A DNA stretch of 52,261 bases from an uncultured archaeon (GCA_964442255.1 CAYTYC010000009.1:1-52261), one strand, 5' to 3'. Shown: positions 1-52,261, numbered from the stretch's first letter. Numbers and translations are program-made. Notes: generated by a model not told the origin, from the letters alone.

Positions 1-1
1 G

Positions 2-42
2 AAGAAATCCGCAGACCGCTGCCTGAAGGCAGCGGATTTCTT
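2..42. repeat. GC-rich palindrome/hairpin (REP- or IS200/IS605-end-like), at window edge
   Basis: ccgctgcc-tgaa-ggcagcgg stem; an alternative outer pairing aagaaatccgc/gcggatttctt is also possible. Confidence 0.5.
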
Positions 43-130
43 TGGGTTGTTAAAAAAAACTCACTGCGTTTAAAAGGTTTTTCACACTCTTTGAATTGAG
101 TTCAGATGGGGGAAAAAGTAGGGGAACAAA

Positions 131-1861
131 TTGCTTGAAGTGCTATTATTCTTATTAATCCTTTTTGTTCCGGGTTTTATTGTAACTAAAAGACTAGGAC
201 TGGAGTTCTGGGAAAGAACGGTGTACTCAATAGTCATCTCAGTGGGAATAAGTGCATTCATCTTCTACACTATTTCCTTTTTCACCAAGGTAACGCCCGA
301 ATTAGCATGGGCCTACTTTGGCATCCTTTTTGTTCTCCTGATTAAATTAAGGAAAGACTTCTATGGATACCTCAAATTGGTAAACAAGAAAAGCATGCAA
401 AATAAATCCCCTTACTTTTGGCTTGTTTTAGTGCCCTTCCTCTTAGTTATTTTTGCGGGAGCCTATGCGATTTCATATCTTCCCGCAATTTACCACGATG
501 ACTATGTTTTTCACGTGCCCGCAATAAACGAATTTGCGGAAAACGGGCAAAAAACGCTCTACAACAACCCAAAAAACCTCTACGAATTCACCTCAAACCA
601 AGCCCCCCTGCTGTTCCACTCATTTGCAGGAACGCTTAAAATGTTTTTTGTGATTCCCTTTTGGGAATTGTTAAGCCCCTTATCGTTAATACTCGCGGGG
701 ATCTCCCTTTACTTTATAACAAAAAGCGTAAAACAAAAAACACTCTTACCAACGCTTTTTTGGATGCTTAGCGGGCTTGTGTTTGCAGCAAGCCTAAGCG
801 CAAACGTGGACATTTTTCTTTGTTTTGCTTTTTTTTCCTCAATTCTTTTTCTTTTTAAACACATTGAAGAATCACAAAGGGGATACCTTTATCTGGCGGG
901 GTTTTTCGCCGGATTAACCATTCTCACAAAAATTACGGGAATAATCCTAGTCTCTGGCTTAATAATCTTCTTGTTATTCGAAAAAAAATACCGAAAAAGT
1001 GTTTTATTTCTGCTCACAACAGCCTTAACTACTGTTGTATTCTTTGCGCAAAAATTTTATATGGGTTTCAGCCTGTCCTACCTAAAAACATACGCTGAAC
1101 TTCCCGCCCAAGGCTTTCTTCAAAATGCGGCGATAAACTTTAGCACAGTATTCAACTACTTGGTTATCCTGTTTTCCACCTCAAATTACTTCTTTTTGAT
1201 TGTCCTTGGCTTTGTGCCGCTTGCTCTCCTGCTAAAAAAAAGGGGTCCAACAAGAATTTCCACTTTGGGTACGATCTCATTCTGGGTTTTCGTTATAGCC
1301 ACAAGCATTGTCGCGGCTCAACCAAGGCTTGCAGGATTTCCAAGATACTTTGCCCCTGTTTTGGGTTTGATTGCCCTTAGCGCAGGAATAAATTTGGAAC
1401 TGGTTTTAGAAAAAATCCGCAGCGTAAGAAAGCACTTTCTCACTGCAAGCATTATTTTTGTGCTATTGCTTACCCTTTTCGACCTAACAACCTACACAAA
1501 AGACGCCTTTTTCATGCCTGCTGAAATTGACAAAGAAGGCTTCTATGGGACACTCACAAGCACAGTTCCAAACGACCCTTCAAGTGTAGTGTATGTTGCA
1601 AACAGCGGACCAATAATCTTGGGTCTAGAGAAAGTAACCTACTACGACTTAACTAGCTCGATGGAATACTATACCCCAGCATGCGATTTTCTGAAAGATA
1701 ATGAAATCAAATGGGTCATATACTCGCGCCCAGACAAAATACCTGTGCACTTGCCCCCTGAATTCGGGCAAGACTTTCAGAAATCACTGGACACAAACAA
1801 ATGCAGCAAGTTTCTTGGTGGAAGCAGAACATGGGTAGGGTTATTTGAAATAACAGAGTAA
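131..1861 (+). CDS. Multi-pass membrane protein, likely GT-C fold glycosyltransferase (PMT_2/ArnT/GT39-like)
   Basis: 576 aa with many hydrophobic segments, a DD motif in the first loop (YHDDYVFH), GLTILTK and PRYFAP motifs; TTG start. Confidence 0.7.
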   Translation: MLEVLLFLLILFVPGFIVTKRLGLEFWERTVYSIVISVGISAFIFYTISFFTKVTPELAWAYFGILFVLLIKLRKDFYGYLKLVNKKSMQNKSPYFWLVLVPFLLVIFAGAYAISYLPAIYHDDYVFHVPAINEFAENGQKTLYNNPKNLYEFTSNQAPLLFHSFAGTLKMFFVIPFWELLSPLSLILAGISLYFITKSVKQKTLLPTLFWMLSGLVFAASLSANVDIFLCFAFFSSILFLFKHIEESQRGYLYLAGFFAGLTILTKITGIILVSGLIIFLLFEKKYRKSVLFLLTTALTTVVFFAQKFYMGFSLSYLKTYAELPAQGFLQNAAINFSTVFNYLVILFSTSNYFFLIVLGFVPLALLLKKRGPTRISTLGTISFWVFVIATSIVAAQPRLAGFPRYFAPVLGLIALSAGINLELVLEKIRSVRKHFLTASIIFVLLLTLFDLTTYTKDAFFMPAEIDKEGFYGTLTSTVPNDPSSVVYVANSGPIILGLEKVTYYDLTSSMEYYTPACDFLKDNEIKWVIYSRPDKIPVHLPPEFGQDFQKSLDTNKCSKFLGGSRTWVGLFEITE

Positions 1862-1867
1862 GATAAA

Positions 1868-2233
1868 ATGGTAAAAATAAAAAAAGAAACAGTTGAATCA
1901 ATCCTTTCCGCAGCGAAAAGCACTTACCCGAACGAATTCCTTGCTCTATTAGGAGTGGATGAAGAAGGCGTTATTTCAGAGCTGGTGGTTTTGCCCGCGG
2001 TTTACGGAAAAAGGCACTCCTTTTTGTACAATTACTCGATTCCGTTTGATTCATCCATTGCCGGCTCCATCCACTCGCACCCTTCCCCAAACTTTCGCCC
2101 GTCAAAAGCGGACTTAAGGCTTTTCAGCAGAATGGGAAAAGTGCACTTCATTGCCGCCTACCCCTTCACACCAGAAAGCCTGAAATGCTACAATTCGGAA
2201 GGAAAAGAAATAGAATTTGAAGTGGTGGAATAG
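1868..2233 (+). CDS. JAB/MPN+ (Mov34/JAMM) metalloprotease
   Basis: YPNE...GSIHSHP...PSKAD JAMM motif. Confidence 0.9.
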   Translation: MVKIKKETVESILSAAKSTYPNEFLALLGVDEEGVISELVVLPAVYGKRHSFLYNYSIPFDSSIAGSIHSHPSPNFRPSKADLRLFSRMGKVHFIAAYPFTPESLKCYNSEGKEIEFEVVE

Positions 2234-2234
2234 G

Positions 2235-2996
2235 CTACTTCTTTAAGCGCTTTTTGTATTCTTCATCCAATTTAATAGACTTGCTCAAAGATTCAAACCC
2301 CCTAAAAAAATCCGCGGTAATCTTGGCGTCCTTTGGAAGGCACTTTCCATTGATTCCATCCCTGGCTTCCTTTAAGTCAATGTTCCATTTCGTGTTCACG
2401 GCTTCCCTCAGCTTTTCAAAATCAATTCCCTTCTTTTCACATTCAAGTTTCAGGTCCTCTGCAACAGCAATCTCAATAAAGCGCAAAGCGTTTTCCAAAG
2501 GCTTGCACAATTCCGCGGTTTCAATGGAAGTGAAATGAATTTTATCCGTGAAAAGGGAAATGAATTCTTTGAACCTCGCTTCGGATTCCTGGTTTAAGGC
2601 GCCTGCAACCCTCCACAAGTTAAAGACATGGTGTTCGCTGTCCCCGGGATTAAAGCGGTGCGGAAACAAAACCAAAGAAAAAGGCTTTCCGGAAAAAATC
2701 TCTTCAATTTTTTTGACGGTGCCCGGAAAAACGGTTGCCTCAATTACAAGGAGAGGGTTTTCCGCAAGCAAAGAAATTTCCTTTACAACATCCAAAACCT
2801 GTTGGGTTGAGTAAACGCAGACAAAATACACTTCAGCCTTCTGGAGAGAAGTTGAGCATCCTTCGGCTGACGCCCTTTCCCTGTCCTTGTCTGAGCCAAA
2901 AACCTCCAGTTCAGGGGATTTTTTCAGGGAACGGAAAACCTCTCCCCCAATCTCCCCCAAGCCCACAACGCAAACCCCTGAATCCATTTCAACCAT
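2235..2996 (-). CDS. UDP-glucose/GDP-mannose dehydrogenase family protein, short form
   Basis: VVGLGEIG Rossmann motif, IEATVFPGT, AELCKPLEN, GKCLPKD; start moved to the ATG at 2996. Confidence 0.8.
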   Translation of the reverse strand: MVEMDSGVCVVGLGEIGGEVFRSLKKSPELEVFGSDKDRERASAEGCSTSLQKAEVYFVCVYSTQQVLDVVKEISLLAENPLLVIEATVFPGTVKKIEEIFSGKPFSLVLFPHRFNPGDSEHHVFNLWRVAGALNQESEARFKEFISLFTDKIHFTSIETAELCKPLENALRFIEIAVAEDLKLECEKKGIDFEKLREAVNTKWNIDLKEARDGINGKCLPKDAKITADFFRGFESLSKSIKLDEEYKKRLKK

Positions 2997-3059
2997 CTTC
3001 CGCAAAAAAAAATGTAAACAGCAAAACTTTAAATAAGAAAGCCGCTAAAAATTGAGTGC

Positions 3060-4325
3060 ATGCTTGAAGAAGGCCTGATAGTAAACAAAAACACGGAAAC
3101 AAAGGCAATACTGCTTGTATTGGACGGCGCGGGAGACAGGCAATGCGAAAAATGGCCAAAAACGCCTCTTCAGAAAGCCCGCACACCTAATTTGGATAAG
3201 CTCGCGGGAAAAGGCATGACCGGATTGCTTGATCCATTAAGCCCGGGGGTAAGGCCGGGAAGCGGAAACGCGCACCTCGCGCTCTTCGGCTATCCGCCTG
3301 AACGGTTCTACAAGGGCAGGGGGGTTTTAAGCGCGTTTGGGGCGGGAATAAAACTGGAGAAAGGGGAAGTGGCATTCAGGGTGAATTTCGCGACACTCAA
3401 AAACGGAAAGATTGCAGACAGGAGAGCAGGAAGGCTGAATGAAATGGAAGGAAAAAAATTATGCAAGGCACTGGAAAAAGTGGAAGTGAAAAAAGCAAAG
3501 GCAAGGTTTGGATACGTGAAAGAATACAGGGGAGTGCTCCTGCTTAAAGGGGAAAGGCTGGGTGAAAAGGTTGAGGACACAGACCCAAAAGAAGAAAACT
3601 CCGCGCCGTTAAAGGCTAAAGGAAAGGATTCAGCCTCAAAAAAAACCGCTGCGCTTGCAAATGAGTTCATTTCAAAGGCACAAAAGGTTTTAGAAGAACA
3701 TCCCCTTAATGCGGAAAGGAAAAAGAAAGGAAAGCCGGAGGCAAACTTTATTCTCCTGCGCGGGGCAAGCTCTTTTTCCTCAGCGCCAAGCTTTGAGGAA
3801 AGATACGGATTAAGGGCTGTATGCCTTGCGGATTATCCTCTTTACAACGGGGTTGCAAGGTTTGTGGGAATGGAGCTGGCAGAATACAATAAAAAGCCGT
3901 ACAATTACCCTGATTTAAAGGTGTTTGAAGAAAATTTGAAAAGCAAGTTCAAAAAAGCCGTTGAACTGCTGAAAGAAAAAGACTTTGTGTTCGTGCACGT
4001 AAAGGAAACAGATGAAGCGGGGGAAGACGGGGACTACAAATTAAAGGCAAAGTTTTTTGAGGCAATCGACCGCTGCATTCCGGTTCTTGCGAAAGGAAAC
4101 CATTTTCTGGTTGTGACCGCAGACCATTCAACTCCGTGCTGCGTGAAAGGCCACAGCGGAGACCCAGTTCCAATACTGATTTCAGGGCCAGAGGTAAGGG
4201 CAAACGGAACAAAAGGATTCAATGAAATTTCTGTTTCAAAAGGCACAATGGGAAGGATTTACTCCATTGACTTGATGACAGTGCTGCTGGATTTAATGAA
4301 CAGGCTGAAGAGATTTGGGGCCTAA
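3060..4325 (+). CDS. apgM: 2,3-bisphosphoglycerate-independent phosphoglycerate mutase, archaeal type
   Basis: LDGAGD, TPLQKARTPNLD, PGSGNAH, HVKETDEAG, TADHSTP, HSGDPVP; exact start uncertain. Confidence 0.93.
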   Translation: MLEEGLIVNKNTETKAILLVLDGAGDRQCEKWPKTPLQKARTPNLDKLAGKGMTGLLDPLSPGVRPGSGNAHLALFGYPPERFYKGRGVLSAFGAGIKLEKGEVAFRVNFATLKNGKIADRRAGRLNEMEGKKLCKALEKVEVKKAKARFGYVKEYRGVLLLKGERLGEKVEDTDPKEENSAPLKAKGKDSASKKTAALANEFISKAQKVLEEHPLNAERKKKGKPEANFILLRGASSFSSAPSFEERYGLRAVCLADYPLYNGVARFVGMELAEYNKKPYNYPDLKVFEENLKSKFKKAVELLKEKDFVFVHVKETDEAGEDGDYKLKAKFFEAIDRCIPVLAKGNHFLVVTADHSTPCCVKGHSGDPVPILISGPEVRANGTKGFNEISVSKGTMGRIYSIDLMTVLLDLMNRLKRFGA

Positions 4326-4978
4326 TCCTTTTTGGCGCAAACGAATACTTCCTGGTGAGCAAAACCCCAATCCGTATTGACCGGAAGTTTTATCCTGAAC
4401 GCCCTCAAAAAAGAGCCTTTCAGAGTCAAAGAGTCAAATCCGCCTGAAAAAACAATTTCCGCGCCAGCCGAGGAAACCTCTTTTTTTAAGTCTTTGAGTG
4501 AATAGCTTTTCTCGAACCCCGCATGCCAATTCCTGCCTTTCAGTTTCTTGTACAGGTGCCATAAGTTAAATCTCCCCGGAACCAAAACCAAAAGCAGCCC
4601 TCCCTTATCCAAAACGCGAACCATTTCCTTCAAGGCGGTTTCTGAGGATTCAAAGTGTTCAATCACGCCTGCATTAAAAACCAAATCAAAGGAACCGTCC
4701 TTAAAAGGCATTCTTTGAATATCGCCGACAAGCGAAGAAGGGACTTCTTTTTTAACAACGCCAATCGCTTTTTTGCTTATGTCCAAAGCAAAGCAACTAT
4801 TTTCCCGGGTAAGCCGTCTGACATTAAACCCAAAGCCGCAGCCGGCCTCAAGAATCCGCGGGCTTGGCTTCCTCAAAAGAGACAGCGCTTTCTTTATTTC
4901 GCCTTCCCTCCTCAGAACATAGAATTTTTTGGCTTCCGTAACCCGGTATTTTCCCCAATACTTCTCCCAGTCAGCCAT
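4322..4978 (-). CDS. Class I SAM-dependent methyltransferase
   Basis: ILEAGCGFG, GDIQRMPFKDGSFDLV, VIEH. Confidence 0.9.
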   Translation of the reverse strand: MADWEKYWGKYRVTEAKKFYVLRREGEIKKALSLLRKPSPRILEAGCGFGFNVRRLTRENSCFALDISKKAIGVVKKEVPSSLVGDIQRMPFKDGSFDLVFNAGVIEHFESSETALKEMVRVLDKGGLLLVLVPGRFNLWHLYKKLKGRNWHAGFEKSYSLKDLKKEVSSAGAEIVFSGGFDSLTLKGSFLRAFRIKLPVNTDWGFAHQEVFVCAKKD

Positions 4979-5031
4979 ACAATAAAGGGGAATCCAAAAT
5001 TTTAAATAAAGGAAAGCCCTATTGAATTACA

Positions 5032-5520
5032 ATGAATTCAAAGGCAATGCTGAGCATTGACGTCATGCTGACAATCCTGGCTGTGCTGCTGTTTGTCACA
5101 ATGTTTCAGCCGGTTTACGACAACTTCATTGACACCAACAACGAAATCTCTGCACGCGCGCAGGTGAAAAACATTGCATTGGACACGATGAGCCGGATAA
5201 ATCTGATGGGCTCGCATTATTACCTGGATGCGGCAGATCCCCCTAACCCAATAAGCCAGGGGGCAATTGAATTCTATGTTCCCTTCATTTTCCTTTCGGA
5301 TAAGCCCGCGGGGCAGGACTGCAGCATAAGCATCAGAGGGGATTCAGTAAACGACACAGTGACTGTGAGCGTTTCACACGATTTGGAGAAAAAAGACGGC
5401 TCAACTTTTCAGGTAACCGAAGGATACACTTTTTCAAGCCCCTTTGCGGGCGATTTTCAAAACTCCCCAATAGCGCAGGGATGCGGGGAAAAAATTGAGT
5501 TAACGTTTGGTGGTCCGTGA
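5032..5520 (+). CDS. Type IV pilin-like protein (class III signal peptide)
   Basis: MNSKA|MLSID followed by a hydrophobic helix. Confidence 0.7.
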   Translation: MNSKAMLSIDVMLTILAVLLFVTMFQPVYDNFIDTNNEISARAQVKNIALDTMSRINLMGSHYYLDAADPPNPISQGAIEFYVPFIFLSDKPAGQDCSISIRGDSVNDTVTVSVSHDLEKKDGSTFQVTEGYTFSSPFAGDFQNSPIAQGCGEKIELTFGGP

Positions 5521-6110
5521 TGAGGAAAGGGCAGATTTTTTCACTGGATTTTTTGGTTTCAATGATTCTGGTTGTATTGGCGTTCGGGATTTTAATGCAG
5601 TTCTTTGAAGTGCACGCTTACGCGCTGAAAGAAGAGCAGAACAGGACGGAATTAAAGAAAATCGGGGAAACCGCCGCAGACCTTTTGGTGAGCAGCCCGG
5701 CAATTGTATGCGAAATTGTCGACAACCAAACCGACCCAACAAACCCTGTTGAAGTGGGTTACCTCAACAACTGCCTTACACGGGGAACAGGAACACTACA
5801 AGGCTACTCATGGGACAACAGGCCGGCAGATGACGAAAAAGTTGCGTACAAAAAATTTCTTGGGCTGCCGCAGACAGGTTACGAATGCGCAATTGACGTG
5901 AATCCAGCACTTACCATTGAAACCGACTGCGGGGACATCACGACCGTTCCAAACGACAAAAGCTATTACAGTGCAAAAAGAAAGGTCGTGGTATACAACG
6001 CAAATTACAAGGTTCCAAAAAGCGAACTGGAAGACTGCATGCACGGAAGGGCCTGCAACCTGATTGAGGCAGAGGCAACGCTTTACGTGTGGAAGGAGGC
6101 AGGACCGTGA
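5517..6110 (+). CDS. Type IV pilin-like protein
   Basis: RKG|QIFSLDFL prepilin motif, hydrophobic helix, Cys-containing C-terminal part. Confidence 0.8.
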   Translation: MMRKGQIFSLDFLVSMILVVLAFGILMQFFEVHAYALKEEQNRTELKKIGETAADLLVSSPAIVCEIVDNQTDPTNPVEVGYLNNCLTRGTGTLQGYSWDNRPADDEKVAYKKFLGLPQTGYECAIDVNPALTIETDCGDITTVPNDKSYYSAKRKVVVYNANYKVPKSELEDCMHGRACNLIEAEATLYVWKEAGP

Positions 6111-6475
6111 AAAAAGGGTTTGTTTTAACAATTGACTCGGTGATGGCGGTTTCCCTTATTGTGGGAGCGTTAAGCTTTATGCTGTTTTATTATTCTGCAA
6201 TTGAGTTAAGCACGCAAAACATTGAATCAATCAAAAGCGAAACAATGGACAGGTCAATGGCATGGTTTTATGTTCCGGAAAAAGATTCACTGGAAGGCTA
6301 TCACGTTGACTGGAGGGTAACCGGGCAGTTCACCGGCGGAAAAAAATTCTATTACTGCGACTTCAACGTAAACTATGACCCCGAATTAGGGGGATTAAGC
6401 AAGCAGGCAGCACAGCAATACATTGACTGGAGCACTGACAAATTCCAGACAAGAATATGCAAGGGGGTTGAATGA
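6107..6475 (+). CDS. Type IV pilin-like protein
   Basis: KKG|FVLTID motif; GTG start at 6107 overlaps the upstream stop (GTGA). Confidence 0.75.
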   Translation: MKKGFVLTIDSVMAVSLIVGALSFMLFYYSAIELSTQNIESIKSETMDRSMAWFYVPEKDSLEGYHVDWRVTGQFTGGKKFYYCDFNVNYDPELGGLSKQAAQQYIDWSTDKFQTRICKGVE

Positions 6476-7443
6476 AGCAGAAAGGGGTTTACGCCGCAAC
6501 GCTCGGGTTCCTTGCGCTGGTATTGATAATGGCTTCATACAACTTCATCCAGTCACAGCAGTTCACGGAAAAAACGGAAACCCACACCGAAAAATTCTAC
6601 GAGCTAAGCAACTTCCACCAAAAAATGCGTTACGTGCTGGACAAAACAGCCGCGGACGCGGCAAGCGACTACGCAATAGAAAAAGTGGACGGAAGCTGCA
6701 GCAGTTTAACCCATGTGCACGCAGACCTTGAAAACAAGATAACAGATTACTTTTCATTAAGCGAAGGGCTGCTTGAGGGAATGAAGGGAAACGACCTGGA
6801 CTGCACAATAAAAAAGAACACAATTACTGCCCCCAATGCCACCCCCCTCAAAATTGATATTGAATTTGACTTGAACTGCTCTTTTGTTCAGGAGGTTTCA
6901 GCGCTTGAAAGGCAGACAACCTGGTTTTCAGACAAAATCCAGTTCAGGAAGGAAGTAAGCTGGGCTGACACTGGCGGAGGGGACTGCCAGATAACAGTTA
7001 CAGACAAGCAGTCAAATAAAATTGAAGTGCAGCTTTCCGTTGCAACCGCCGCACCCCCTGCCCCGACAAATGTGGAGGTTTCAAGGGCGGACACGGAAAT
7101 CGGGGAATTAAAGGTTCTGTGGACTTTTGTGGGAGAAGCGGCATACTATGAAATTGTTAGAACAACCTCAAACGTTGACCCAAACAACCCCGCACTAAAT
7201 CCAACCTATACCCCGGTTTCAGGCATTTCCGCCGGCGGGGGATGGCTGTATTACATGGACTCAGGGTTAACTCCGGGGATAAGATACTATTACAGCGTAA
7301 GGGCCTGCTCGGCTGGGGGAAGCTGCAGCAACTGGTTTTCGCCAATGCAATCAAGGGTTCCCTGTAAAAGGGGAGGCTGCCCCGGGGCAGACATCTGCAA
7401 AAACAGGAGAGGGCAGTGCCCGATTATTCCAATGCCAGGCTAA
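6472..7443 (+). CDS. Pilin-like protein with C-terminal fibronectin type III domain
   Basis: QKG|VY plus hydrophobic helix; PPAPTNV...W...YEI.R...Y.DSGLTPG..YYYSVRA FN3 pattern; Cys-rich tail. Confidence 0.75.
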   Translation: MKQKGVYAATLGFLALVLIMASYNFIQSQQFTEKTETHTEKFYELSNFHQKMRYVLDKTAADAASDYAIEKVDGSCSSLTHVHADLENKITDYFSLSEGLLEGMKGNDLDCTIKKNTITAPNATPLKIDIEFDLNCSFVQEVSALERQTTWFSDKIQFRKEVSWADTGGGDCQITVTDKQSNKIEVQLSVATAAPPAPTNVEVSRADTEIGELKVLWTFVGEAAYYEIVRTTSNVDPNNPALNPTYTPVSGISAGGGWLYYMDSGLTPGIRYYYSVRACSAGGSCSNWFSPMQSRVPCKRGGCPGADICKNRRGQCPIIPMPG

Positions 7444-8774
7444 GCCAAAAGCCTTGAGACTTCTTTTGAAAGGCCTGAACCATATTGAATGGCTTTCTTT
7501 TTCCGGAACGCGATTTGCTTTGGGACGCCAAGCGAAAGCGCCATGCCGCGGAGCGGGCGCTTCCTTAATTCATCGGAAGGGGAAAGGATTTTTTCATTCA
7601 CAGGAAAACGCATTGCGTTCCTCAAAAACTCTGAATCAAGGAAAGGTGCTTTAAGCGAAATTCCAAAATGCGAGGAAATTTTGTCCCCGCGGAACAAATT
7701 CCTGCACCACATGTTTGCAAGGCAGTTCCAGCTTTCCTGTTCCACGGCCTTTTCCCCGCGGGATCGGAGTGTTGACCTGAAAGAAGAGTAGCCGCAAAAA
7801 ACTTCATCCGAGCCCTGGCCGGTGAAAACATTTTCAAAGCCAAGTTCAGCGGCTTTTTTGCACAGCAAAAATTCCGGCACACCAATCTGGAGCTGCATTT
7901 CATCAAAGAAGCCGAGAGCCTTCATTGTTTCAAGGACAGTGTTTTTCAGGTTTTTTAAGTCGGGCTCAACCTCAATTAAATCCAGTCCAAGTTCTTTGGC
8001 TGCATCCCTTGAATTTTGCAGGTCATGCGAGTCCGGCAATCCGATTGAAAAAAGCCTGGCTTCCTTCACATGGTTTTGCAGCTCCAACGCAACAGTGGTT
8101 GAATCAACTCCCCCCGAAAAAAACACTCCCGCTTTTTTCAGCCCCATGGAGCGCTTTTTCACCGCATCCTTAAAGCTTTGGGTTAAAAGCGCGGGAGAAG
8201 TTTTACGCGGAAGGGTTTTTTTGAAGTCATCCCAGGAAGCGATTTTTTGGGTTTTAAATCCGTCTGAAGTAAGCAAAAGTTTGTGTGCAGGGGGAAGCAT
8301 GGAGGGAAACTGGATGTTCAAAATTGAAAGCGGGGCGTATTCTGAGGAAAACGCGTGAAAAGAAGAATTGGAGCCAAACCACAAAGGCTTTGAGCCAAGC
8401 AAATCGCGGAGCACGGAAAAAGAGTTCTGCTTTCTCTGCATTAAAGTGAATTCGCCGTCCGAGGAAAGAAGAAAATTTTTGAGCTGCGGGGGAGTTGCGT
8501 TGAACAGGTCTGTTGAAGGGGGAAGTGAAAAGAATTCCCCGTCCAAGAAAAAGCTTTTCACAGGAACATCCCCTTTGGAGGAAAAAGCCATTCCAACAGT
8601 CCCTTCAACAGTTTTTTGGGCAAGCTTTTTCAATGAAGAAGAAACAAGGGTTTCACCCCCAACCGAAACCAGAAAAGATGAGTTCCCGCGGTGCTTCAAA
8701 AAATTTAGGGACTCCAAAAGCATTGGAAAAACGTTTTCGTTTTGCAGGGAACGGATTGCGGTAAGGGAAGCCAT
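7440..8774 (-). CDS. Asparagine synthetase B-like protein
   Basis: KHRG, RDLLGSKPLW, FSGGVDS, TGQGSDEVFCGY, PFLD, RKKKAIQYGSG. Confidence 0.88.
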   Translation of the reverse strand: MASLTAIRSLQNENVFPMLLESLNFLKHRGNSSFLVSVGGETLVSSSLKKLAQKTVEGTVGMAFSSKGDVPVKSFFLDGEFFSLPPSTDLFNATPPQLKNFLLSSDGEFTLMQRKQNSFSVLRDLLGSKPLWFGSNSSFHAFSSEYAPLSILNIQFPSMLPPAHKLLLTSDGFKTQKIASWDDFKKTLPRKTSPALLTQSFKDAVKKRSMGLKKAGVFFSGGVDSTTVALELQNHVKEARLFSIGLPDSHDLQNSRDAAKELGLDLIEVEPDLKNLKNTVLETMKALGFFDEMQLQIGVPEFLLCKKAAELGFENVFTGQGSDEVFCGYSSFRSTLRSRGEKAVEQESWNCLANMWCRNLFRGDKISSHFGISLKAPFLDSEFLRNAMRFPVNEKILSPSDELRKRPLRGMALSLGVPKQIAFRKKKAIQYGSGLSKEVSRLLA

Positions 8775-8778
8775 AAAT

Positions 8779-10548
8779 TCACCCGGTGTAAAAGAATTCC
8801 CCTTTCTCTTTCTGTTCGCGGTCCTTCAGGGAAGAAGGCTTGTTTGCCCTCGGCCGCCTGGATTCAGGGTCCCTGCGGAAAGAAACATTCATCTGCCTCA
8901 AAAAAGAATTCATTCCCTCCCTCATGTCCTTTGGCTTCCTTCCAATCCCTTTTCTTCCCGGCTCTCCCTCAAAAACCATCAGCCTGTCGGAAATATAGTC
9001 AATGAACAAAATGTCGTGATCCACAACCAAGGCGGTTTTGTCGGTTTTCTCCACCACGGCACGGATTGCATCCGCTGCCCTTAACCTTTCCTCCACATCC
9101 AGGAAAGCGGAGGGCTCATCCAAAAGAAACAAATCCGCTTCACGGGACAACGCCAAAGCGATTGCAACTTTTTGCAGCTGTCCCCCGCTCAAGGAGGAAA
9201 GCTGCTGGTCCATCAGGGGCCTGAGCTTCAGCCTCCTTTCAATTTCGGATTCCATTATTTCGCGGTTCAGTTTTTCCTGCGCAAACAATTCCTGCACGGA
9301 AACGCCTTCCGCCGCCTTCAGGTACTGGGATTTGCAGGAAACCTTTAAGCCGAGGGAAAGTTCGGTGTTGTCTGGGGCAAATTCGGAGGCAAGCATTTTA
9401 ACGAAAGTCGTTTTTCCCGTTGCATTCGGCCCAAGGATTCCGAGGGTTTCCGCCTTAAAGAGTTCCGCGGATTCAACTGAAAGCGAAAAGTTTTCAAACT
9501 TTTTTTCCAGCGCAGGGTAAGAAATTAAGGGCTTCCTTTTTTGCGGGGAAGAAGGGGGCTTGGCCTCAAAGGAAATCTCTTTTTCCCTGAACCTTATGTT
9601 TTCTTCCTTCAAAAAGCCTGCAAGGAATTCGTTTAACCCGTTCCTCACGCTCTTCACCCCGCTCACAACGCCGTAAGCTGCGGGGGTTCCATACAAAACG
9701 TGAACGTAATCGCTTAAGTAATCCAAAACAGCCAAATCGTGTTCCACAACCAAAACTGAAACCTTTTCCTGTGCAAGCGAGGAAAGCAGGGAAGCGATTT
9801 TCAGGCGCTGCCTTATGTCCAGGTAAGAGCTGGGCTCGTCAAAAAAATAGAGTTCCGCTTTTTTGAGGAGCGTGGCGGCGATTGCAATCCTCTGCAGTTC
9901 GCCTCCGGAAACATTTGAAATATCGTTGTCCAAAACGTTCCGGAGTTCCAGTTCAGAGACAATTTTTTCCAGTTTCCCGGTTTCATCCACTTTTTCCAGA
10001 AGGCTTTTCACTTTTCCCCTGAATGTTTCAGGAATCAGGTTAACGTTCTGCGGTTTTACAGCAACGGAAATTTTTTTTTCCTTAAGCTTTTCAAAGAAAT
10101 TCATCAATTCTTTTCCCTTAAAGAAGTGCACCACTTCATCCAAGGAAGCCTTTTTCCCCAAATTCCCGAGGTTTGGGGTTAATTCATTTGAAAGAATCTT
10201 TAAGGCAGTGCTTTTCCCTGTTCCGTTCGCGCCCACCAGCCCAATAACAGGGCCTTCCTTCGGGTAAGGCAAGCCATACAAACGGAAGCCGTTTTCTCCG
10301 AACCGGTGCACTGGCGTATCGAGTTCGGATGGAAGGTTGATTATCCGGATTGCTGAAAAAGGGCACTTGTGGACGCAGATTCCGCATCCGGTGCAAAGGG
10401 TTTCGGAAATCAGGGGCTTTTTGTCTTCCTCCCGCCGGACAATGCATTCCTTTCCGGTTCTGTTTACGGGGCAGCTCCTAATACAGAGCCAACCCCCGCA
10501 TTTTTTGGGGGAACAGCGGTCGTAATCAATTACTGCAATTCTCGGCAT
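8779..10548 (-). CDS. rli: ABCE1/RLI1 ribosome recycling ATPase
   Basis: N-terminal Fe-S cluster cysteines, two ABC domains, C-terminal FRRDPESRRPRANK. Confidence 0.97.
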   Translation of the reverse strand: MPRIAVIDYDRCSPKKCGGWLCIRSCPVNRTGKECIVRREEDKKPLISETLCTGCGICVHKCPFSAIRIINLPSELDTPVHRFGENGFRLYGLPYPKEGPVIGLVGANGTGKSTALKILSNELTPNLGNLGKKASLDEVVHFFKGKELMNFFEKLKEKKISVAVKPQNVNLIPETFRGKVKSLLEKVDETGKLEKIVSELELRNVLDNDISNVSGGELQRIAIAATLLKKAELYFFDEPSSYLDIRQRLKIASLLSSLAQEKVSVLVVEHDLAVLDYLSDYVHVLYGTPAAYGVVSGVKSVRNGLNEFLAGFLKEENIRFREKEISFEAKPPSSPQKRKPLISYPALEKKFENFSLSVESAELFKAETLGILGPNATGKTTFVKMLASEFAPDNTELSLGLKVSCKSQYLKAAEGVSVQELFAQEKLNREIMESEIERRLKLRPLMDQQLSSLSGGQLQKVAIALALSREADLFLLDEPSAFLDVEERLRAADAIRAVVEKTDKTALVVDHDILFIDYISDRLMVFEGEPGRKGIGRKPKDMREGMNSFLRQMNVSFRRDPESRRPRANKPSSLKDREQKEKGEFFYTG

Positions 10549-10591
10549 TTCAGGTCCCCTGTTTATTAAAAAGACTGTGTGAAGCGAATAC

Positions 10592-10714
10592 CTACAATTT
10601 CCCGATAGCTGTTAAAAGTTTTTTGTGTCCCTTCACAAGCCTGCTGAATTCTTCCAGTTCCCTTGCAACAATTTTATAACGCAGCCTGTCTTTTGAATTC
10701 CCTGATTTTTCCAT
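10592..10714 (-). CDS. Small 40-aa protein overlapping the Doc gene end; possible antitoxin
   Basis: Hand translation MEKSGNSKDRLRYKIVARELEEFSRLVKGHKKLLTAIGKL*; below the ORF-track cutoff. Confidence 0.5.
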   Translation of the reverse strand: MEKSGNSKDRLRYKIVARELEEFSRLVKGHKKLLTAIGKL

Positions 10715-11090
10715 TCTTTATCCACTCCTTTATCTCTTTATCAGAACAATATCCTTCCCTTATGCCAGGCATTACCCTGGCGTTTTTGGGGTCATCTGCA
10801 ATGCAAAGCCTTCCCTTGTCCATCACAAGAAAATATTTCATTGCAATGAAAGCTGTTCGCCTGTTTCCGCTTGCAAAGGGATGCCCCTGAACCCGGCCTT
10901 TAAGCAAGACAACCGCCTTATCATGGGGTGTTCCTTTGGTTTTCTTACAGGAATCAAGAACCCCCGAAATCTTCCCTCTACTTAAAACCTTGGCTGAATC
11001 CGCCTTTTTTACCCTAATCACATTCAAAGCAAGTGAATTGAATTCAACAATTTTATCGACAGCCGGATAAGTTACCATGACAAAAACCAT
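10674..11090 (-). CDS. Fic/Doc family toxin (Doc-like)
   Basis: HPFASGNRRTA motif, short single domain. Confidence 0.85.
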   Translation of the reverse strand: MVFVMVTYPAVDKIVEFNSLALNVIRVKKADSAKVLSRGKISGVLDSCKKTKGTPHDKAVVLLKGRVQGHPFASGNRRTAFIAMKYFLVMDKGRLCIADDPKNARVMPGIREGYCSDKEIKEWIKNGKIREFKRQAAL

Positions 11091-11164
11091 GCACGAAAGA
11101 GTTAATAAAAATACCCAAAAAAAACTATCATCCTTTAAATTGATTTTTCCTTTCTACTTTTTGA

Positions 11165-12205
11165 ATGAAAGTGCTGAAAGTGGACAGGAAAGAGCAGTAT
11201 CTTGAGGTAGTGCCGCAAACCCTCACTGATTTGTGGCATCTGGAAAGAATCATTGAGCCCTCGGATTTGGTGAAAGGAAAAAGCGAACGAAAAATCAAGG
11301 GGGAAGAGGGGAGAAGCGCGCAAAAGATTACTGTTTCAGCCACAGTGGAAGCGGAAAAGATTGAGTTCCACGAGCACGCGCATCAGCTGCGTGTTTCGGG
11401 AAAGCTGGTGGAATTAAAGCCGGAAGAATTCTTTGATGCTGGCGCATTCCACTCCGTGGAAGTGGAATTAAACAAGAAAATTTCAATCAAAAAGAAAAAA
11501 CTGAAAGGACACCAGATTGAAAGGCTGGAAAAGGCGGTGAAGGCTTCAAGGGCAGAGGAAACCGCGCTGGTTGTGTTGGACGACGAAGAGGCAACAATTG
11601 CCTTGCTGAAGGAATTCGGGGCAGAGGGGAAGGCAAACATTAAAAGCGGAAAGCAGGGGAAAAGAATGGAAGGGGAAAAAGGCAGGGAAGGAAAATATTT
11701 CACTGAAATAACTGAAAAAGTCAGGGAACTGAATGCGCCGAAAACCGTTGTTGCCGGCCCGGGGTTCACGAAAAACAATTTCAAAAAATATTTGCAGGAA
11801 AAAGGCGTGAAGCTCAACGCTTTTTATGCCTCCACTAACTCCGTGGGAATAACGGGATTGAATGAACTGCTTGCCTCTCAGCAAATGGAAAAATTCTTTG
11901 AGCAGAGCTTGATTCTGGAAGAAAACAAGTTAATGGAAAAGGCTCTGGCGGAAATCTATAAAGGCACAGGGCTTACCGCATACGGCCTAAAGGAATTGAA
12001 GGAAGCCGTTGAAAAAGGCGCCGTGGGGGAATTAATGGTGAGCGACAAGCTTCTTTTGGAAAAACGGAATGATGTTGAGGAACTGCTGGGGAAAGCGGAG
12101 GAAACAGGCGCAAAAGTGCACGTGCTTTCCTCCTCGCATGACGCCGGAAAAAAACTGGACGGATTCGGGGGAGGCATTGCGTTTTTGAGGTTTGCGGTTG
12201 AATAA
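11165..12205 (+). CDS. pelA: Pelota (aPelota/Dom34) ribosome rescue factor
   Basis: DLWHL, VAGPGFTK, TAYG, LDGFGGGIAFLRF. Confidence 0.95.
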   Translation: MKVLKVDRKEQYLEVVPQTLTDLWHLERIIEPSDLVKGKSERKIKGEEGRSAQKITVSATVEAEKIEFHEHAHQLRVSGKLVELKPEEFFDAGAFHSVEVELNKKISIKKKKLKGHQIERLEKAVKASRAEETALVVLDDEEATIALLKEFGAEGKANIKSGKQGKRMEGEKGREGKYFTEITEKVRELNAPKTVVAGPGFTKNNFKKYLQEKGVKLNAFYASTNSVGITGLNELLASQQMEKFFEQSLILEENKLMEKALAEIYKGTGLTAYGLKELKEAVEKGAVGELMVSDKLLLEKRNDVEELLGKAEETGAKVHVLSSSHDAGKKLDGFGGGIAFLRFAVE

Positions 12206-12308
12206 AAAAAGCAAAAGAACTGAAAACTCATTTTCTGTGTGCGGCTATTCTTTTTTTCAGTGAGTCATACGTTGATTTATCTGTCTTCGCTTTTTTTTAT
12301 CCCTGCCT

Positions 12309-12834
12309 TCAACAAAAACTTTTGGCCGCTTTAAGCCTTTCAATCCCTTTTGGCTGAACAGCCAAAGAAAGTGCTTGAAGAATACGCTTACTGGAAACTC
12401 TAATTCCAGTGATATCGGCTTCAACCCCCCTGGAGCCGGTTAACCTTGCGTGCCTCAAATTAGCGCCACGCAAATCAGCATTACTAAAATCCGCACGCGA
12501 TAAATCCGCGTTTTCTAAACTCGCAGACCTCAAAACAGCCCCACTAAAATTCGCGCGCTCCAGCGACGCAAAATTCAAAACCACCTCATTCAAATCAGCT
12601 CCACTAAAATTCACATGCCTCAAATCTGCGCCGGCCAAATGCGCACCACGCAAATTTACATTACTCAAATTAAAGTGTACTATTCGGAGATGCAATAAAT
12701 TCAAACCACTCAAATCAAGGTTTATGCGCTCCAAATCTTTCCTAAAGGCCGCATGGTCAATAAGACCGCCCTCCAGATATTCGTTGTTGCGCAATCTTCG
12801 AAGAACATCTTCTTTGGTAATTTTTTTCAGCCAT
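12309..12834 (-). CDS. Pentapeptide repeat protein; probable frameshift in an A7 run near the start
   Basis: A(D/N)Lxx repeats; the ATG at 12834 joins the ORF frame only if one A is removed from the run at 12821-12827. Confidence 0.7.
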
Positions 12835-12840
12835 AAGACA

Positions 12841-13842
12841 TTAAACCATTTTTCCCTTTAACGCCTCACTGATTGCCTGCTCTGTTTCCTCTTTTGAAAC
12901 CCCGCCCTTCAAAAGCGCGTTCCTTATCTGCTGTACGGAGTATCCCCTTTTGAAGTATTCCTGCACAAAGTCAACGTAAATTGCCTTTGTTTTTTTTGGC
13001 TGAAGGGAAGGCAAAGAAAGCTGTTTGGTGAATTTCTCTTTTTTTTCCCTGAAATCCTTGCGTGCGGGGGGCGGACGGTGCTTGAAGGCATAGTGAATGA
13101 GGACAGCGAAAACAAAGACCGCAATTAAAAGCAGGGGCAAAAACATCCAGAAGTCCTGGAAAAACGTGAAGGCCACGGGGCGGTATTTAATGTGAAGGGT
13201 TTCCTTTCCCCGCAGTGCCCCGGAAGAGTAAACATATTGCCCGTTTTCCTCAGTGTAGCCGGAGGGGGAAAGCTCAATTAATTCGCCTTCAACCTTTACC
13301 TTTAGTTCATCAACCAAAGCGGAGCCGGTTGTTGCGCTGATTGGGACAGTGAACTCAAAAACGCTGTTTTCATTTGAGGCCGACAATTTGTTTAACTGCC
13401 GGGTTTCAGGGGCGGACTCCATTTCCCCCAGGAGTTTGGAAAGCCTTTGCACGTCCTCAAAGGAAAGCGTGTTCTCAAAGGTAAGCGTTCCCCTGGTTTC
13501 CTGCCTTGAAAAACTGCAACTGAGGTTTTTTAAATAAATTTTAATGAATTCTTCCGCGTCAGTTGTTTCTCCAAGCGCGGAATCAGGGGAAGATTCGGAT
13601 TTTGATAAATTCATTAAAACAAGCAGCCGGCCGATTTCGGCGGAAAACTTTTCAGTGCAGTCGCCTTCCCATTCGTCCGCAACCCCTTCCACCAGCTTTC
13701 CTTCAGTTATGCTTTTCTGGGTGAAGGAGCCGGAAGAAGAAAAAGCCACCTCCATTTTTGCGGTTTCCTGTTCAATGGGCAGAGTGCAGCCAAACAAAAA
13801 AACTGCAAGGAGCAATACTGTTAGTAAGGGGAGTGAACGCAT
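12841..13842 (-). CDS. Membrane-anchored surface protein (lipobox-like N-terminus, C-terminal TM, small cytoplasmic helical domain)
   Basis: LLAVFLFGC, TM near aa 230-255, C-terminal GYSVQQIRNALLKGG. Confidence 0.65.
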   Translation of the reverse strand: MRSLPLLTVLLLAVFLFGCTLPIEQETAKMEVAFSSSGSFTQKSITEGKLVEGVADEWEGDCTEKFSAEIGRLLVLMNLSKSESSPDSALGETTDAEEFIKIYLKNLSCSFSRQETRGTLTFENTLSFEDVQRLSKLLGEMESAPETRQLNKLSASNENSVFEFTVPISATTGSALVDELKVKVEGELIELSPSGYTEENGQYVYSSGALRGKETLHIKYRPVAFTFFQDFWMFLPLLLIAVFVFAVLIHYAFKHRPPPARKDFREKKEKFTKQLSLPSLQPKKTKAIYVDFVQEYFKRGYSVQQIRNALLKGGVSKEETEQAISEALKGKMV

Positions 13843-13878
13843 ACGGAAGAAAAGGTTTTGGATATATTTAAAAGTTGC

Positions 13879-14238
13879 CTATTCCACCCTTGCCTCAAAC
13901 CATTCAACCCTCTTGGCTTTCACCAGCGCACGGACTCTTTTCTGCTTTTCGTTTAAGGAAGAGGTTGAGGCCTTGAACTCGCATATTACGATTTTGTCCG
14001 GCTCGAAGGCGATTCCGTCAACCGGAGAGCCAATAAAACGGAAGTTTTCGCTGGAAAACGGAAAATCCCTGGAAAGCGGAAGCCACTGTTCCGTAAGCTT
14101 TCCGTACTTCACGGACTGGCTGGACTTAAGGAATTTCAATTCCGTCAGCTCGGCCTTAAGCCTGCTGTACAAATGGAAGAGAACAGCCGCAAGCAAGGCG
14201 AAAAGCAAAACCAAGGAAAGCAAAAACAATTCAAGCAT
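13879..14238 (-). CDS. Holliday junction resolvase-like endonuclease (Endonuc_Holl, PD-(D/E)xK) with N-terminal TM
   Basis: SVKYGKLTEQ, FRFIGSPVDGIAF, ICEFK, LNEKQKRV. Confidence 0.85.
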   Translation of the reverse strand: MLELFLLSLVLLFALLAAVLFHLYSRLKAELTELKFLKSSQSVKYGKLTEQWLPLSRDFPFSSENFRFIGSPVDGIAFEPDKIVICEFKASTSSLNEKQKRVRALVKAKRVEWFEARVE

Positions 14239-14259
14239 CCAAATACCTTTACTTTTTTG

Positions 14260-14393
14260 ATAAAACTTCCTTGCAAAACCTTTGGTTTTGCGAGGCCCCG
14301 TAACGTTGGAAACCTGCAGGTTTCCGACGCGTCAAAAAAACCGCAAGGTTTTTTAACGACGCGAAGCGTTTACAAGGTTTCCTAAAAAGTTTT
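14260..14393. repeat. Dispersed multi-hairpin palindromic repeat, copy 1
   Basis: Hairpins gcaaaacc/ggttttgc, ggaaacc/ggtttcc and aaaaaacc/ggtttttt; close match to 46115-46197 (reverse strand) and 45991-46066. Confidence 0.85.
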
Positions 14394-14741
14394 TTAGAAG
14401 TATTTAACCCCGTCACCTGTCAGGGTGACAATTTCAAAGGCCTTGTTTGCTTCCTTTAATGCGGCAATCAACGCCATGTGCTCTTTTCCGTTCCCTGAAA
14501 CAAGGCTTAAAGCGATGTTTCCGTCAGGGAGCTTGTCCTTCATTTCCTTCACCAAAACATCAAAAGGCGCGCGGTTGTTCACAATAATCCAGTTGCATTC
14601 CTTTGAGGGAGTGAAGTTTTCCTTGCCCCAGTCATTGGAAACCAGCACAATGTTGTCCCATTCCTCGTCGGCAATAAGCCTGGCGACATGCCCCCAAGTG
14701 CCTTTTCCAACGCCAAGCACTGCCATAAAAGATTTTCCCAT
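14394..14741 (-). CDS. Conserved hypothetical alpha/beta protein (possibly CARF-like Rossmann fold)
   Basis: ATG at 14741 after AGGAGG SD; GKGTWGHV and ALSLVSGNGKEHM motifs. Confidence 0.7.
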   Translation of the reverse strand: MGKSFMAVLGVGKGTWGHVARLIADEEWDNIVLVSNDWGKENFTPSKECNWIIVNNRAPFDVLVKEMKDKLPDGNIALSLVSGNGKEHMALIAALKEANKAFEIVTLTGDGVKYF

Positions 14742-14840
14742 AAATTTGACCTCCTGAAAAAACCGTTTAATCTTAGGCATTATATTATAATATATATTTA
14801 TATAAGGCAAGGCTCGGGAAAAAGCAAAGAATAAGGGCAC

Positions 14841-16418
14841 TTAGGCTACTTTTTTCACCATGTAAGGCCCTGAAACACGGAATCCAAAGCGTTTATAGTA
14901 GGGTTTAACGCCTATTCCGCTTAAAACAACTATTTTTCTGCTCTTGAGGCAGCAGGGGCTTTCCCTGGCTTTTTCTTCCGCAATTTTCAGCAGCCTTTGG
15001 CCTATTCCGCGGTGCTGGAATTCGCCTTCGGAAGGCTTTTTTCCGAGGGGAAGGGAATGCGAGAAAACATGGAGTTCGCGGATTAAGGCGGAGTTTTTCA
15101 GTTCCTTCCGGAAAGGCTTTTCCGGAACCCTCAGCCTGCAAAAGCCATAAAGCAGCCCATTTTTCTTGTCCTCCAATGAAATGAAGTGCTCGGTTCCATT
15201 GGAGGCGGAATAAGTTTCAGTTAAGTAAACCGCGTCATCCAGTGAAGCTTTCCCGGATTCCCGGAGGCCGACTTCCCTGCAGCGGATGCAATTGCATTTC
15301 AGGCCCTTTTTTCTGAGCTCCTCGTGCACCAGTTCGCGGAGATTGCTTTTTTTTACCCCAAAAGAAATTGCTTTCGCGGGAATGTCCCTTTGAACCCTCA
15401 TTACCCTCACCCACCGGGGAAAAAACTGTTTGGCTTCCGCAATCAGGGAGGCCGCCTTTTTGTCGGAGAGCGGCTTAAAGGCCCCGTTTTCAACCCATTC
15501 TTTTAGCCGGGAGTTTTCCGTAACCAGGCAGGGATAAATTTTCAGCATGTCCGGCTTAAAATCAGGGTTGGAAAAAATTTCCTTAAAGGCTTTCAGGTCC
15601 TTTCTTTTGTTTGAATAGGGAAGGCCGGGCATCATGTGGTAGCACACCTTGAAAGCCGAGTCCTTTAGGAGGAATGTTGCGTTCACCACATCCTTTACTG
15701 TGTGCCCGCGGTTAATTTTCCCGTAAATTTCATCGTAAATTGTCTGCACCCCCAACTCCACCCGGGTTGCGCCAAAGGAAAGCATTCGGTTGACTTCCTT
15801 TTTTCCGCAAAAGTCCGGGCGCGTTTCAACCGTCAAACCGATTAAGCGGTTTTCGGCTTTTTCCGCAAGAATTTTGGCGCGTTCAAGCGAAGAAGTTTTT
15901 CTTCCAGTCAATCCCTCCAGACAGCCTTTCACAAATTTTTTCTGGTAAGAAGGGGAAGTGGAAAGAAAAGTTCCGCCCATTATGATGAGGTGGGTTTTTT
16001 CAGTGGAATGGCCCGTGGCATGGAGCTGGGAGAGGCGGTTTCGGGTTTGGGTGAATGAATCAAAATCGTTTGCTAATCCCCTCATTGTTGCCGGCTCCAG
16101 CCCGGTGTAGCTTTTTGGAACAGCCCTGTCCACAGGGTCAGGGCAGTAAACGCATTTTCCGGGGCACTTGTGCGGCTTTACCATCACCGCAACTACGGCC
16201 ATTCCGCTTGCGCTGCGCACCGGTTTTAGTGTGAGGAGGGAAAGGAGCAGGGGAGTTTTTTTTTCCGCAAATTCTAAAATTGTCGGGTTGGTGGGCAGCT
16301 TTTTTATTCCGTGCTTTTTTGCGAGGCGGTTTTTAAGTGCATTCAGTTCGTCTTTTGAGGCAATTTTTCCGGAACGGATTGACTTCAATACTTCAAGGCA
16401 GTATTCGCGTAAAGGCAA
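14841..16418 (-). CDS. elp3: Elp3 tRNA uridine(34) acetyltransferase (radical SAM + GNAT)
   Basis: CPGKCVYCP, ETRPD, VELGVQ, RVQRDIP, IRELHV, QHRGIG. Confidence 0.96.
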   Translation of the reverse strand: MPLREYCLEVLKSIRSGKIASKDELNALKNRLAKKHGIKKLPTNPTILEFAEKKTPLLLSLLTLKPVRSASGMAVVAVMVKPHKCPGKCVYCPDPVDRAVPKSYTGLEPATMRGLANDFDSFTQTRNRLSQLHATGHSTEKTHLIIMGGTFLSTSPSYQKKFVKGCLEGLTGRKTSSLERAKILAEKAENRLIGLTVETRPDFCGKKEVNRMLSFGATRVELGVQTIYDEIYGKINRGHTVKDVVNATFLLKDSAFKVCYHMMPGLPYSNKRKDLKAFKEIFSNPDFKPDMLKIYPCLVTENSRLKEWVENGAFKPLSDKKAASLIAEAKQFFPRWVRVMRVQRDIPAKAISFGVKKSNLRELVHEELRKKGLKCNCIRCREVGLRESGKASLDDAVYLTETYSASNGTEHFISLEDKKNGLLYGFCRLRVPEKPFRKELKNSALIRELHVFSHSLPLGKKPSEGEFQHRGIGQRLLKIAEEKARESPCCLKSRKIVVLSGIGVKPYYKRFGFRVSGPYMVKKVA

Positions 16419-16430
16419 ATTGTTTTCACC

Positions 16431-17237
16431 TTAAGGGACAAGCAAAGAAAAAAAGGAGTTAAAGAGATAAAAGGGAAAAAGGTTTGGGGTGAAAAAAGGG
16501 AAGCCGTAAAAGCCCGCCTCGTACTTGGATTTAAGTGTCGGCAGGACAGTCAGCCCGGAGGAAAAGGAGCCCAACGCGGAATTGTTTAAGGCGGAAGAAA
16601 TGCGGAAAGAAAAATTTCTTTGACCGTAAACCCTGGGCTCAACCACCAGGTCAATTTCCTTTAATTCTTTTGGCGCAAGGGAAACTTTCCGGGGCTCAAA
16701 CCAGTAGGAAGGCAAAGAGGAGTGAAGGTAAACAGTGTGGGAGGCGATTGAGCTGTTTAAAACGCTTAACCTGTAGTGGGCTTTTTCCCCGAGGGTTACT
16801 TCCCGGGAAAAAGGGTGAAGGGCGGCTGACACCAGATTGCCTTTAACGAACACGACCGCAAAAAATTCTTTGTCCCTTTCCGGCTGCGAGGAGTCAAAAA
16901 CCCGGAACTTTATTCTCCTGCTTCCCTCTTCCGCGTTCAACGGAACAAACACATTCACCTTGACTGTGCGGGAAAATGTTTCCTGCCCGGACTGAAGCCA
17001 GTTCCTTGGCAGGGAATCCCTTACCGCGTGGATTCCGTCCCATTCCAGTTCCGAGCCTGTTTCCCGGGAAACAAGGAATTCAATTGTTTCCCCCCCGGAA
17101 ACGCCCCCCAATTCAATTGTTTCGCCGCCCTGCAGAATTGCTTCAGTTGGCTTGAGGAGGGAAATGTCCGCGGAAACCGGGGAAAGGAAAGCGGATACAA
17201 GGAATAAAACTAAAAGCCTTTTCAATTTTGCCACCAT
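16431..17237 (-). CDS. Secreted/surface hypothetical protein with Ig-like beta domains
   Basis: Signal peptide from the ATG at 17237, beta-rich body, aromatic C-terminus. Confidence 0.7.
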   Translation of the reverse strand: MVAKLKRLLVLFLVSAFLSPVSADISLLKPTEAILQGGETIELGGVSGGETIEFLVSRETGSELEWDGIHAVRDSLPRNWLQSGQETFSRTVKVNVFVPLNAEEGSRRIKFRVFDSSQPERDKEFFAVVFVKGNLVSAALHPFSREVTLGEKAHYRLSVLNSSIASHTVYLHSSLPSYWFEPRKVSLAPKELKEIDLVVEPRVYGQRNFSFRISSALNNSALGSFSSGLTVLPTLKSKYEAGFYGFPFFTPNLFPFYLFNSFFSLLVP

Positions 17238-17303
17238 TATTATTCTGTAGAAAAAGCATTTTAAACTAAAGGTGAAATTATCCCAAAACCAAGAAAAGGG
17301 CTG

Positions 17304-18446
17304 TTGCATGAAGCATTAAAGGACGAAAGGTTCAAAGAAGCAAGGATTAACAGAGCCAACAGGCTTCTCCGGGAAGGCCTGCCTGCATCTCATGTCAGGG
17401 CAGACCTTAAGTATATGCTTGAAGATTACCGGGAGTGGCTGAAAGCCAAACACTTAAAAAAAAAGGGGCGCCCCTTAAGGGAAATAGGTTATTGGCTCGA
17501 CAGGCACCCCGTTGCATTAGGGGAAATGCTTAGGAAGGACAGAAGGCCAAGGTCCATTAGCTCTGCAGCCCCCGGGAAAACAACCAAGCCATTCAGTGCC
17601 ACTTTCGGCCCGGACCTGGCTTTTCTTTCATCGCTTTATAATTCAAAGAAGCTGTGGAAGCGGGGAAGCAACAGAGTTTCAATTAATCAAAACAATGAAC
17701 CCGCATATTCTGAGGCTTTGGCTGCCCTTAGCCGTCTTGGCGTAAAGTGGACTGAGCCAAAAAAAGGCTGGGCAACAGTAAATTCCACTGCATTTATTGA
17801 CAGGCTTGAGGCGCTTACTGTGAGAAGGAGAGCCGTTCCCTTAAAGCATTTGAAAAGCATTGAAGAAATGCAAAAGTATCTTAGGGGGCAAGTGATTTCA
17901 AAAGGATATGTGAAGGCCGGGAACCCAGAAGGGCGCAATAAGATGCCGCTTTTTGTAATCACTGTTAATCTGGCCCACAAAAATGCGGTATTGCTTTTCC
18001 CGGAATTGGGGATGGCGCCAAAATTTTCTGTTCACAAAACCAGGGGCCTTGCAGAAATCTATTTTACCGGAAACGACTTGAAGCGGTTGGCGGAGTCCGG
18101 CCTTCTGAGTGATGCGCAAAAAGCAGAACTGCACAGGGAAATCAAAAAGGTGCCGACCCGCTTGTTTGGCTCTGCAAAAAACAGCAGCTTGGATGACATT
18201 GAGAAGGCGTTAGCGATGAAAGAAAACAGGCGCTCCATAGAAGAAATTCAATCCGCCACAGGAATCGGAAAGAGAAGACTTGACAATTGGTTTCAGAAAA
18301 GGGAATATTCCCCAAAAGCAGTTCAACGGCTTTTGCAGTTGTACGGATTGGCACGCCAGATAGGGTTTCCCACGGATGCCATGGAAGCCCGATGGCCCCA
18401 TGTGATGAAAAATTGGTGGAAATGGAAAAAAAATAAAAAAAAGTAA
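17304..18446 (+). CDS. Basic DNA-binding protein: HTH + degenerate double LAGLIDADG + HTH
   Basis: PDLAFLSSLYNSKK and EMQKYLRGQVISKGYV resemble LAGLIDADG helices; HTH-like GRPLREIGYWL and RSIEEIQSATGIG. Confidence 0.55.
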   Translation: MHEALKDERFKEARINRANRLLREGLPASHVRADLKYMLEDYREWLKAKHLKKKGRPLREIGYWLDRHPVALGEMLRKDRRPRSISSAAPGKTTKPFSATFGPDLAFLSSLYNSKKLWKRGSNRVSINQNNEPAYSEALAALSRLGVKWTEPKKGWATVNSTAFIDRLEALTVRRRAVPLKHLKSIEEMQKYLRGQVISKGYVKAGNPEGRNKMPLFVITVNLAHKNAVLLFPELGMAPKFSVHKTRGLAEIYFTGNDLKRLAESGLLSDAQKAELHREIKKVPTRLFGSAKNSSLDDIEKALAMKENRRSIEEIQSATGIGKRRLDNWFQKREYSPKAVQRLLQLYGLARQIGFPTDAMEARWPHVMKNWWKWKKNKKK

Positions 18447-18471
18447 GTTCCTTTAAAGCAAAGGTGGAAAA

Positions 18472-19113
18472 ATGAAGGTTTTGGCTGTGGCAGACGTGCA
18501 TTCCCATAAAAGCGCGGTAAAGGCGCTGAAAGAACAGGTTAAATTCAGTGAACTCGGGCTGATAGTTGTGTGCGGGGATTTAACGCATTTCGGGAACAGG
18601 GAAGACGCAAAGGAAATTGTGAAAGCATTTGGCTTCGGCAATATTCTCGTTATACCCGGAAACGTGGACCAAAAAAGTGTTTTGGATTTCCTGGAGGAAA
18701 AAAACATTTCCCTTCACGGAAAAGTGCGGACAGCGGAGGGCTGGGCTTTGGTTGGGTTCGGAGGGGCAGAAAATGCGCCGGGGGAAACGATTTTTTCGGC
18801 GGAAGAAATCTTTAAGGGCGCGGAAAAACTTATAGTGGAGCCTGAAAGGACAATCCTCTTCACGCACTCCCCCCCAGTGAACACGCTGCTTGACAAGACT
18901 TCAACAGGAAAGCACATCGGAAGCGTGGGGGTAAGGAAACTGGTTGAGGAAAAAAGGCCGGCTTACGCTTTCTTTGGGCACTGCCACGAGGCAAAAGGGG
19001 AAATGAAATTGAAGGAAACAGTCTGCGTGAACATAGGCCCGCTCAAGTGGGGGAACGCGGTGCTGATTGAGCTGGGGGAAGAGCTGGAATGGAAAAGAAT
19101 ACAGTTAAAGTGA
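18472..19113 (+). CDS. Calcineurin-like metallophosphoesterase (Icc-related)
   Basis: ADVH, CGDLT, PGNVD, THSPP, GHCHE. Confidence 0.92.
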   Translation: MKVLAVADVHSHKSAVKALKEQVKFSELGLIVVCGDLTHFGNREDAKEIVKAFGFGNILVIPGNVDQKSVLDFLEEKNISLHGKVRTAEGWALVGFGGAENAPGETIFSAEEIFKGAEKLIVEPERTILFTHSPPVNTLLDKTSTGKHIGSVGVRKLVEEKRPAYAFFGHCHEAKGEMKLKETVCVNIGPLKWGNAVLIELGEELEWKRIQLK

Positions 19114-19787
19114 AACTTAAGGGAGGAACCGGACAAGCTTTTTCAAAAAAAAGCTTGAGCAAAAAATCCCCCGCCTTCGGCGGAACAGCAGGTTCTGATA
19201 AAGGCCCGGCAAGATTTAAGATGGTTAAAGAAAGGCACAGGGAAACAATGGAGAAGGCGGTGTGCGAGGGAAAGGCGGATGAAAAAATGCTTCCGCTCCT
19301 GGAATTCATTGCGGGAACAAAAAACTTTTTCACGTCCTCATCCTGTTCCGGGAGAATTCTTTTGCTTGGGCTGCCAAAAGGCGAGGACAAAAAAGAGGCG
19401 TATTTTCACAGGCGGTGGCACAGGAAAGCGAAGGAAAAAGAGTTTTTGGGGGCGATGAAAGAGGAAACGCGGGGAGAGCTGTGGCTGAAGCAGGAGCCCT
19501 TCATTTTGCATGTGGGCGCGAAAACAATTGAAGGGTGCAGGAAGGTTTTGGGCGCAATGCATTCCGCGGGGGTGAAAAGGGGCGGAATCATTTCAGCAAA
19601 AGAGGGAAAATTTGTTGTGGAACTGCAGGGAACGCAGGGAATGCATATTCCGTTGAAAAAAGGGAAAAAACTCTTGGTTGAAGGGGAGTACCTGGATTTT
19701 CTTTTGGGAAAGGCGAACGAAAAGCTGGAAAAAAATTTTATTGCGCTCAAAAGGCTGGAAAAGGAGTTCAGGAAAGCGCTGAAGTGA
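19110..19787 (+). CDS. taw3: tRNA(Phe) wyosine-pathway methyltransferase Taw3/TYW3
   Basis: FFTSSSCSGRI, EPFILHV, GVKRGGI; start is either GTG 19110 (overlapping upstream stop) or ATG 19221. Confidence 0.9.
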   Translation: MKLKGGTGQAFSKKSLSKKSPAFGGTAGSDKGPARFKMVKERHRETMEKAVCEGKADEKMLPLLEFIAGTKNFFTSSSCSGRILLLGLPKGEDKKEAYFHRRWHRKAKEKEFLGAMKEETRGELWLKQEPFILHVGAKTIEGCRKVLGAMHSAGVKRGGIISAKEGKFVVELQGTQGMHIPLKKGKKLLVEGEYLDFLLGKANEKLEKNFIALKRLEKEFRKALK

Positions 19788-19793
19788 AAAGGA

Positions 19794-20333
19794 ATGGACG
19801 CAGAAGGAAAAATGAAGAGAATTTTTTTTGCGGTGAATGTTCCGGAGGAAGTGAGGGAAGAAATTGCGGAAAATGTTTTAAGCCAGATAAAAGGGGAAGG
19901 GCTGAAAAAGGTTGAAAAGGAAAACCTGCACATTACGCTCGCTTTTTTGGGTTACGTGCCTGCGGAAAAAGTGAAGGAAATTGAAGGAAAAATCGGGAAA
20001 CTTTCTTTTCCAGGGAAATTTGAAGCCGAGTTAAATGGAATCGGGGAGTTTGGGGGAAGGGTTTTATGGATTGGCGTGAAAAAAGGCGGGAAAGAACTGG
20101 AGGAAATTGCGGGAAAGCTGAATGAAGCCCTTGGGCTGAAGGAACGGTTTCACGCGCATTTGACCATCGCAAGGAACAAAAGGATGGACAGAGCCAGGTT
20201 CAGGGAACTGGTTGAGGGGCTGAAGAAAAAAGAATTTTCCCGGGGCTTCAGGGCTGAATCAGTTGATTTGATGGAATCAGTTCTGGCACCAAAAGGGCCC
20301 GAGTACAAAAAGCTTTTTGGATTCAGGCTGTGA
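19794..20333 (+). CDS. thpR: RNA 2',3'-cyclic phosphodiesterase / 2'-5' RNA ligase (2H family)
   Basis: RIFFAV, LHITLAFLG, FHAHLTIAR, SVL...GPEY. Confidence 0.93.
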   Translation: MDAEGKMKRIFFAVNVPEEVREEIAENVLSQIKGEGLKKVEKENLHITLAFLGYVPAEKVKEIEGKIGKLSFPGKFEAELNGIGEFGGRVLWIGVKKGGKELEEIAGKLNEALGLKERFHAHLTIARNKRMDRARFRELVEGLKKKEFSRGFRAESVDLMESVLAPKGPEYKKLFGFRL

Positions 20334-20387
20334 CCCCGGCATTGCCAATAATGGAAGGGGTTACCAACATATTAAAAATTAAGACCT
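20333..20387. repeat. att-like site A (core accccggcattgcc + right arm)
   Basis: Core identical to 22471-22484; the arm is the reverse complement of the site B and C left arms. Confidence 0.75.
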
Positions 20388-20479
20388 GCTACCATAACTC
20401 AAATTAAAGATAACTGAAACACTTGCAAAATAAACTAATGTAATGCCAAATATTAAGCGAAAGTAAGGGCTCTTTACAT

Positions 20480-20768
20480 ATTGTTTACTTTTTTCTGAAT
20501 AGCCAGCATACAATTAAGTTTACAACTACAATTAATATTGCGCTTCCCACAATCAAATTAGTGTCATTTATGAAATTTCCATAAACAAACGGAATCAACT
20601 CAAGAAAAAACAATCGGCATGAAAGCCGGGGTATTAAACCGCCTGACACGGAATAAAATCATCAGTAGACAAACCTTTATGTCTTGTAAAAAACCAAGTA
20701 ATCAAAAGCATAGCCGCTCCAAACAAGAGCAACGTAATTAAACCAGTATTAAAATCTATGAATGCCAT
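20480..20768 (-). pseudogene. Remnant of a membrane transporter, possibly sodium:solute symporter, with the middle deleted
   Basis: N-terminus MAFIDFNTGLITLLLFGAAMLLITWFFTRHKGLSTDDFI, a palindromic fragment, then a degraded hydrophobic C-terminal segment (LIPFVYGNFINDTNLIVGSAILI). Confidence 0.45.
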
Positions 20769-21033
20769 TACCTACACTCAAAAAAATAACTGGCGTTATA
20801 TGTATGTGGTTTGTCATTCCGCAAATTTCTCATCTCCTGCCTTTTGGCGGCAGCTTTCTTTTCAGGCCTGCCCATTTGCCTTTTAACAGTAGTTTTTTTG
20901 GGCAAGATATTTTAATATTTGCCTAATTTTAATGGAAACTTCTTTCCATTACTAATAGAAAGATGTGTTTTGCAGTCAAACAATATATTTAAATATATAT
21001 TCAGTTATTGAATTATTCAGTAGGTGAATATAT

Positions 21034-22413
21034 TTGAAGTTTGTTAATAGGGAAACTGAGCTGAAAGAGCTGGTAGAAATAAAGGCCCTTTCAGTGAAAA
21101 AGCTGTTTTTGGTAGCGCTTTATGGTTTAAGAAGGGTTGGCAAGACAAGGCTGTTGCTTGAGTTTCTTGAAAATAAAGGACATTATTTTTTTGTCAATAA
21201 GAACAAAACTTCTGCTGATCTTTTAGATGAATTTCAGGGCATTTTGAGAAAATCAATGGTTTTGGGAGAATTGGAAACTATTAATTCGTGGGACAAATTT
21301 TTTGAAATTTTAATTAAGAGAAAGATGTCGCCGGTTGTTTTTGACGAGTTCCAGAATTTTAGTTTTGTTGAACCTGCTGTTTTTGGAATAATGCAAAAAA
21401 ATATTGACTTGAATGAAAACAAACAAGGCTTGATTATTCTTTCCGGTTCTTTGATTGGTTTAATGAAAAAATTATTCAAAAATTCCAAAGAACCTTTGTA
21501 TGGAAGAATTAAAAGGGGTTTCAAACTTGAGCCTTTAAGCTTGAGTTCTTGCCTTGAATTAAGCAAAGAATTGAAATTAGACAAAGAAGACTTAATAAAA
21601 ATTTATTGTGTTTTTGGGGGTTGCCCCAAATATTTTGTTGCAATTGAAGATTTTGGTTTGCTGGGGAAAAAGGCAGAAGAAATCTTGGATTCGCTTTTGT
21701 TTGCTCAAAATGCGCCATTAGAAGACGAGGTTAACGGCATTCTTTCACAGGAATTTGGAGGCAGGAGTGGAGTATATTATTCTATTCTTGAAGCCATTGC
21801 CACCGGCAATAATACTTTGTCGTTAATTGCAGGTACTTTAAACACAAGTCCAACTTCCATCACCAGACAGGTTAAAGAATTAAAGGATTATTTTGAGTTA
21901 ATTGAGTTTGAAATGCCTTTTGAAGGAAAACGGGGCATCTACAAAATTAAGCATCCTTTAATGCAGTACTGGTTTTCACAAATTTACAAGAACTACTCAG
22001 ATTATGTTTCAAGAAAACCAGAATTTATTAAGAAACTGAAAGAAAATTTGGATTCATTTTACGGAAAAGCATTCGAAGAAGTAGCAAAAGAATTTTTGAT
22101 TAAAAAATTGGAGTTAAAGGAAACTAAAAGACAATGGGGAAAGATCAAGGATGCAAAAAAAGGCGAAAATGTTTATGAAATTGACTTGATTGCCAAAAAG
22201 AGAAAAGAAAGTTTTGCTTTTGAATTTAAATGGGCTGATTTATCATACAAAAAAGCACTAAAAGTATTAACTGAACTTGAAAAGAAAACAAACTATTTGC
22301 ATAAGAAACCCCAAAACTTAAAACTTGGTTTGATTGCAAAAAAAATTAGAGAAAAACAAAAACTGAGAAAAAAAGGATTTTTGATGTTTGACCTTGAAGA
22401 TATCGGTAAATAA
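21034..22413 (+). CDS. Archaeal ATPase (ATPase_2) with wHTH and C-terminal DUF234-like PD-(D/E)xK domain
   Basis: FVNRETEL, YGLRRVGKT, VFDEFQ, PLYGR, EIDLI...EFKW. Confidence 0.9.
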   Translation: MKFVNRETELKELVEIKALSVKKLFLVALYGLRRVGKTRLLLEFLENKGHYFFVNKNKTSADLLDEFQGILRKSMVLGELETINSWDKFFEILIKRKMSPVVFDEFQNFSFVEPAVFGIMQKNIDLNENKQGLIILSGSLIGLMKKLFKNSKEPLYGRIKRGFKLEPLSLSSCLELSKELKLDKEDLIKIYCVFGGCPKYFVAIEDFGLLGKKAEEILDSLLFAQNAPLEDEVNGILSQEFGGRSGVYYSILEAIATGNNTLSLIAGTLNTSPTSITRQVKELKDYFELIEFEMPFEGKRGIYKIKHPLMQYWFSQIYKNYSDYVSRKPEFIKKLKENLDSFYGKAFEEVAKEFLIKKLELKETKRQWGKIKDAKKGENVYEIDLIAKKRKESFAFEFKWADLSYKKALKVLTELEKKTNYLHKKPQNLKLGLIAKKIREKQKLRKKGFLMFDLEDIGK

Positions 22414-22421
22414 CAGTAAAG

Positions 22422-22507
22422 AGGTCTTAATCCCTCTTTATGTCATTAACACCTTCCAATATTGGTTTTCACCCCGGCATTGCCGTTATGAGTGGGTGTT
22501 AACAACA
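22422..22507. repeat. att-like site B (left arm + core + right arm)
   Basis: tgtcattaacaccttccaatattgg-ttttcaccccggcattg-ccgttatgagtgggtgttaacaaca. Confidence 0.8.
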
Positions 22508-22531
22508 TTAAAAGATAATATACTGGGAGGC

Positions 22532-23227
22532 TTACTCCCTATTTATTGCATATTTTATTGTAGCTTCAGCTAAGACTTCTACTGTATCAAATATTTCAAT
22601 ACCCACCCCATTCTTTTTTAATAAAACAGGAATATCCGTACAACCAAGAATTATTGCATCTGCACCGCCGTTCTTCAATTTTCCAATAATCCTTTTCAGT
22701 TCTTTTTTATCATTCTTCAACTTTTTGCCGGCTAAAATATTCAAAATAATGTTATTTACTGCTTTTTGCTCGTTGGGGATAACTAGTTTAATTCCATAGT
22801 TATCAAAGTCTTTTTCATATATCTTGCAGGTTATAGTTGTTTCCGTGGCAAGAAGCCCGACTTTTCCGTAACTCCTTGATTTTACCTTTTTTGCGGTTTC
22901 TTCTACAATACTTAAAAATGGAATTGAAAGCTCCTTCTTAACCCCATCATAAAAGTAGTTGGCAGTATTGCACGGCATTACAATAAAATCAACCCCAATG
23001 GATTCTAATTTTTTGGCTCCTTTAACAAGAACTTTTAATGTTTCACCCGGTTTTTTCAGTCCCTCAACTACATCAGGGATTGGAAGATTGTAGATAAAAA
23101 TCTCAGGGTAATCTTCATCATACTGTGCGCCATATTGTTTCTGGCACTGCACAATCAATTCTTGGTAAAAGATGGCTGTAGACTCTGGGCCCATTCCGCC
23201 TAACACTCCGACAATTTTCTTTTGCAT
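22532..23227 (-). CDS. Aspartate/glutamate racemase family protein
   Basis: GVLGGMGPEST, MPCNTA, ILGCTD (two catalytic cysteines). Confidence 0.93.
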   Translation of the reverse strand: MQKKIVGVLGGMGPESTAIFYQELIVQCQKQYGAQYDEDYPEIFIYNLPIPDVVEGLKKPGETLKVLVKGAKKLESIGVDFIVMPCNTANYFYDGVKKELSIPFLSIVEETAKKVKSRSYGKVGLLATETTITCKIYEKDFDNYGIKLVIPNEQKAVNNIILNILAGKKLKNDKKELKRIIGKLKNGGADAIILGCTDIPVLLKKNGVGIEIFDTVEVLAEATIKYAINRE

Positions 23228-23235
23228 ATTTTCAC

Positions 23236-23637
23236 TCAGCTTGTTCTGTATCCAAATTTTTTGCCATACTTCTTGTTTTTTGAATTCTTCTTTCTTATGC
23301 GTTTTTTAAATTCTTTATCAGGGGCCCCTATTTCTCTTTGCATAAATCTTTTTAGCGCTGTCCATTCGTATTCGTTTAGTTCTTCTCCTTTATATTTGTC
23401 GCAATATTTTTTACCTAAGTTTTCTGGCGCCTTTTCGGGTTTCATTAATTTTCCCTGCCACCACACGAGAACATAAACATTGCCGTTGTGTAATTCAAGC
23501 GGGGTTGCCCAGCCTCTAAGCCAATTTTTTTCTTGGCAGGACGATAACTCACTTAATTCTTTCAATTCCTTTTTTGTCATTTTGTCTAACGGAAATTTTA
23601 AATCAGCATGTCTTGTATAAATCGTTGTTGTTCCCAT
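23236..23637 (-). CDS. Hypothetical basic protein
   Basis: Open frame between the ATPase and racemase genes on the same strand; start probably MGTTT. Confidence 0.6.
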   Translation of the reverse strand: MGTTTIYTRHADLKFPLDKMTKKELKELSELSSCQEKNWLRGWATPLELHNGNVYVLVWWQGKLMKPEKAPENLGKKYCDKYKGEELNEYEWTALKRFMQREIGAPDKEFKKRIRKKNSKNKKYGKKFGYRTS

Positions 23638-23638
23638 T

Positions 23639-24862
23639 TCAATTTCCCTTGGGATTTTCAAGCTCTTTTATTAATTCCCAGGCATATTTCCCTTTCTTTT
23701 TTCCATTTAATCCAACTATCATATTTTTGCTATTATACTGTTCTGCAAAAAATTTCAGGTTTTTGGCGTCAGCTTTTTCGAAGTTGTATTTTGCTTCAAT
23801 TGCATATACTTTCTTTTCAGGAAGGATGAAGTCAATTTCTTGTTTGTTTGTTGTTCTCCAGAAATGTATTTTTTTGCCTGCTTTCAGTAATTCCAGAAAT
23901 ACAAATGTTTCAAAGCTCTGCCCGAAAATAATTTTTGGAAATTCTTTCAGCCAAATCAAATGCATCAAGCCAGTATCGAGGAGAAAAACTTTTGGATTTT
24001 TTGATAGCTCGCTTCGCAGGTTCTTATGAAACGGCGTAATCCTTTTTATAACAAAAGTATTTTCAAGCAAATCAAGATAATCAACCACTGTTTCCCGGCT
24101 AATGTCAAGTGTGTTTGCCAATTCAGAAATATTCAGCAGTTGTCCTGACTGCGATGCAAAGATTTCAACAAGTTTATTGAAGGTTGAAACATTCCTAATA
24201 TTGCCGATATCTCTTATGTCTTTCTTTATATAAGTGCTAATAATCTGAAACAAAAAAGTTTGCTTTTTTTCTTCTGCTGGCTCAAGAACAATTGAGGGGT
24301 ATCCCCCAAATTTGATAAACTCTTGAGCAAGTAAAATAAGTTCATTATTTATTGCTTCAGAGTTTTCTTTTAGAAGCCTGTATTTTTTGCCTTTGAAAGC
24401 CAAAAATTCTTCAAAACTTAAAGGATAAAGCTCAAACACAATTGTTCTTCCAACAAGGCTTTCCTTGAACTTTTTCCTGATTTCAAGGGTTGATGAGCCT
24501 GACACCAGCAACTTTATGTTGGAGTAATGGTCGTGTAAAATTTTAATAAATTTACTCGGATTTTCCAAGTACTGTATTTCATCTACTATTAAGTAAATTT
24601 TCTTTTTTTCATCAGCCCCCTTTTGCAGAAGATAATTATAAACTGCTTTATCCCCGCGGTTGCACAAATCAAGTAAATCTTGATGTTCCAAATCAAAGTA
24701 AAAAGTGTTTTCTTTCAAGTAGTTATTCATCAAATATTTTAACACGCTTGTTTTTCCAACCTGCCTTGCACCATAAACAACTATTGCGTGTTTTGAATCC
24801 AGATAGTTCAGGATTTCATCCACAACTGGCCTTTTAAATAAAATAGCAGACATGTCAATCAA
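23639..24862 (-). CDS. AAA_14 ATPase with DUF4143 domain (COG1373)
   Basis: GARQVGKT, IVDEIQ, VSGSS, ESLVGR, FGGYP, QEIDFI...IEAK. Confidence 0.92.
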   Translation of the reverse strand: MIDMSAILFKRPVVDEILNYLDSKHAIVVYGARQVGKTSVLKYLMNNYLKENTFYFDLEHQDLLDLCNRGDKAVYNYLLQKGADEKKKIYLIVDEIQYLENPSKFIKILHDHYSNIKLLVSGSSTLEIRKKFKESLVGRTIVFELYPLSFEEFLAFKGKKYRLLKENSEAINNELILLAQEFIKFGGYPSIVLEPAEEKKQTFLFQIISTYIKKDIRDIGNIRNVSTFNKLVEIFASQSGQLLNISELANTLDISRETVVDYLDLLENTFVIKRITPFHKNLRSELSKNPKVFLLDTGLMHLIWLKEFPKIIFGQSFETFVFLELLKAGKKIHFWRTTNKQEIDFILPEKKVYAIEAKYNFEKADAKNLKFFAEQYNSKNMIVGLNGKKKGKYAWELIKELENPKGN

Positions 24863-24917
24863 ATTCTTATGTTATTTGCATATTATACTGTGCAATTTAT
24901 ATTTAAGCCTTTGCATT

Positions 24918-25009
24918 GGGCCTTAATTCAGCAAGGTGTCGCTAACACCTTCCAATATTGGTTTTCACCTTATCCTCGCCAACAAAAATGCATAGAGCTT
25001 ATGTGTTAA
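24918..25009. repeat. att-like site C
   Basis: 27 nt identical to site B (taacaccttccaatattggttttcacc); core accttatcctcgcc at 24967-24980. Confidence 0.8.
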
Positions 25010-25030
25010 AATTAATGGTTTTGAAGTGCT

Positions 25031-25282
25031 TTAAAGCATTTGACCCCAGAACGCTGCAAAGTAGCTGCCTTCGCAGCTTGCAACATGCCTGCCAAAGGGA
25101 AGCCAGTGAACTTTGTAGTCGCAGATTAATTCGCCTGTTTGCTTGTCTATTGTTCCATCTGTGTGAGCCCTTTCCTGAAAAACCTTGTCGCGAATTTCCT
25201 GGTTGTTTGGCCAAGGAGCCCAGGCGAGTAAAAGCAGGAATAAGGCAATTGCAGTTATTGCGATTTTTGTTTTTTGCTTCAT
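25031..25282 (-). CDS. Small membrane-anchored hypothetical protein
   Basis: N-terminal hydrophobic helix, 83 aa, follows the Fic gene on the same strand. Confidence 0.65.
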   Translation of the reverse strand: MKQKTKIAITAIALFLLLLAWAPWPNNQEIRDKVFQERAHTDGTIDKQTGELICDYKVHWLPFGRHVASCEGSYFAAFWGQML

Positions 25283-25286
25283 TTAT

Positions 25287-26219
25287 TCAGCCCTTTAACG
25301 CATTTTTGTATTGTTTTTTGAATCTTCTTGTCAACCTGATTGCAAGGTTTCGTGCATTGTTGTTGTAGTGGCATTTTTCCAAAGCATTAAAGTATTGCTG
25401 TTTTTCTTTTGTTTTGATGTCAATCATTGCGTAACCGTTTTTGTGCAAAACATGGTTCATTATGATTCTTGCCGTCCTGCCGTTTCCGTCTTGGAATGGG
25501 TGAATTCTTACAAATTTCCAGTGCGTCCAAGCGGCTAATTCTAGCGGATGCAATTCTTTCTTTAGCCTGGCATATTCTTTGAAGTAGTTTTTCATGTCCG
25601 GAATTACAAGCCTTGTGGGAGTTGTTTCAAAATGCGAGCCCCTCACGCTGTTTTGATGCGTTTTGTATTGGCCGGCAATTTTTGGCTTTGTGTCCTTGAA
25701 GTACATTTCGTGGATTTTGTGAAGCAATTGTTCTGACAGTTCTTCTTTTGTTTGCTTTATGAATGCCAGTGTTTTTTGTGCTGCCTTTGCTTCCAGCACG
25801 TCATCCAATGGCTTGTTTGGCGCAATGTCTTCGCTTAGCAATAGTTCGACTTCTTTCGGGCTTAAAGTGCTGCCTTCAATCGAATTAGTGTTGTAGACGA
25901 ATGCCATTACGAAATTCTGGTCAAACTGTTCTTGCACTGTCTTGTTTTGCTTGCCGTATCTCTGCCAGAATTCATTGTTTATTTCATCAATTTCCTTTAT
26001 TTCCTCGTTCGCCAAGTAATGGTGGCCGTGCAGCTTTAGCTTTTCTGCTTCAACTTTTTCCTCAAATTTTGCCGTCAAAACCTGCAATTTTGTTTCAGAA
26101 GGCATTTGGTTTCCGATATAATCCCTTAACTGCTTTCTCCTGCCGCCGCCCAAGGAGATATTCTCCACCAGGTAATAATATGTTTTTTCTCCCTTACGCT
26201 GCTTTGCCACATACGCCAT
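25287..26219 (-). CDS. Fic family protein
   Basis: YNTNSIEGSTL and canonical HPFQDGNGRTAR. Confidence 0.93.
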   Translation of the reverse strand: MAYVAKQRKGEKTYYYLVENISLGGGRRKQLRDYIGNQMPSETKLQVLTAKFEEKVEAEKLKLHGHHYLANEEIKEIDEINNEFWQRYGKQNKTVQEQFDQNFVMAFVYNTNSIEGSTLSPKEVELLLSEDIAPNKPLDDVLEAKAAQKTLAFIKQTKEELSEQLLHKIHEMYFKDTKPKIAGQYKTHQNSVRGSHFETTPTRLVIPDMKNYFKEYARLKKELHPLELAAWTHWKFVRIHPFQDGNGRTARIIMNHVLHKNGYAMIDIKTKEKQQYFNALEKCHYNNNARNLAIRLTRRFKKQYKNALKG

Positions 26220-26447
26220 GAATAGTTATTACTCAAAAACATTTAAAAATGGGTGAGTAATAACAATAAAAGAGTAATAATGAATATTTTGCAGAATTTC
26301 CGGTGCGGCTGCCCGTCCGTCTTTTCGGACAGCCGTCAATTTTTCGGACAAAATTCATGTTTGTGGGTTAATTGAAAAAGTCCCTTAAACTGGAAAAATA
26401 GTTTGCATAAAACCCAAATTTCTTCATATGGCAATGCTCCAAACACT

Positions 26448-26513
26448 GGTGCTAACAACTGCGCTTTTTGCGAGGACAACCTCATCATCGCCGTATGTAT
26501 TACATAGTGTTAA
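26448..26513. repeat. att-like site D (degenerate)
   Basis: gctaaca ... core acctcatcatcgcc (26479-26492, 12/14 match to core C) ... gtgttaa. Confidence 0.5.
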
Positions 26514-26562
26514 TGCCTTAAAATCAACGGTTTTGGGGCAATCGGCTGTTTCTGCAGCCGTT

Positions 26563-28128
26563 TTACAGGTCCGCGGAAATTTTTTCCAGCAAAGCGTTTG
26601 GGTCGTAGTAGTATTGCTGGATTATTTTCTCAACATCCGGTGTTGCCTTTATTCCTTTTGCAAGCATCCATTCAAGGATTCTCTGCCTTACCCGCATTTC
26701 CTTGTGCAAATCCTTTTTGGAGTTCATTGTCTTCTCCGCAAGCATTTCCTCAACGCGGGAAGGGATGTCAGTTCTCCGCAGTTCGTCTTTTTCCGGGTCC
26801 CACTGGAACAAGTCGCCCAACAGGGGCTTGTTTTCCATTCTCCCGATTTCGGAAATCTGCACAATTCTCCTGATTATTCCCTGCCCGCGGATGTACATGC
26901 GGTGCTGCATTATAATCAAATTCAACAATGGAATCATTACTTCAGGCACGTCCATGGGACTGGCCTTCAGCCTTAATAGAAGCTCTCTTCCGTTGTTTGA
27001 ATGCAGAGTCCCAAAGCAGCCCCTGTGGCCGACATCCATCGCAACAAACATGGTTTGGGCTTCCTTTCCCCTCACCTCCCCCACAATAATCCTGTCCGGG
27101 CGCATCCTCAAAGAGTTTTTCAGCAATTCATCCATTGTAACTTCAGGCAATTCGCGTGTCGGCGGCTTGGCCTCCATTTGAATCCAGTTCTGCCTTTTTC
27201 CCAAAGCCAGCTCCAGGGTGTCCTCAATTGAAACAATTCTGTCGCTGTAACGGATGAAAGAGGCAAGGGCATTCAAGGAAGTTGTTTTTCCGCTTCCCGC
27301 CCCTCCGGAAATGATCATGTTCATTGGCTCAATGTTCAGTCCTTCGGTCATCGCCCACAAAAAAGCCGCAACTTCCGGGGTTAAAGTGTTGTTTTCAATC
27401 ATCTGCACAATGCTCAACGGGACAACCGTGAACTTCCGGATCGTGAGGCTTGGCCCGGCGGGGGTTGCGTAAGGGACCGTGGCGTTTGCGCGGGAGCCGT
27501 CAGGAAGGCGCGCGTCAAGCAGCGGCGCTGTGGAATCAATTTTCTTGTCCGCTGTTGCCGCAATCCTGTGAACCAAATTGGGGATGAAAAGGCTTTTTTC
27601 CACATCCAGATTTGTTTCGCACATCCCGTATTTTTTGTGGAAAACAAAAACCGGCTTGTAAAAGCCGTTAACCATCACTTCCTCCAAATCCGGGTCGCGC
27701 AATGGCTCGGAAAGGTAGCCGTATCCGATTGTGCTGTCAACAAAAGAGGTTGCAACGGCCTCCGGGCTTTTCACGAATGAAAGGTGCTCTTTCACGAGCG
27801 CAAGGAGGTTTATTTTCACCGCGCTCAATGTTTCGGTGTCAGGCAGTTTTCTCAGCGCTTCGCTGGACTGGATGATGCGGACAACCTGTTCGTTGAAGGC
27901 GGAACAGAATTTTTTTGGGACAGTTGCCTTTACTTTTGAGGAAATGTCGGAGGCATGGAGCTTCTTGAACACAACGCCTTTCAGCGCCTCCAAAAGGTTT
28001 TTCTCTTCTTCGGAGAATTTGGGTTCGGAAACGCCGTAAAGATAGAAGGGGTAGCCGTCAAAAATCTTTATCCTGCCCCCGGATTCAACCACGTTTCCCT
28101 TGGACTGCATTTCGTTTTCTTCAGGCAT
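26563..28128 (-). CDS. CpaF/TadA/VirB11-family secretion or pilus assembly ATPase
   Basis: LDARLPDGSR, GGAGSGKTT, SIEDTLEL, LRMRPDRIIVGEVRG, GH.G..GTLH. Confidence 0.94.
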   Translation of the reverse strand: MPEENEMQSKGNVVESGGRIKIFDGYPFYLYGVSEPKFSEEEKNLLEALKGVVFKKLHASDISSKVKATVPKKFCSAFNEQVVRIIQSSEALRKLPDTETLSAVKINLLALVKEHLSFVKSPEAVATSFVDSTIGYGYLSEPLRDPDLEEVMVNGFYKPVFVFHKKYGMCETNLDVEKSLFIPNLVHRIAATADKKIDSTAPLLDARLPDGSRANATVPYATPAGPSLTIRKFTVVPLSIVQMIENNTLTPEVAAFLWAMTEGLNIEPMNMIISGGAGSGKTTSLNALASFIRYSDRIVSIEDTLELALGKRQNWIQMEAKPPTRELPEVTMDELLKNSLRMRPDRIIVGEVRGKEAQTMFVAMDVGHRGCFGTLHSNNGRELLLRLKASPMDVPEVMIPLLNLIIMQHRMYIRGQGIIRRIVQISEIGRMENKPLLGDLFQWDPEKDELRRTDIPSRVEEMLAEKTMNSKKDLHKEMRVRQRILEWMLAKGIKATPDVEKIIQQYYYDPNALLEKISADL

Positions 28129-28188
28129 TTTTTTGCCCCCAAATTAAAAACAAAACCCTTATATTTAATCTTTTCTAATATACTTGGA

Positions 28189-29574
28189 ATGGCTGGAATG
28201 AAAACGCTTCTTTCATCCGTGCTGAAAAAAGTCAGGCCCCCAAAAAAAGAAAAGGAAAGGCAGGAAAAAACCATAGCAGAGCTCACCCAAAAAATAAGGA
28301 AAGCCGAAGGAAGGCATTTGGAAGTGGTTTTGGCGGGGTCAATCGCAAGGGACACGCATTTGAAGGGCGACAACGACATTGACTTGTTTGTGATGTTTCC
28401 GCGCCGCCTTTCAAGGGAAGAGTTTGCGGAGGAAGGGCTGAAAATCGGGAAAAAAGTTTTGCGGGGCTTTGAATGGGAGGAAGCATACTCCGAACACCCT
28501 TATGTCCGGGGAAAATACAAGGGGTTTGATGTGGAAATTGTGCCCTCATACAAAGTGGAAAAGGCCTCTGAATTAAAGTCCGCGGTGGACAGGACGCCTT
28601 TCCACACAAAATTTTTGGAGGAAAACCTTAAGGAAAGGCAAAAAGACGAGGTGAGGCTGTTAAGGCAGTTTTTGAAGGGCATTAAATGCTACGGGGCGGA
28701 CATCAAATGCGAAAGCTTTCCGGGCTATATAACCGAGCTGCTGATAGTGAATTACGGAAGCTTTCTGAATGCCCTGAAGAATGTGGGCAAATGGAGGAAA
28801 GGGGAAGTGATTGACTTAAAGAAGCACTACACCGAACAGCAGGCGAGGAAAAGGTTTGGGCACCACCTCATCATTGTTGACCCCACTGACAGGAACAGGA
28901 ACGTTGCGTCCGCGTTAAGCTTCAACCAGTTCAGCAGGTTTGTTGCCGCGGCAAACGCGTTTTTGGGGAAGCCATCCAGGCACTTTTTTTTCGGAAAAAA
29001 AGTGAAGCCCTGGGGCATTCAAAAGGTGAGAAAGGAGTTGGGAAACAAGGAAATTGTTGCCGTAAGAATGCGGGTTCCGAAAAAGGTTCACCTGGATGTG
29101 ATATGGGGGCAGTTAAAGAGGTTAAGGAGAAAAATGGGGAAAAAACTGGAGTTAAACGATTTCAGGGTTCAGAGGGCAGAGGAATGGAGCGACGAGCAAA
29201 AATTCATGTGCGTGGTTTTGGAGCTGGAGAACGCGAAAATTCAGCGGGTGCACAAGCATTTTGGCCCCGAGGTAACTGATTTGGAGAATTCCGCAAAGTT
29301 TTTTGGGGCAAACAAAAGCCTTTCCTCCGGCCCGAGAATTGAAAACGGAAGATGGGTTGTGGAAAAAAAAAGGAAATACTGGAACGCGTTTACACTGCTG
29401 AAGGATTTCATCAAAAATGAGCGCGTGAAAAGCGGGAAGGAAATTAAAAAGGCTTTAAGCAGGGCAAAGGTCTTGAACGAAAAAGAGTTGCTGGAATTCT
29501 ACAAAAAAAGCAGGCCTTTTGCGGAATTCTTCACTTTCTATTTGAAGGGAAAAGAGGAATTCGCGGATTACTGA
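28189..29574 (+). CDS. cca: Archaeal class I CCA-adding enzyme
   Basis: GSIARDTHLKGDNDIDLF, YSEHPYV, SAVDRTPFH, DPTDRNRNVA; start moved from 27955 to the ATG at 28189. Confidence 0.96.
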   Translation: MAGMKTLLSSVLKKVRPPKKEKERQEKTIAELTQKIRKAEGRHLEVVLAGSIARDTHLKGDNDIDLFVMFPRRLSREEFAEEGLKIGKKVLRGFEWEEAYSEHPYVRGKYKGFDVEIVPSYKVEKASELKSAVDRTPFHTKFLEENLKERQKDEVRLLRQFLKGIKCYGADIKCESFPGYITELLIVNYGSFLNALKNVGKWRKGEVIDLKKHYTEQQARKRFGHHLIIVDPTDRNRNVASALSFNQFSRFVAAANAFLGKPSRHFFFGKKVKPWGIQKVRKELGNKEIVAVRMRVPKKVHLDVIWGQLKRLRRKMGKKLELNDFRVQRAEEWSDEQKFMCVVLELENAKIQRVHKHFGPEVTDLENSAKFFGANKSLSSGPRIENGRWVVEKKRKYWNAFTLLKDFIKNERVKSGKEIKKALSRAKVLNEKELLEFYKKSRPFAEFFTFYLKGKEEFADY

Positions 29575-29680
29575 TTTTCATATTTATAACCCATGGCGAA
29601 GCAATGGGTTTACGTATCTCGTCACTGCCGGATAAAAACTGTACTGCCCTACGGAATGGGCAAATGCGAGCGCATCAGCG

Positions 29681-30059
29681 CGAGCAACAGCCATGCGCTA
29701 GCATGGCTCCCTGCACTGCCGGCAACAACAGCAAACGCGAGGCGAAAGCCGAGCCAGTGCCATCGAAGATGGCATACTCCCCTGCCGGCAGAAGCCGGCA
29801 ACCGCGAGGCGAAACGAGCAACAGCCATGCGCTAGCNNNNNNNNNNNNNNNNNNNNNNNNNNNNNNNNNNNNNNNNNNNNNNNNNNNNNNNNNNNNNNNN
29901 NNNNNNNNNNNNNNNNNNNNNNNNNNNNNNNNNNNNCGAGCAACAGCCATGCGCTAGCATGGCTCCCTGCACTGCCGGCAGAAGCCGGCAACCGCGAGGC
30001 GAAACGAGCAACAGCCATGCGCTAGCATGGCTCCCTGCACTGCCGGCAGAAGCCGGCAA
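29681..30059. repeat. 68-bp GC-rich multi-hairpin tandem repeat, interrupted by a 100-N gap
   Basis: Unit cgagcaacagccatgcgctagcatggctccctgcactgccggcagaagccggcaaccgcgaggcgaaa at 29937-30004; partial or variant copies at 29681, ~29750, 29815 and 30005. Confidence 0.92.
29837..29936. other. Assembly gap (100 N)
   Basis: Run of n inside the tandem array. Confidence 0.99.
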
Positions 30060-30060
30060 A

Positions 30061-30134
30061 TGGACCCGGTGGGATTTGAACCCACGTCCCGGAGTCCGAA
30101 GCTCCGTCGCCTATCCTGGCTAGCAGACGGGTCC
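30061..30134 (-). tRNA. tRNA-Arg (anticodon TCG), no intron, CCA not encoded
   Basis: GGACCCG/CGGGTCC acceptor stem, CGGAG-CTTCGGA-CTCCG anticodon arm, GTGGG-TTCAAAT-CCCAC T arm. Confidence 0.95.
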
Positions 30135-30203
30135 GCTTAAGATTTAAAAGGCTATGCAAAGCAAAATAATTAAGTCAACCAAAATATTTAAATCATTGGA
30201 GTG

Positions 30204-30365
30204 ATGGATTTGAAGCGTTGCACCACATGCAAAAAGGAAGTTACACGGGATTTTGTTGAATTCAAGTGCCCTGAATGCGAAAAAGAGAATATTGTGAGGT
30301 GCGGGCACTGCAGGGGCACATCCAAGCCATATAAATGCGGGGAATGCGGTTTTGAGGGGCCTTAA
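30204..30365 (+). CDS. Small zinc-finger protein (DUF1610/HVO_2753-like)
   Basis: MDLKRCTTC...FKCPEC...RCGHCR...YKCGECGFEGP, in the usual position upstream of EF-1beta; not in the ORF track. Confidence 0.9.
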   Translation: MDLKRCTTCKKEVTRDFVEFKCPECEKENIVRCGHCRGTSKPYKCGECGFEGP

Positions 30366-30376
30366 GGTGAAAGAAA

Positions 30377-30637
30377 ATGGGCAAGGCAATGGTGATTTTC
30401 AAGGTTTTTCCGGAAAGCCCTGAGGAAGTTGATTCAGTGGAGGAACGGCTTAAGGGGTTAAGCGGTTTTGAGGTCAGGGAAATAAGGAAAGAGCCACTGG
30501 CTTTCGGGATGAGCACATTTAAGGTGGCAATTGTTGTTCCCGACAAAGAGGAAGGGGCAATGCCGAAGGCGGAAAAGGCATTGACTGATTTAAAAGGCGT
30601 CGGGCAGGTTGAAGTTGAAGGCACAACCCTTTTGTGA
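30377..30637 (+). CDS. ef1b: Elongation factor 1-beta
   Basis: KVFPESPE, EPLAFG. Confidence 0.92.
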   Translation: MGKAMVIFKVFPESPEEVDSVEERLKGLSGFEVREIRKEPLAFGMSTFKVAIVVPDKEEGAMPKAEKALTDLKGVGQVEVEGTTLL

Positions 30638-30642
30638 ATTTA

Positions 30643-31410
30643 TTATTTTAGGCAGAGGTACTGGTAAAAGTCGGCTGAACTATTTTTCTCTTTCTGGTAA
30701 TCAGAGAATTTCTCAATCTTTTTGAAGCCGGCCTCTTTCAGCAGGACCCTGAGTTCGTTTCTTTTGAAGGGGTAAAGAATCAGGTGCCCTGCTTTTCCTG
30801 TGCGTTCATCCCTGTACGGCATTTTTATTTTGTTTTCGCTTATTTCAACCGGCTTTCCGTGGACTTTGTCTCCGCAGTAAACGAATTTTCCGCTGTAGGA
30901 AAATTTTCCTTCTTCAAGGATTTCCTTTCTTTTTTCAAGTATTTCCGGGTAGTTTCTTTCGTCAATTACCAGGATTCCGCCTTTTCTGAGCAGCCCTTGA
31001 AAGTTTTTGAGCGCCTTAAGCTGTTCCCTTCTCTCAAACAAACAGGTTAAGGAGTTTCCCAAACACAATATTGCATCAAAACTCTCTTTTTTAAAATGCT
31101 TATCCAAGTCAAGCCAGTCAATTTCGCTTACGTTGAGTCTTACGCCAGCAGCCTCCGCATTTTTTAATGCCTTTTCTATGAACACGCGGTCAAGGTCGTT
31201 GCTTGCAACGTCAAAGCCTTCTTTTATCAGGTAAATTGAGTCCGCCCCATCCCCGAAGCAGGCGTCAAACACTTTACGGCAGTTGAATTTTTTCAGCTGT
31301 TTTACGAGAAAGCCTTTCTCCCCTTTCCTGCGCTTTTCCCAGTCAATGAAATCAGTCCACAATTCAACGAGAACCTTTGAGTTATAATTTTGCGGGCAAG
31401 AGGAAGGCAT
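30643..31410 (-). CDS. Glycine/sarcosine N-methyltransferase-like protein
   Basis: W.DFIDWEKR..GE, FDAILCLGNS, GILVIDERNY, YCGDKV, GF..I..FSDYQ...DF. Confidence 0.8.
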   Translation of the reverse strand: MPSSCPQNYNSKVLVELWTDFIDWEKRRKGEKGFLVKQLKKFNCRKVFDACFGDGADSIYLIKEGFDVASNDLDRVFIEKALKNAEAAGVRLNVSEIDWLDLDKHFKKESFDAILCLGNSLTCLFERREQLKALKNFQGLLRKGGILVIDERNYPEILEKRKEILEEGKFSYSGKFVYCGDKVHGKPVEISENKIKMPYRDERTGKAGHLILYPFKRNELRVLLKEAGFKKIEKFSDYQKEKNSSADFYQYLCLK

Positions 31411-31446
31411 CGAAAATATTGTTTGTTAAAGCCCTTTTTAAGTATT

Positions 31447-32727
31447 TCACTCGTATCTAAGTGCTTCAACCGGCTTGAGTTTTGCTGCCGCGCGCGCGGG
31501 AAGGATTCCTGAAACGATTCCGATTGCAGTGGACAAAACAATTGCGATTATAACGAGTTGCGGAGACACAAAAGTGTTTAAGCCGCCACGCACCATTGGC
31601 AAAGCCAGTATTCCCAAACCGGATAATGCAAGGGAGGCAAGCGCTCCGATTATCACCCCAATAATTCCTCCAACCAACCCAAACAAGCCGGATTCAATTA
31701 CAAAAAGGCGCAGTATCTCATTGTTGGTTGAGCCCAGCGCCTTCAGTATTCCGATTTCACGGGTTTTTTCAAGCACGGAAGTGAACATGCTGTTCGCTAT
31801 TCCCACTGCCCCAACCAAAAGTGAAACCGCCGCAATTGCAGCCAGAAAAAGAGTCAGCGTTTCGGTTGTAGCGGTTATCTGTTCCTGCATTGCCTGGGAG
31901 GAAGTTACAGTGAAATCCTGGCTGTCGCTGGTTACCTTTCTTGAAAGCATTAAGTCCTGCTTTATTTCTTCAGTTACTTGCTCAACAAGCTCTGCGCTGG
32001 CTGCTTTCAGCTGGATTGAGGAAAACGTGTTTTTTTCCACGCCGGTAACTTCCCAGGCTGAAGTGTAGTTCATGTAAACATTTCCCCCTCCGCCTCCCCC
32101 AAAACTTGGGCCTTCCCCGCTTTCCTCAAGAATTCCCACAACAGTGAATGGTTTGTCTTCAATTGTAATCCGCCTGCCCAAAGTAATGGGCTGCTTGAAT
32201 GTGCTGTTTGCCAGCCTTCCGCTTATCACTATTGCGGCTGAATCGCTTGGGGTGAGGAACCTGCCTGAGGCAAGTTCAAGGTTCGAGGTTTCCTGCCATG
32301 TGTTCGGGTTAACGCCTTCAACGCTTACATTGGTTTTTTCCGCGATAAACACAAGCCCGCCTCTCCCGGAAACTATTTCATTAACGCACAAAATATTCGG
32401 GTTTCCGCGGATAACGGTTGCATCCATTTTAGTCAAAGCGGGTTCATTTTCCGCTGAACTTCCGGAAACTCTTTCCGGAATGCCTCGTTCCATCCTAAAG
32501 CCCCCGCCAAAGCCCATTGTGCGCTCAAAACCAGGGGAAACTGTTATTATGTCCGCGCCCAAACCCGAAAGCCTTTCCGTTACGCTTGCCTGCGCGCCTT
32601 CACCGATTGAAATTATTGCGACAACCGCCGCAACGCCTATTATTATCCCGAGAAGGGTCAGCCAGGAGCGCAGCCTTCTGTTCATTATGCTGTTGACTGA
32701 CAGTTTCACGGAATCCTTAAGCTTCAC
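31447..32727 (-). CDS. MacB/FtsX-type ABC transporter permease
   Basis: RSWLTLLGIIIGV, SVLEKTREIGILKALG, PVEALRYE. Confidence 0.95.
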   Translation of the reverse strand: MKLKDSVKLSVNSIMNRRLRSWLTLLGIIIGVAAVVAIISIGEGAQASVTERLSGLGADIITVSPGFERTMGFGGGFRMERGIPERVSGSSAENEPALTKMDATVIRGNPNILCVNEIVSGRGGLVFIAEKTNVSVEGVNPNTWQETSNLELASGRFLTPSDSAAIVISGRLANSTFKQPITLGRRITIEDKPFTVVGILEESGEGPSFGGGGGGNVYMNYTSAWEVTGVEKNTFSSIQLKAASAELVEQVTEEIKQDLMLSRKVTSDSQDFTVTSSQAMQEQITATTETLTLFLAAIAAVSLLVGAVGIANSMFTSVLEKTREIGILKALGSTNNEILRLFVIESGLFGLVGGIIGVIIGALASLALSGLGILALPMVRGGLNTFVSPQLVIIAIVLSTAIGIVSGILPARAAAKLKPVEALRYE

Positions 32728-32733
32728 TTTCAG

Positions 32734-34221
32734 TCACTTCTTTTGTTTCCTGAAAAAACGGGCCAGCCCGAAAAACCATGCAAGCAGAATTGCTGAAATT
32801 ACCGAAACAACAGCCGCTGCAATCAGGTCTGAACCGAACAGGAAAATCACCGCAAGGAACAAGACCGCGATTATTGCAAGGAGTTTTGCGAGTTTTTTCC
32901 AGTCCCTGTTTCCTGCCCTGTATTTGTTGAATGCGGCTGCGCCGCCCAAAAAAACCGCAAGCAAAATCCAGGGAATGAAGCCGTAGGTGTTTGCCTGCCT
33001 GTTCCTGAATCCCATGGTTGTTGAAGTTGTGCCGTCTGTTGTGGTTGCAGCAGGAGTCAGGGAAGTTTCCTTTTGCACCGACTGCCTTTCCCCTGTTGTG
33101 TCGGTGTAATCTATTTCAACAAGCAGGGAGTTTGCGGTTGCCCTTGCTGTTGCGGCGTCCGTTGCATCAGACTGCGCCGCAGTTGTGCCAGGCTGTGCCG
33201 CCATCCTTTGCCTGAAACCGGTTGCGGTTGAAGCTGCCGCGGAAAAGCCTGTTGTCCTTGCCTGAAAGTTTGCCAAAGTGAAGTCGCCTTTGTTGAGGTT
33301 TCCGAGTATGGCGGTATTGCTTCCGCTGACAGAAATTCCTGGCTGCTCAGGAACCCTTACAACAACCGCGCCCGCATTGTTTGAGCCGACATTCGCGATG
33401 CTGATTGAAAGCTGCCCGGATGAAAGAATTTCGGCGCTGACCTCAAAATCTGTTGTGCCGCCGACAATCAGCCCAATCTGCGAGGCCTGGGTTTTTGTTC
33501 CGTTAACGTCAATGAATTTCATTGTTATGTCCAGAGGGTAAATTCCGGGCTCAATATTCGGGTCAGCCGCAACAGTATAGGAAACTTTTTTTTCCTCGTT
33601 TGGCTGCAAAATGGAAATGTATCTTTTGTTGTCCGAGCCGACCGGCAGAACCAAGTCGTTTGCTTCCTCCCATGAAAAGGAGATGTTTGAAACAGAGGTT
33701 CCGCCGACGTTTTTGAGGGCGAAAAACACCCCTGTCTGGTTTCCCGGGTTTATTACCCTTGGCTCAAGCGTCACGTCAATGTTTTTTTCGGTGGCGGAAA
33801 CTGAAACCAAAATGCTTTGGCTTTCTGTTGCGGTTTCCCCTGCCCTTGGGTAATTCATTGCCAAAAACACGGGGTAATGGCCTGGAAATGTTTCCTCTTT
33901 CACCATGAACTTGAACACAAGTGTTTTGGTTGCTCCGGGCTTTATTTGTGAAATGCTGTCTTCAACGTCAATTGCCTCAAACTGGTTTCCCAAATCAAGC
34001 TCTGCTGAAAGGCTTTCAATTGATGTCGTAATTCCCTTGTTTTTTATGTCAACCGCCATGCTGACTGTGTCGCCTGCATGGATTGTTGAGGGCAGAAAAC
34101 TTGTCGCGGTTACGTCAATCAAAAACGCCGGGTCAGGCGGAATTGCGGCCTCCACGGGGTGAAAAAATATTGCGCCGGCAAAGAAGAGCGCAAGAACTGA
34201 AACAATTATTTCCTTATTCAT
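32734..34221 (-). CDS. COG1361 S-layer-domain family protein
   Basis: Signal peptide, repeated Ig-like N.G...PG.Y modules, C-terminal TMs; typical partner of this ABC type. Confidence 0.82.
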   Translation of the reverse strand: MNKEIIVSVLALFFAGAIFFHPVEAAIPPDPAFLIDVTATSFLPSTIHAGDTVSMAVDIKNKGITTSIESLSAELDLGNQFEAIDVEDSISQIKPGATKTLVFKFMVKEETFPGHYPVFLAMNYPRAGETATESQSILVSVSATEKNIDVTLEPRVINPGNQTGVFFALKNVGGTSVSNISFSWEEANDLVLPVGSDNKRYISILQPNEEKKVSYTVAADPNIEPGIYPLDITMKFIDVNGTKTQASQIGLIVGGTTDFEVSAEILSSGQLSISIANVGSNNAGAVVVRVPEQPGISVSGSNTAILGNLNKGDFTLANFQARTTGFSAAASTATGFRQRMAAQPGTTAAQSDATDAATARATANSLLVEIDYTDTTGERQSVQKETSLTPAATTTDGTTSTTMGFRNRQANTYGFIPWILLAVFLGGAAAFNKYRAGNRDWKKLAKLLAIIAVLFLAVIFLFGSDLIAAAVVSVISAILLAWFFGLARFFRKQKK

Positions 34222-34528
34222 TCTGGTTCCTCCTGAAAATTATTCCTTTTTCCCTTAAAGCGTCCGCCATTTGCTGCTGGGTTGCATCTTCAGGCAATCC
34301 AAGCGCGGCCTTTATCCCGGCTTCCGTTGCGTCGCCTGGAAGCCCGAGCTGTTCTTTCACGTTGTCAAGGAAAGCGTTGTTGTCCTGAAAGCCGCTGAAG
34401 CCGCCGAAGTCCCCGAAAGGCCTTTGCCCTTCCCCTGGAAAAAAACGCGGGTTGGTTAAAGAAAAAAAAACCGTGGTGCAGGCCAAGACAAATATCACGG
34501 CCAAAAGCAATGCAATTGTTTTATTCAT
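34214..34528 (-). CDS. Small membrane-anchored hypothetical protein
   Basis: N-terminal TM, LGLP.DAT repeat, operonic overlap. Confidence 0.7.
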   Translation of the reverse strand: MNKTIALLLAVIFVLACTTVFFSLTNPRFFPGEGQRPFGDFGGFSGFQDNNAFLDNVKEQLGLPGDATEAGIKAALGLPEDATQQQMADALREKGIIFRRNQNE

Positions 34529-34529
34529 T

Positions 34530-35243
34530 TTAGTTTCTCCTCCCGTGGTTTTTTCCGTCGTAAACGATTTCTCCGTCCTTTAATTCAATGGTCCTTTCCG
34601 CGTAGCCCGCAATATCCTGCTCGTGGGTGACTACAACAACGGTCTTCCCTTCTTTGTTATGCAAATCCGCAAGCAATTCCATTATCCCCCGGCTTGTCTT
34701 TGAGTCAAGGTTTCCGGTGGGCTCGTCAGCCAAAACCATTGAAGGATTGGCGGAAAGAGCCCTCGCAATCGCCACCCTCTACCTTTCCCCGCCGGAAAGC
34801 TGTGCCGGAAGGTGTTTTGCCCTGTGCCCCAAGCCAACAAGGTTAACGAGTTCCTTCACTTTTTCCCGGATTTCTTTTTCGCCGAATTCGTGTATCCGCA
34901 TCGGCAAGGCAATGTTTTCAAAAACATTCAGTGTGGGGTAGAGGTTGAACATCTGGAAAACAAACCCTATTTTCTTCCCCCTAATGCGCGCAAGGCCTGA
35001 TTCCGGGAGCGAGGTTATTTCATTTCCGTCCAAGTAAACCGTTCCTTTGGTTGGATTGTCTAATGCTCCCGCAATGCCCATTAACGTCGATTTTCCGGAT
35101 CCCGAAGCGCCGACAACTGCGGCAAAATCGCCTTCATTTATTTTCAGGCTCACGCCTTTAACCGCGGGCACCTCCACCTCGTCCATTTTGTAGATTTTCC
35201 AGACGTCTTTCAGCTCCAGAACCGGTTCGCTTATTTTAAACAC
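34530..35243 (-). pseudogene. LolD/MacB-type ABC ATP-binding protein interrupted by an in-frame TAG
   Basis: GASGSGKST ... [14 protein letters not shown] ... [10 protein letters not shown] ... VTH, all in one frame; TAG at 34779-34781. Confidence 0.88.
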
Positions 35244-35280
35244 CTTCTGGGTTACTTACACAAATTTCCGCTTAATAAAC

Positions 35281-35300
35281 AATGTGCACCAATAGTCCAC
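35281..35300. promoter_or_regulatory. Candidate operator AATGTGCA-N6-GTCCAC, copy 1
   Basis: Imperfect palindrome repeated at 35964-35983. Confidence 0.55.
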
Positions 35301-35312
35301 TTTCTTTTTTTC

Positions 35313-35350
35313 AAAAAAAAGGGGGAGCAGGGCTCCCTTTCGGAAGCCCC
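35313..35350 (-). terminator. GC hairpin followed by a T-run downstream of the 35373-35894 gene
   Basis: gggagc/gctccc stem, then T8 on the minus strand. Confidence 0.5.
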
Positions 35351-35372
35351 GATGGTTGCCTTTAAAGCAGGG

Positions 35373-35894
35373 TCAGCCCGTGCACGGCATTCCTTTAAGG
35401 GGGTGTCCGCCCATGCGGTGCATTCCATTCATTCCGCCCATTCCCGGGCCTTTGCCGAAGCCCTTGCCTTGAAACTGGCTTAAGCCGAGCTCTTCAGCAA
35501 GCGCCTGTGCTGTTTCAAAGTCGCCTTCCTGCCTTGCATTATGCATTGCGGCAAAGTCGCCGAAGTTTTCTTCCGTAATGAAGTCGGTTATTCCGGGCCG
35601 GGATTCAATTGCTTCAGCCCATGCGCCGTAGTCTCCGTCTTCAATTGCCTGCATTTCCCCCTGCCTTAACTGGAAGCGTTCAGCCGCCTGCGTGAATTTT
35701 TCCTCTGTAAACCTTTCCCTGAAATTTTCTGAAACCGCTGAAACGAATGCACCGTAGTCCTTGTTCTCCAATGCTTCCTTTGCCGCTTCATTGCCCCCGG
35801 CACCAAAACCGCCGAAGGCATAGGCGCCGGAAACCATCAAAGCGCATAAGGCTATTGCGGGAATTGCCAAAAATTTTTTTTTCACTGTTTTCAC
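35373..35894 (-). CDS. Secreted helical hypothetical protein with Gly/Met-rich tail
   Basis: Signal peptide, AxExxDY repeats, AGGAGG immediately upstream. Confidence 0.75.
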   Translation of the reverse strand: MKTVKKKFLAIPAIALCALMVSGAYAFGGFGAGGNEAAKEALENKDYGAFVSAVSENFRERFTEEKFTQAAERFQLRQGEMQAIEDGDYGAWAEAIESRPGITDFITEENFGDFAAMHNARQEGDFETAQALAEELGLSQFQGKGFGKGPGMGGMNGMHRMGGHPLKGMPCTG

Positions 35895-35963
35895 CTCCTT
35901 TTAATGGATTGCAGCATCCACAGTAAATGCGGTTTTTTTCATTTAAAAGCAAGAAGGAGTGAA

Positions 35964-35983
35964 AATGTGCATTTTGCGTCCAC
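35964..35983. promoter_or_regulatory. Candidate operator, copy 2, in the divergent promoter region
   Basis: aatgtgcattttgcgtccac. Confidence 0.55.
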
Positions 35984-36019
35984 AAATTTTTTATAGCGTT
36001 CCGCGCAAGAAGTTATTGG

Positions 36020-36763
36020 ATGCCGCCGCAAATGTACGCGCAAATGGGCCCCCAAATGAGGGGCCAGCTCTTCGGCTTTTCAACCGAGTTCCTTTTGCTT
36101 GAGCTCACCTACTTTCTGGTGGTGGCGGGAATTTGCCTTTACATTTATTTCCGCACAAGGGAAGTGTACTCCCTTTCAAAACACCCGGGGCTTTTTCATT
36201 TCAGGAACATTTTCCTGTACTTTTCGCTTGCATACTTTTTCCGGCTTGTGATTGTTTTTTTCATGCTTTCAGGGGAATTAATGGAAATACGGTTCAGGGG
36301 AGGGTTTTTTGGGGCAAGCGAATTCAGCCTTTTGTTTGCGGGATACTTCAGCACAATGGCAATACTTTCCCTTGCAATGAGCGTTTTAAGCAGGAAAATC
36401 AAGGCAGATGTTGAAAAAACAAACTATCTTTTGCACGGACTGGCGATTGTCTCTTCCTTGCTGGTTTTTTTCACGGGCTCATACAACCTTCTTGTAAGCC
36501 TGCAGGTTCTGGCGCTTGTGGGAATAATTTTTGCTGTTTTGACATCCCCCTGGAAAGCGAAAGGGAAAGGCGGCTTTTCCCAGACAAAGGCGACATATGT
36601 GCTTCTTGCGTTCTTTTGGATTGTTAATTTGTTTGCCTTCAGCCGCGTGCTTCTCCCCCCTGAGCTGAAAACAGTTCTCTACATCCTTTCCGCAGGGGTT
36701 TTTGTTTCAATTTTTGCAAGGGTGCAAAAGAGGTTGCCGAATGCCGAAAAGAAGCAGGCTTGA
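36020..36763 (+). CDS. Seven-TM membrane protein (putative sensor)
   Basis: About seven hydrophobic helices; overlaps the downstream regulator. Confidence 0.75.
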   Translation: MPPQMYAQMGPQMRGQLFGFSTEFLLLELTYFLVVAGICLYIYFRTREVYSLSKHPGLFHFRNIFLYFSLAYFFRLVIVFFMLSGELMEIRFRGGFFGASEFSLLFAGYFSTMAILSLAMSVLSRKIKADVEKTNYLLHGLAIVSSLLVFFTGSYNLLVSLQVLALVGIIFAVLTSPWKAKGKGGFSQTKATYVLLAFFWIVNLFAFSRVLLPPELKTVLYILSAGVFVSIFARVQKRLPNAEKKQA

Positions 36764-37013
36764 AATCATTTACTCCATTCTGGGAATAGTGCGGGAACAC
36801 GACAATTCAATTAAGCCCACTCCCTTGCTCCGGTACACAAACATCTCTTCACAAAGCTTTGCTGAATACTACAGGGAATTGCTGGAGAAAAGGTTTATCC
36901 GTGAGGGGGAAGACAGGAAAAGAAGAAAATATGTTTCGCTCACTGACAAGGGATTCAGGTTTTTGGAGAAATACGGCGTGCTTAAGGGATTAATTGAGGA
37001 ATTCGAACTGTGA
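36741..37013 (+). CDS. Winged helix-turn-helix regulator (HTH_45-like)
   Basis: KRSRLEIIYSIL ... LTDKGFRFL; ATG at 36741. Confidence 0.85.
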   Translation: MPKRSRLEIIYSILGIVREHDNSIKPTPLLRYTNISSQSFAEYYRELLEKRFIREGEDRKRRKYVSLTDKGFRFLEKYGVLKGLIEEFEL

Positions 37014-37085
37014 ATTATACATAACGGTTTCGTTGTTTGCCCTGTGCAGTTATTAAATTTCTTTTGAGGCTAATTCTTTTGTAAG

Positions 37086-39437
37086 ATGATTAAGTCAATT
37101 TCTCTGGAGAACTGGCGTAGCCACAAGAATTCAAGGCTGGAGTTCGGCCCGGGCACAAACGTGCTTGTGGGAGTTTTGGGGAGTGGAAAAAGCAGCGTAA
37201 TGGATGCCCTGTGCTTTGCTCTTTTCGGAACCTTTCCCGCGCTGAACGCGCGCAGGGTTTCAATGGACGAGGTTGTGATGAACCGCCCCGGGCAGGAGGA
37301 AAAAGCGAAAGTGAAGGCGGAATTCGGTTTTGCGGGGGAAGAATATGCCGTGGAAAGAACAATTAATCTGGGAAAAAAGGCGAACGAAGCCAAACTGAAA
37401 AAAAACGGGGAGCTTATCGCCGGACCAAAGCCAAGTGAAGTGACGGAAAGGATTGAGGAACTGCTGGAAATGAATTACGAATTGTTCAGCAGGGCCGTGT
37501 ACAGCGAGCAAAACCAGATAGACTTTTTCCTCCGCTTAAGCCCTTCGCAAAGGAAAGAAAAATTTGACGAGCTGCTGGACTTGGAAAAATATGAAACCGC
37601 AAGAGGGAATGCTGTGCAGCTGAAGAACCGGCTGAAAAAAGAAAACCGGCAGAAAGGCGAATGGCTGAATCAATTAAAGGAACGGTTTTCCCTGGGGGAA
37701 ATGGAGAAACAAAAGAAAAGCCTGGGGGAAAGGGAAGTCAAGCTAAGGGCACTGGAAAAAGAGCTCAAAGAGTGGGCCGGGGAAAAAAAGGAAAAAGAAA
37801 AAAGGCTCCGGGAAATTGAGTCAAAGAAAAAGGAATTCAGCCTTCTCTCGGATTTGACTGGAAAAATGGAGGGACGAATTGAGGGGGTGGAAAAGGATTT
37901 GAGGGACGCGGAGAAAGAGGCGGGGGAAGAGCTTAAGGCGGGAATTGAAGAGCTCGCCGGAAAAATGGAGCGCCTGGAAAGAAAAAAGGCGGAGTCGGAA
38001 AAAAAGGCGGAATGGATTGCGGAAAAAGAAAAAGAAAAAGCCGTTTTAATGGAACGAAAAGAGGGGTTGGAGAAAGAAATTGAATCAATCCAAAAAGCCG
38101 TGATGGGGGACATCGGCTCGTTTGAAAATCTGGAGAAACGGTTTGAGGAAAGCGTGAAAGAAATAATGGAAACGGAAAAAGGGGTTGAAAGGCTTGAAGA
38201 AGAATGCGGAAAGGCAAGGGACGAAAGGCGCTCGCTTGAGCAGGGGATTACGGAAACGGAAAAACAGTTAAGGGAACTGGAGGAAAGCGGGGCAAAGTGC
38301 CCGGTGTGCGAAGCGGAGCTCGGGGAAGGGAAAAAAGAAAGCATTTTGAAGGAAAAAAGGAAAAGGCTGGAGGAAAAAAACTCCAGGCGAATAAAGGAAC
38401 GGGAACTGGAAAAAGGGATTAAAAAAGAGCTGGAGGAAAAGAAAAAGCTTTTCGAAGAATTAAGGGAACAGAACAGGAAACTGGTTGAGGCAAAGGAAAA
38501 AGGGAAAGGAATTGAGGAAAAAAGCCGTGAAATAAGGGAATTAAACGCGCTTTTAAGGACGGTTTCCCTGGAACTGGAAAAGGAAAGCAGTGGGGAAGTA
38601 AAGGAAAGGATTAAAGGGATTGACGGGGAAAGAAAAAAGCTGGAAAAACTGATTCAATGCAAAAGCAGGGAAAAAGAGGTTTCAGCCCTGAAAAACGAGC
38701 TTAAGGGGCTGGAAAGGAAATTAAAGGAACTGGAGTTCAGCGAGAAAGAGTACGGGAAAAGAATGGAGGCAAAATACAGGGCGGAAGAAAAAGTGAAAGG
38801 AATAGAGAAAGAAATTTTTTCAGTGAAAGAATTTGTTTCAGCCTTAAGGGACAGCTTGAAGGCATTGGAGAAGACGCGCATGGAAATAGAGAAAGAGGAA
38901 AACTTTTTGGGGGAACGGGAAAACGCCCTGGAGGGGCTGGGGGTTTTCGCGGAAGCGCTTTCAGCAACACAGGCGCAGTTAAGGAAACAATTGGTTGAGG
39001 CGGTGAACGAGGCAATGGCCGACGTGTGGGAAAGGGTTTACCCCTACAAAGACTTCTCTTCCGCGAAAATGGTTGTGGAGGAAGGAAGCTATGAGCTGAA
39101 GGTCCGCGACAGGAAGGGAAAGTGGGTGAGGGTGGAAGGAATTTTAAGCGGAGGCGAAAGGAGCGCGGCCGCAATCTGCATCCGGATTGCTTTTTCCCTT
39201 GTGCTTACCCGGAACCTGGGGCTGCTGATTTTGGACGAGCCCACGCATAATCTGGACAAAAACGCAGTGGATTCACTGAGTGAAATGATGAAAAGCCATT
39301 TGCCTGAACTGGTGGAGCAGATTTTCATCATAACCCACGACCCGGAAATGGAGAAAAGCGCGTCCTCAAGCCTGTACACGCTTGAAAGAAACAAGGAAAC
39401 GGACGGGGCAACAATTTCAAAAAGGGCTGAAATTTAG
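37086..39437 (+). CDS. rad50: Rad50/SbcC DNA double-strand break repair ATPase
   Basis: LENWRSH, GSGKSS, coiled coils with a central CPVC zinc hook, LSGGE, LDEPT. Confidence 0.9.
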   Translation: MIKSISLENWRSHKNSRLEFGPGTNVLVGVLGSGKSSVMDALCFALFGTFPALNARRVSMDEVVMNRPGQEEKAKVKAEFGFAGEEYAVERTINLGKKANEAKLKKNGELIAGPKPSEVTERIEELLEMNYELFSRAVYSEQNQIDFFLRLSPSQRKEKFDELLDLEKYETARGNAVQLKNRLKKENRQKGEWLNQLKERFSLGEMEKQKKSLGEREVKLRALEKELKEWAGEKKEKEKRLREIESKKKEFSLLSDLTGKMEGRIEGVEKDLRDAEKEAGEELKAGIEELAGKMERLERKKAESEKKAEWIAEKEKEKAVLMERKEGLEKEIESIQKAVMGDIGSFENLEKRFEESVKEIMETEKGVERLEEECGKARDERRSLEQGITETEKQLRELEESGAKCPVCEAELGEGKKESILKEKRKRLEEKNSRRIKERELEKGIKKELEEKKKLFEELREQNRKLVEAKEKGKGIEEKSREIRELNALLRTVSLELEKESSGEVKERIKGIDGERKKLEKLIQCKSREKEVSALKNELKGLERKLKELEFSEKEYGKRMEAKYRAEEKVKGIEKEIFSVKEFVSALRDSLKALEKTRMEIEKEENFLGERENALEGLGVFAEALSATQAQLRKQLVEAVNEAMADVWERVYPYKDFSSAKMVVEEGSYELKVRDRKGKWVRVEGILSGGERSAAAICIRIAFSLVLTRNLGLLILDEPTHNLDKNAVDSLSEMMKSHLPELVEQIFIITHDPEMEKSASSSLYTLERNKETDGATISKRAEI

Positions 39438-39628
39438 TTGGCTTCCTTTTCTTTTACCTTTCTGGTGATATAGCCTGCAATCAGGTTGCGGGTGACTTTA
39501 AAGAATTTGGCGCCCACTTCCTCCAAAACATTTTTGTTGTGTTCAAAGTCTTTGGAGAACTTGTCAGGAAATTCCTCCATCAAAAAAACTGCCCTTGTTT
39601 TAATCCCCCTTGGAACCGCTTTACCCAT
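39434..39628 (-). CDS. rps17e: 30S ribosomal protein S17e
   Basis: FSKDFEHNK, RNLIAGYITR. Confidence 0.95.
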   Translation of the reverse strand: MGKAVPRGIKTRAVFLMEEFPDKFSKDFEHNKNVLEEVGAKFFKVTRNLIAGYITRKVKEKEAN

Positions 39629-39640
39629 TTTTTTTCACCA

Positions 39641-39844
39641 TTAAATGCTGAGCTTTTCTTCCCTTCCGTCAGGGTAACGCCTTATTACCGCCAGGGGAAG
39701 AACGTCTTTTTCCAGCTCCAATGACGCCAAATCAAGCATTGAGGTTTCCTTTGGGGCCTTAACCATGGGCGGAGCCCCCAAAGAGAGCTGCAAAGCCCTC
39801 GCGCTAATTATTCGCGTCCTTTCAAACCGAGTTAAATTCGCCAT
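39641..39844 (-). CDS. rpoK: RNA polymerase subunit Rpo6 (K)
   Basis: [25 protein letters not shown] at 39844. Confidence 0.95.
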
Positions 39845-39913
39845 TGGGAACACTAAAAAAAAAGTATTTACTGAAATGTGGATGGAAAGAATTAAAAACC
39901 TGCATTTCACGGG

Positions 39914-40840
39914 CTATTCCGTTTTTTGGGGGAATTCGGACACTGAAAAGTCCCATGCAAGGGAAACGGGTGAAGAAGTTCTCACAAAGGCCCTGGAATT
40001 GGAGTCAACATGAACCCTCACTCCCCTGGATTCGCAGAAGTCTCGGAATTTCCTTAAAAACTGCCTTTGGATTGAAAGAAAGGCTACAGCCAAATCAGGG
40101 GAAAAAAGCTCTGAAGACGGGTTGGTGAAGCGGGAGGGAAAAGTGAGATAGGCTTTCTCCAAATGCGAGCGCAGCTTTAGGAGTTCAGTGTAACGCGGGT
40201 TTTTTTCAAGCTCGCTCCTGTAAAAAAGCCGGAATTTTTGAATGCATGATTTTTCCAGTTCCCTTAATTCGGAGTCAATTGAACGCAAAGTTTCCAGTAG
40301 TCCGGTTAACTGCCTGGACAGGGAGGATTCCTTTTTTGTGCAAAACCAGCGCAAAAACCTTGGCTCAATTAGCCTGGCCTTTTCCTGTTCAAGCAATTGC
40401 CTGGCTTCCAAAAGGGGAAGGGAAAGCCTTTCCCCTGAGTTAAGGGGGCCGATGGGGAGGAGCTGGGTTCCCCATTCAGCCTGCTTCCTTAACCTTTTGT
40501 CCTTGAACTCTTTGGCAGAGTGAAAGCTTTCAGAGAATTCTTTTGAAACAGGCTCAAAGTAAAGCCCGTCGCAAAGCACTTCAATTTCCACGACCGAAGA
40601 GGGAAGGACATTGGATGCTGTGAGATTGTGAGGTCTGCAGCATAAGCAGTTCAATGAATCTGTTCCCAGGTTGTAAAGGCTTTTGGAGAAAAGCTTTGGC
40701 CACAAAGGCTGGAAGTCCATGGAACGGAATTCGCGGTTTTTTTGGAGGGAATGCCTCTTCGCAGCGCTCCCCTCAACCCCCCGGAAAAGGGGAGCCTGCG
40801 GAGCCAAGCCTGTTCCTGAAAGGAAGACTTTTTGAGGCAT
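39914..40840 (-). CDS. Degenerate family B DNA polymerase palm/fingers-like protein (PolB2-like) with an inserted domain
   Basis: MDFQPLWP...YNLGTDSLNCLCC resembles motif A plus the PolB2 NCxCC; FCESRGVRVHVDSNSRAFV resembles a decayed motif C. Confidence 0.6.
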   Translation of the reverse strand: MPQKVFLSGTGLAPQAPLFRGVEGSAAKRHSLQKNREFRSMDFQPLWPKLFSKSLYNLGTDSLNCLCCRPHNLTASNVLPSSVVEIEVLCDGLYFEPVSKEFSESFHSAKEFKDKRLRKQAEWGTQLLPIGPLNSGERLSLPLLEARQLLEQEKARLIEPRFLRWFCTKKESSLSRQLTGLLETLRSIDSELRELEKSCIQKFRLFYRSELEKNPRYTELLKLRSHLEKAYLTFPSRFTNPSSELFSPDLAVAFLSIQRQFLRKFRDFCESRGVRVHVDSNSRAFVRTSSPVSLAWDFSVSEFPQKTE

Positions 40841-40949
40841 AGTATAAGAGGAAATTCCGGCTTATAAAGCCTTTTCGGAGGGGCACATTTCCTGTGATTT
40901 CAAAGAAACCGTTATTAATTATTGCTGCGTAATTATATGGGGTTTTTGG

Positions 40950-41198
40950 ATGGCTCAGACTACTCCCATACTGATTCATTTTTCCAGGAAAGACATTAAG
41001 AGGATTGACGCACTCGTGAAGAAGGGCTTTTACGCGTCGCGCACGGAGGCAGTGAGGGACGCGGTCAGGCAAAAGCTTGACCTGCTGGAAAAAGAAGAGG
41101 ACGTTCTTGAAAACATCGCGGACAAAAGGCTTGACGAAATGTTCAAGGAATACATTGAAGAAGACCCGCAAAAAAGGTTAAGGAAACTTGGGCTGTGA
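40950..41198 (+). CDS. Ribbon-helix-helix (CopG/Arc/MetJ) regulator or antitoxin
   Basis: IDALVKKGFYASRTEAVRDAVR. Confidence 0.88.
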   Translation: MAQTTPILIHFSRKDIKRIDALVKKGFYASRTEAVRDAVRQKLDLLEKEEDVLENIADKRLDEMFKEYIEEDPQKRLRKLGL

Positions 41199-41262
41199 AC
41201 GCTTTTTTTAGCGGGAACCAATTTTACGATTTTTTTTAACGGTTCCGGTTGAAGGCTTTGGG

Positions 41263-41376
41263 TCATAAGTCAGCCGGGTAGCATTTAGGGCACTTAAAGC
41301 TCACTTCTTTTTGCTTTGACCCTTTAACCTCTGTGAAAACTTTTTTCAAAACCGAATGGCAGTTAGGGCACTTCAT
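41263..41376 (-). CDS. 37-aa zinc-ribbon microprotein (possibly truncated)
   Basis: MKCPNCHSVLKKVFTEVKGSKQKEVSFKCPKCYPADL*, starting 7 nt after the herA stop. Confidence 0.5.
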   Translation of the reverse strand: MKCPNCHSVLKKVFTEVKGSKQKEVSFKCPKCYPADL

Positions 41377-41383
41377 TCAAACA

Positions 41384-43429
41384 TCACTCGCCCAGGAACT
41401 GCTTTGCTTCCCTTTTCTTTTCAGTGCTTTTTTCCTCGAATTCCCGTGCCGCAAGCTCGAGGGGAATTTCATGCGAGGATTCAGGGGATTTTCTTTCCCT
41501 TACCTTGAAAAACAGCGGAAAGCCTGTTGCTTCGCCGATTATTAACGCTTCCCCGACCTTTAAGCCGGAAATCATTTCCTCGCTCCGGCTGTCCAGACCC
41601 TCACAGCTCTGCCCAATGTGCTTCAAGTCATACGGGTTTGTGATGCGCAAAATAATGTGGGAATTGCACTGGGAAAGGACCGTTGTGGACAACTGGATTG
41701 GCCTCTGGGAAATCAGGCACAGGCAGGCGCCAAACTTTCGTCCCTCTCGTGCAATTGTCTGGAGAATGCTCCGTGCGAGAGCAGTTTCCTTCCCTGCTCG
41801 TTCAGGAATGAACTGGTGTGCTTCCTCCAAAACCATCAAAAAAGGCGGGATCTCTTTTTTCCTGCGCATCTGAAAAAGCTTTTGCGAAAAATAATTCACT
41901 ATAAGCTGCTTTTTCTTTACGTTCACGATTTGCGAGAGGTCAACCACAGTCAATTCGCCGGGCTTCACCAGTTCCTCTACTGCCGGGGAATCAAATTTTC
42001 CGAACAAACGCATTTCCTCCAGTTCACCCAGCCAGGCAAGCAGGGCCTTTTTGCTGTTTTCCTTTATTTCCTCGTCCTTAATTATTTCGGTTTTAATTGA
42101 ATTCAAGTCATAAGGCCCGACTCCGGACTTCATCTCCGTTTTGAGTTTTTCCATTACCCTGCCCAAATCCCTTCTTTGCACGGCGGAAGATCCGGGCATC
42201 ATTGCGGAAAGCATGAAGGCGGAAAGCTTTGGGACGCCAATTTTAATGTCCCTGGCTTTCACTACCCCGGACCTGGAGGAATAATCTTTGTGTTCCTTGT
42301 CTGTAACCGGCTGCGCAAAATTAGTGTATTCGCCGTGCACGTCCAGCACAACGACAGCAATCCTTCCGTGCTCTTTTTTTCTGTCAAGGAGCTCTTCCAG
42401 CATCACCGAAACCAGATAGCTGTTATGGATTATCAGGTTGTTTGCAGTAAAGTTGCGGGCTTCAACAGCCAAATCGTAAACATACTCAAAATCTGGCTTA
42501 AATTGGGTTATTTCAAGCACTGGGTCAAAAAAGAGCTCCAACTGCAAAGTGCCTTTTTTCCCAACTGCTTCTTTTGGACCCAAAAGAACATTTCCTTCCC
42601 TCAAGTCTTTTGCCTGAGTCCACCTTATTTCACCATCCAATACAGGCACCAAATGTTCGGGGGTGAGCTCAATTTGTTTTCCGGTCCTGGTTTTAATTTG
42701 ATACATTGTTTTAGGGGCTTTTCTTCGGGTAAATGCTTTAATTGTTGAGAACGTTAACCGGTTATTTGGGTTCACGGAAACAACTTTTAGTTTGGGGTCG
42801 TTGTTTTCCGTGAATTCAACTCCGTCTTCTACCTTAAACCCCTTGCTTAATTTTTCATCTACAAGCTTCCCTATTTCTTTGCGGCTTCCGTCAGAAAACA
42901 AGATTTCTGTTTTGGGGCTTACGCACTTTCCCGCGCCCGAAAGCGCCAAAATTGCGGCATGCTTTTGCAGGAGCTTTGAAAGCTGCAGTTTTACGGGAAT
43001 TCCATGGAACTCCACTTCACCCAAATGCAGGCCGTCCTCCTGGGAAAAGCTCAAAAACCTGTTCAAGTTTTCTTTGGACGCAACCCTGACCTTTGTTCCC
43101 GGCCCCGCGGGAAGGGTTGCGCGCTTAATCATTCCGTCCCTGAACACGCCCAGAGGGCGGGTTTGCGCAACCAAAAACTCCCATTCCGTTGTGGGAAACT
43201 GCTCATTTAATGCAACGCCGTTGGACTCAAACTCTTTCACTGAATCTGCGCGCTCAAAGTAACGGTTTGTTTTCACTAAATTGTTTACAAACGCAATCAT
43301 TGTTCCTTCGCTGTAATCCAGTTCAACAAACATTCCCCTGTGAACCGCACCGGAGTTGACAACAAAAGACATGTTTGCGGGGGAAGGGGAATCGGGTGTG
43401 CTGATAACTGTTCCGAGCTCTTCAGTCAT
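41384..43429 (-). CDS. herA: HerA helicase/ATPase containing an intein
   Basis: HAAILALSGAGK[intein]S, LDVHGEY, LEEAHQF, IAREGRKFG, SQRP, SQCN; start set at MTEELG (43429). Confidence 0.93.
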   Translation of the reverse strand: MTEELGTVISTPDSPSPANMSFVVNSGAVHRGMFVELDYSEGTMIAFVNNLVKTNRYFERADSVKEFESNGVALNEQFPTTEWEFLVAQTRPLGVFRDGMIKRATLPAGPGTKVRVASKENLNRFLSFSQEDGLHLGEVEFHGIPVKLQLSKLLQKHAAILALSGAGKCVSPKTEILFSDGSRKEIGKLVDEKLSKGFKVEDGVEFTENNDPKLKVVSVNPNNRLTFSTIKAFTRRKAPKTMYQIKTRTGKQIELTPEHLVPVLDGEIRWTQAKDLREGNVLLGPKEAVGKKGTLQLELFFDPVLEITQFKPDFEYVYDLAVEARNFTANNLIIHNSYLVSVMLEELLDRKKEHGRIAVVVLDVHGEYTNFAQPVTDKEHKDYSSRSGVVKARDIKIGVPKLSAFMLSAMMPGSSAVQRRDLGRVMEKLKTEMKSGVGPYDLNSIKTEIIKDEEIKENSKKALLAWLGELEEMRLFGKFDSPAVEELVKPGELTVVDLSQIVNVKKKQLIVNYFSQKLFQMRRKKEIPPFLMVLEEAHQFIPERAGKETALARSILQTIAREGRKFGACLCLISQRPIQLSTTVLSQCNSHIILRITNPYDLKHIGQSCEGLDSRSEEMISGLKVGEALIIGEATGFPLFFKVRERKSPESSHEIPLELAAREFEEKSTEKKREAKQFLGE
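42422..42925 (-). mobile_element. Mini-intein (168 aa) in the HerA Walker A motif
   Basis: Starts CVSPKT, block B LTPEH, block F YVYDLAV, ends IIHN followed by Ser; no LAGLIDADG domain. Confidence 0.95.
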
Positions 43430-43643
43430 TCTTGTCCCCCTTTTCTTTAAGGTTCTTCTTAAATTGCACAATGAATTTTTTTGTTCCCTCCAGGGGAGTG
43501 CCTTTCCATTTGCATTCACTGCATTCAAAAACCTTGAAGTCCGCGATTGCATTGGGGAGAACGTCGCGGGAGCCGTGGACCTTTGTGGAGCCGCACACAG
43601 GGCAGAAGCGGAACATTTCTTCTCCAAACTTTTTATCCTGCAT
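43422..43643 (-). CDS. Small zinc-ribbon protein
   Basis: CPVCGS...CSECKWKG; overlaps the herA start. Confidence 0.75.
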   Translation of the reverse strand: MQDKKFGEEMFRFCPVCGSTKVHGSRDVLPNAIADFKVFECSECKWKGTPLEGTKKFIVQFKKNLKEKGDKND

Positions 43644-43713
43644 TTAATTTCCCTCCGCTAAGCTGGCGATATATATATAGGCTATTGAGTTTTCTTTTGT
43701 TGGTGAAAATTTT

Positions 43714-44025
43714 ATGGTTTACCAACCGTTTGGAAAAAATACGAAAACATTTGTGGATGTGCGCGAGTGCTTTGCTGCTATGTATGATTATGTTCAAAGG
43801 AAAGGAAAAAATGCCAGTTTGCAGGGATTTGCGGAAGAGTGCAATCACAAAGGGGCTTGGAGAATAAAACGTTTGCCTCGCAGAGTTGTGAGTATGCTGG
43901 ATGTTACAGTTCCCTCCCCTTTCGAGCCTGAAACGATGTTTAAGGCTGTGAAAAGATTTGTCCGCCAATCTTCCAAAACCCCTCCTCAAACCATGAAACC
44001 GCGCTACAAGCCAAGACCCCGCTGA
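43714..44025 (+). CDS. Hypothetical protein
   Basis: GGTGA SD before the ATG, AT-rich TATA-like region upstream. Confidence 0.55.
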   Translation: MVYQPFGKNTKTFVDVRECFAAMYDYVQRKGKNASLQGFAEECNHKGAWRIKRLPRRVVSMLDVTVPSPFEPETMFKAVKRFVRQSSKTPPQTMKPRYKPRPR

Positions 44026-44033
44026 ATTTTCCT

Positions 44034-44180
44034 TCACTTTTCCCACCTCAGTTTCGGCGTTATGGGCCGGCCCTTAAAACCGCAGTTCAGGCAGCGGAAG
44101 CTGCCGTCAGCCAACTGCATCACGTTTGAAGAGCCGCACTTCGGGCAAACCCTTAACATTCCCGTTACTTGCTTCTGCAT
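44034..44180 (-). CDS. 48-aa zinc-ribbon microprotein
   Basis: MQKQVTGMLRVCPKCGSSNVMQLADGSFRCLNCGFKGRPITPKLRWEK*, abutting the toxin stop. Confidence 0.65.
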   Translation of the reverse strand: MQKQVTGMLRVCPKCGSSNVMQLADGSFRCLNCGFKGRPITPKLRWEK

Positions 44181-44519
44181 TCAACCGCCCCGCTTTTTTA
44201 AGCCCTCCAGCATTCCAACCAGCCCGTTGAAAACTTGTTCCTTCTTCTTTGGGGTTAAGTGAAATAACACCTTTAAAATCAAGTGTTTTGAGGTAGTGTA
44301 AAGGTAGTTTAACTTTATGACGCTGTCCTTTATGGCTCCGTCTTCTTTTGACAATGGGATGCCTTTCATTTCCAGGTTACTGGTTATCCCCGCAACCACC
44401 ACATTGCCAAATTCTTCGCATAACACAAGGGCCGGCCTTTTCTTTACCTCAAAGCCATCGGCAAATTGCACCATTATTATAACAACGTCGCCTGCTTTAG
44501 GCATTTTCCCAGGCCTCAT
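44181..44519 (-). CDS. PemK/MazF family toxin
   Basis: GDVVII.VQFAD..EVKKRPALVL...AGITS; true start probably MPKAG. Confidence 0.88.
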   Translation of the reverse strand: MRPGKMPKAGDVVIIMVQFADGFEVKKRPALVLCEEFGNVVVAGITSNLEMKGIPLSKEDGAIKDSVIKLNYLYTTSKHLILKVLFHLTPKKKEQVFNGLVGMLEGLKKRGG

Positions 44520-44724
44520 CTTCTTTGTTGTCCCAGAGTTCCTTCATTTTCTGCTGCTGCACTTTATGGAGGAATTCATCGTACTGGTTGTTGGTTTTCA
44601 TGCTTTCAAACACCTTAACCATGCGCAAAATCAATTCATTGTAAGTCTGCCTGGGATACTCCTTGGCTTTCTTCAAGGAATTTACCACTGACTTATCGAG
44701 TTGCACAGTAGTCACCTTGCCCAT
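44497..44724 (-). CDS. RHH-type antitoxin
   Basis: TTVQL...TYNELILR; C-terminal LWDNKEDEAW; overlaps the toxin gene. Confidence 0.8.
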   Translation of the reverse strand: MGKVTTVQLDKSVVNSLKKAKEYPRQTYNELILRMVKVFESMKTNNQYDEFLHKVQQQKMKELWDNKEDEAWENA

Positions 44725-44791
44725 TATACATCACCAAATAATAAATATATAGCGAATTATATAAGATGGTATTGTTCACCGTAATTTCACC

Positions 44792-45892
44792 TCAACTGAA
44801 CGGCCTGGAGTCTCTCCTGAGGAAAAGGCTGCTTTCCTTTCCCAGTTTGTCCAAAATCTTGTTGAAAACCGTTTCAACCTCGTTTCCGTGCAGCCTTGCG
44901 CGGAGGTCCGCCTCTATAAGCACCGCGGGATAAGCGTATTCGCGGTGCATGCAGGAAAGCTTCATTGCAACTTTTGCGGCTTCATCCGCTTTTTTTGAAA
45001 TGCTTCCATTATCTGCAAGGAACTCTATCCGCAAAGGGCGGTCATAAGTGCAGGGCTTTAAGTAAAGGGCATGGATTCTTTCAGCCCAGCCTGAATCAAA
45101 GTCTTTCAGTATTGCATGTTCCCCAATTGAACCCGAATAATGGAAAGCAAAGCTTCTCTCCCCTTTTTGAAGCAAAAACTGGAGGAGGCTGGAGTCAAAC
45201 AAGTTATCCAGTAAAGCGGAGTCAACAAAAGCTTTTTTTGAAAGAACCTCCCTTTGGAGAAGGTTGCGGAGCCTTGAGCCGCGGGAATCCTCCACCGCGC
45301 CAATTAAGGCGCAGTTTTTTTTGTCTGCGGCAGAGTAAAGGTTTTGGAACAATTCCAGCATTTCCCGGTAAACGGAATTCAGCCGCGAGTCCTTTCTTGG
45401 CTTGTCCGCGTACTGCGGGACAATTGAGCCGTCCAGAAAACAGTACTGCGGGGAAAACTTTTCAATCATCTCGGTTGCTGTTCTCACCTCTTCCTTTAGG
45501 CGGAGCAGGGACTTGTTGCACAGGAATTCGTCGTTCTCCAGATCGTTTGAAGAAAGGAAGGGGTTCGGGAAAGAGAAAGCGTTTGGATGGTACTGGACTT
45601 CCTTCACCTTGCTTTTCTCGTAATCAAATACTGCGCCAACCGCGCGGATTAAAACAATGTCAAGGGAATACAGCCTTTTTCCCACAAAGCCCGAGTCAAT
45701 TCCCGCAATCCTGTGGTTTAATTCTGTTTCCTTCACCTTTTGAACAAATTTTTCCTCTAAAAGCTCTTTGGAGCCAAGCTTCAGGAGGTTTTCCTCCCTT
45801 AATCCGGAAAGCTTTCCGGCCAGGGACTTTTTCCTTGACTCTGTCTTGTTGATTTTGTCAACCGATTCGGTTATGAGTGAAGTGAAGGGCAT
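44792..45892 (-). CDS. nurA: NurA 5'-3' nuclease
   Basis: IAGIDSG, LRLKEE, FLDGSI, YAYPAVLIEADLRA. Confidence 0.9.
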   Translation of the reverse strand: MPFTSLITESVDKINKTESRKKSLAGKLSGLREENLLKLGSKELLEEKFVQKVKETELNHRIAGIDSGFVGKRLYSLDIVLIRAVGAVFDYEKSKVKEVQYHPNAFSFPNPFLSSNDLENDEFLCNKSLLRLKEEVRTATEMIEKFSPQYCFLDGSIVPQYADKPRKDSRLNSVYREMLELFQNLYSAADKKNCALIGAVEDSRGSRLRNLLQREVLSKKAFVDSALLDNLFDSSLLQFLLQKGERSFAFHYSGSIGEHAILKDFDSGWAERIHALYLKPCTYDRPLRIEFLADNGSISKKADEAAKVAMKLSCMHREYAYPAVLIEADLRARLHGNEVETVFNKILDKLGKESSLFLRRDSRPFS

Positions 45893-45931
45893 AAAGGGAG
45901 AAAGGGAAAAACGCCTTAAAAAGGCTTTAGG

Positions 45932-46298
45932 GGGGGCAGATTTCCTGTGAACATCAGAACCTGCGGTTTCAACCCGTATTCGAACCCCTTTTGATCAAAC
46001 TTCCTTGCAATCCATGGATTGCGGGGCCCCATAAAAGCAAATCTTTTGCAGGGTTTCCAAAAGTTTGCCCGATGCCTCCACGTTTTTGGTCAACCCCCCT
46101 GTTGAAGCAAGGCTCGTTGAAAAACTTTAAGTTTTTCGACGCGTCGGAAACCCGCAGGTTTCCAACGTCACGTGGCCACGCAAACCAAAGGTTTGCATGG
46201 TTTTCCAAAGGGTTGAATCAGGGTCCATGGTTTACCCAAACCGGCCGCTGCAAGCGGATCTGGCTGGCGCCACAGGGGTCACGGCACTTTCCACTCCC
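45932..46298 (-). ncRNA. Candidate large structured RNA or palindromic composite element
   Basis: Nested long-range pairings favouring the minus strand (G-U pairs), TATA-like box about 27 nt upstream, and two embedded copies of the 14260 repeat. Confidence 0.45.
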
Positions 46299-46376
46299 GC
46301 AAACAAGCGGAAAAAAAGAAAACGTTTAAATATTCCTGAAGCCTTTTGTTTTACGCGGATTTTTTTTGGTGAAAAC

Positions 46377-46697
46377 TTGAGGGCAGTTTTTGAGTTAAAG
46401 GAAATACAGCAGCAATGGAGGCCGCCTTTCAGGAAAAACGTTTCCTCCCGAGAGGTTTCAGTGGAAGAAACGGCTTTCTTCGGTCAAAACGGCGATGATG
46501 AACCCACCTTCAAGTTTCTGGGAATGAACGGCGGGAAAGCACAGATCCTGTTTTCCTCCCTTTACACCCTGAAAGGGCACGAGCACCCCGGAAACAGGGT
46601 GGTTGAGCTTTCGCCCGGGGAAGAGGCAAGCTTTTCCGCATTATGGCAGGAAAACGGCTTAACCAAAAAATTAAAGCTCTTGAACGTGTTCGGGTAG
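46377..46697 (+). CDS. Hypothetical protein
   Basis: GGTGA then TTG at 46377; the upstream ORF extension runs through the structured element. Confidence 0.6.
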   Translation: MRAVFELKEIQQQWRPPFRKNVSSREVSVEETAFFGQNGDDEPTFKFLGMNGGKAQILFSSLYTLKGHEHPGNRVVELSPGEEASFSALWQENGLTKKLKLLNVFG

Positions 46698-46729
46698 GGT
46701 TTTAAACAGGTTAAAAACACTAATTATTT

Positions 46730-47020
46730 ATGCCAAAAATTCCGAAACCTGTTGGGCGGCTGATAGGCAGAAGAAAAAGGGAAAACAAAAGAAACAAAGA
46801 AAAGGCAACGCGCCTCGAACCTGAAGCGCGAATCCTCAGGCAAAGAAGCCTTGATTCCGGGAAAACGTTTTCAAATACAAGAAAGTTGGCCGACTTTCTG
46901 AAAGCACTGGACATTGAAAGAAGCAGCCTCTCGGCGCAAATACTCGCGGAAGCAGGCAAAAAGTCCCCTGACCCGAAAAAAATTGGAGAGCTGCAGGAAA
47001 GAAGAATGGAAATGAGATAG
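46730..47020 (+). CDS. Hypothetical basic protein
   Basis: 96-aa ORF ending at the hairpin next to the IS element; possibly truncated by it. Confidence 0.5.
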   Translation: MPKIPKPVGRLIGRRKRENKRNKEKATRLEPEARILRQRSLDSGKTFSNTRKLADFLKALDIERSSLSAQILAEAGKKSPDPKKIGELQERRMEMR

Positions 47021-47600
47021 GGGCTCCGCCCCTATGACCCCGTGAATTTGCTCTGCGGGCTTTTCAAGCCCGCAGTATCGTGCATTTTCATTTTTATATC
47101 GCGTCTTCTATAACTTGAATATTGTGGTGTTCTGCTTGGCTTTTGATGTATGCTGTTGCTTTGGCTTGGTCTGCGCCGAAGCTTTCGTGGTGTTCGTATC
47201 CGGACCAGAAACTGCCTCTTGGATAGCGTTTCCTGAAGTTGGGCTTGTCCCTGAACACGCGTTTGGCTGACCATGTTTTCAGCATGGTTTTTGCATTCAG
47301 CATTGAATACTTTTCCGGCACGTTCACTGCAAAGTGAACGTGGGTTCCGGCAAAGCCGAACGCGCCGAACTCAAACCCGAACTGTTCCAGTTCTTTGAAG
47401 CCTGCTTCACAGACATTAATAGTGCTGCGTTTCCTGAAAACGTTAAACCTGTATTTTGACACAAACATGAACATGACCCAGTTGTTCCGCGTGTCAACAC
47501 TCGCTTTTTTACAGCTAACGCTACTTAAATCACTCATAAATTTCAACTCTCCTGTAGCGCCAACCATAGGGCGCCGCGACAGCGGCGCCACGCGCTACCG
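47017..47600 (-). mobile_element. IS200-like element (tnpA only) with flanking hairpins
   Basis: Hairpins at 47017-47035, 47053-47075 and 47570-47589 flank a Y1 transposase; exact ends uncertain. Confidence 0.75.
47094..47537 (-). CDS. tnpA: IS200/IS605 family HUH Y1 transposase
   Basis: FVSKYR, HVH (HUH), LKTWSAK, FWSGY, catalytic YIKSQ; ATG at 47537 after GGAG. Confidence 0.9.
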   Translation of the reverse strand: MSDLSSVSCKKASVDTRNNWVMFMFVSKYRFNVFRKRSTINVCEAGFKELEQFGFEFGAFGFAGTHVHFAVNVPEKYSMLNAKTMLKTWSAKRVFRDKPNFRKRYPRGSFWSGYEHHESFGADQAKATAYIKSQAEHHNIQVIEDAI

Positions 47601-47738
47601 GACACTACTTGGAAGAAACAGCATTTAAAAACTCTCAAGCGGCCGCTTCTCAAACGGCGGGCACAAAGGTGCCAAAACAGCATAAACCGCCGTATTAGCG
47701 GCCGCATAAATTCAGCCTATACAATAAAAAAACAGGTT

Positions 47739-48212
47739 TTGAGGTCAAGGCAGGAGGCCGCAGAGTTAAGGGCCTTCAAGGACTTGTGCGGGCTTTACTC
47801 CCAAAAATACGGAATCCCGCTTCCAGGGGCGCATGCACCGGATGACATAATTCTTCTGCGCCTTGAAAGGATTTCAAAGGAAGAGGAAGCCATAAGCAGG
47901 GGCAAGGCAAGGGCAGAAGAACGCGGCAACCTGCCTTTTAAGGGCGTGAAAGAATTGCACGCAAAAATGAGGGTTGGAAGAAAAACAGACGAACTCGTGG
48001 AGGAATGGAAAAAAGAAGCTTCAGGGAAAAGCTTTGAAGAACTCATCAAACTGCACGGAGAAACTTCACTAAAACTGGCTTTAGTTGGAAAATTTGCCTA
48101 CAATGCAACCAGTGTCCTGCAATGGAAGTACGCAAATGAGTTAAAAGGAGTTCTTGCCCTAAAAAATGAAGTAATTGAAGCCCTTATATACGCAAAGGCC
48201 CTGGGGCGGTGA
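47739..48212 (+). CDS. Hypothetical helical protein
   Basis: ORF overlapping the pth2 start, with host-like codon usage. Confidence 0.6.
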   Translation: MRSRQEAAELRAFKDLCGLYSQKYGIPLPGAHAPDDIILLRLERISKEEEAISRGKARAEERGNLPFKGVKELHAKMRVGRKTDELVEEWKKEASGKSFEELIKLHGETSLKLALVGKFAYNATSVLQWKYANELKGVLALKNEVIEALIYAKALGR

Positions 48213-48565
48213 AAATGTCTTTAAAGCAGGTTATAGTGGTCAGAAACGATTTAAAAATGGGGAAAGGGAAAACCGCGGCGCAGTGCGCGCACGCATCCGT
48301 GGAAGGCGTGGAAAAAGCCTTAAAGGAAAAGCCGGAATGGGTTAAGGAATGGAAAGGGGAAGGCCAGGAAAAGGTTGTGGTAAAGGTTGAAAGCAAAAAA
48401 GAGTTTCTGGAATTGTTTGAGCTCACAAGAAAAAAATTTCCTTCCGCGCTCATAAAGGATGCGGGAAGAACGCAAATAAAGGCAGGGGAAGCAACATGCT
48501 TTGCGCTCGGCCCTGCGCCTGAAAAAAAATTGGATGAATTCACAAAAAAACTGAAACTGCTTTAA
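48209..48565 (+). CDS. pth2: Peptidyl-tRNA hydrolase Pth2
   Basis: KQVIVVRNDLKMGKGKTAAQCAHA, DAGRTQI, GPAP. Confidence 0.96.
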   Translation: MKMSLKQVIVVRNDLKMGKGKTAAQCAHASVEGVEKALKEKPEWVKEWKGEGQEKVVVKVESKKEFLELFELTRKKFPSALIKDAGRTQIKAGEATCFALGPAPEKKLDEFTKKLKLL

Positions 48566-48576
48566 AGGCGGTTGGA

Positions 48577-49335
48577 ATGCGGATTGGGTACTGGAAACGG
48601 GTTCAAAGCGTGGTGGAGGAAAGCGACCTGCTGCTGGAGATAATTGACGCAAGGTTTCCGATTTCCACGCGCAACAGGCGCGTTGAAAAGGAAATCAAAA
48701 AACAGGGAAAAAAGCTTGCCCTGGTTTTAAACAAAGCCGACCTGGTTTCCGGGAAACAGGTTAAGGAATCCAAAAAAATTCTGGGAAAACGCTTCACGGT
48801 TGTTTTTGTTTCAGTTAAAACAAGGAAAGGAATCGGAAGGCTAAGGGAACTGGTTGCAACAATTGCCGGGGAAAAAAGGCTGAGGATTGGGGTGATTGGC
48901 TACCCGAACACGGGAAAAAGCTCAATAATAAACGCGCTGACAGGAAAGAAAAGGGCAAAAGTTTCTCCCACCGCGGGGTACACGAAAGGGGAGCAGTGGA
49001 TTAGGGTTTCAGGAAAAATTCAGATGGTGGACACTCCCGGAGTGATTCCGTTTGAAAAAATGGATGAAGGGGAGTTGGCGCTTTTGAATGCGAAAACACC
49101 GGAACAATTAAAGGACCCCCTTGCTGCAGGGGAAAAGGTTGTGGAATTTTTCCAGAAAAATTACCCTGAAAAATTTTTGGAAGCATTCGGGGTGAAGTGC
49201 GGGGAAAGGGATGCGGAAGAAGTCTTGGAGGAACTGGCGGAAAAAAAAGGAAAACTCCTTAAAGGCGGAAAGCCTGACTTAAACAATGTTTCCAAATGGC
49301 TTTTAAAGGAATGGCAGAGGGGAAAATTCGGGTAA
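48577..49335 (+). CDS. Circularly permuted ribosome biogenesis GTPase (YlqF/RbgA family)
   Basis: DARFP, NKAD before GYPNTGKSS, DTPG. Confidence 0.93.
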   Translation: MRIGYWKRVQSVVEESDLLLEIIDARFPISTRNRRVEKEIKKQGKKLALVLNKADLVSGKQVKESKKILGKRFTVVFVSVKTRKGIGRLRELVATIAGEKRLRIGVIGYPNTGKSSIINALTGKKRAKVSPTAGYTKGEQWIRVSGKIQMVDTPGVIPFEKMDEGELALLNAKTPEQLKDPLAAGEKVVEFFQKNYPEKFLEAFGVKCGERDAEEVLEELAEKKGKLLKGGKPDLNNVSKWLLKEWQRGKFG

Positions 49336-50178
49336 TCAGGAAACATTTACTGTTGTCGTGTACTCGTTGTTGAAGTACTCTAACTCCGGTTCAATGCAAT
49401 AAGAGCTTAATTCAATCCCATACTCCCCTGGCGAATCGTAAACAACAAAACAGGAGATGCTGTAATCTGTTTCAGGGTAAAACAAAAGACCTAAATCAGT
49501 GTCTTCTTCCGTTAAGTCAAGCGCCCCAGGCCATGTGGAAATAACCTCCAAACCCAAGCCGTTTCCGAATTCAATTGTTGTCAAAAGCTCTGAACATCCG
49601 GAAAAGCCTATGTTCCGCAGGGTTAACTCAAAGTCCATTTCATCTCCTGAAACCGCTTCCTCAGGAAAAAACTCCAGTTCCTTTACCGCAATGTCAGGCC
49701 TTTGCTCTTGCCTTCTGCACACGGTTTTCCCCACGTCCTCCACCCAGCCGCCTTGAGGCAAAAACATTTCAATAGGCCTGCAAACGCACTCCACCCCCGG
49801 AAAAGGGCTCACTATCTCTGCATCAGGGTTTTGGGCAAGAAGGTTTTCCAAATTAACGCAGGAATCCTTCTCCATTCCCGGGGGATCCAAAACATAAGTG
49901 CAGTCCTCATCAGCTTTACAGGAGGTAATGTAAGGCAAGGAAAAATCCGGCACAACAATTTCGGGCCTTGGGGCTTCAAACTCGTTTAACTCTGTTTTAA
50001 GTGGTTCAGAAAAAACCTGCTGCCCTTCACCAATGCTTTCGCCTGTGTTTTCGTCAACAGAAACGTTTTCGTCGCCTTCCCCCTTCAGCGTGTTTCCGTT
50101 ATCATGTAAAGGCCCGGGAAAAATGCAGCCAACAAAAAGAAAGGCTAAAGCCAGGAGCAAAGCAGGAAAGGGCTTCAT
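49336..50178 (-). CDS. Acidic lipoprotein-like surface protein with CARDB-like C-terminal domain
   Basis: LFVGC lipobox, Cys-rich middle, PDIAV...RNIG...E...NN pattern. Confidence 0.65.
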   Translation of the reverse strand: MKPFPALLLALAFLFVGCIFPGPLHDNGNTLKGEGDENVSVDENTGESIGEGQQVFSEPLKTELNEFEAPRPEIVVPDFSLPYITSCKADEDCTYVLDPPGMEKDSCVNLENLLAQNPDAEIVSPFPGVECVCRPIEMFLPQGGWVEDVGKTVCRRQEQRPDIAVKELEFFPEEAVSGDEMDFELTLRNIGFSGCSELLTTIEFGNGLGLEVISTWPGALDLTEEDTDLGLLFYPETDYSISCFVVYDSPGEYGIELSSYCIEPELEYFNNEYTTTVNVS

Positions 50179-50233
50179 GCAAAAAAAATAGGGAAAAAAA
50201 CCTTATTAAACCCCTTTGCCTTAATCTGATACC

Positions 50234-50893
50234 ATGCCATTGTGGAGAAAAAAGTTTGCGGCAAGCGCCTTTCTTATGATGATGGCTTTCTTTGGGGCCA
50301 TTCTCGCATACCTTTTCTTCTTCAACACAGGGCTGGAAATAATCCAAAACCCCGCGCTTGGCGAAAGCGGTTTTTACCTGAAAAACAGCAGCTCGCACAT
50401 CATAAGGGATGCCACGGTTAAGGCGGTGGACGGGGAAAAAAAAACCCTTTTAATCAGGGTGCCGAAGCTGATGCCCGGGGAATCAGCAAAAATTGAATTG
50501 CCGGAACAGGCGCAAAGCAGTGTCACGCTTTTGGCTGAAGCGCCACACCATTTAAGCGTTTCAAGGGTTGTTTCAATCCAGAGGGAAAGGGAAGTCAAAT
50601 TAAGCCATGAAATAATTGTGCCGGAAAAGGTTCCTGTGGGCGTGGCTTTTGCGCTCAAATTAAAGCTCTGCAACCAGGGCCCGGACATTGAAGGCGTGGA
50701 AATCGAGCAGGTTTTTCCGCAGGGCTTCTTTGAAGCAGAGGAAGAAAAAAGGGTTGAATCACTCAGACACGGGGAATGCAGGAGCCTGAACTACACTTTA
50801 ACCGCATTGAAAAAGGGCACTGCAACAATCCTTTTTAAGGTCAAAGCATTAAATTATTACGACAAATTTGAGGCAAAAATTGAGGTAATCTGA
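50234..50893 (+). CDS. Membrane-anchored protein with Ig-like domains
   Basis: N-terminal TM, beta-sandwich-like patterns. Confidence 0.65.
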   Translation: MPLWRKKFAASAFLMMMAFFGAILAYLFFFNTGLEIIQNPALGESGFYLKNSSSHIIRDATVKAVDGEKKTLLIRVPKLMPGESAKIELPEQAQSSVTLLAEAPHHLSVSRVVSIQREREVKLSHEIIVPEKVPVGVAFALKLKLCNQGPDIEGVEIEQVFPQGFFEAEEEKRVESLRHGECRSLNYTLTALKKGTATILFKVKALNYYDKFEAKIEVI

Positions 50894-51378
50894 TGACCAA
50901 AGGAAAAGAGGCAAGCATAATTGAAATCATTGAGGAAATGGTTAGGGCGGGGGAAAGCGAGGAAAAAATCGTGCAAACCCTGAAAGACATCGGAATAAGC
51001 GACAAGCAGGCAAAAAAGCTTTTGCTTTTGGGGGAAGCAGACACCTTTGCACTGCTTAAAAACGAGATACGGAAAATAGTGAAAGAAGACATGGAAAAAG
51101 AAAAGGAAGTGCTTTTAGAGGCAATCTCCGATGAAATAGAGAAAAGCGAAGAAAAAGTGGAAACCCATGTGAAAAAAGCGATAGAGGAAATGCGGAAAAG
51201 CCTGAAACAACAGATAGCTGAACAGCAGACAGAAGAAGACAAGAAAGAAAAAATGAGGGAAATCGTGAGAATGCTGGAGCAGCCCAAGGCATCGCACGGA
51301 ATAAAGTATGACGCGGTTGTGCACGGAAAAAAGGTTTCAAAGGACAAGGAAAAAAAAGTAAAGGAAGTGAAGCTTTGA
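50893..51378 (+). CDS. Hypothetical coiled-coil protein, paralog 1
   Basis: N-terminal domain ASIIEIIEEMVRAGESEEKIVQTL...LLLLGEA shared with the next gene. Confidence 0.75.
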   Translation: MTKGKEASIIEIIEEMVRAGESEEKIVQTLKDIGISDKQAKKLLLLGEADTFALLKNEIRKIVKEDMEKEKEVLLEAISDEIEKSEEKVETHVKKAIEEMRKSLKQQIAEQQTEEDKKEKMREIVRMLEQPKASHGIKYDAVVHGKKVSKDKEKKVKEVKL

Positions 51379-52055
51379 GCCCGAAAAAGGCAGGCAAAAA
51401 AAAGGCCAGCATAATTGAAGTGATTCAGGAAATGGTTTCCGCCGGGGAACCGGAAGAAAAAATCGTGCAAACCCTTGTGGACCTGGGCGTGGAAAAAGAG
51501 CAGGCAAAACGGCTTTTATTGCTTGGGGAAGCAAACACCTTTGCCGTGCTGGAAGCCGAAATAAGGAAGATTGTGGCAAAAAATTTGGATGAAAAAAAAC
51601 CGGAAATAAGTTCCTTCATCCAAGAGGAAGTGAAAACAGTTGGGGGAAAGCACAAAAAAGAGTCCGTTAAAGAGCTTTCGGCCTCGCTTCAAGGCGAAGC
51701 CGAAAAATTCAGGAAAAACGTTCAGGAAAGGCAGAAAAAATTTGAGTCCCGGGTAAACTCGCGGCTGACGGAGTTAGGGGATTTGGCTGGAAGCCTGAAG
51801 TCAAACCAGGAAATTTTAACCCACGAAGTGGAACAGTTTGCGGCGGACATGAATGAAGTCAAATTAAAGGGCTTGGGCCTGAAAAACAGGTTTGTGAGCC
51901 TGACTTTCATTGGCTTGGGCCTGGCGTTTTTGATTGTAACAATGTACCTTTTTGTTACGCGGTTCGGGGAAGCCGTAACCGTGGACTCCATCATTATTAC
52001 CGCGATAATGGCGTTTATCGGGGTTGCATTGCTGTTTGTGGCCAGCATCATTTAA
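51375..52055 (+). CDS. Hypothetical coiled-coil protein with two C-terminal TMs, paralog 2
   Basis: ASIIEVIQEMVSAGEPEEKIVQTL...LLLLGEA, coiled coil, two TM helices. Confidence 0.78.
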   Translation: MSPKKAGKKKASIIEVIQEMVSAGEPEEKIVQTLVDLGVEKEQAKRLLLLGEANTFAVLEAEIRKIVAKNLDEKKPEISSFIQEEVKTVGGKHKKESVKELSASLQGEAEKFRKNVQERQKKFESRVNSRLTELGDLAGSLKSNQEILTHEVEQFAADMNEVKLKGLGLKNRFVSLTFIGLGLAFLIVTMYLFVTRFGEAVTVDSIIITAIMAFIGVALLFVASII

Positions 52056-52181
52056 TCAGAGTTTTCTGGTCAAATCGCTGTACTGCTTTAAGTTGTCTAT
52101 TGCGTCCTGCAAGAGAATGCGGTTCCTGAGGCTTTTCTCTTTCCCGAGATGCCATTCAATTTTTGAAATGAGTTCTTCCAT
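52056..52181 (-). CDS. Possible 41-aa protein
   Basis: MEELISKIEWHLGKEKSLRNRILLQDAIDNLKQYSDLTRKL*, stop abutting the convergent gene. Confidence 0.35.
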   Translation of the reverse strand: MEELISKIEWHLGKEKSLRNRILLQDAIDNLKQYSDLTRKL

Positions 52182-52261
52182 AAAATGAGCCTTCTTCCAA
52201 TATAATTGCCCTGGGAAGGATTTAAAAAACTGATTTTATGACATCCTTCCACGGCTAAAGC

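Follow-up and report, generated by a model that had tools for sequence, protein, structure and literature searches.

A probable tandem accretion array of integrase-less gene modules in a DPANN archaeon, with junctions likely derived from the 5' end of a box C/D sRNA gene

How does an island of accessory genes come to be divided into modules by related intergenic sites when no recombinase gene is in view? This question is raised by a locus of an uncultured DPANN archaeon (GCA_964442255.1), contained in a stretch of 52,261 nucleotides (CAYTYC010000009.1:1-52261) that was analysed as a whole and is called the window below. A low-GC island of 6.2 kb is cut there by four sites into three modules (Table 1), and the four 14-bp cores that the original prediction had described were all found at the positions it gave.

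Table 1. The island, its four sites and its chromosomal flanks (positions are those of the window).
Feature	Position	Strand	Description
thpR (LigT-type 2',3'-cyclic phosphodiesterase)	19794..20333	+	left chromosomal flank; Pfam LigT_PEase 83.8 bits
Site A	20333..20390	-	variant core 20333-20346, right arm 20347-20390; nhmmer with site profile E 0.0024
Module 1 cargo	20391..22419	+	decayed minus-strand ORF fragments and intact ATPase_2/DUF234 gene 21034-22413
Site B	22420..22519	-	left arm 22420-22470, core 22471-22484, right arm 22485-22519; nhmmer with site profile E 1.5e-16
Module 2 cargo	22520..24918	all -	Asp/Glu racemase 22532-23227, unnamed 141-aa ORF 23236-23661, AAA_14/DUF4143 ATPase 23639-24862
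Site C	24919..25023	-	left arm 24919-24966, decayed core 24967-24980, right arm 24981-25023; nhmmer with site profile E 1.1e-17
Module 3 cargo	25024..26447	-	83-aa ORF 25031-25282, Fic 25287-26219
Site D	26448..26535	-	left arm 26448-26478, core 26479-26492, right arm 26493-26535; nhmmer with site profile E 1.6e-17
T2SSE-family secretion/pilus ATPase	26563..28128	-	right chromosomal flank; Pfam T2SSE 123.9 bits

The chromosomal setting indicates that the island was inserted: thpR and the gene of the secretion ATPase are direct, convergent neighbours in six of the seven relatives fetched, with about 0-75 bp between the alignment ends. The synteny comparison that the original prediction had called for thus reveals an empty site in these six genomes. 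Orthologues of the ATPase were present in all 41 genomes searched (45-59% identity). Site A overlaps the end of thpR, as had been noted, the TGA stop codon providing the first base of core A, and it is there that the composition changes, GC content dropping from 0.46-0.48 to 0.32-0.35 within the island. No direct sign of recombination was seen at the window's locus, and no excised or empty form of that locus was recovered.

The gene content had been read correctly from the start: the ATPase_2/DUF234, racemase, 141-aa, AAA_14/DUF4143, 83-aa and Fic reading frames are all present. What had been called a transporter remnant in module 1 consists of three short fragments of hydrophobic ORFs, all on the minus strand (20379-20768), within which lies a 62-nt copy of a genomic repeat (20597-20658). 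The ATPase_2/DUF234 gene, taken with 65 nt upstream (20969-22404), shares 76.8% DNA identity with a module from another family (G087), where the cassette likewise lies between two sites, with different arms. AAA_14/DUF4143 ATPases are recurrent cargo in the arrays of other genomes. In module 3, G106:C56 matches the Fic region (25294-26279) with a DNA identity of 79.8%, and paralogues of the small ORF adjoin sites on C16 and C33. Across arrays, modules hold one to four genes whose orientation is not uniform.

Comparison of the four sites with each other bore out the similarities first reported. Cores A and B are identical at 14 of 14 nucleotides (ACCCCGGCATTGCC), while cores C and D agree at 12 of 14 positions. 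That A and B have this rare variant core in common is as expected for an attL/attR pair; as at lambda-type att sites, an identical core flanks an integrated unit whose site is empty in the six relatives. Exact copies of the 19-mer TAACACCTTCCAATATTGG lie at 22447 and 24943, and an inverted copy with two mismatches at 20345; these three matches compare with a mean of 0.02 in 100 shuffles, none of which reached three. The left arms of B and C have 27 identical nucleotides in common, and over 51 nt their similarity is 80%. Both are matched in inverted form by the right arm of A, which makes with the left arm of B an interrupted inverted repeat across about 46 nt, with blocks of 17/19 and then 10/10 (ttaagacct). 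Close relatives of these sites were found elsewhere: the core and right arm of B are 94% identical to C16:3575-3606, site C is 83% identical over 192 nt to C16:5493-5684, which itself has a consensus core, and the left arm of C is 91% identical to G110:C111.

A site profile retrieved six full sites at E<=1e-15 and three partial ones from the source genome, in which sites are spread over five contigs; other genomes also carry them at several loci. The consensus core ACCTCATCATYGCC occurred 169 times in 68 of 196 genomes, against a single occurrence of the reversed control. Its copies stand mostly in same-orientation arrays with a spacing of 0.4-12 kb, and orientation is direct in all 24 arrays with at least two sites. 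Conservation across 82 family sites lies in the central 14 nt and a T at position -2, and not at the outer ends. The arms assort freely, every combination of left- and right-arm families being seen, and the TAAC...GTTA arms are one among several such families. The junctions of the island, originally described as att-like, thus belong to a family of recombination sites with an order-wide conserved core and freely assorting arms.

On its opposite strand, the core reads as the first 14 nt of a conserved box C/D sRNA gene, which comprise the terminal stem GGC, the C box AUGAUGA and three guide bases. In relatives, 22 sites read GGCR-AUGAUGA-12 nt-CUGA-loop-AUGAYGA-guide-CUGA-GCC-U run, and the full set of box C/D features (C, D', C' and D boxes, guides of about 12 nt, terminal stem) is found in all of them and in C43:24-89 of the source genome; the strict four-box pattern was passed by 18 of 44 metagenome loci. 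Each of the five such sites scanned gave full-length Rfam C/D-box matches on the predicted strand with scores below the gathering cut-offs (sR1 20.6-27.6 bits against 45, sR17 23.1 against 36, snoU54 24.3 against 35). These Rfam families are built around particular guide sequences. The D' guide pairs with positions 2602-2611 of 23S rRNA over 10 contiguous nucleotides and the consensus D guide pairs at 9 of 10 nucleotides with positions 2631-2640, so that the two targets are 30 nt apart; shuffled guides gave a mean of 0.02 matches at one mismatch or fewer. The predicted sRNA is likely to direct methylation within the peptidyl-transferase region of 23S rRNA. Its gene stands alone in some relatives, as at 7 of 12 single-core loci, and lies at an array end in others: 15 of 24 arrays have the sRNA body as their first site, and it makes up a later site in just 4 of 43 cases.

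The sRNA model had no match on the window's contig. The array of the window lacks an sRNA body, its four sites holding the 5' 14 nt of the sRNA only, and site A is also devoid of a left arm. The C box is intact in D alone, whose core is the consensus and reads GGCGATGATGAGGT on the minus strand. In site A it is destroyed, since the core reads GGCAATGCCGGGGT on that strand; it is also lost in core B, and core C has two changes relative to D, the consensus form closest to it (ACCTCATCATCGCC). Because cores A, B and C are mutated, this array may be dead. Every right arm contains a TATA-like motif at the place expected for the sRNA promoter, 24-37 nt from the core, and the motif also shows as conserved columns in the site family; in the window it reads tattaaaaattaag at 20370-20383 in A, cattaaaagataat at 22506-22519 in B, gttaaaattaatgg at 25005-25018 in C and ccttaaaatcaacgg at 26516-26530 in D. 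The right arm of D is of the type found before intact sRNA genes in other genomes.

The TATA-like motifs, from which all genes of modules 2 and 3 point away, would also suit sites that are duplicated sRNA promoter/C-box leaders regulating neighbouring genes (for example as an L7Ae-bound k-turn) rather than recombination sites, the island having arrived otherwise. Array ORFs in general favour this promoter-away orientation (84 versus 44). However, such regulation leaves unexplained the free assortment of the arms, the sRNA body at array starts, the same cassette between different arms in another family and the fixed spacing between core and integrase described below. We consider it very unlikely that the sites are leaders and not recombination sites; a regulatory role and recombination could coexist at them.

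An integrase is linked to the core in relatives. At 10 loci, the start codon of a Xer-like tyrosine integrase of about 430 aa with a C-terminal zinc ribbon is preceded, 64-71 nt upstream, by this same core. This spacing was found at all seven assessable loci whose integrase is at least 55% identical to the query, at three of five loci at 34-39% identity and at none of 17 more distant ones. The catalytic residues R, K, H, R, H and Y and a CxxC...CxxC motif are conserved, and the best solved relatives are the XerA chains 4a8e and 5hxy (E about 4e-6 to 8e-6). A close integrase was present in only about 10 of the 68 core-bearing genomes. As regards the dedicated integrase, the observation that no recombinase is in view extends from the window to the source genome: an integrase with catalytic residues adjoining an att site was found in relatives only, and a tblastn search of the 93.8%-complete source genome for the cognate integrase returned nothing at 1e-8. 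A recombinase may act in trans on the modules of the window.

The only PF00589 match in the source genome is XerA (277 bits against a cut-off of 220 for the XerA model). This housekeeping enzyme might itself move the modules, in the manner of elements that exploit Xer at dif or of the pdif modules of Acinetobacter plasmids: it is the sole tyrosine recombinase found there, the dedicated integrase is itself Xer-like with XerA as its nearest solved chains, and that integrase is absent from most core-bearing genomes. Sites at several loci per genome, on five contigs here, nevertheless do not correspond to a single dif site, and the core is the C box of an sRNA and not an 11-6-11 palindrome; no dif site was recognised with which to compare it. 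XerA thus appears a highly improbable agent of module movement.

The ends of module 1, with their inverted repeat and the identical 14-bp direct repeat outside it, also recall casposon-like non-autonomous transposons with terminal inverted repeats, the 14 bp being a target-site duplication, and inverted pairs were seen in other arm families too. The supposed duplication is, however, one same sequence in 68 genomes and a functional part of the sRNA gene, the search for Cas1 gave no PF01867 match, and the gene travelling with the core encodes a tyrosine recombinase, all of which makes transposition of this kind extremely unlikely. We give almost no credence to a classical integron cassette array lacking its integrase (CALIN), with attC hairpins recombined by IntI at the R'-box GTT. 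It is true that TAAC starts and GTTA ends sites B, C and D, that the toxin-antitoxin, Fic and ATPase cargo resembles that of integrons, and that integrons and CALINs are reported in archaeal MAGs (PMC9668308), but among six source-genome sites folded on both strands only B did better than shuffles (z -1.95 and -2.63; -1.33 to +1.15 for the other ten strands), the conserved part of the 82 family sites is the central core and not the terminal R boxes, TIGR02249, the IntI model, gives the core-linked integrases 31.4 and 38.1 bits against a cut-off of 265, and modules of one to four genes in mixed orientation are unlike a CALIN. In their folding the sites do not behave as attC hairpins, as the original prediction, with its crossover in the central core, had suggested. 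An Rfam scan of positions 19000-28000 gave no match above E 0.5.

The locus is best read as a tandem accretion array, with a new target and a new integrase family, and not as an attC integron. Its four sites are probably hybrid attachment sites, the traces of three integrase-less modules that were integrated site-specifically. In the mechanism that we propose, the sRNA gene would be the natural attB and recombination would take place within or beside the core. As a best guess, the overlap would be the 7 bp ACCTCAT, flanked by GGTGTTA as a weak left half-site and by CATTGCC as a strong right one; in this inverted register the mean agreement of the left heptamer with the mirror of CATYGCC is 3.39 positions out of 7, against at most 2.66 in 13 other registers, a weak symmetry. 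Each element would bring, in its right arm, an sRNA promoter and a copy of the core, so that the sRNA gene would be rebuilt after integration, and repeated integration would lead to tandem arrays with mosaic-arm junctions. Read in the sense of the sRNA, each junction would be a promoter and C-box leader pointing into the next module, in agreement with modules 2 and 3, whose genes all lie on the minus strand. The array of the window would be a displaced copy, abutting the thpR stop codon rather than an sRNA body, which could move only with an integrase provided in trans and would otherwise be a fossil.

As in attP/attB recombination of the phage-lambda type, the core is common to all junctions while the arms differ by partner, which yields hybrid attL/attR sites; in contrast to that type, of the two half-sites of the core only the right one shows good conservation here. 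The cis-mobilizable elements of ICESt1/ICESt3 in Streptococcus, the composite SCC islands of staphylococci and the tycheposons of Prochlorococcus are accretion arrays with integrase-less units. The arrays described here resemble them in repeated integration at one attachment site and in att-bounded units, many without a recombinase and presumed to be mobilised in trans, and differ in their DPANN host, the sRNA C-box target, the recombinase family and the promoter copy at each junction.

tRNA genes are the textbook integration targets of archaeal and bacterial integrases. According to a review (PMC8371274), the pTN3-like integrases of Thermococcales target the 5' half of a tRNA gene; there too a tyrosine integrase acts on the 5' part of a small stable-RNA gene, which the element restores and provides with the promoter that then drives its expression. 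Here, in contrast, integration would be into a box C/D sRNA gene, with the promoter in the integrase-distal arm, the integrase belongs to another family, which has a zinc ribbon, and small integrase-less modules in arrays predominate. The use of a box C/D guide RNA gene as an attachment site was not found in the literature searched: sRNA, snoRNA and DPANN are not mentioned in the available part of that review, nor is integrase in a survey of Pyrobaculum sRNAs (10.1101/121921).

With integrons and CALINs, as presented in PMC9668308, the arrays have in common small accessory-gene cassettes separated by recombination sites, integrase-less arrays that outnumber integrase-bearing ones, and frequent toxin-antitoxin and defence cargo. 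They differ in lacking IntI, attC hairpins and a fixed attI platform, in an integrase that rides inside a module, in exchange at a conserved central core and in cassettes that are often multi-gene with their own regulators. We regard the locus as integron-like gene collecting because its docking sites appear to be copied from the start of the sRNA gene, which is probably the target of the integrase in relatives. More tentatively, this DPANN order might possess its own functional counterpart of the integron, in which the C-box end of a gene for an rRNA-methylation guide RNA receives cassettes docked there by a Xer-like integrase with a zinc ribbon, each junction serves as an sRNA promoter and C-box (k-turn) leader that transcribes, and perhaps regulates, the next cassette, and integrase-less cassettes are shuffled in trans between genomes and loci. 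If the site-specific integration proposed above holds, it would identify the recombinase and the target of a gene-collecting system that about a third of the sampled species in the order possess, would provide a compact integrase and a 14-21-bp site that are directly testable, and would explain how very small genomes gain defence, transport and regulatory modules.

The island between thpR and the T2SSE-family ATPase gene is an insertion. We compared the orthologous region of seven relatives, at family or order level: in six of them the two genes adjoin each other convergently, their alignment ends about 0-75 bp apart and nothing att-like between them, so that the locus, where the original prediction had suggested looking for empty sites, is empty; in the seventh, thpR is absent from the orthologous place. 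The proposed architecture of the island was confirmed. The four 14-bp cores start at 20333 (A), 22471 (B), 24967 (C) and 26479 (D), B and C share a 27-nt left arm, and an inverted copy of it lies in the right arm of A. Three occurrences of a 19-mer from this arm were counted in the window; the mean over 100 shuffles was 0.02. The GC content is 0.32-0.41 in the island (20.3-26.5 kb) and 0.44-0.51 in its flanks, in line with the predicted shift in base composition. Pfam supports the racemase, ATPases, Fic and flanking genes read from the sequence, namely thpR, an ATPase_2/DUF234 ATPase, an Asp/Glu racemase, an AAA_14/DUF4143 ATPase, Fic and the T2SSE-family ATPase; TYW3 and an archaeal CCA-adding enzyme lie near the island. 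The genome comprises 1.28 Mb in 51 contigs and is 93.8% complete. The window stretch is present in two public runs of one study, where short Logan contigs (X2) span sites A and C and reach D, all colinear with the window; the Logan unitigs (0.5-0.8 kb, depth 4-6) contain no joint at any site and are uninformative on excision. The final 24 nt of thpR had no match in a metagenome scan, which therefore yielded no strain-level variant of the locus, and Rfam models gave nothing below E 0.5 on window positions 19000-28000.

The left part of module 1 is decayed. On the minus strand at 20379-20768, three short hydrophobic ORFs of 44, 54 and 44 aa overlap in different frames and resemble a membrane-protein gene broken by frameshifts; the 54-aa ORF, the only piece scanned, has no Pfam match. 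A 62-nt stretch in this part (20597-20658) is repeated on three other contigs (Table), with 95% identity to two copies and 87.5% to the third. Elsewhere in the genome it forms the second half of a two-hairpin element of about 100 nt, which gives sub-threshold matches to HgcC (26.5 bits vs 50) and SmY.

We searched 196 genomes of the order by blastn with site C. It has clear homologues in other families, from which the consensus core ACCTCATCATYGCC was derived. Exact copies number 169 in 68 of the 196 genomes, compared with one for the reversed control; the search for the core in related MAGs thus revealed an order-wide family. The copies are clustered in direct orientation, with several at the ends of contigs. 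In several MAGs, contigs often start or end less than 20 nt from a core (examples in Table); repeats or population heterogeneity at the sites may cause assemblies to break at these points. Thirty fetched loci contain 24 arrays with at least two sites and 43 modules of 365-12,578 bp (median about 1.8 kb), 36 of which hold 1-4 mechanical ORFs. Their cargo is accessory: AAA_14/DUF4143 and DUF234 ATPases, ArsR with a permease, AbiEii, MazF, DNA methylases, a ResIII helicase, glycosyltransferases, transporters and a TATA-binding-protein paralogue. The latter was seen in two genomes (L104:3597-4187 and L110:1796-2386; 171 and 170 bits), where it neighbours a PCC-domain protein and a SinI-like ORF. 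None of 21 array loci contains a tRNA gene, so tRNA genes do not anchor the arrays.

Sites of this kind were also recovered on four other contigs of the window's own genome (Table), beside ParE-like and MazEF toxin-antitoxin pairs, AbiEii and Bro-N, a cargo of the same type as that of the island. The arms behave as recombining modules: B and C16:3575 have identical right arms, and both arms of site C match C16:5522. Among 89 distinct core matches, every combination of left- and right-arm families is present. The best complementarity had been proposed to link the two ends of one module. This is not general: the best partners of the left arms of one type are the right arms of that type, wherever these are located. 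The idea that module ends always pair mutually was not supported, and complementarity tracks arm families, not modules. Of six sites of this genome that were folded, only B formed a hairpin above shuffles. On contig C23 of a relative (G083, L100), one module has an AbiEii/AbiEi pair at one end and a PQQ beta-propeller gene at the other. At C12:1-4700 of the window's genome (L002), the PQQ and AbiE ends, with matching arms, face each other across a MazEF module, in what looks like a permuted or tandem arrangement of the G083 element.

Sites, sRNA gene and repeats outside the window
Feature	Genome	Contig	Position
Intact box C/D sRNA gene (L003), very start of contig	window's	C43	24-89
Further site	window's	C16	3575
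Further site	window's	C16	5522
Further site	window's	C12	1759
Further site	window's	C12	3004
Further site	window's	C33	2916
Further site	window's	C43	24
62-nt repeat	window's	C27	11195-11256
62-nt repeat	window's	C6	16178-16239
62-nt repeat	window's	C1	42580-42626
Contig-end core	G007	C14	7
Contig-end core	G007	C53	3
Contig-end core	G004	C13	4
Contig-end core	G081	C17	2
Contig-end core	G099	C14	2
Contig-end core	G122	C60	3

The commonest left arm occupies the first site in 15 of the 24 arrays, and only 4 of 43 later sites carry it. On the opposite strand, this arm and the core read as a box C/D sRNA of canonical form and about 62 nt in length (22 sites), laid out as GGC stem, C box, 12-nt guide, D', loop, C', guide, D, GCC and T run. 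Rfam C/D-box models matched full-length on the predicted strand, below threshold, at all five such sites scanned. Besides the intact gene (Table), the window's genome has a decayed copy on C33; none was found on the window's contig. The D' guide of the C43 sRNA pairs over 10 contiguous nt with 23S rRNA (2602-2611), and the consensus D guide matches 9 of 10 nt located 30 nt from there, in what we take to be the A-loop region of domain V. The predicted D' target is a U in a UGUU loop, presumably the A-loop U whose 2'-O-methylation is shared by all domains of life. The right arms have a conserved TTAAAAttaa, the most conserved columns of which lie about 25-31 nt from the core, which is where the TATA box of such an sRNA would sit. 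Solo sRNA genes account for 7 of the 12 single-core loci, with L120 and L121 as examples, and the 5' 21-mer of the sRNA was found at 44 metagenome loci.

The island had been described as having no recombinase in view. The search for one succeeded in relatives, where a tyrosine integrase adjoins the core; the window's genome yielded neither Cas1 nor a serine recombinase, XerA is its only tyrosine recombinase, and a search with the integrase gave no match there. In G097, a site adjoins a truncated tyrosine recombinase distinct from XerA. Its full-length relatives of about 430 aa retain the catalytic R, K, H, R, H and Y, and carry a conserved CxxC...CxxC zinc ribbon at the C-terminus; examples are the ORFs at L052:1501-2793 and L083:7223-8515. 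Their nearest solved structure is XerA (E ~4e-6), they score far under the XerA and IntI model cut-offs, and their 44 clusters in a large protein collection bear no informative name. We inspected the best 30 loci of an order-wide integrase search. A core lies 64-71 nt upstream of the integrase start, the coding strand reading GGCRATGATGAGGT, in all seven assessable loci with at least 55% identity to the query, in 3 of 5 with 34-39% and in none of 17 more distant ones. In G033 and G099, the integrase occupies an end position in its module, which has a site on either side and spans 6.1 and 12.6 kb, respectively.

The simplest reading is a lambda-like integration into the sRNA gene, which would act as attB. 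One arm of each element would carry a promoter and a core copy, and recombination inside the shared segment would rebuild the sRNA gene at one end; repeated integration would stack modules, their junctions being hybrids. Polymorphic core positions 3, 4 and 11 track neither arm family, so the crossover cannot be placed from them. Inverted-repeat pairs of three arm families, as we read the sequences, each have their centre near core position 3-4. To the left of the core lies a heptamer with the consensus GGTGTTA, a weak mirror of CATYGCC, with T at -2 in 77 of 82 sites (7 doubtful matches of the 89 dropped). From these centres and this mirror, we guess a 7-bp overlap, ACCTCAT.

At D, the window's array has the promoter-side half of an sRNA gene; at A, which meets the end of thpR, it lacks the sRNA body. 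The cores of A, B and C carry mutations. The terminal sequence of thpR, caGGcTGTgA, is loosely similar to the usual left half-site, so integration of a multi-module circle at a secondary site possibly produced the array; loss of the sRNA body instead is also possible. Under lambda-like integration, the rare variant core common to A and B would fit an attL/attR pair. The ATPase cassette of module 1 has a counterpart in G087, where it again lies between two sites and is flanked on either side by remnants of the same arm type. The 76.8% DNA identity of the two cassettes, set against only 43-59% protein identity for the conserved flanking ATPase across order-level relatives other than G087, is evidence of cassette transfer.

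The system failed the integron tests of hairpin folding and IntI score. In its working it resembles accretion arrays that include integrase-less units, and also the integration of pTN3-type elements into the 5' half of a tRNA gene (PMC8371274). In the literature searched, the sRNA target, the integrase clade and the host group seem not to have been described.
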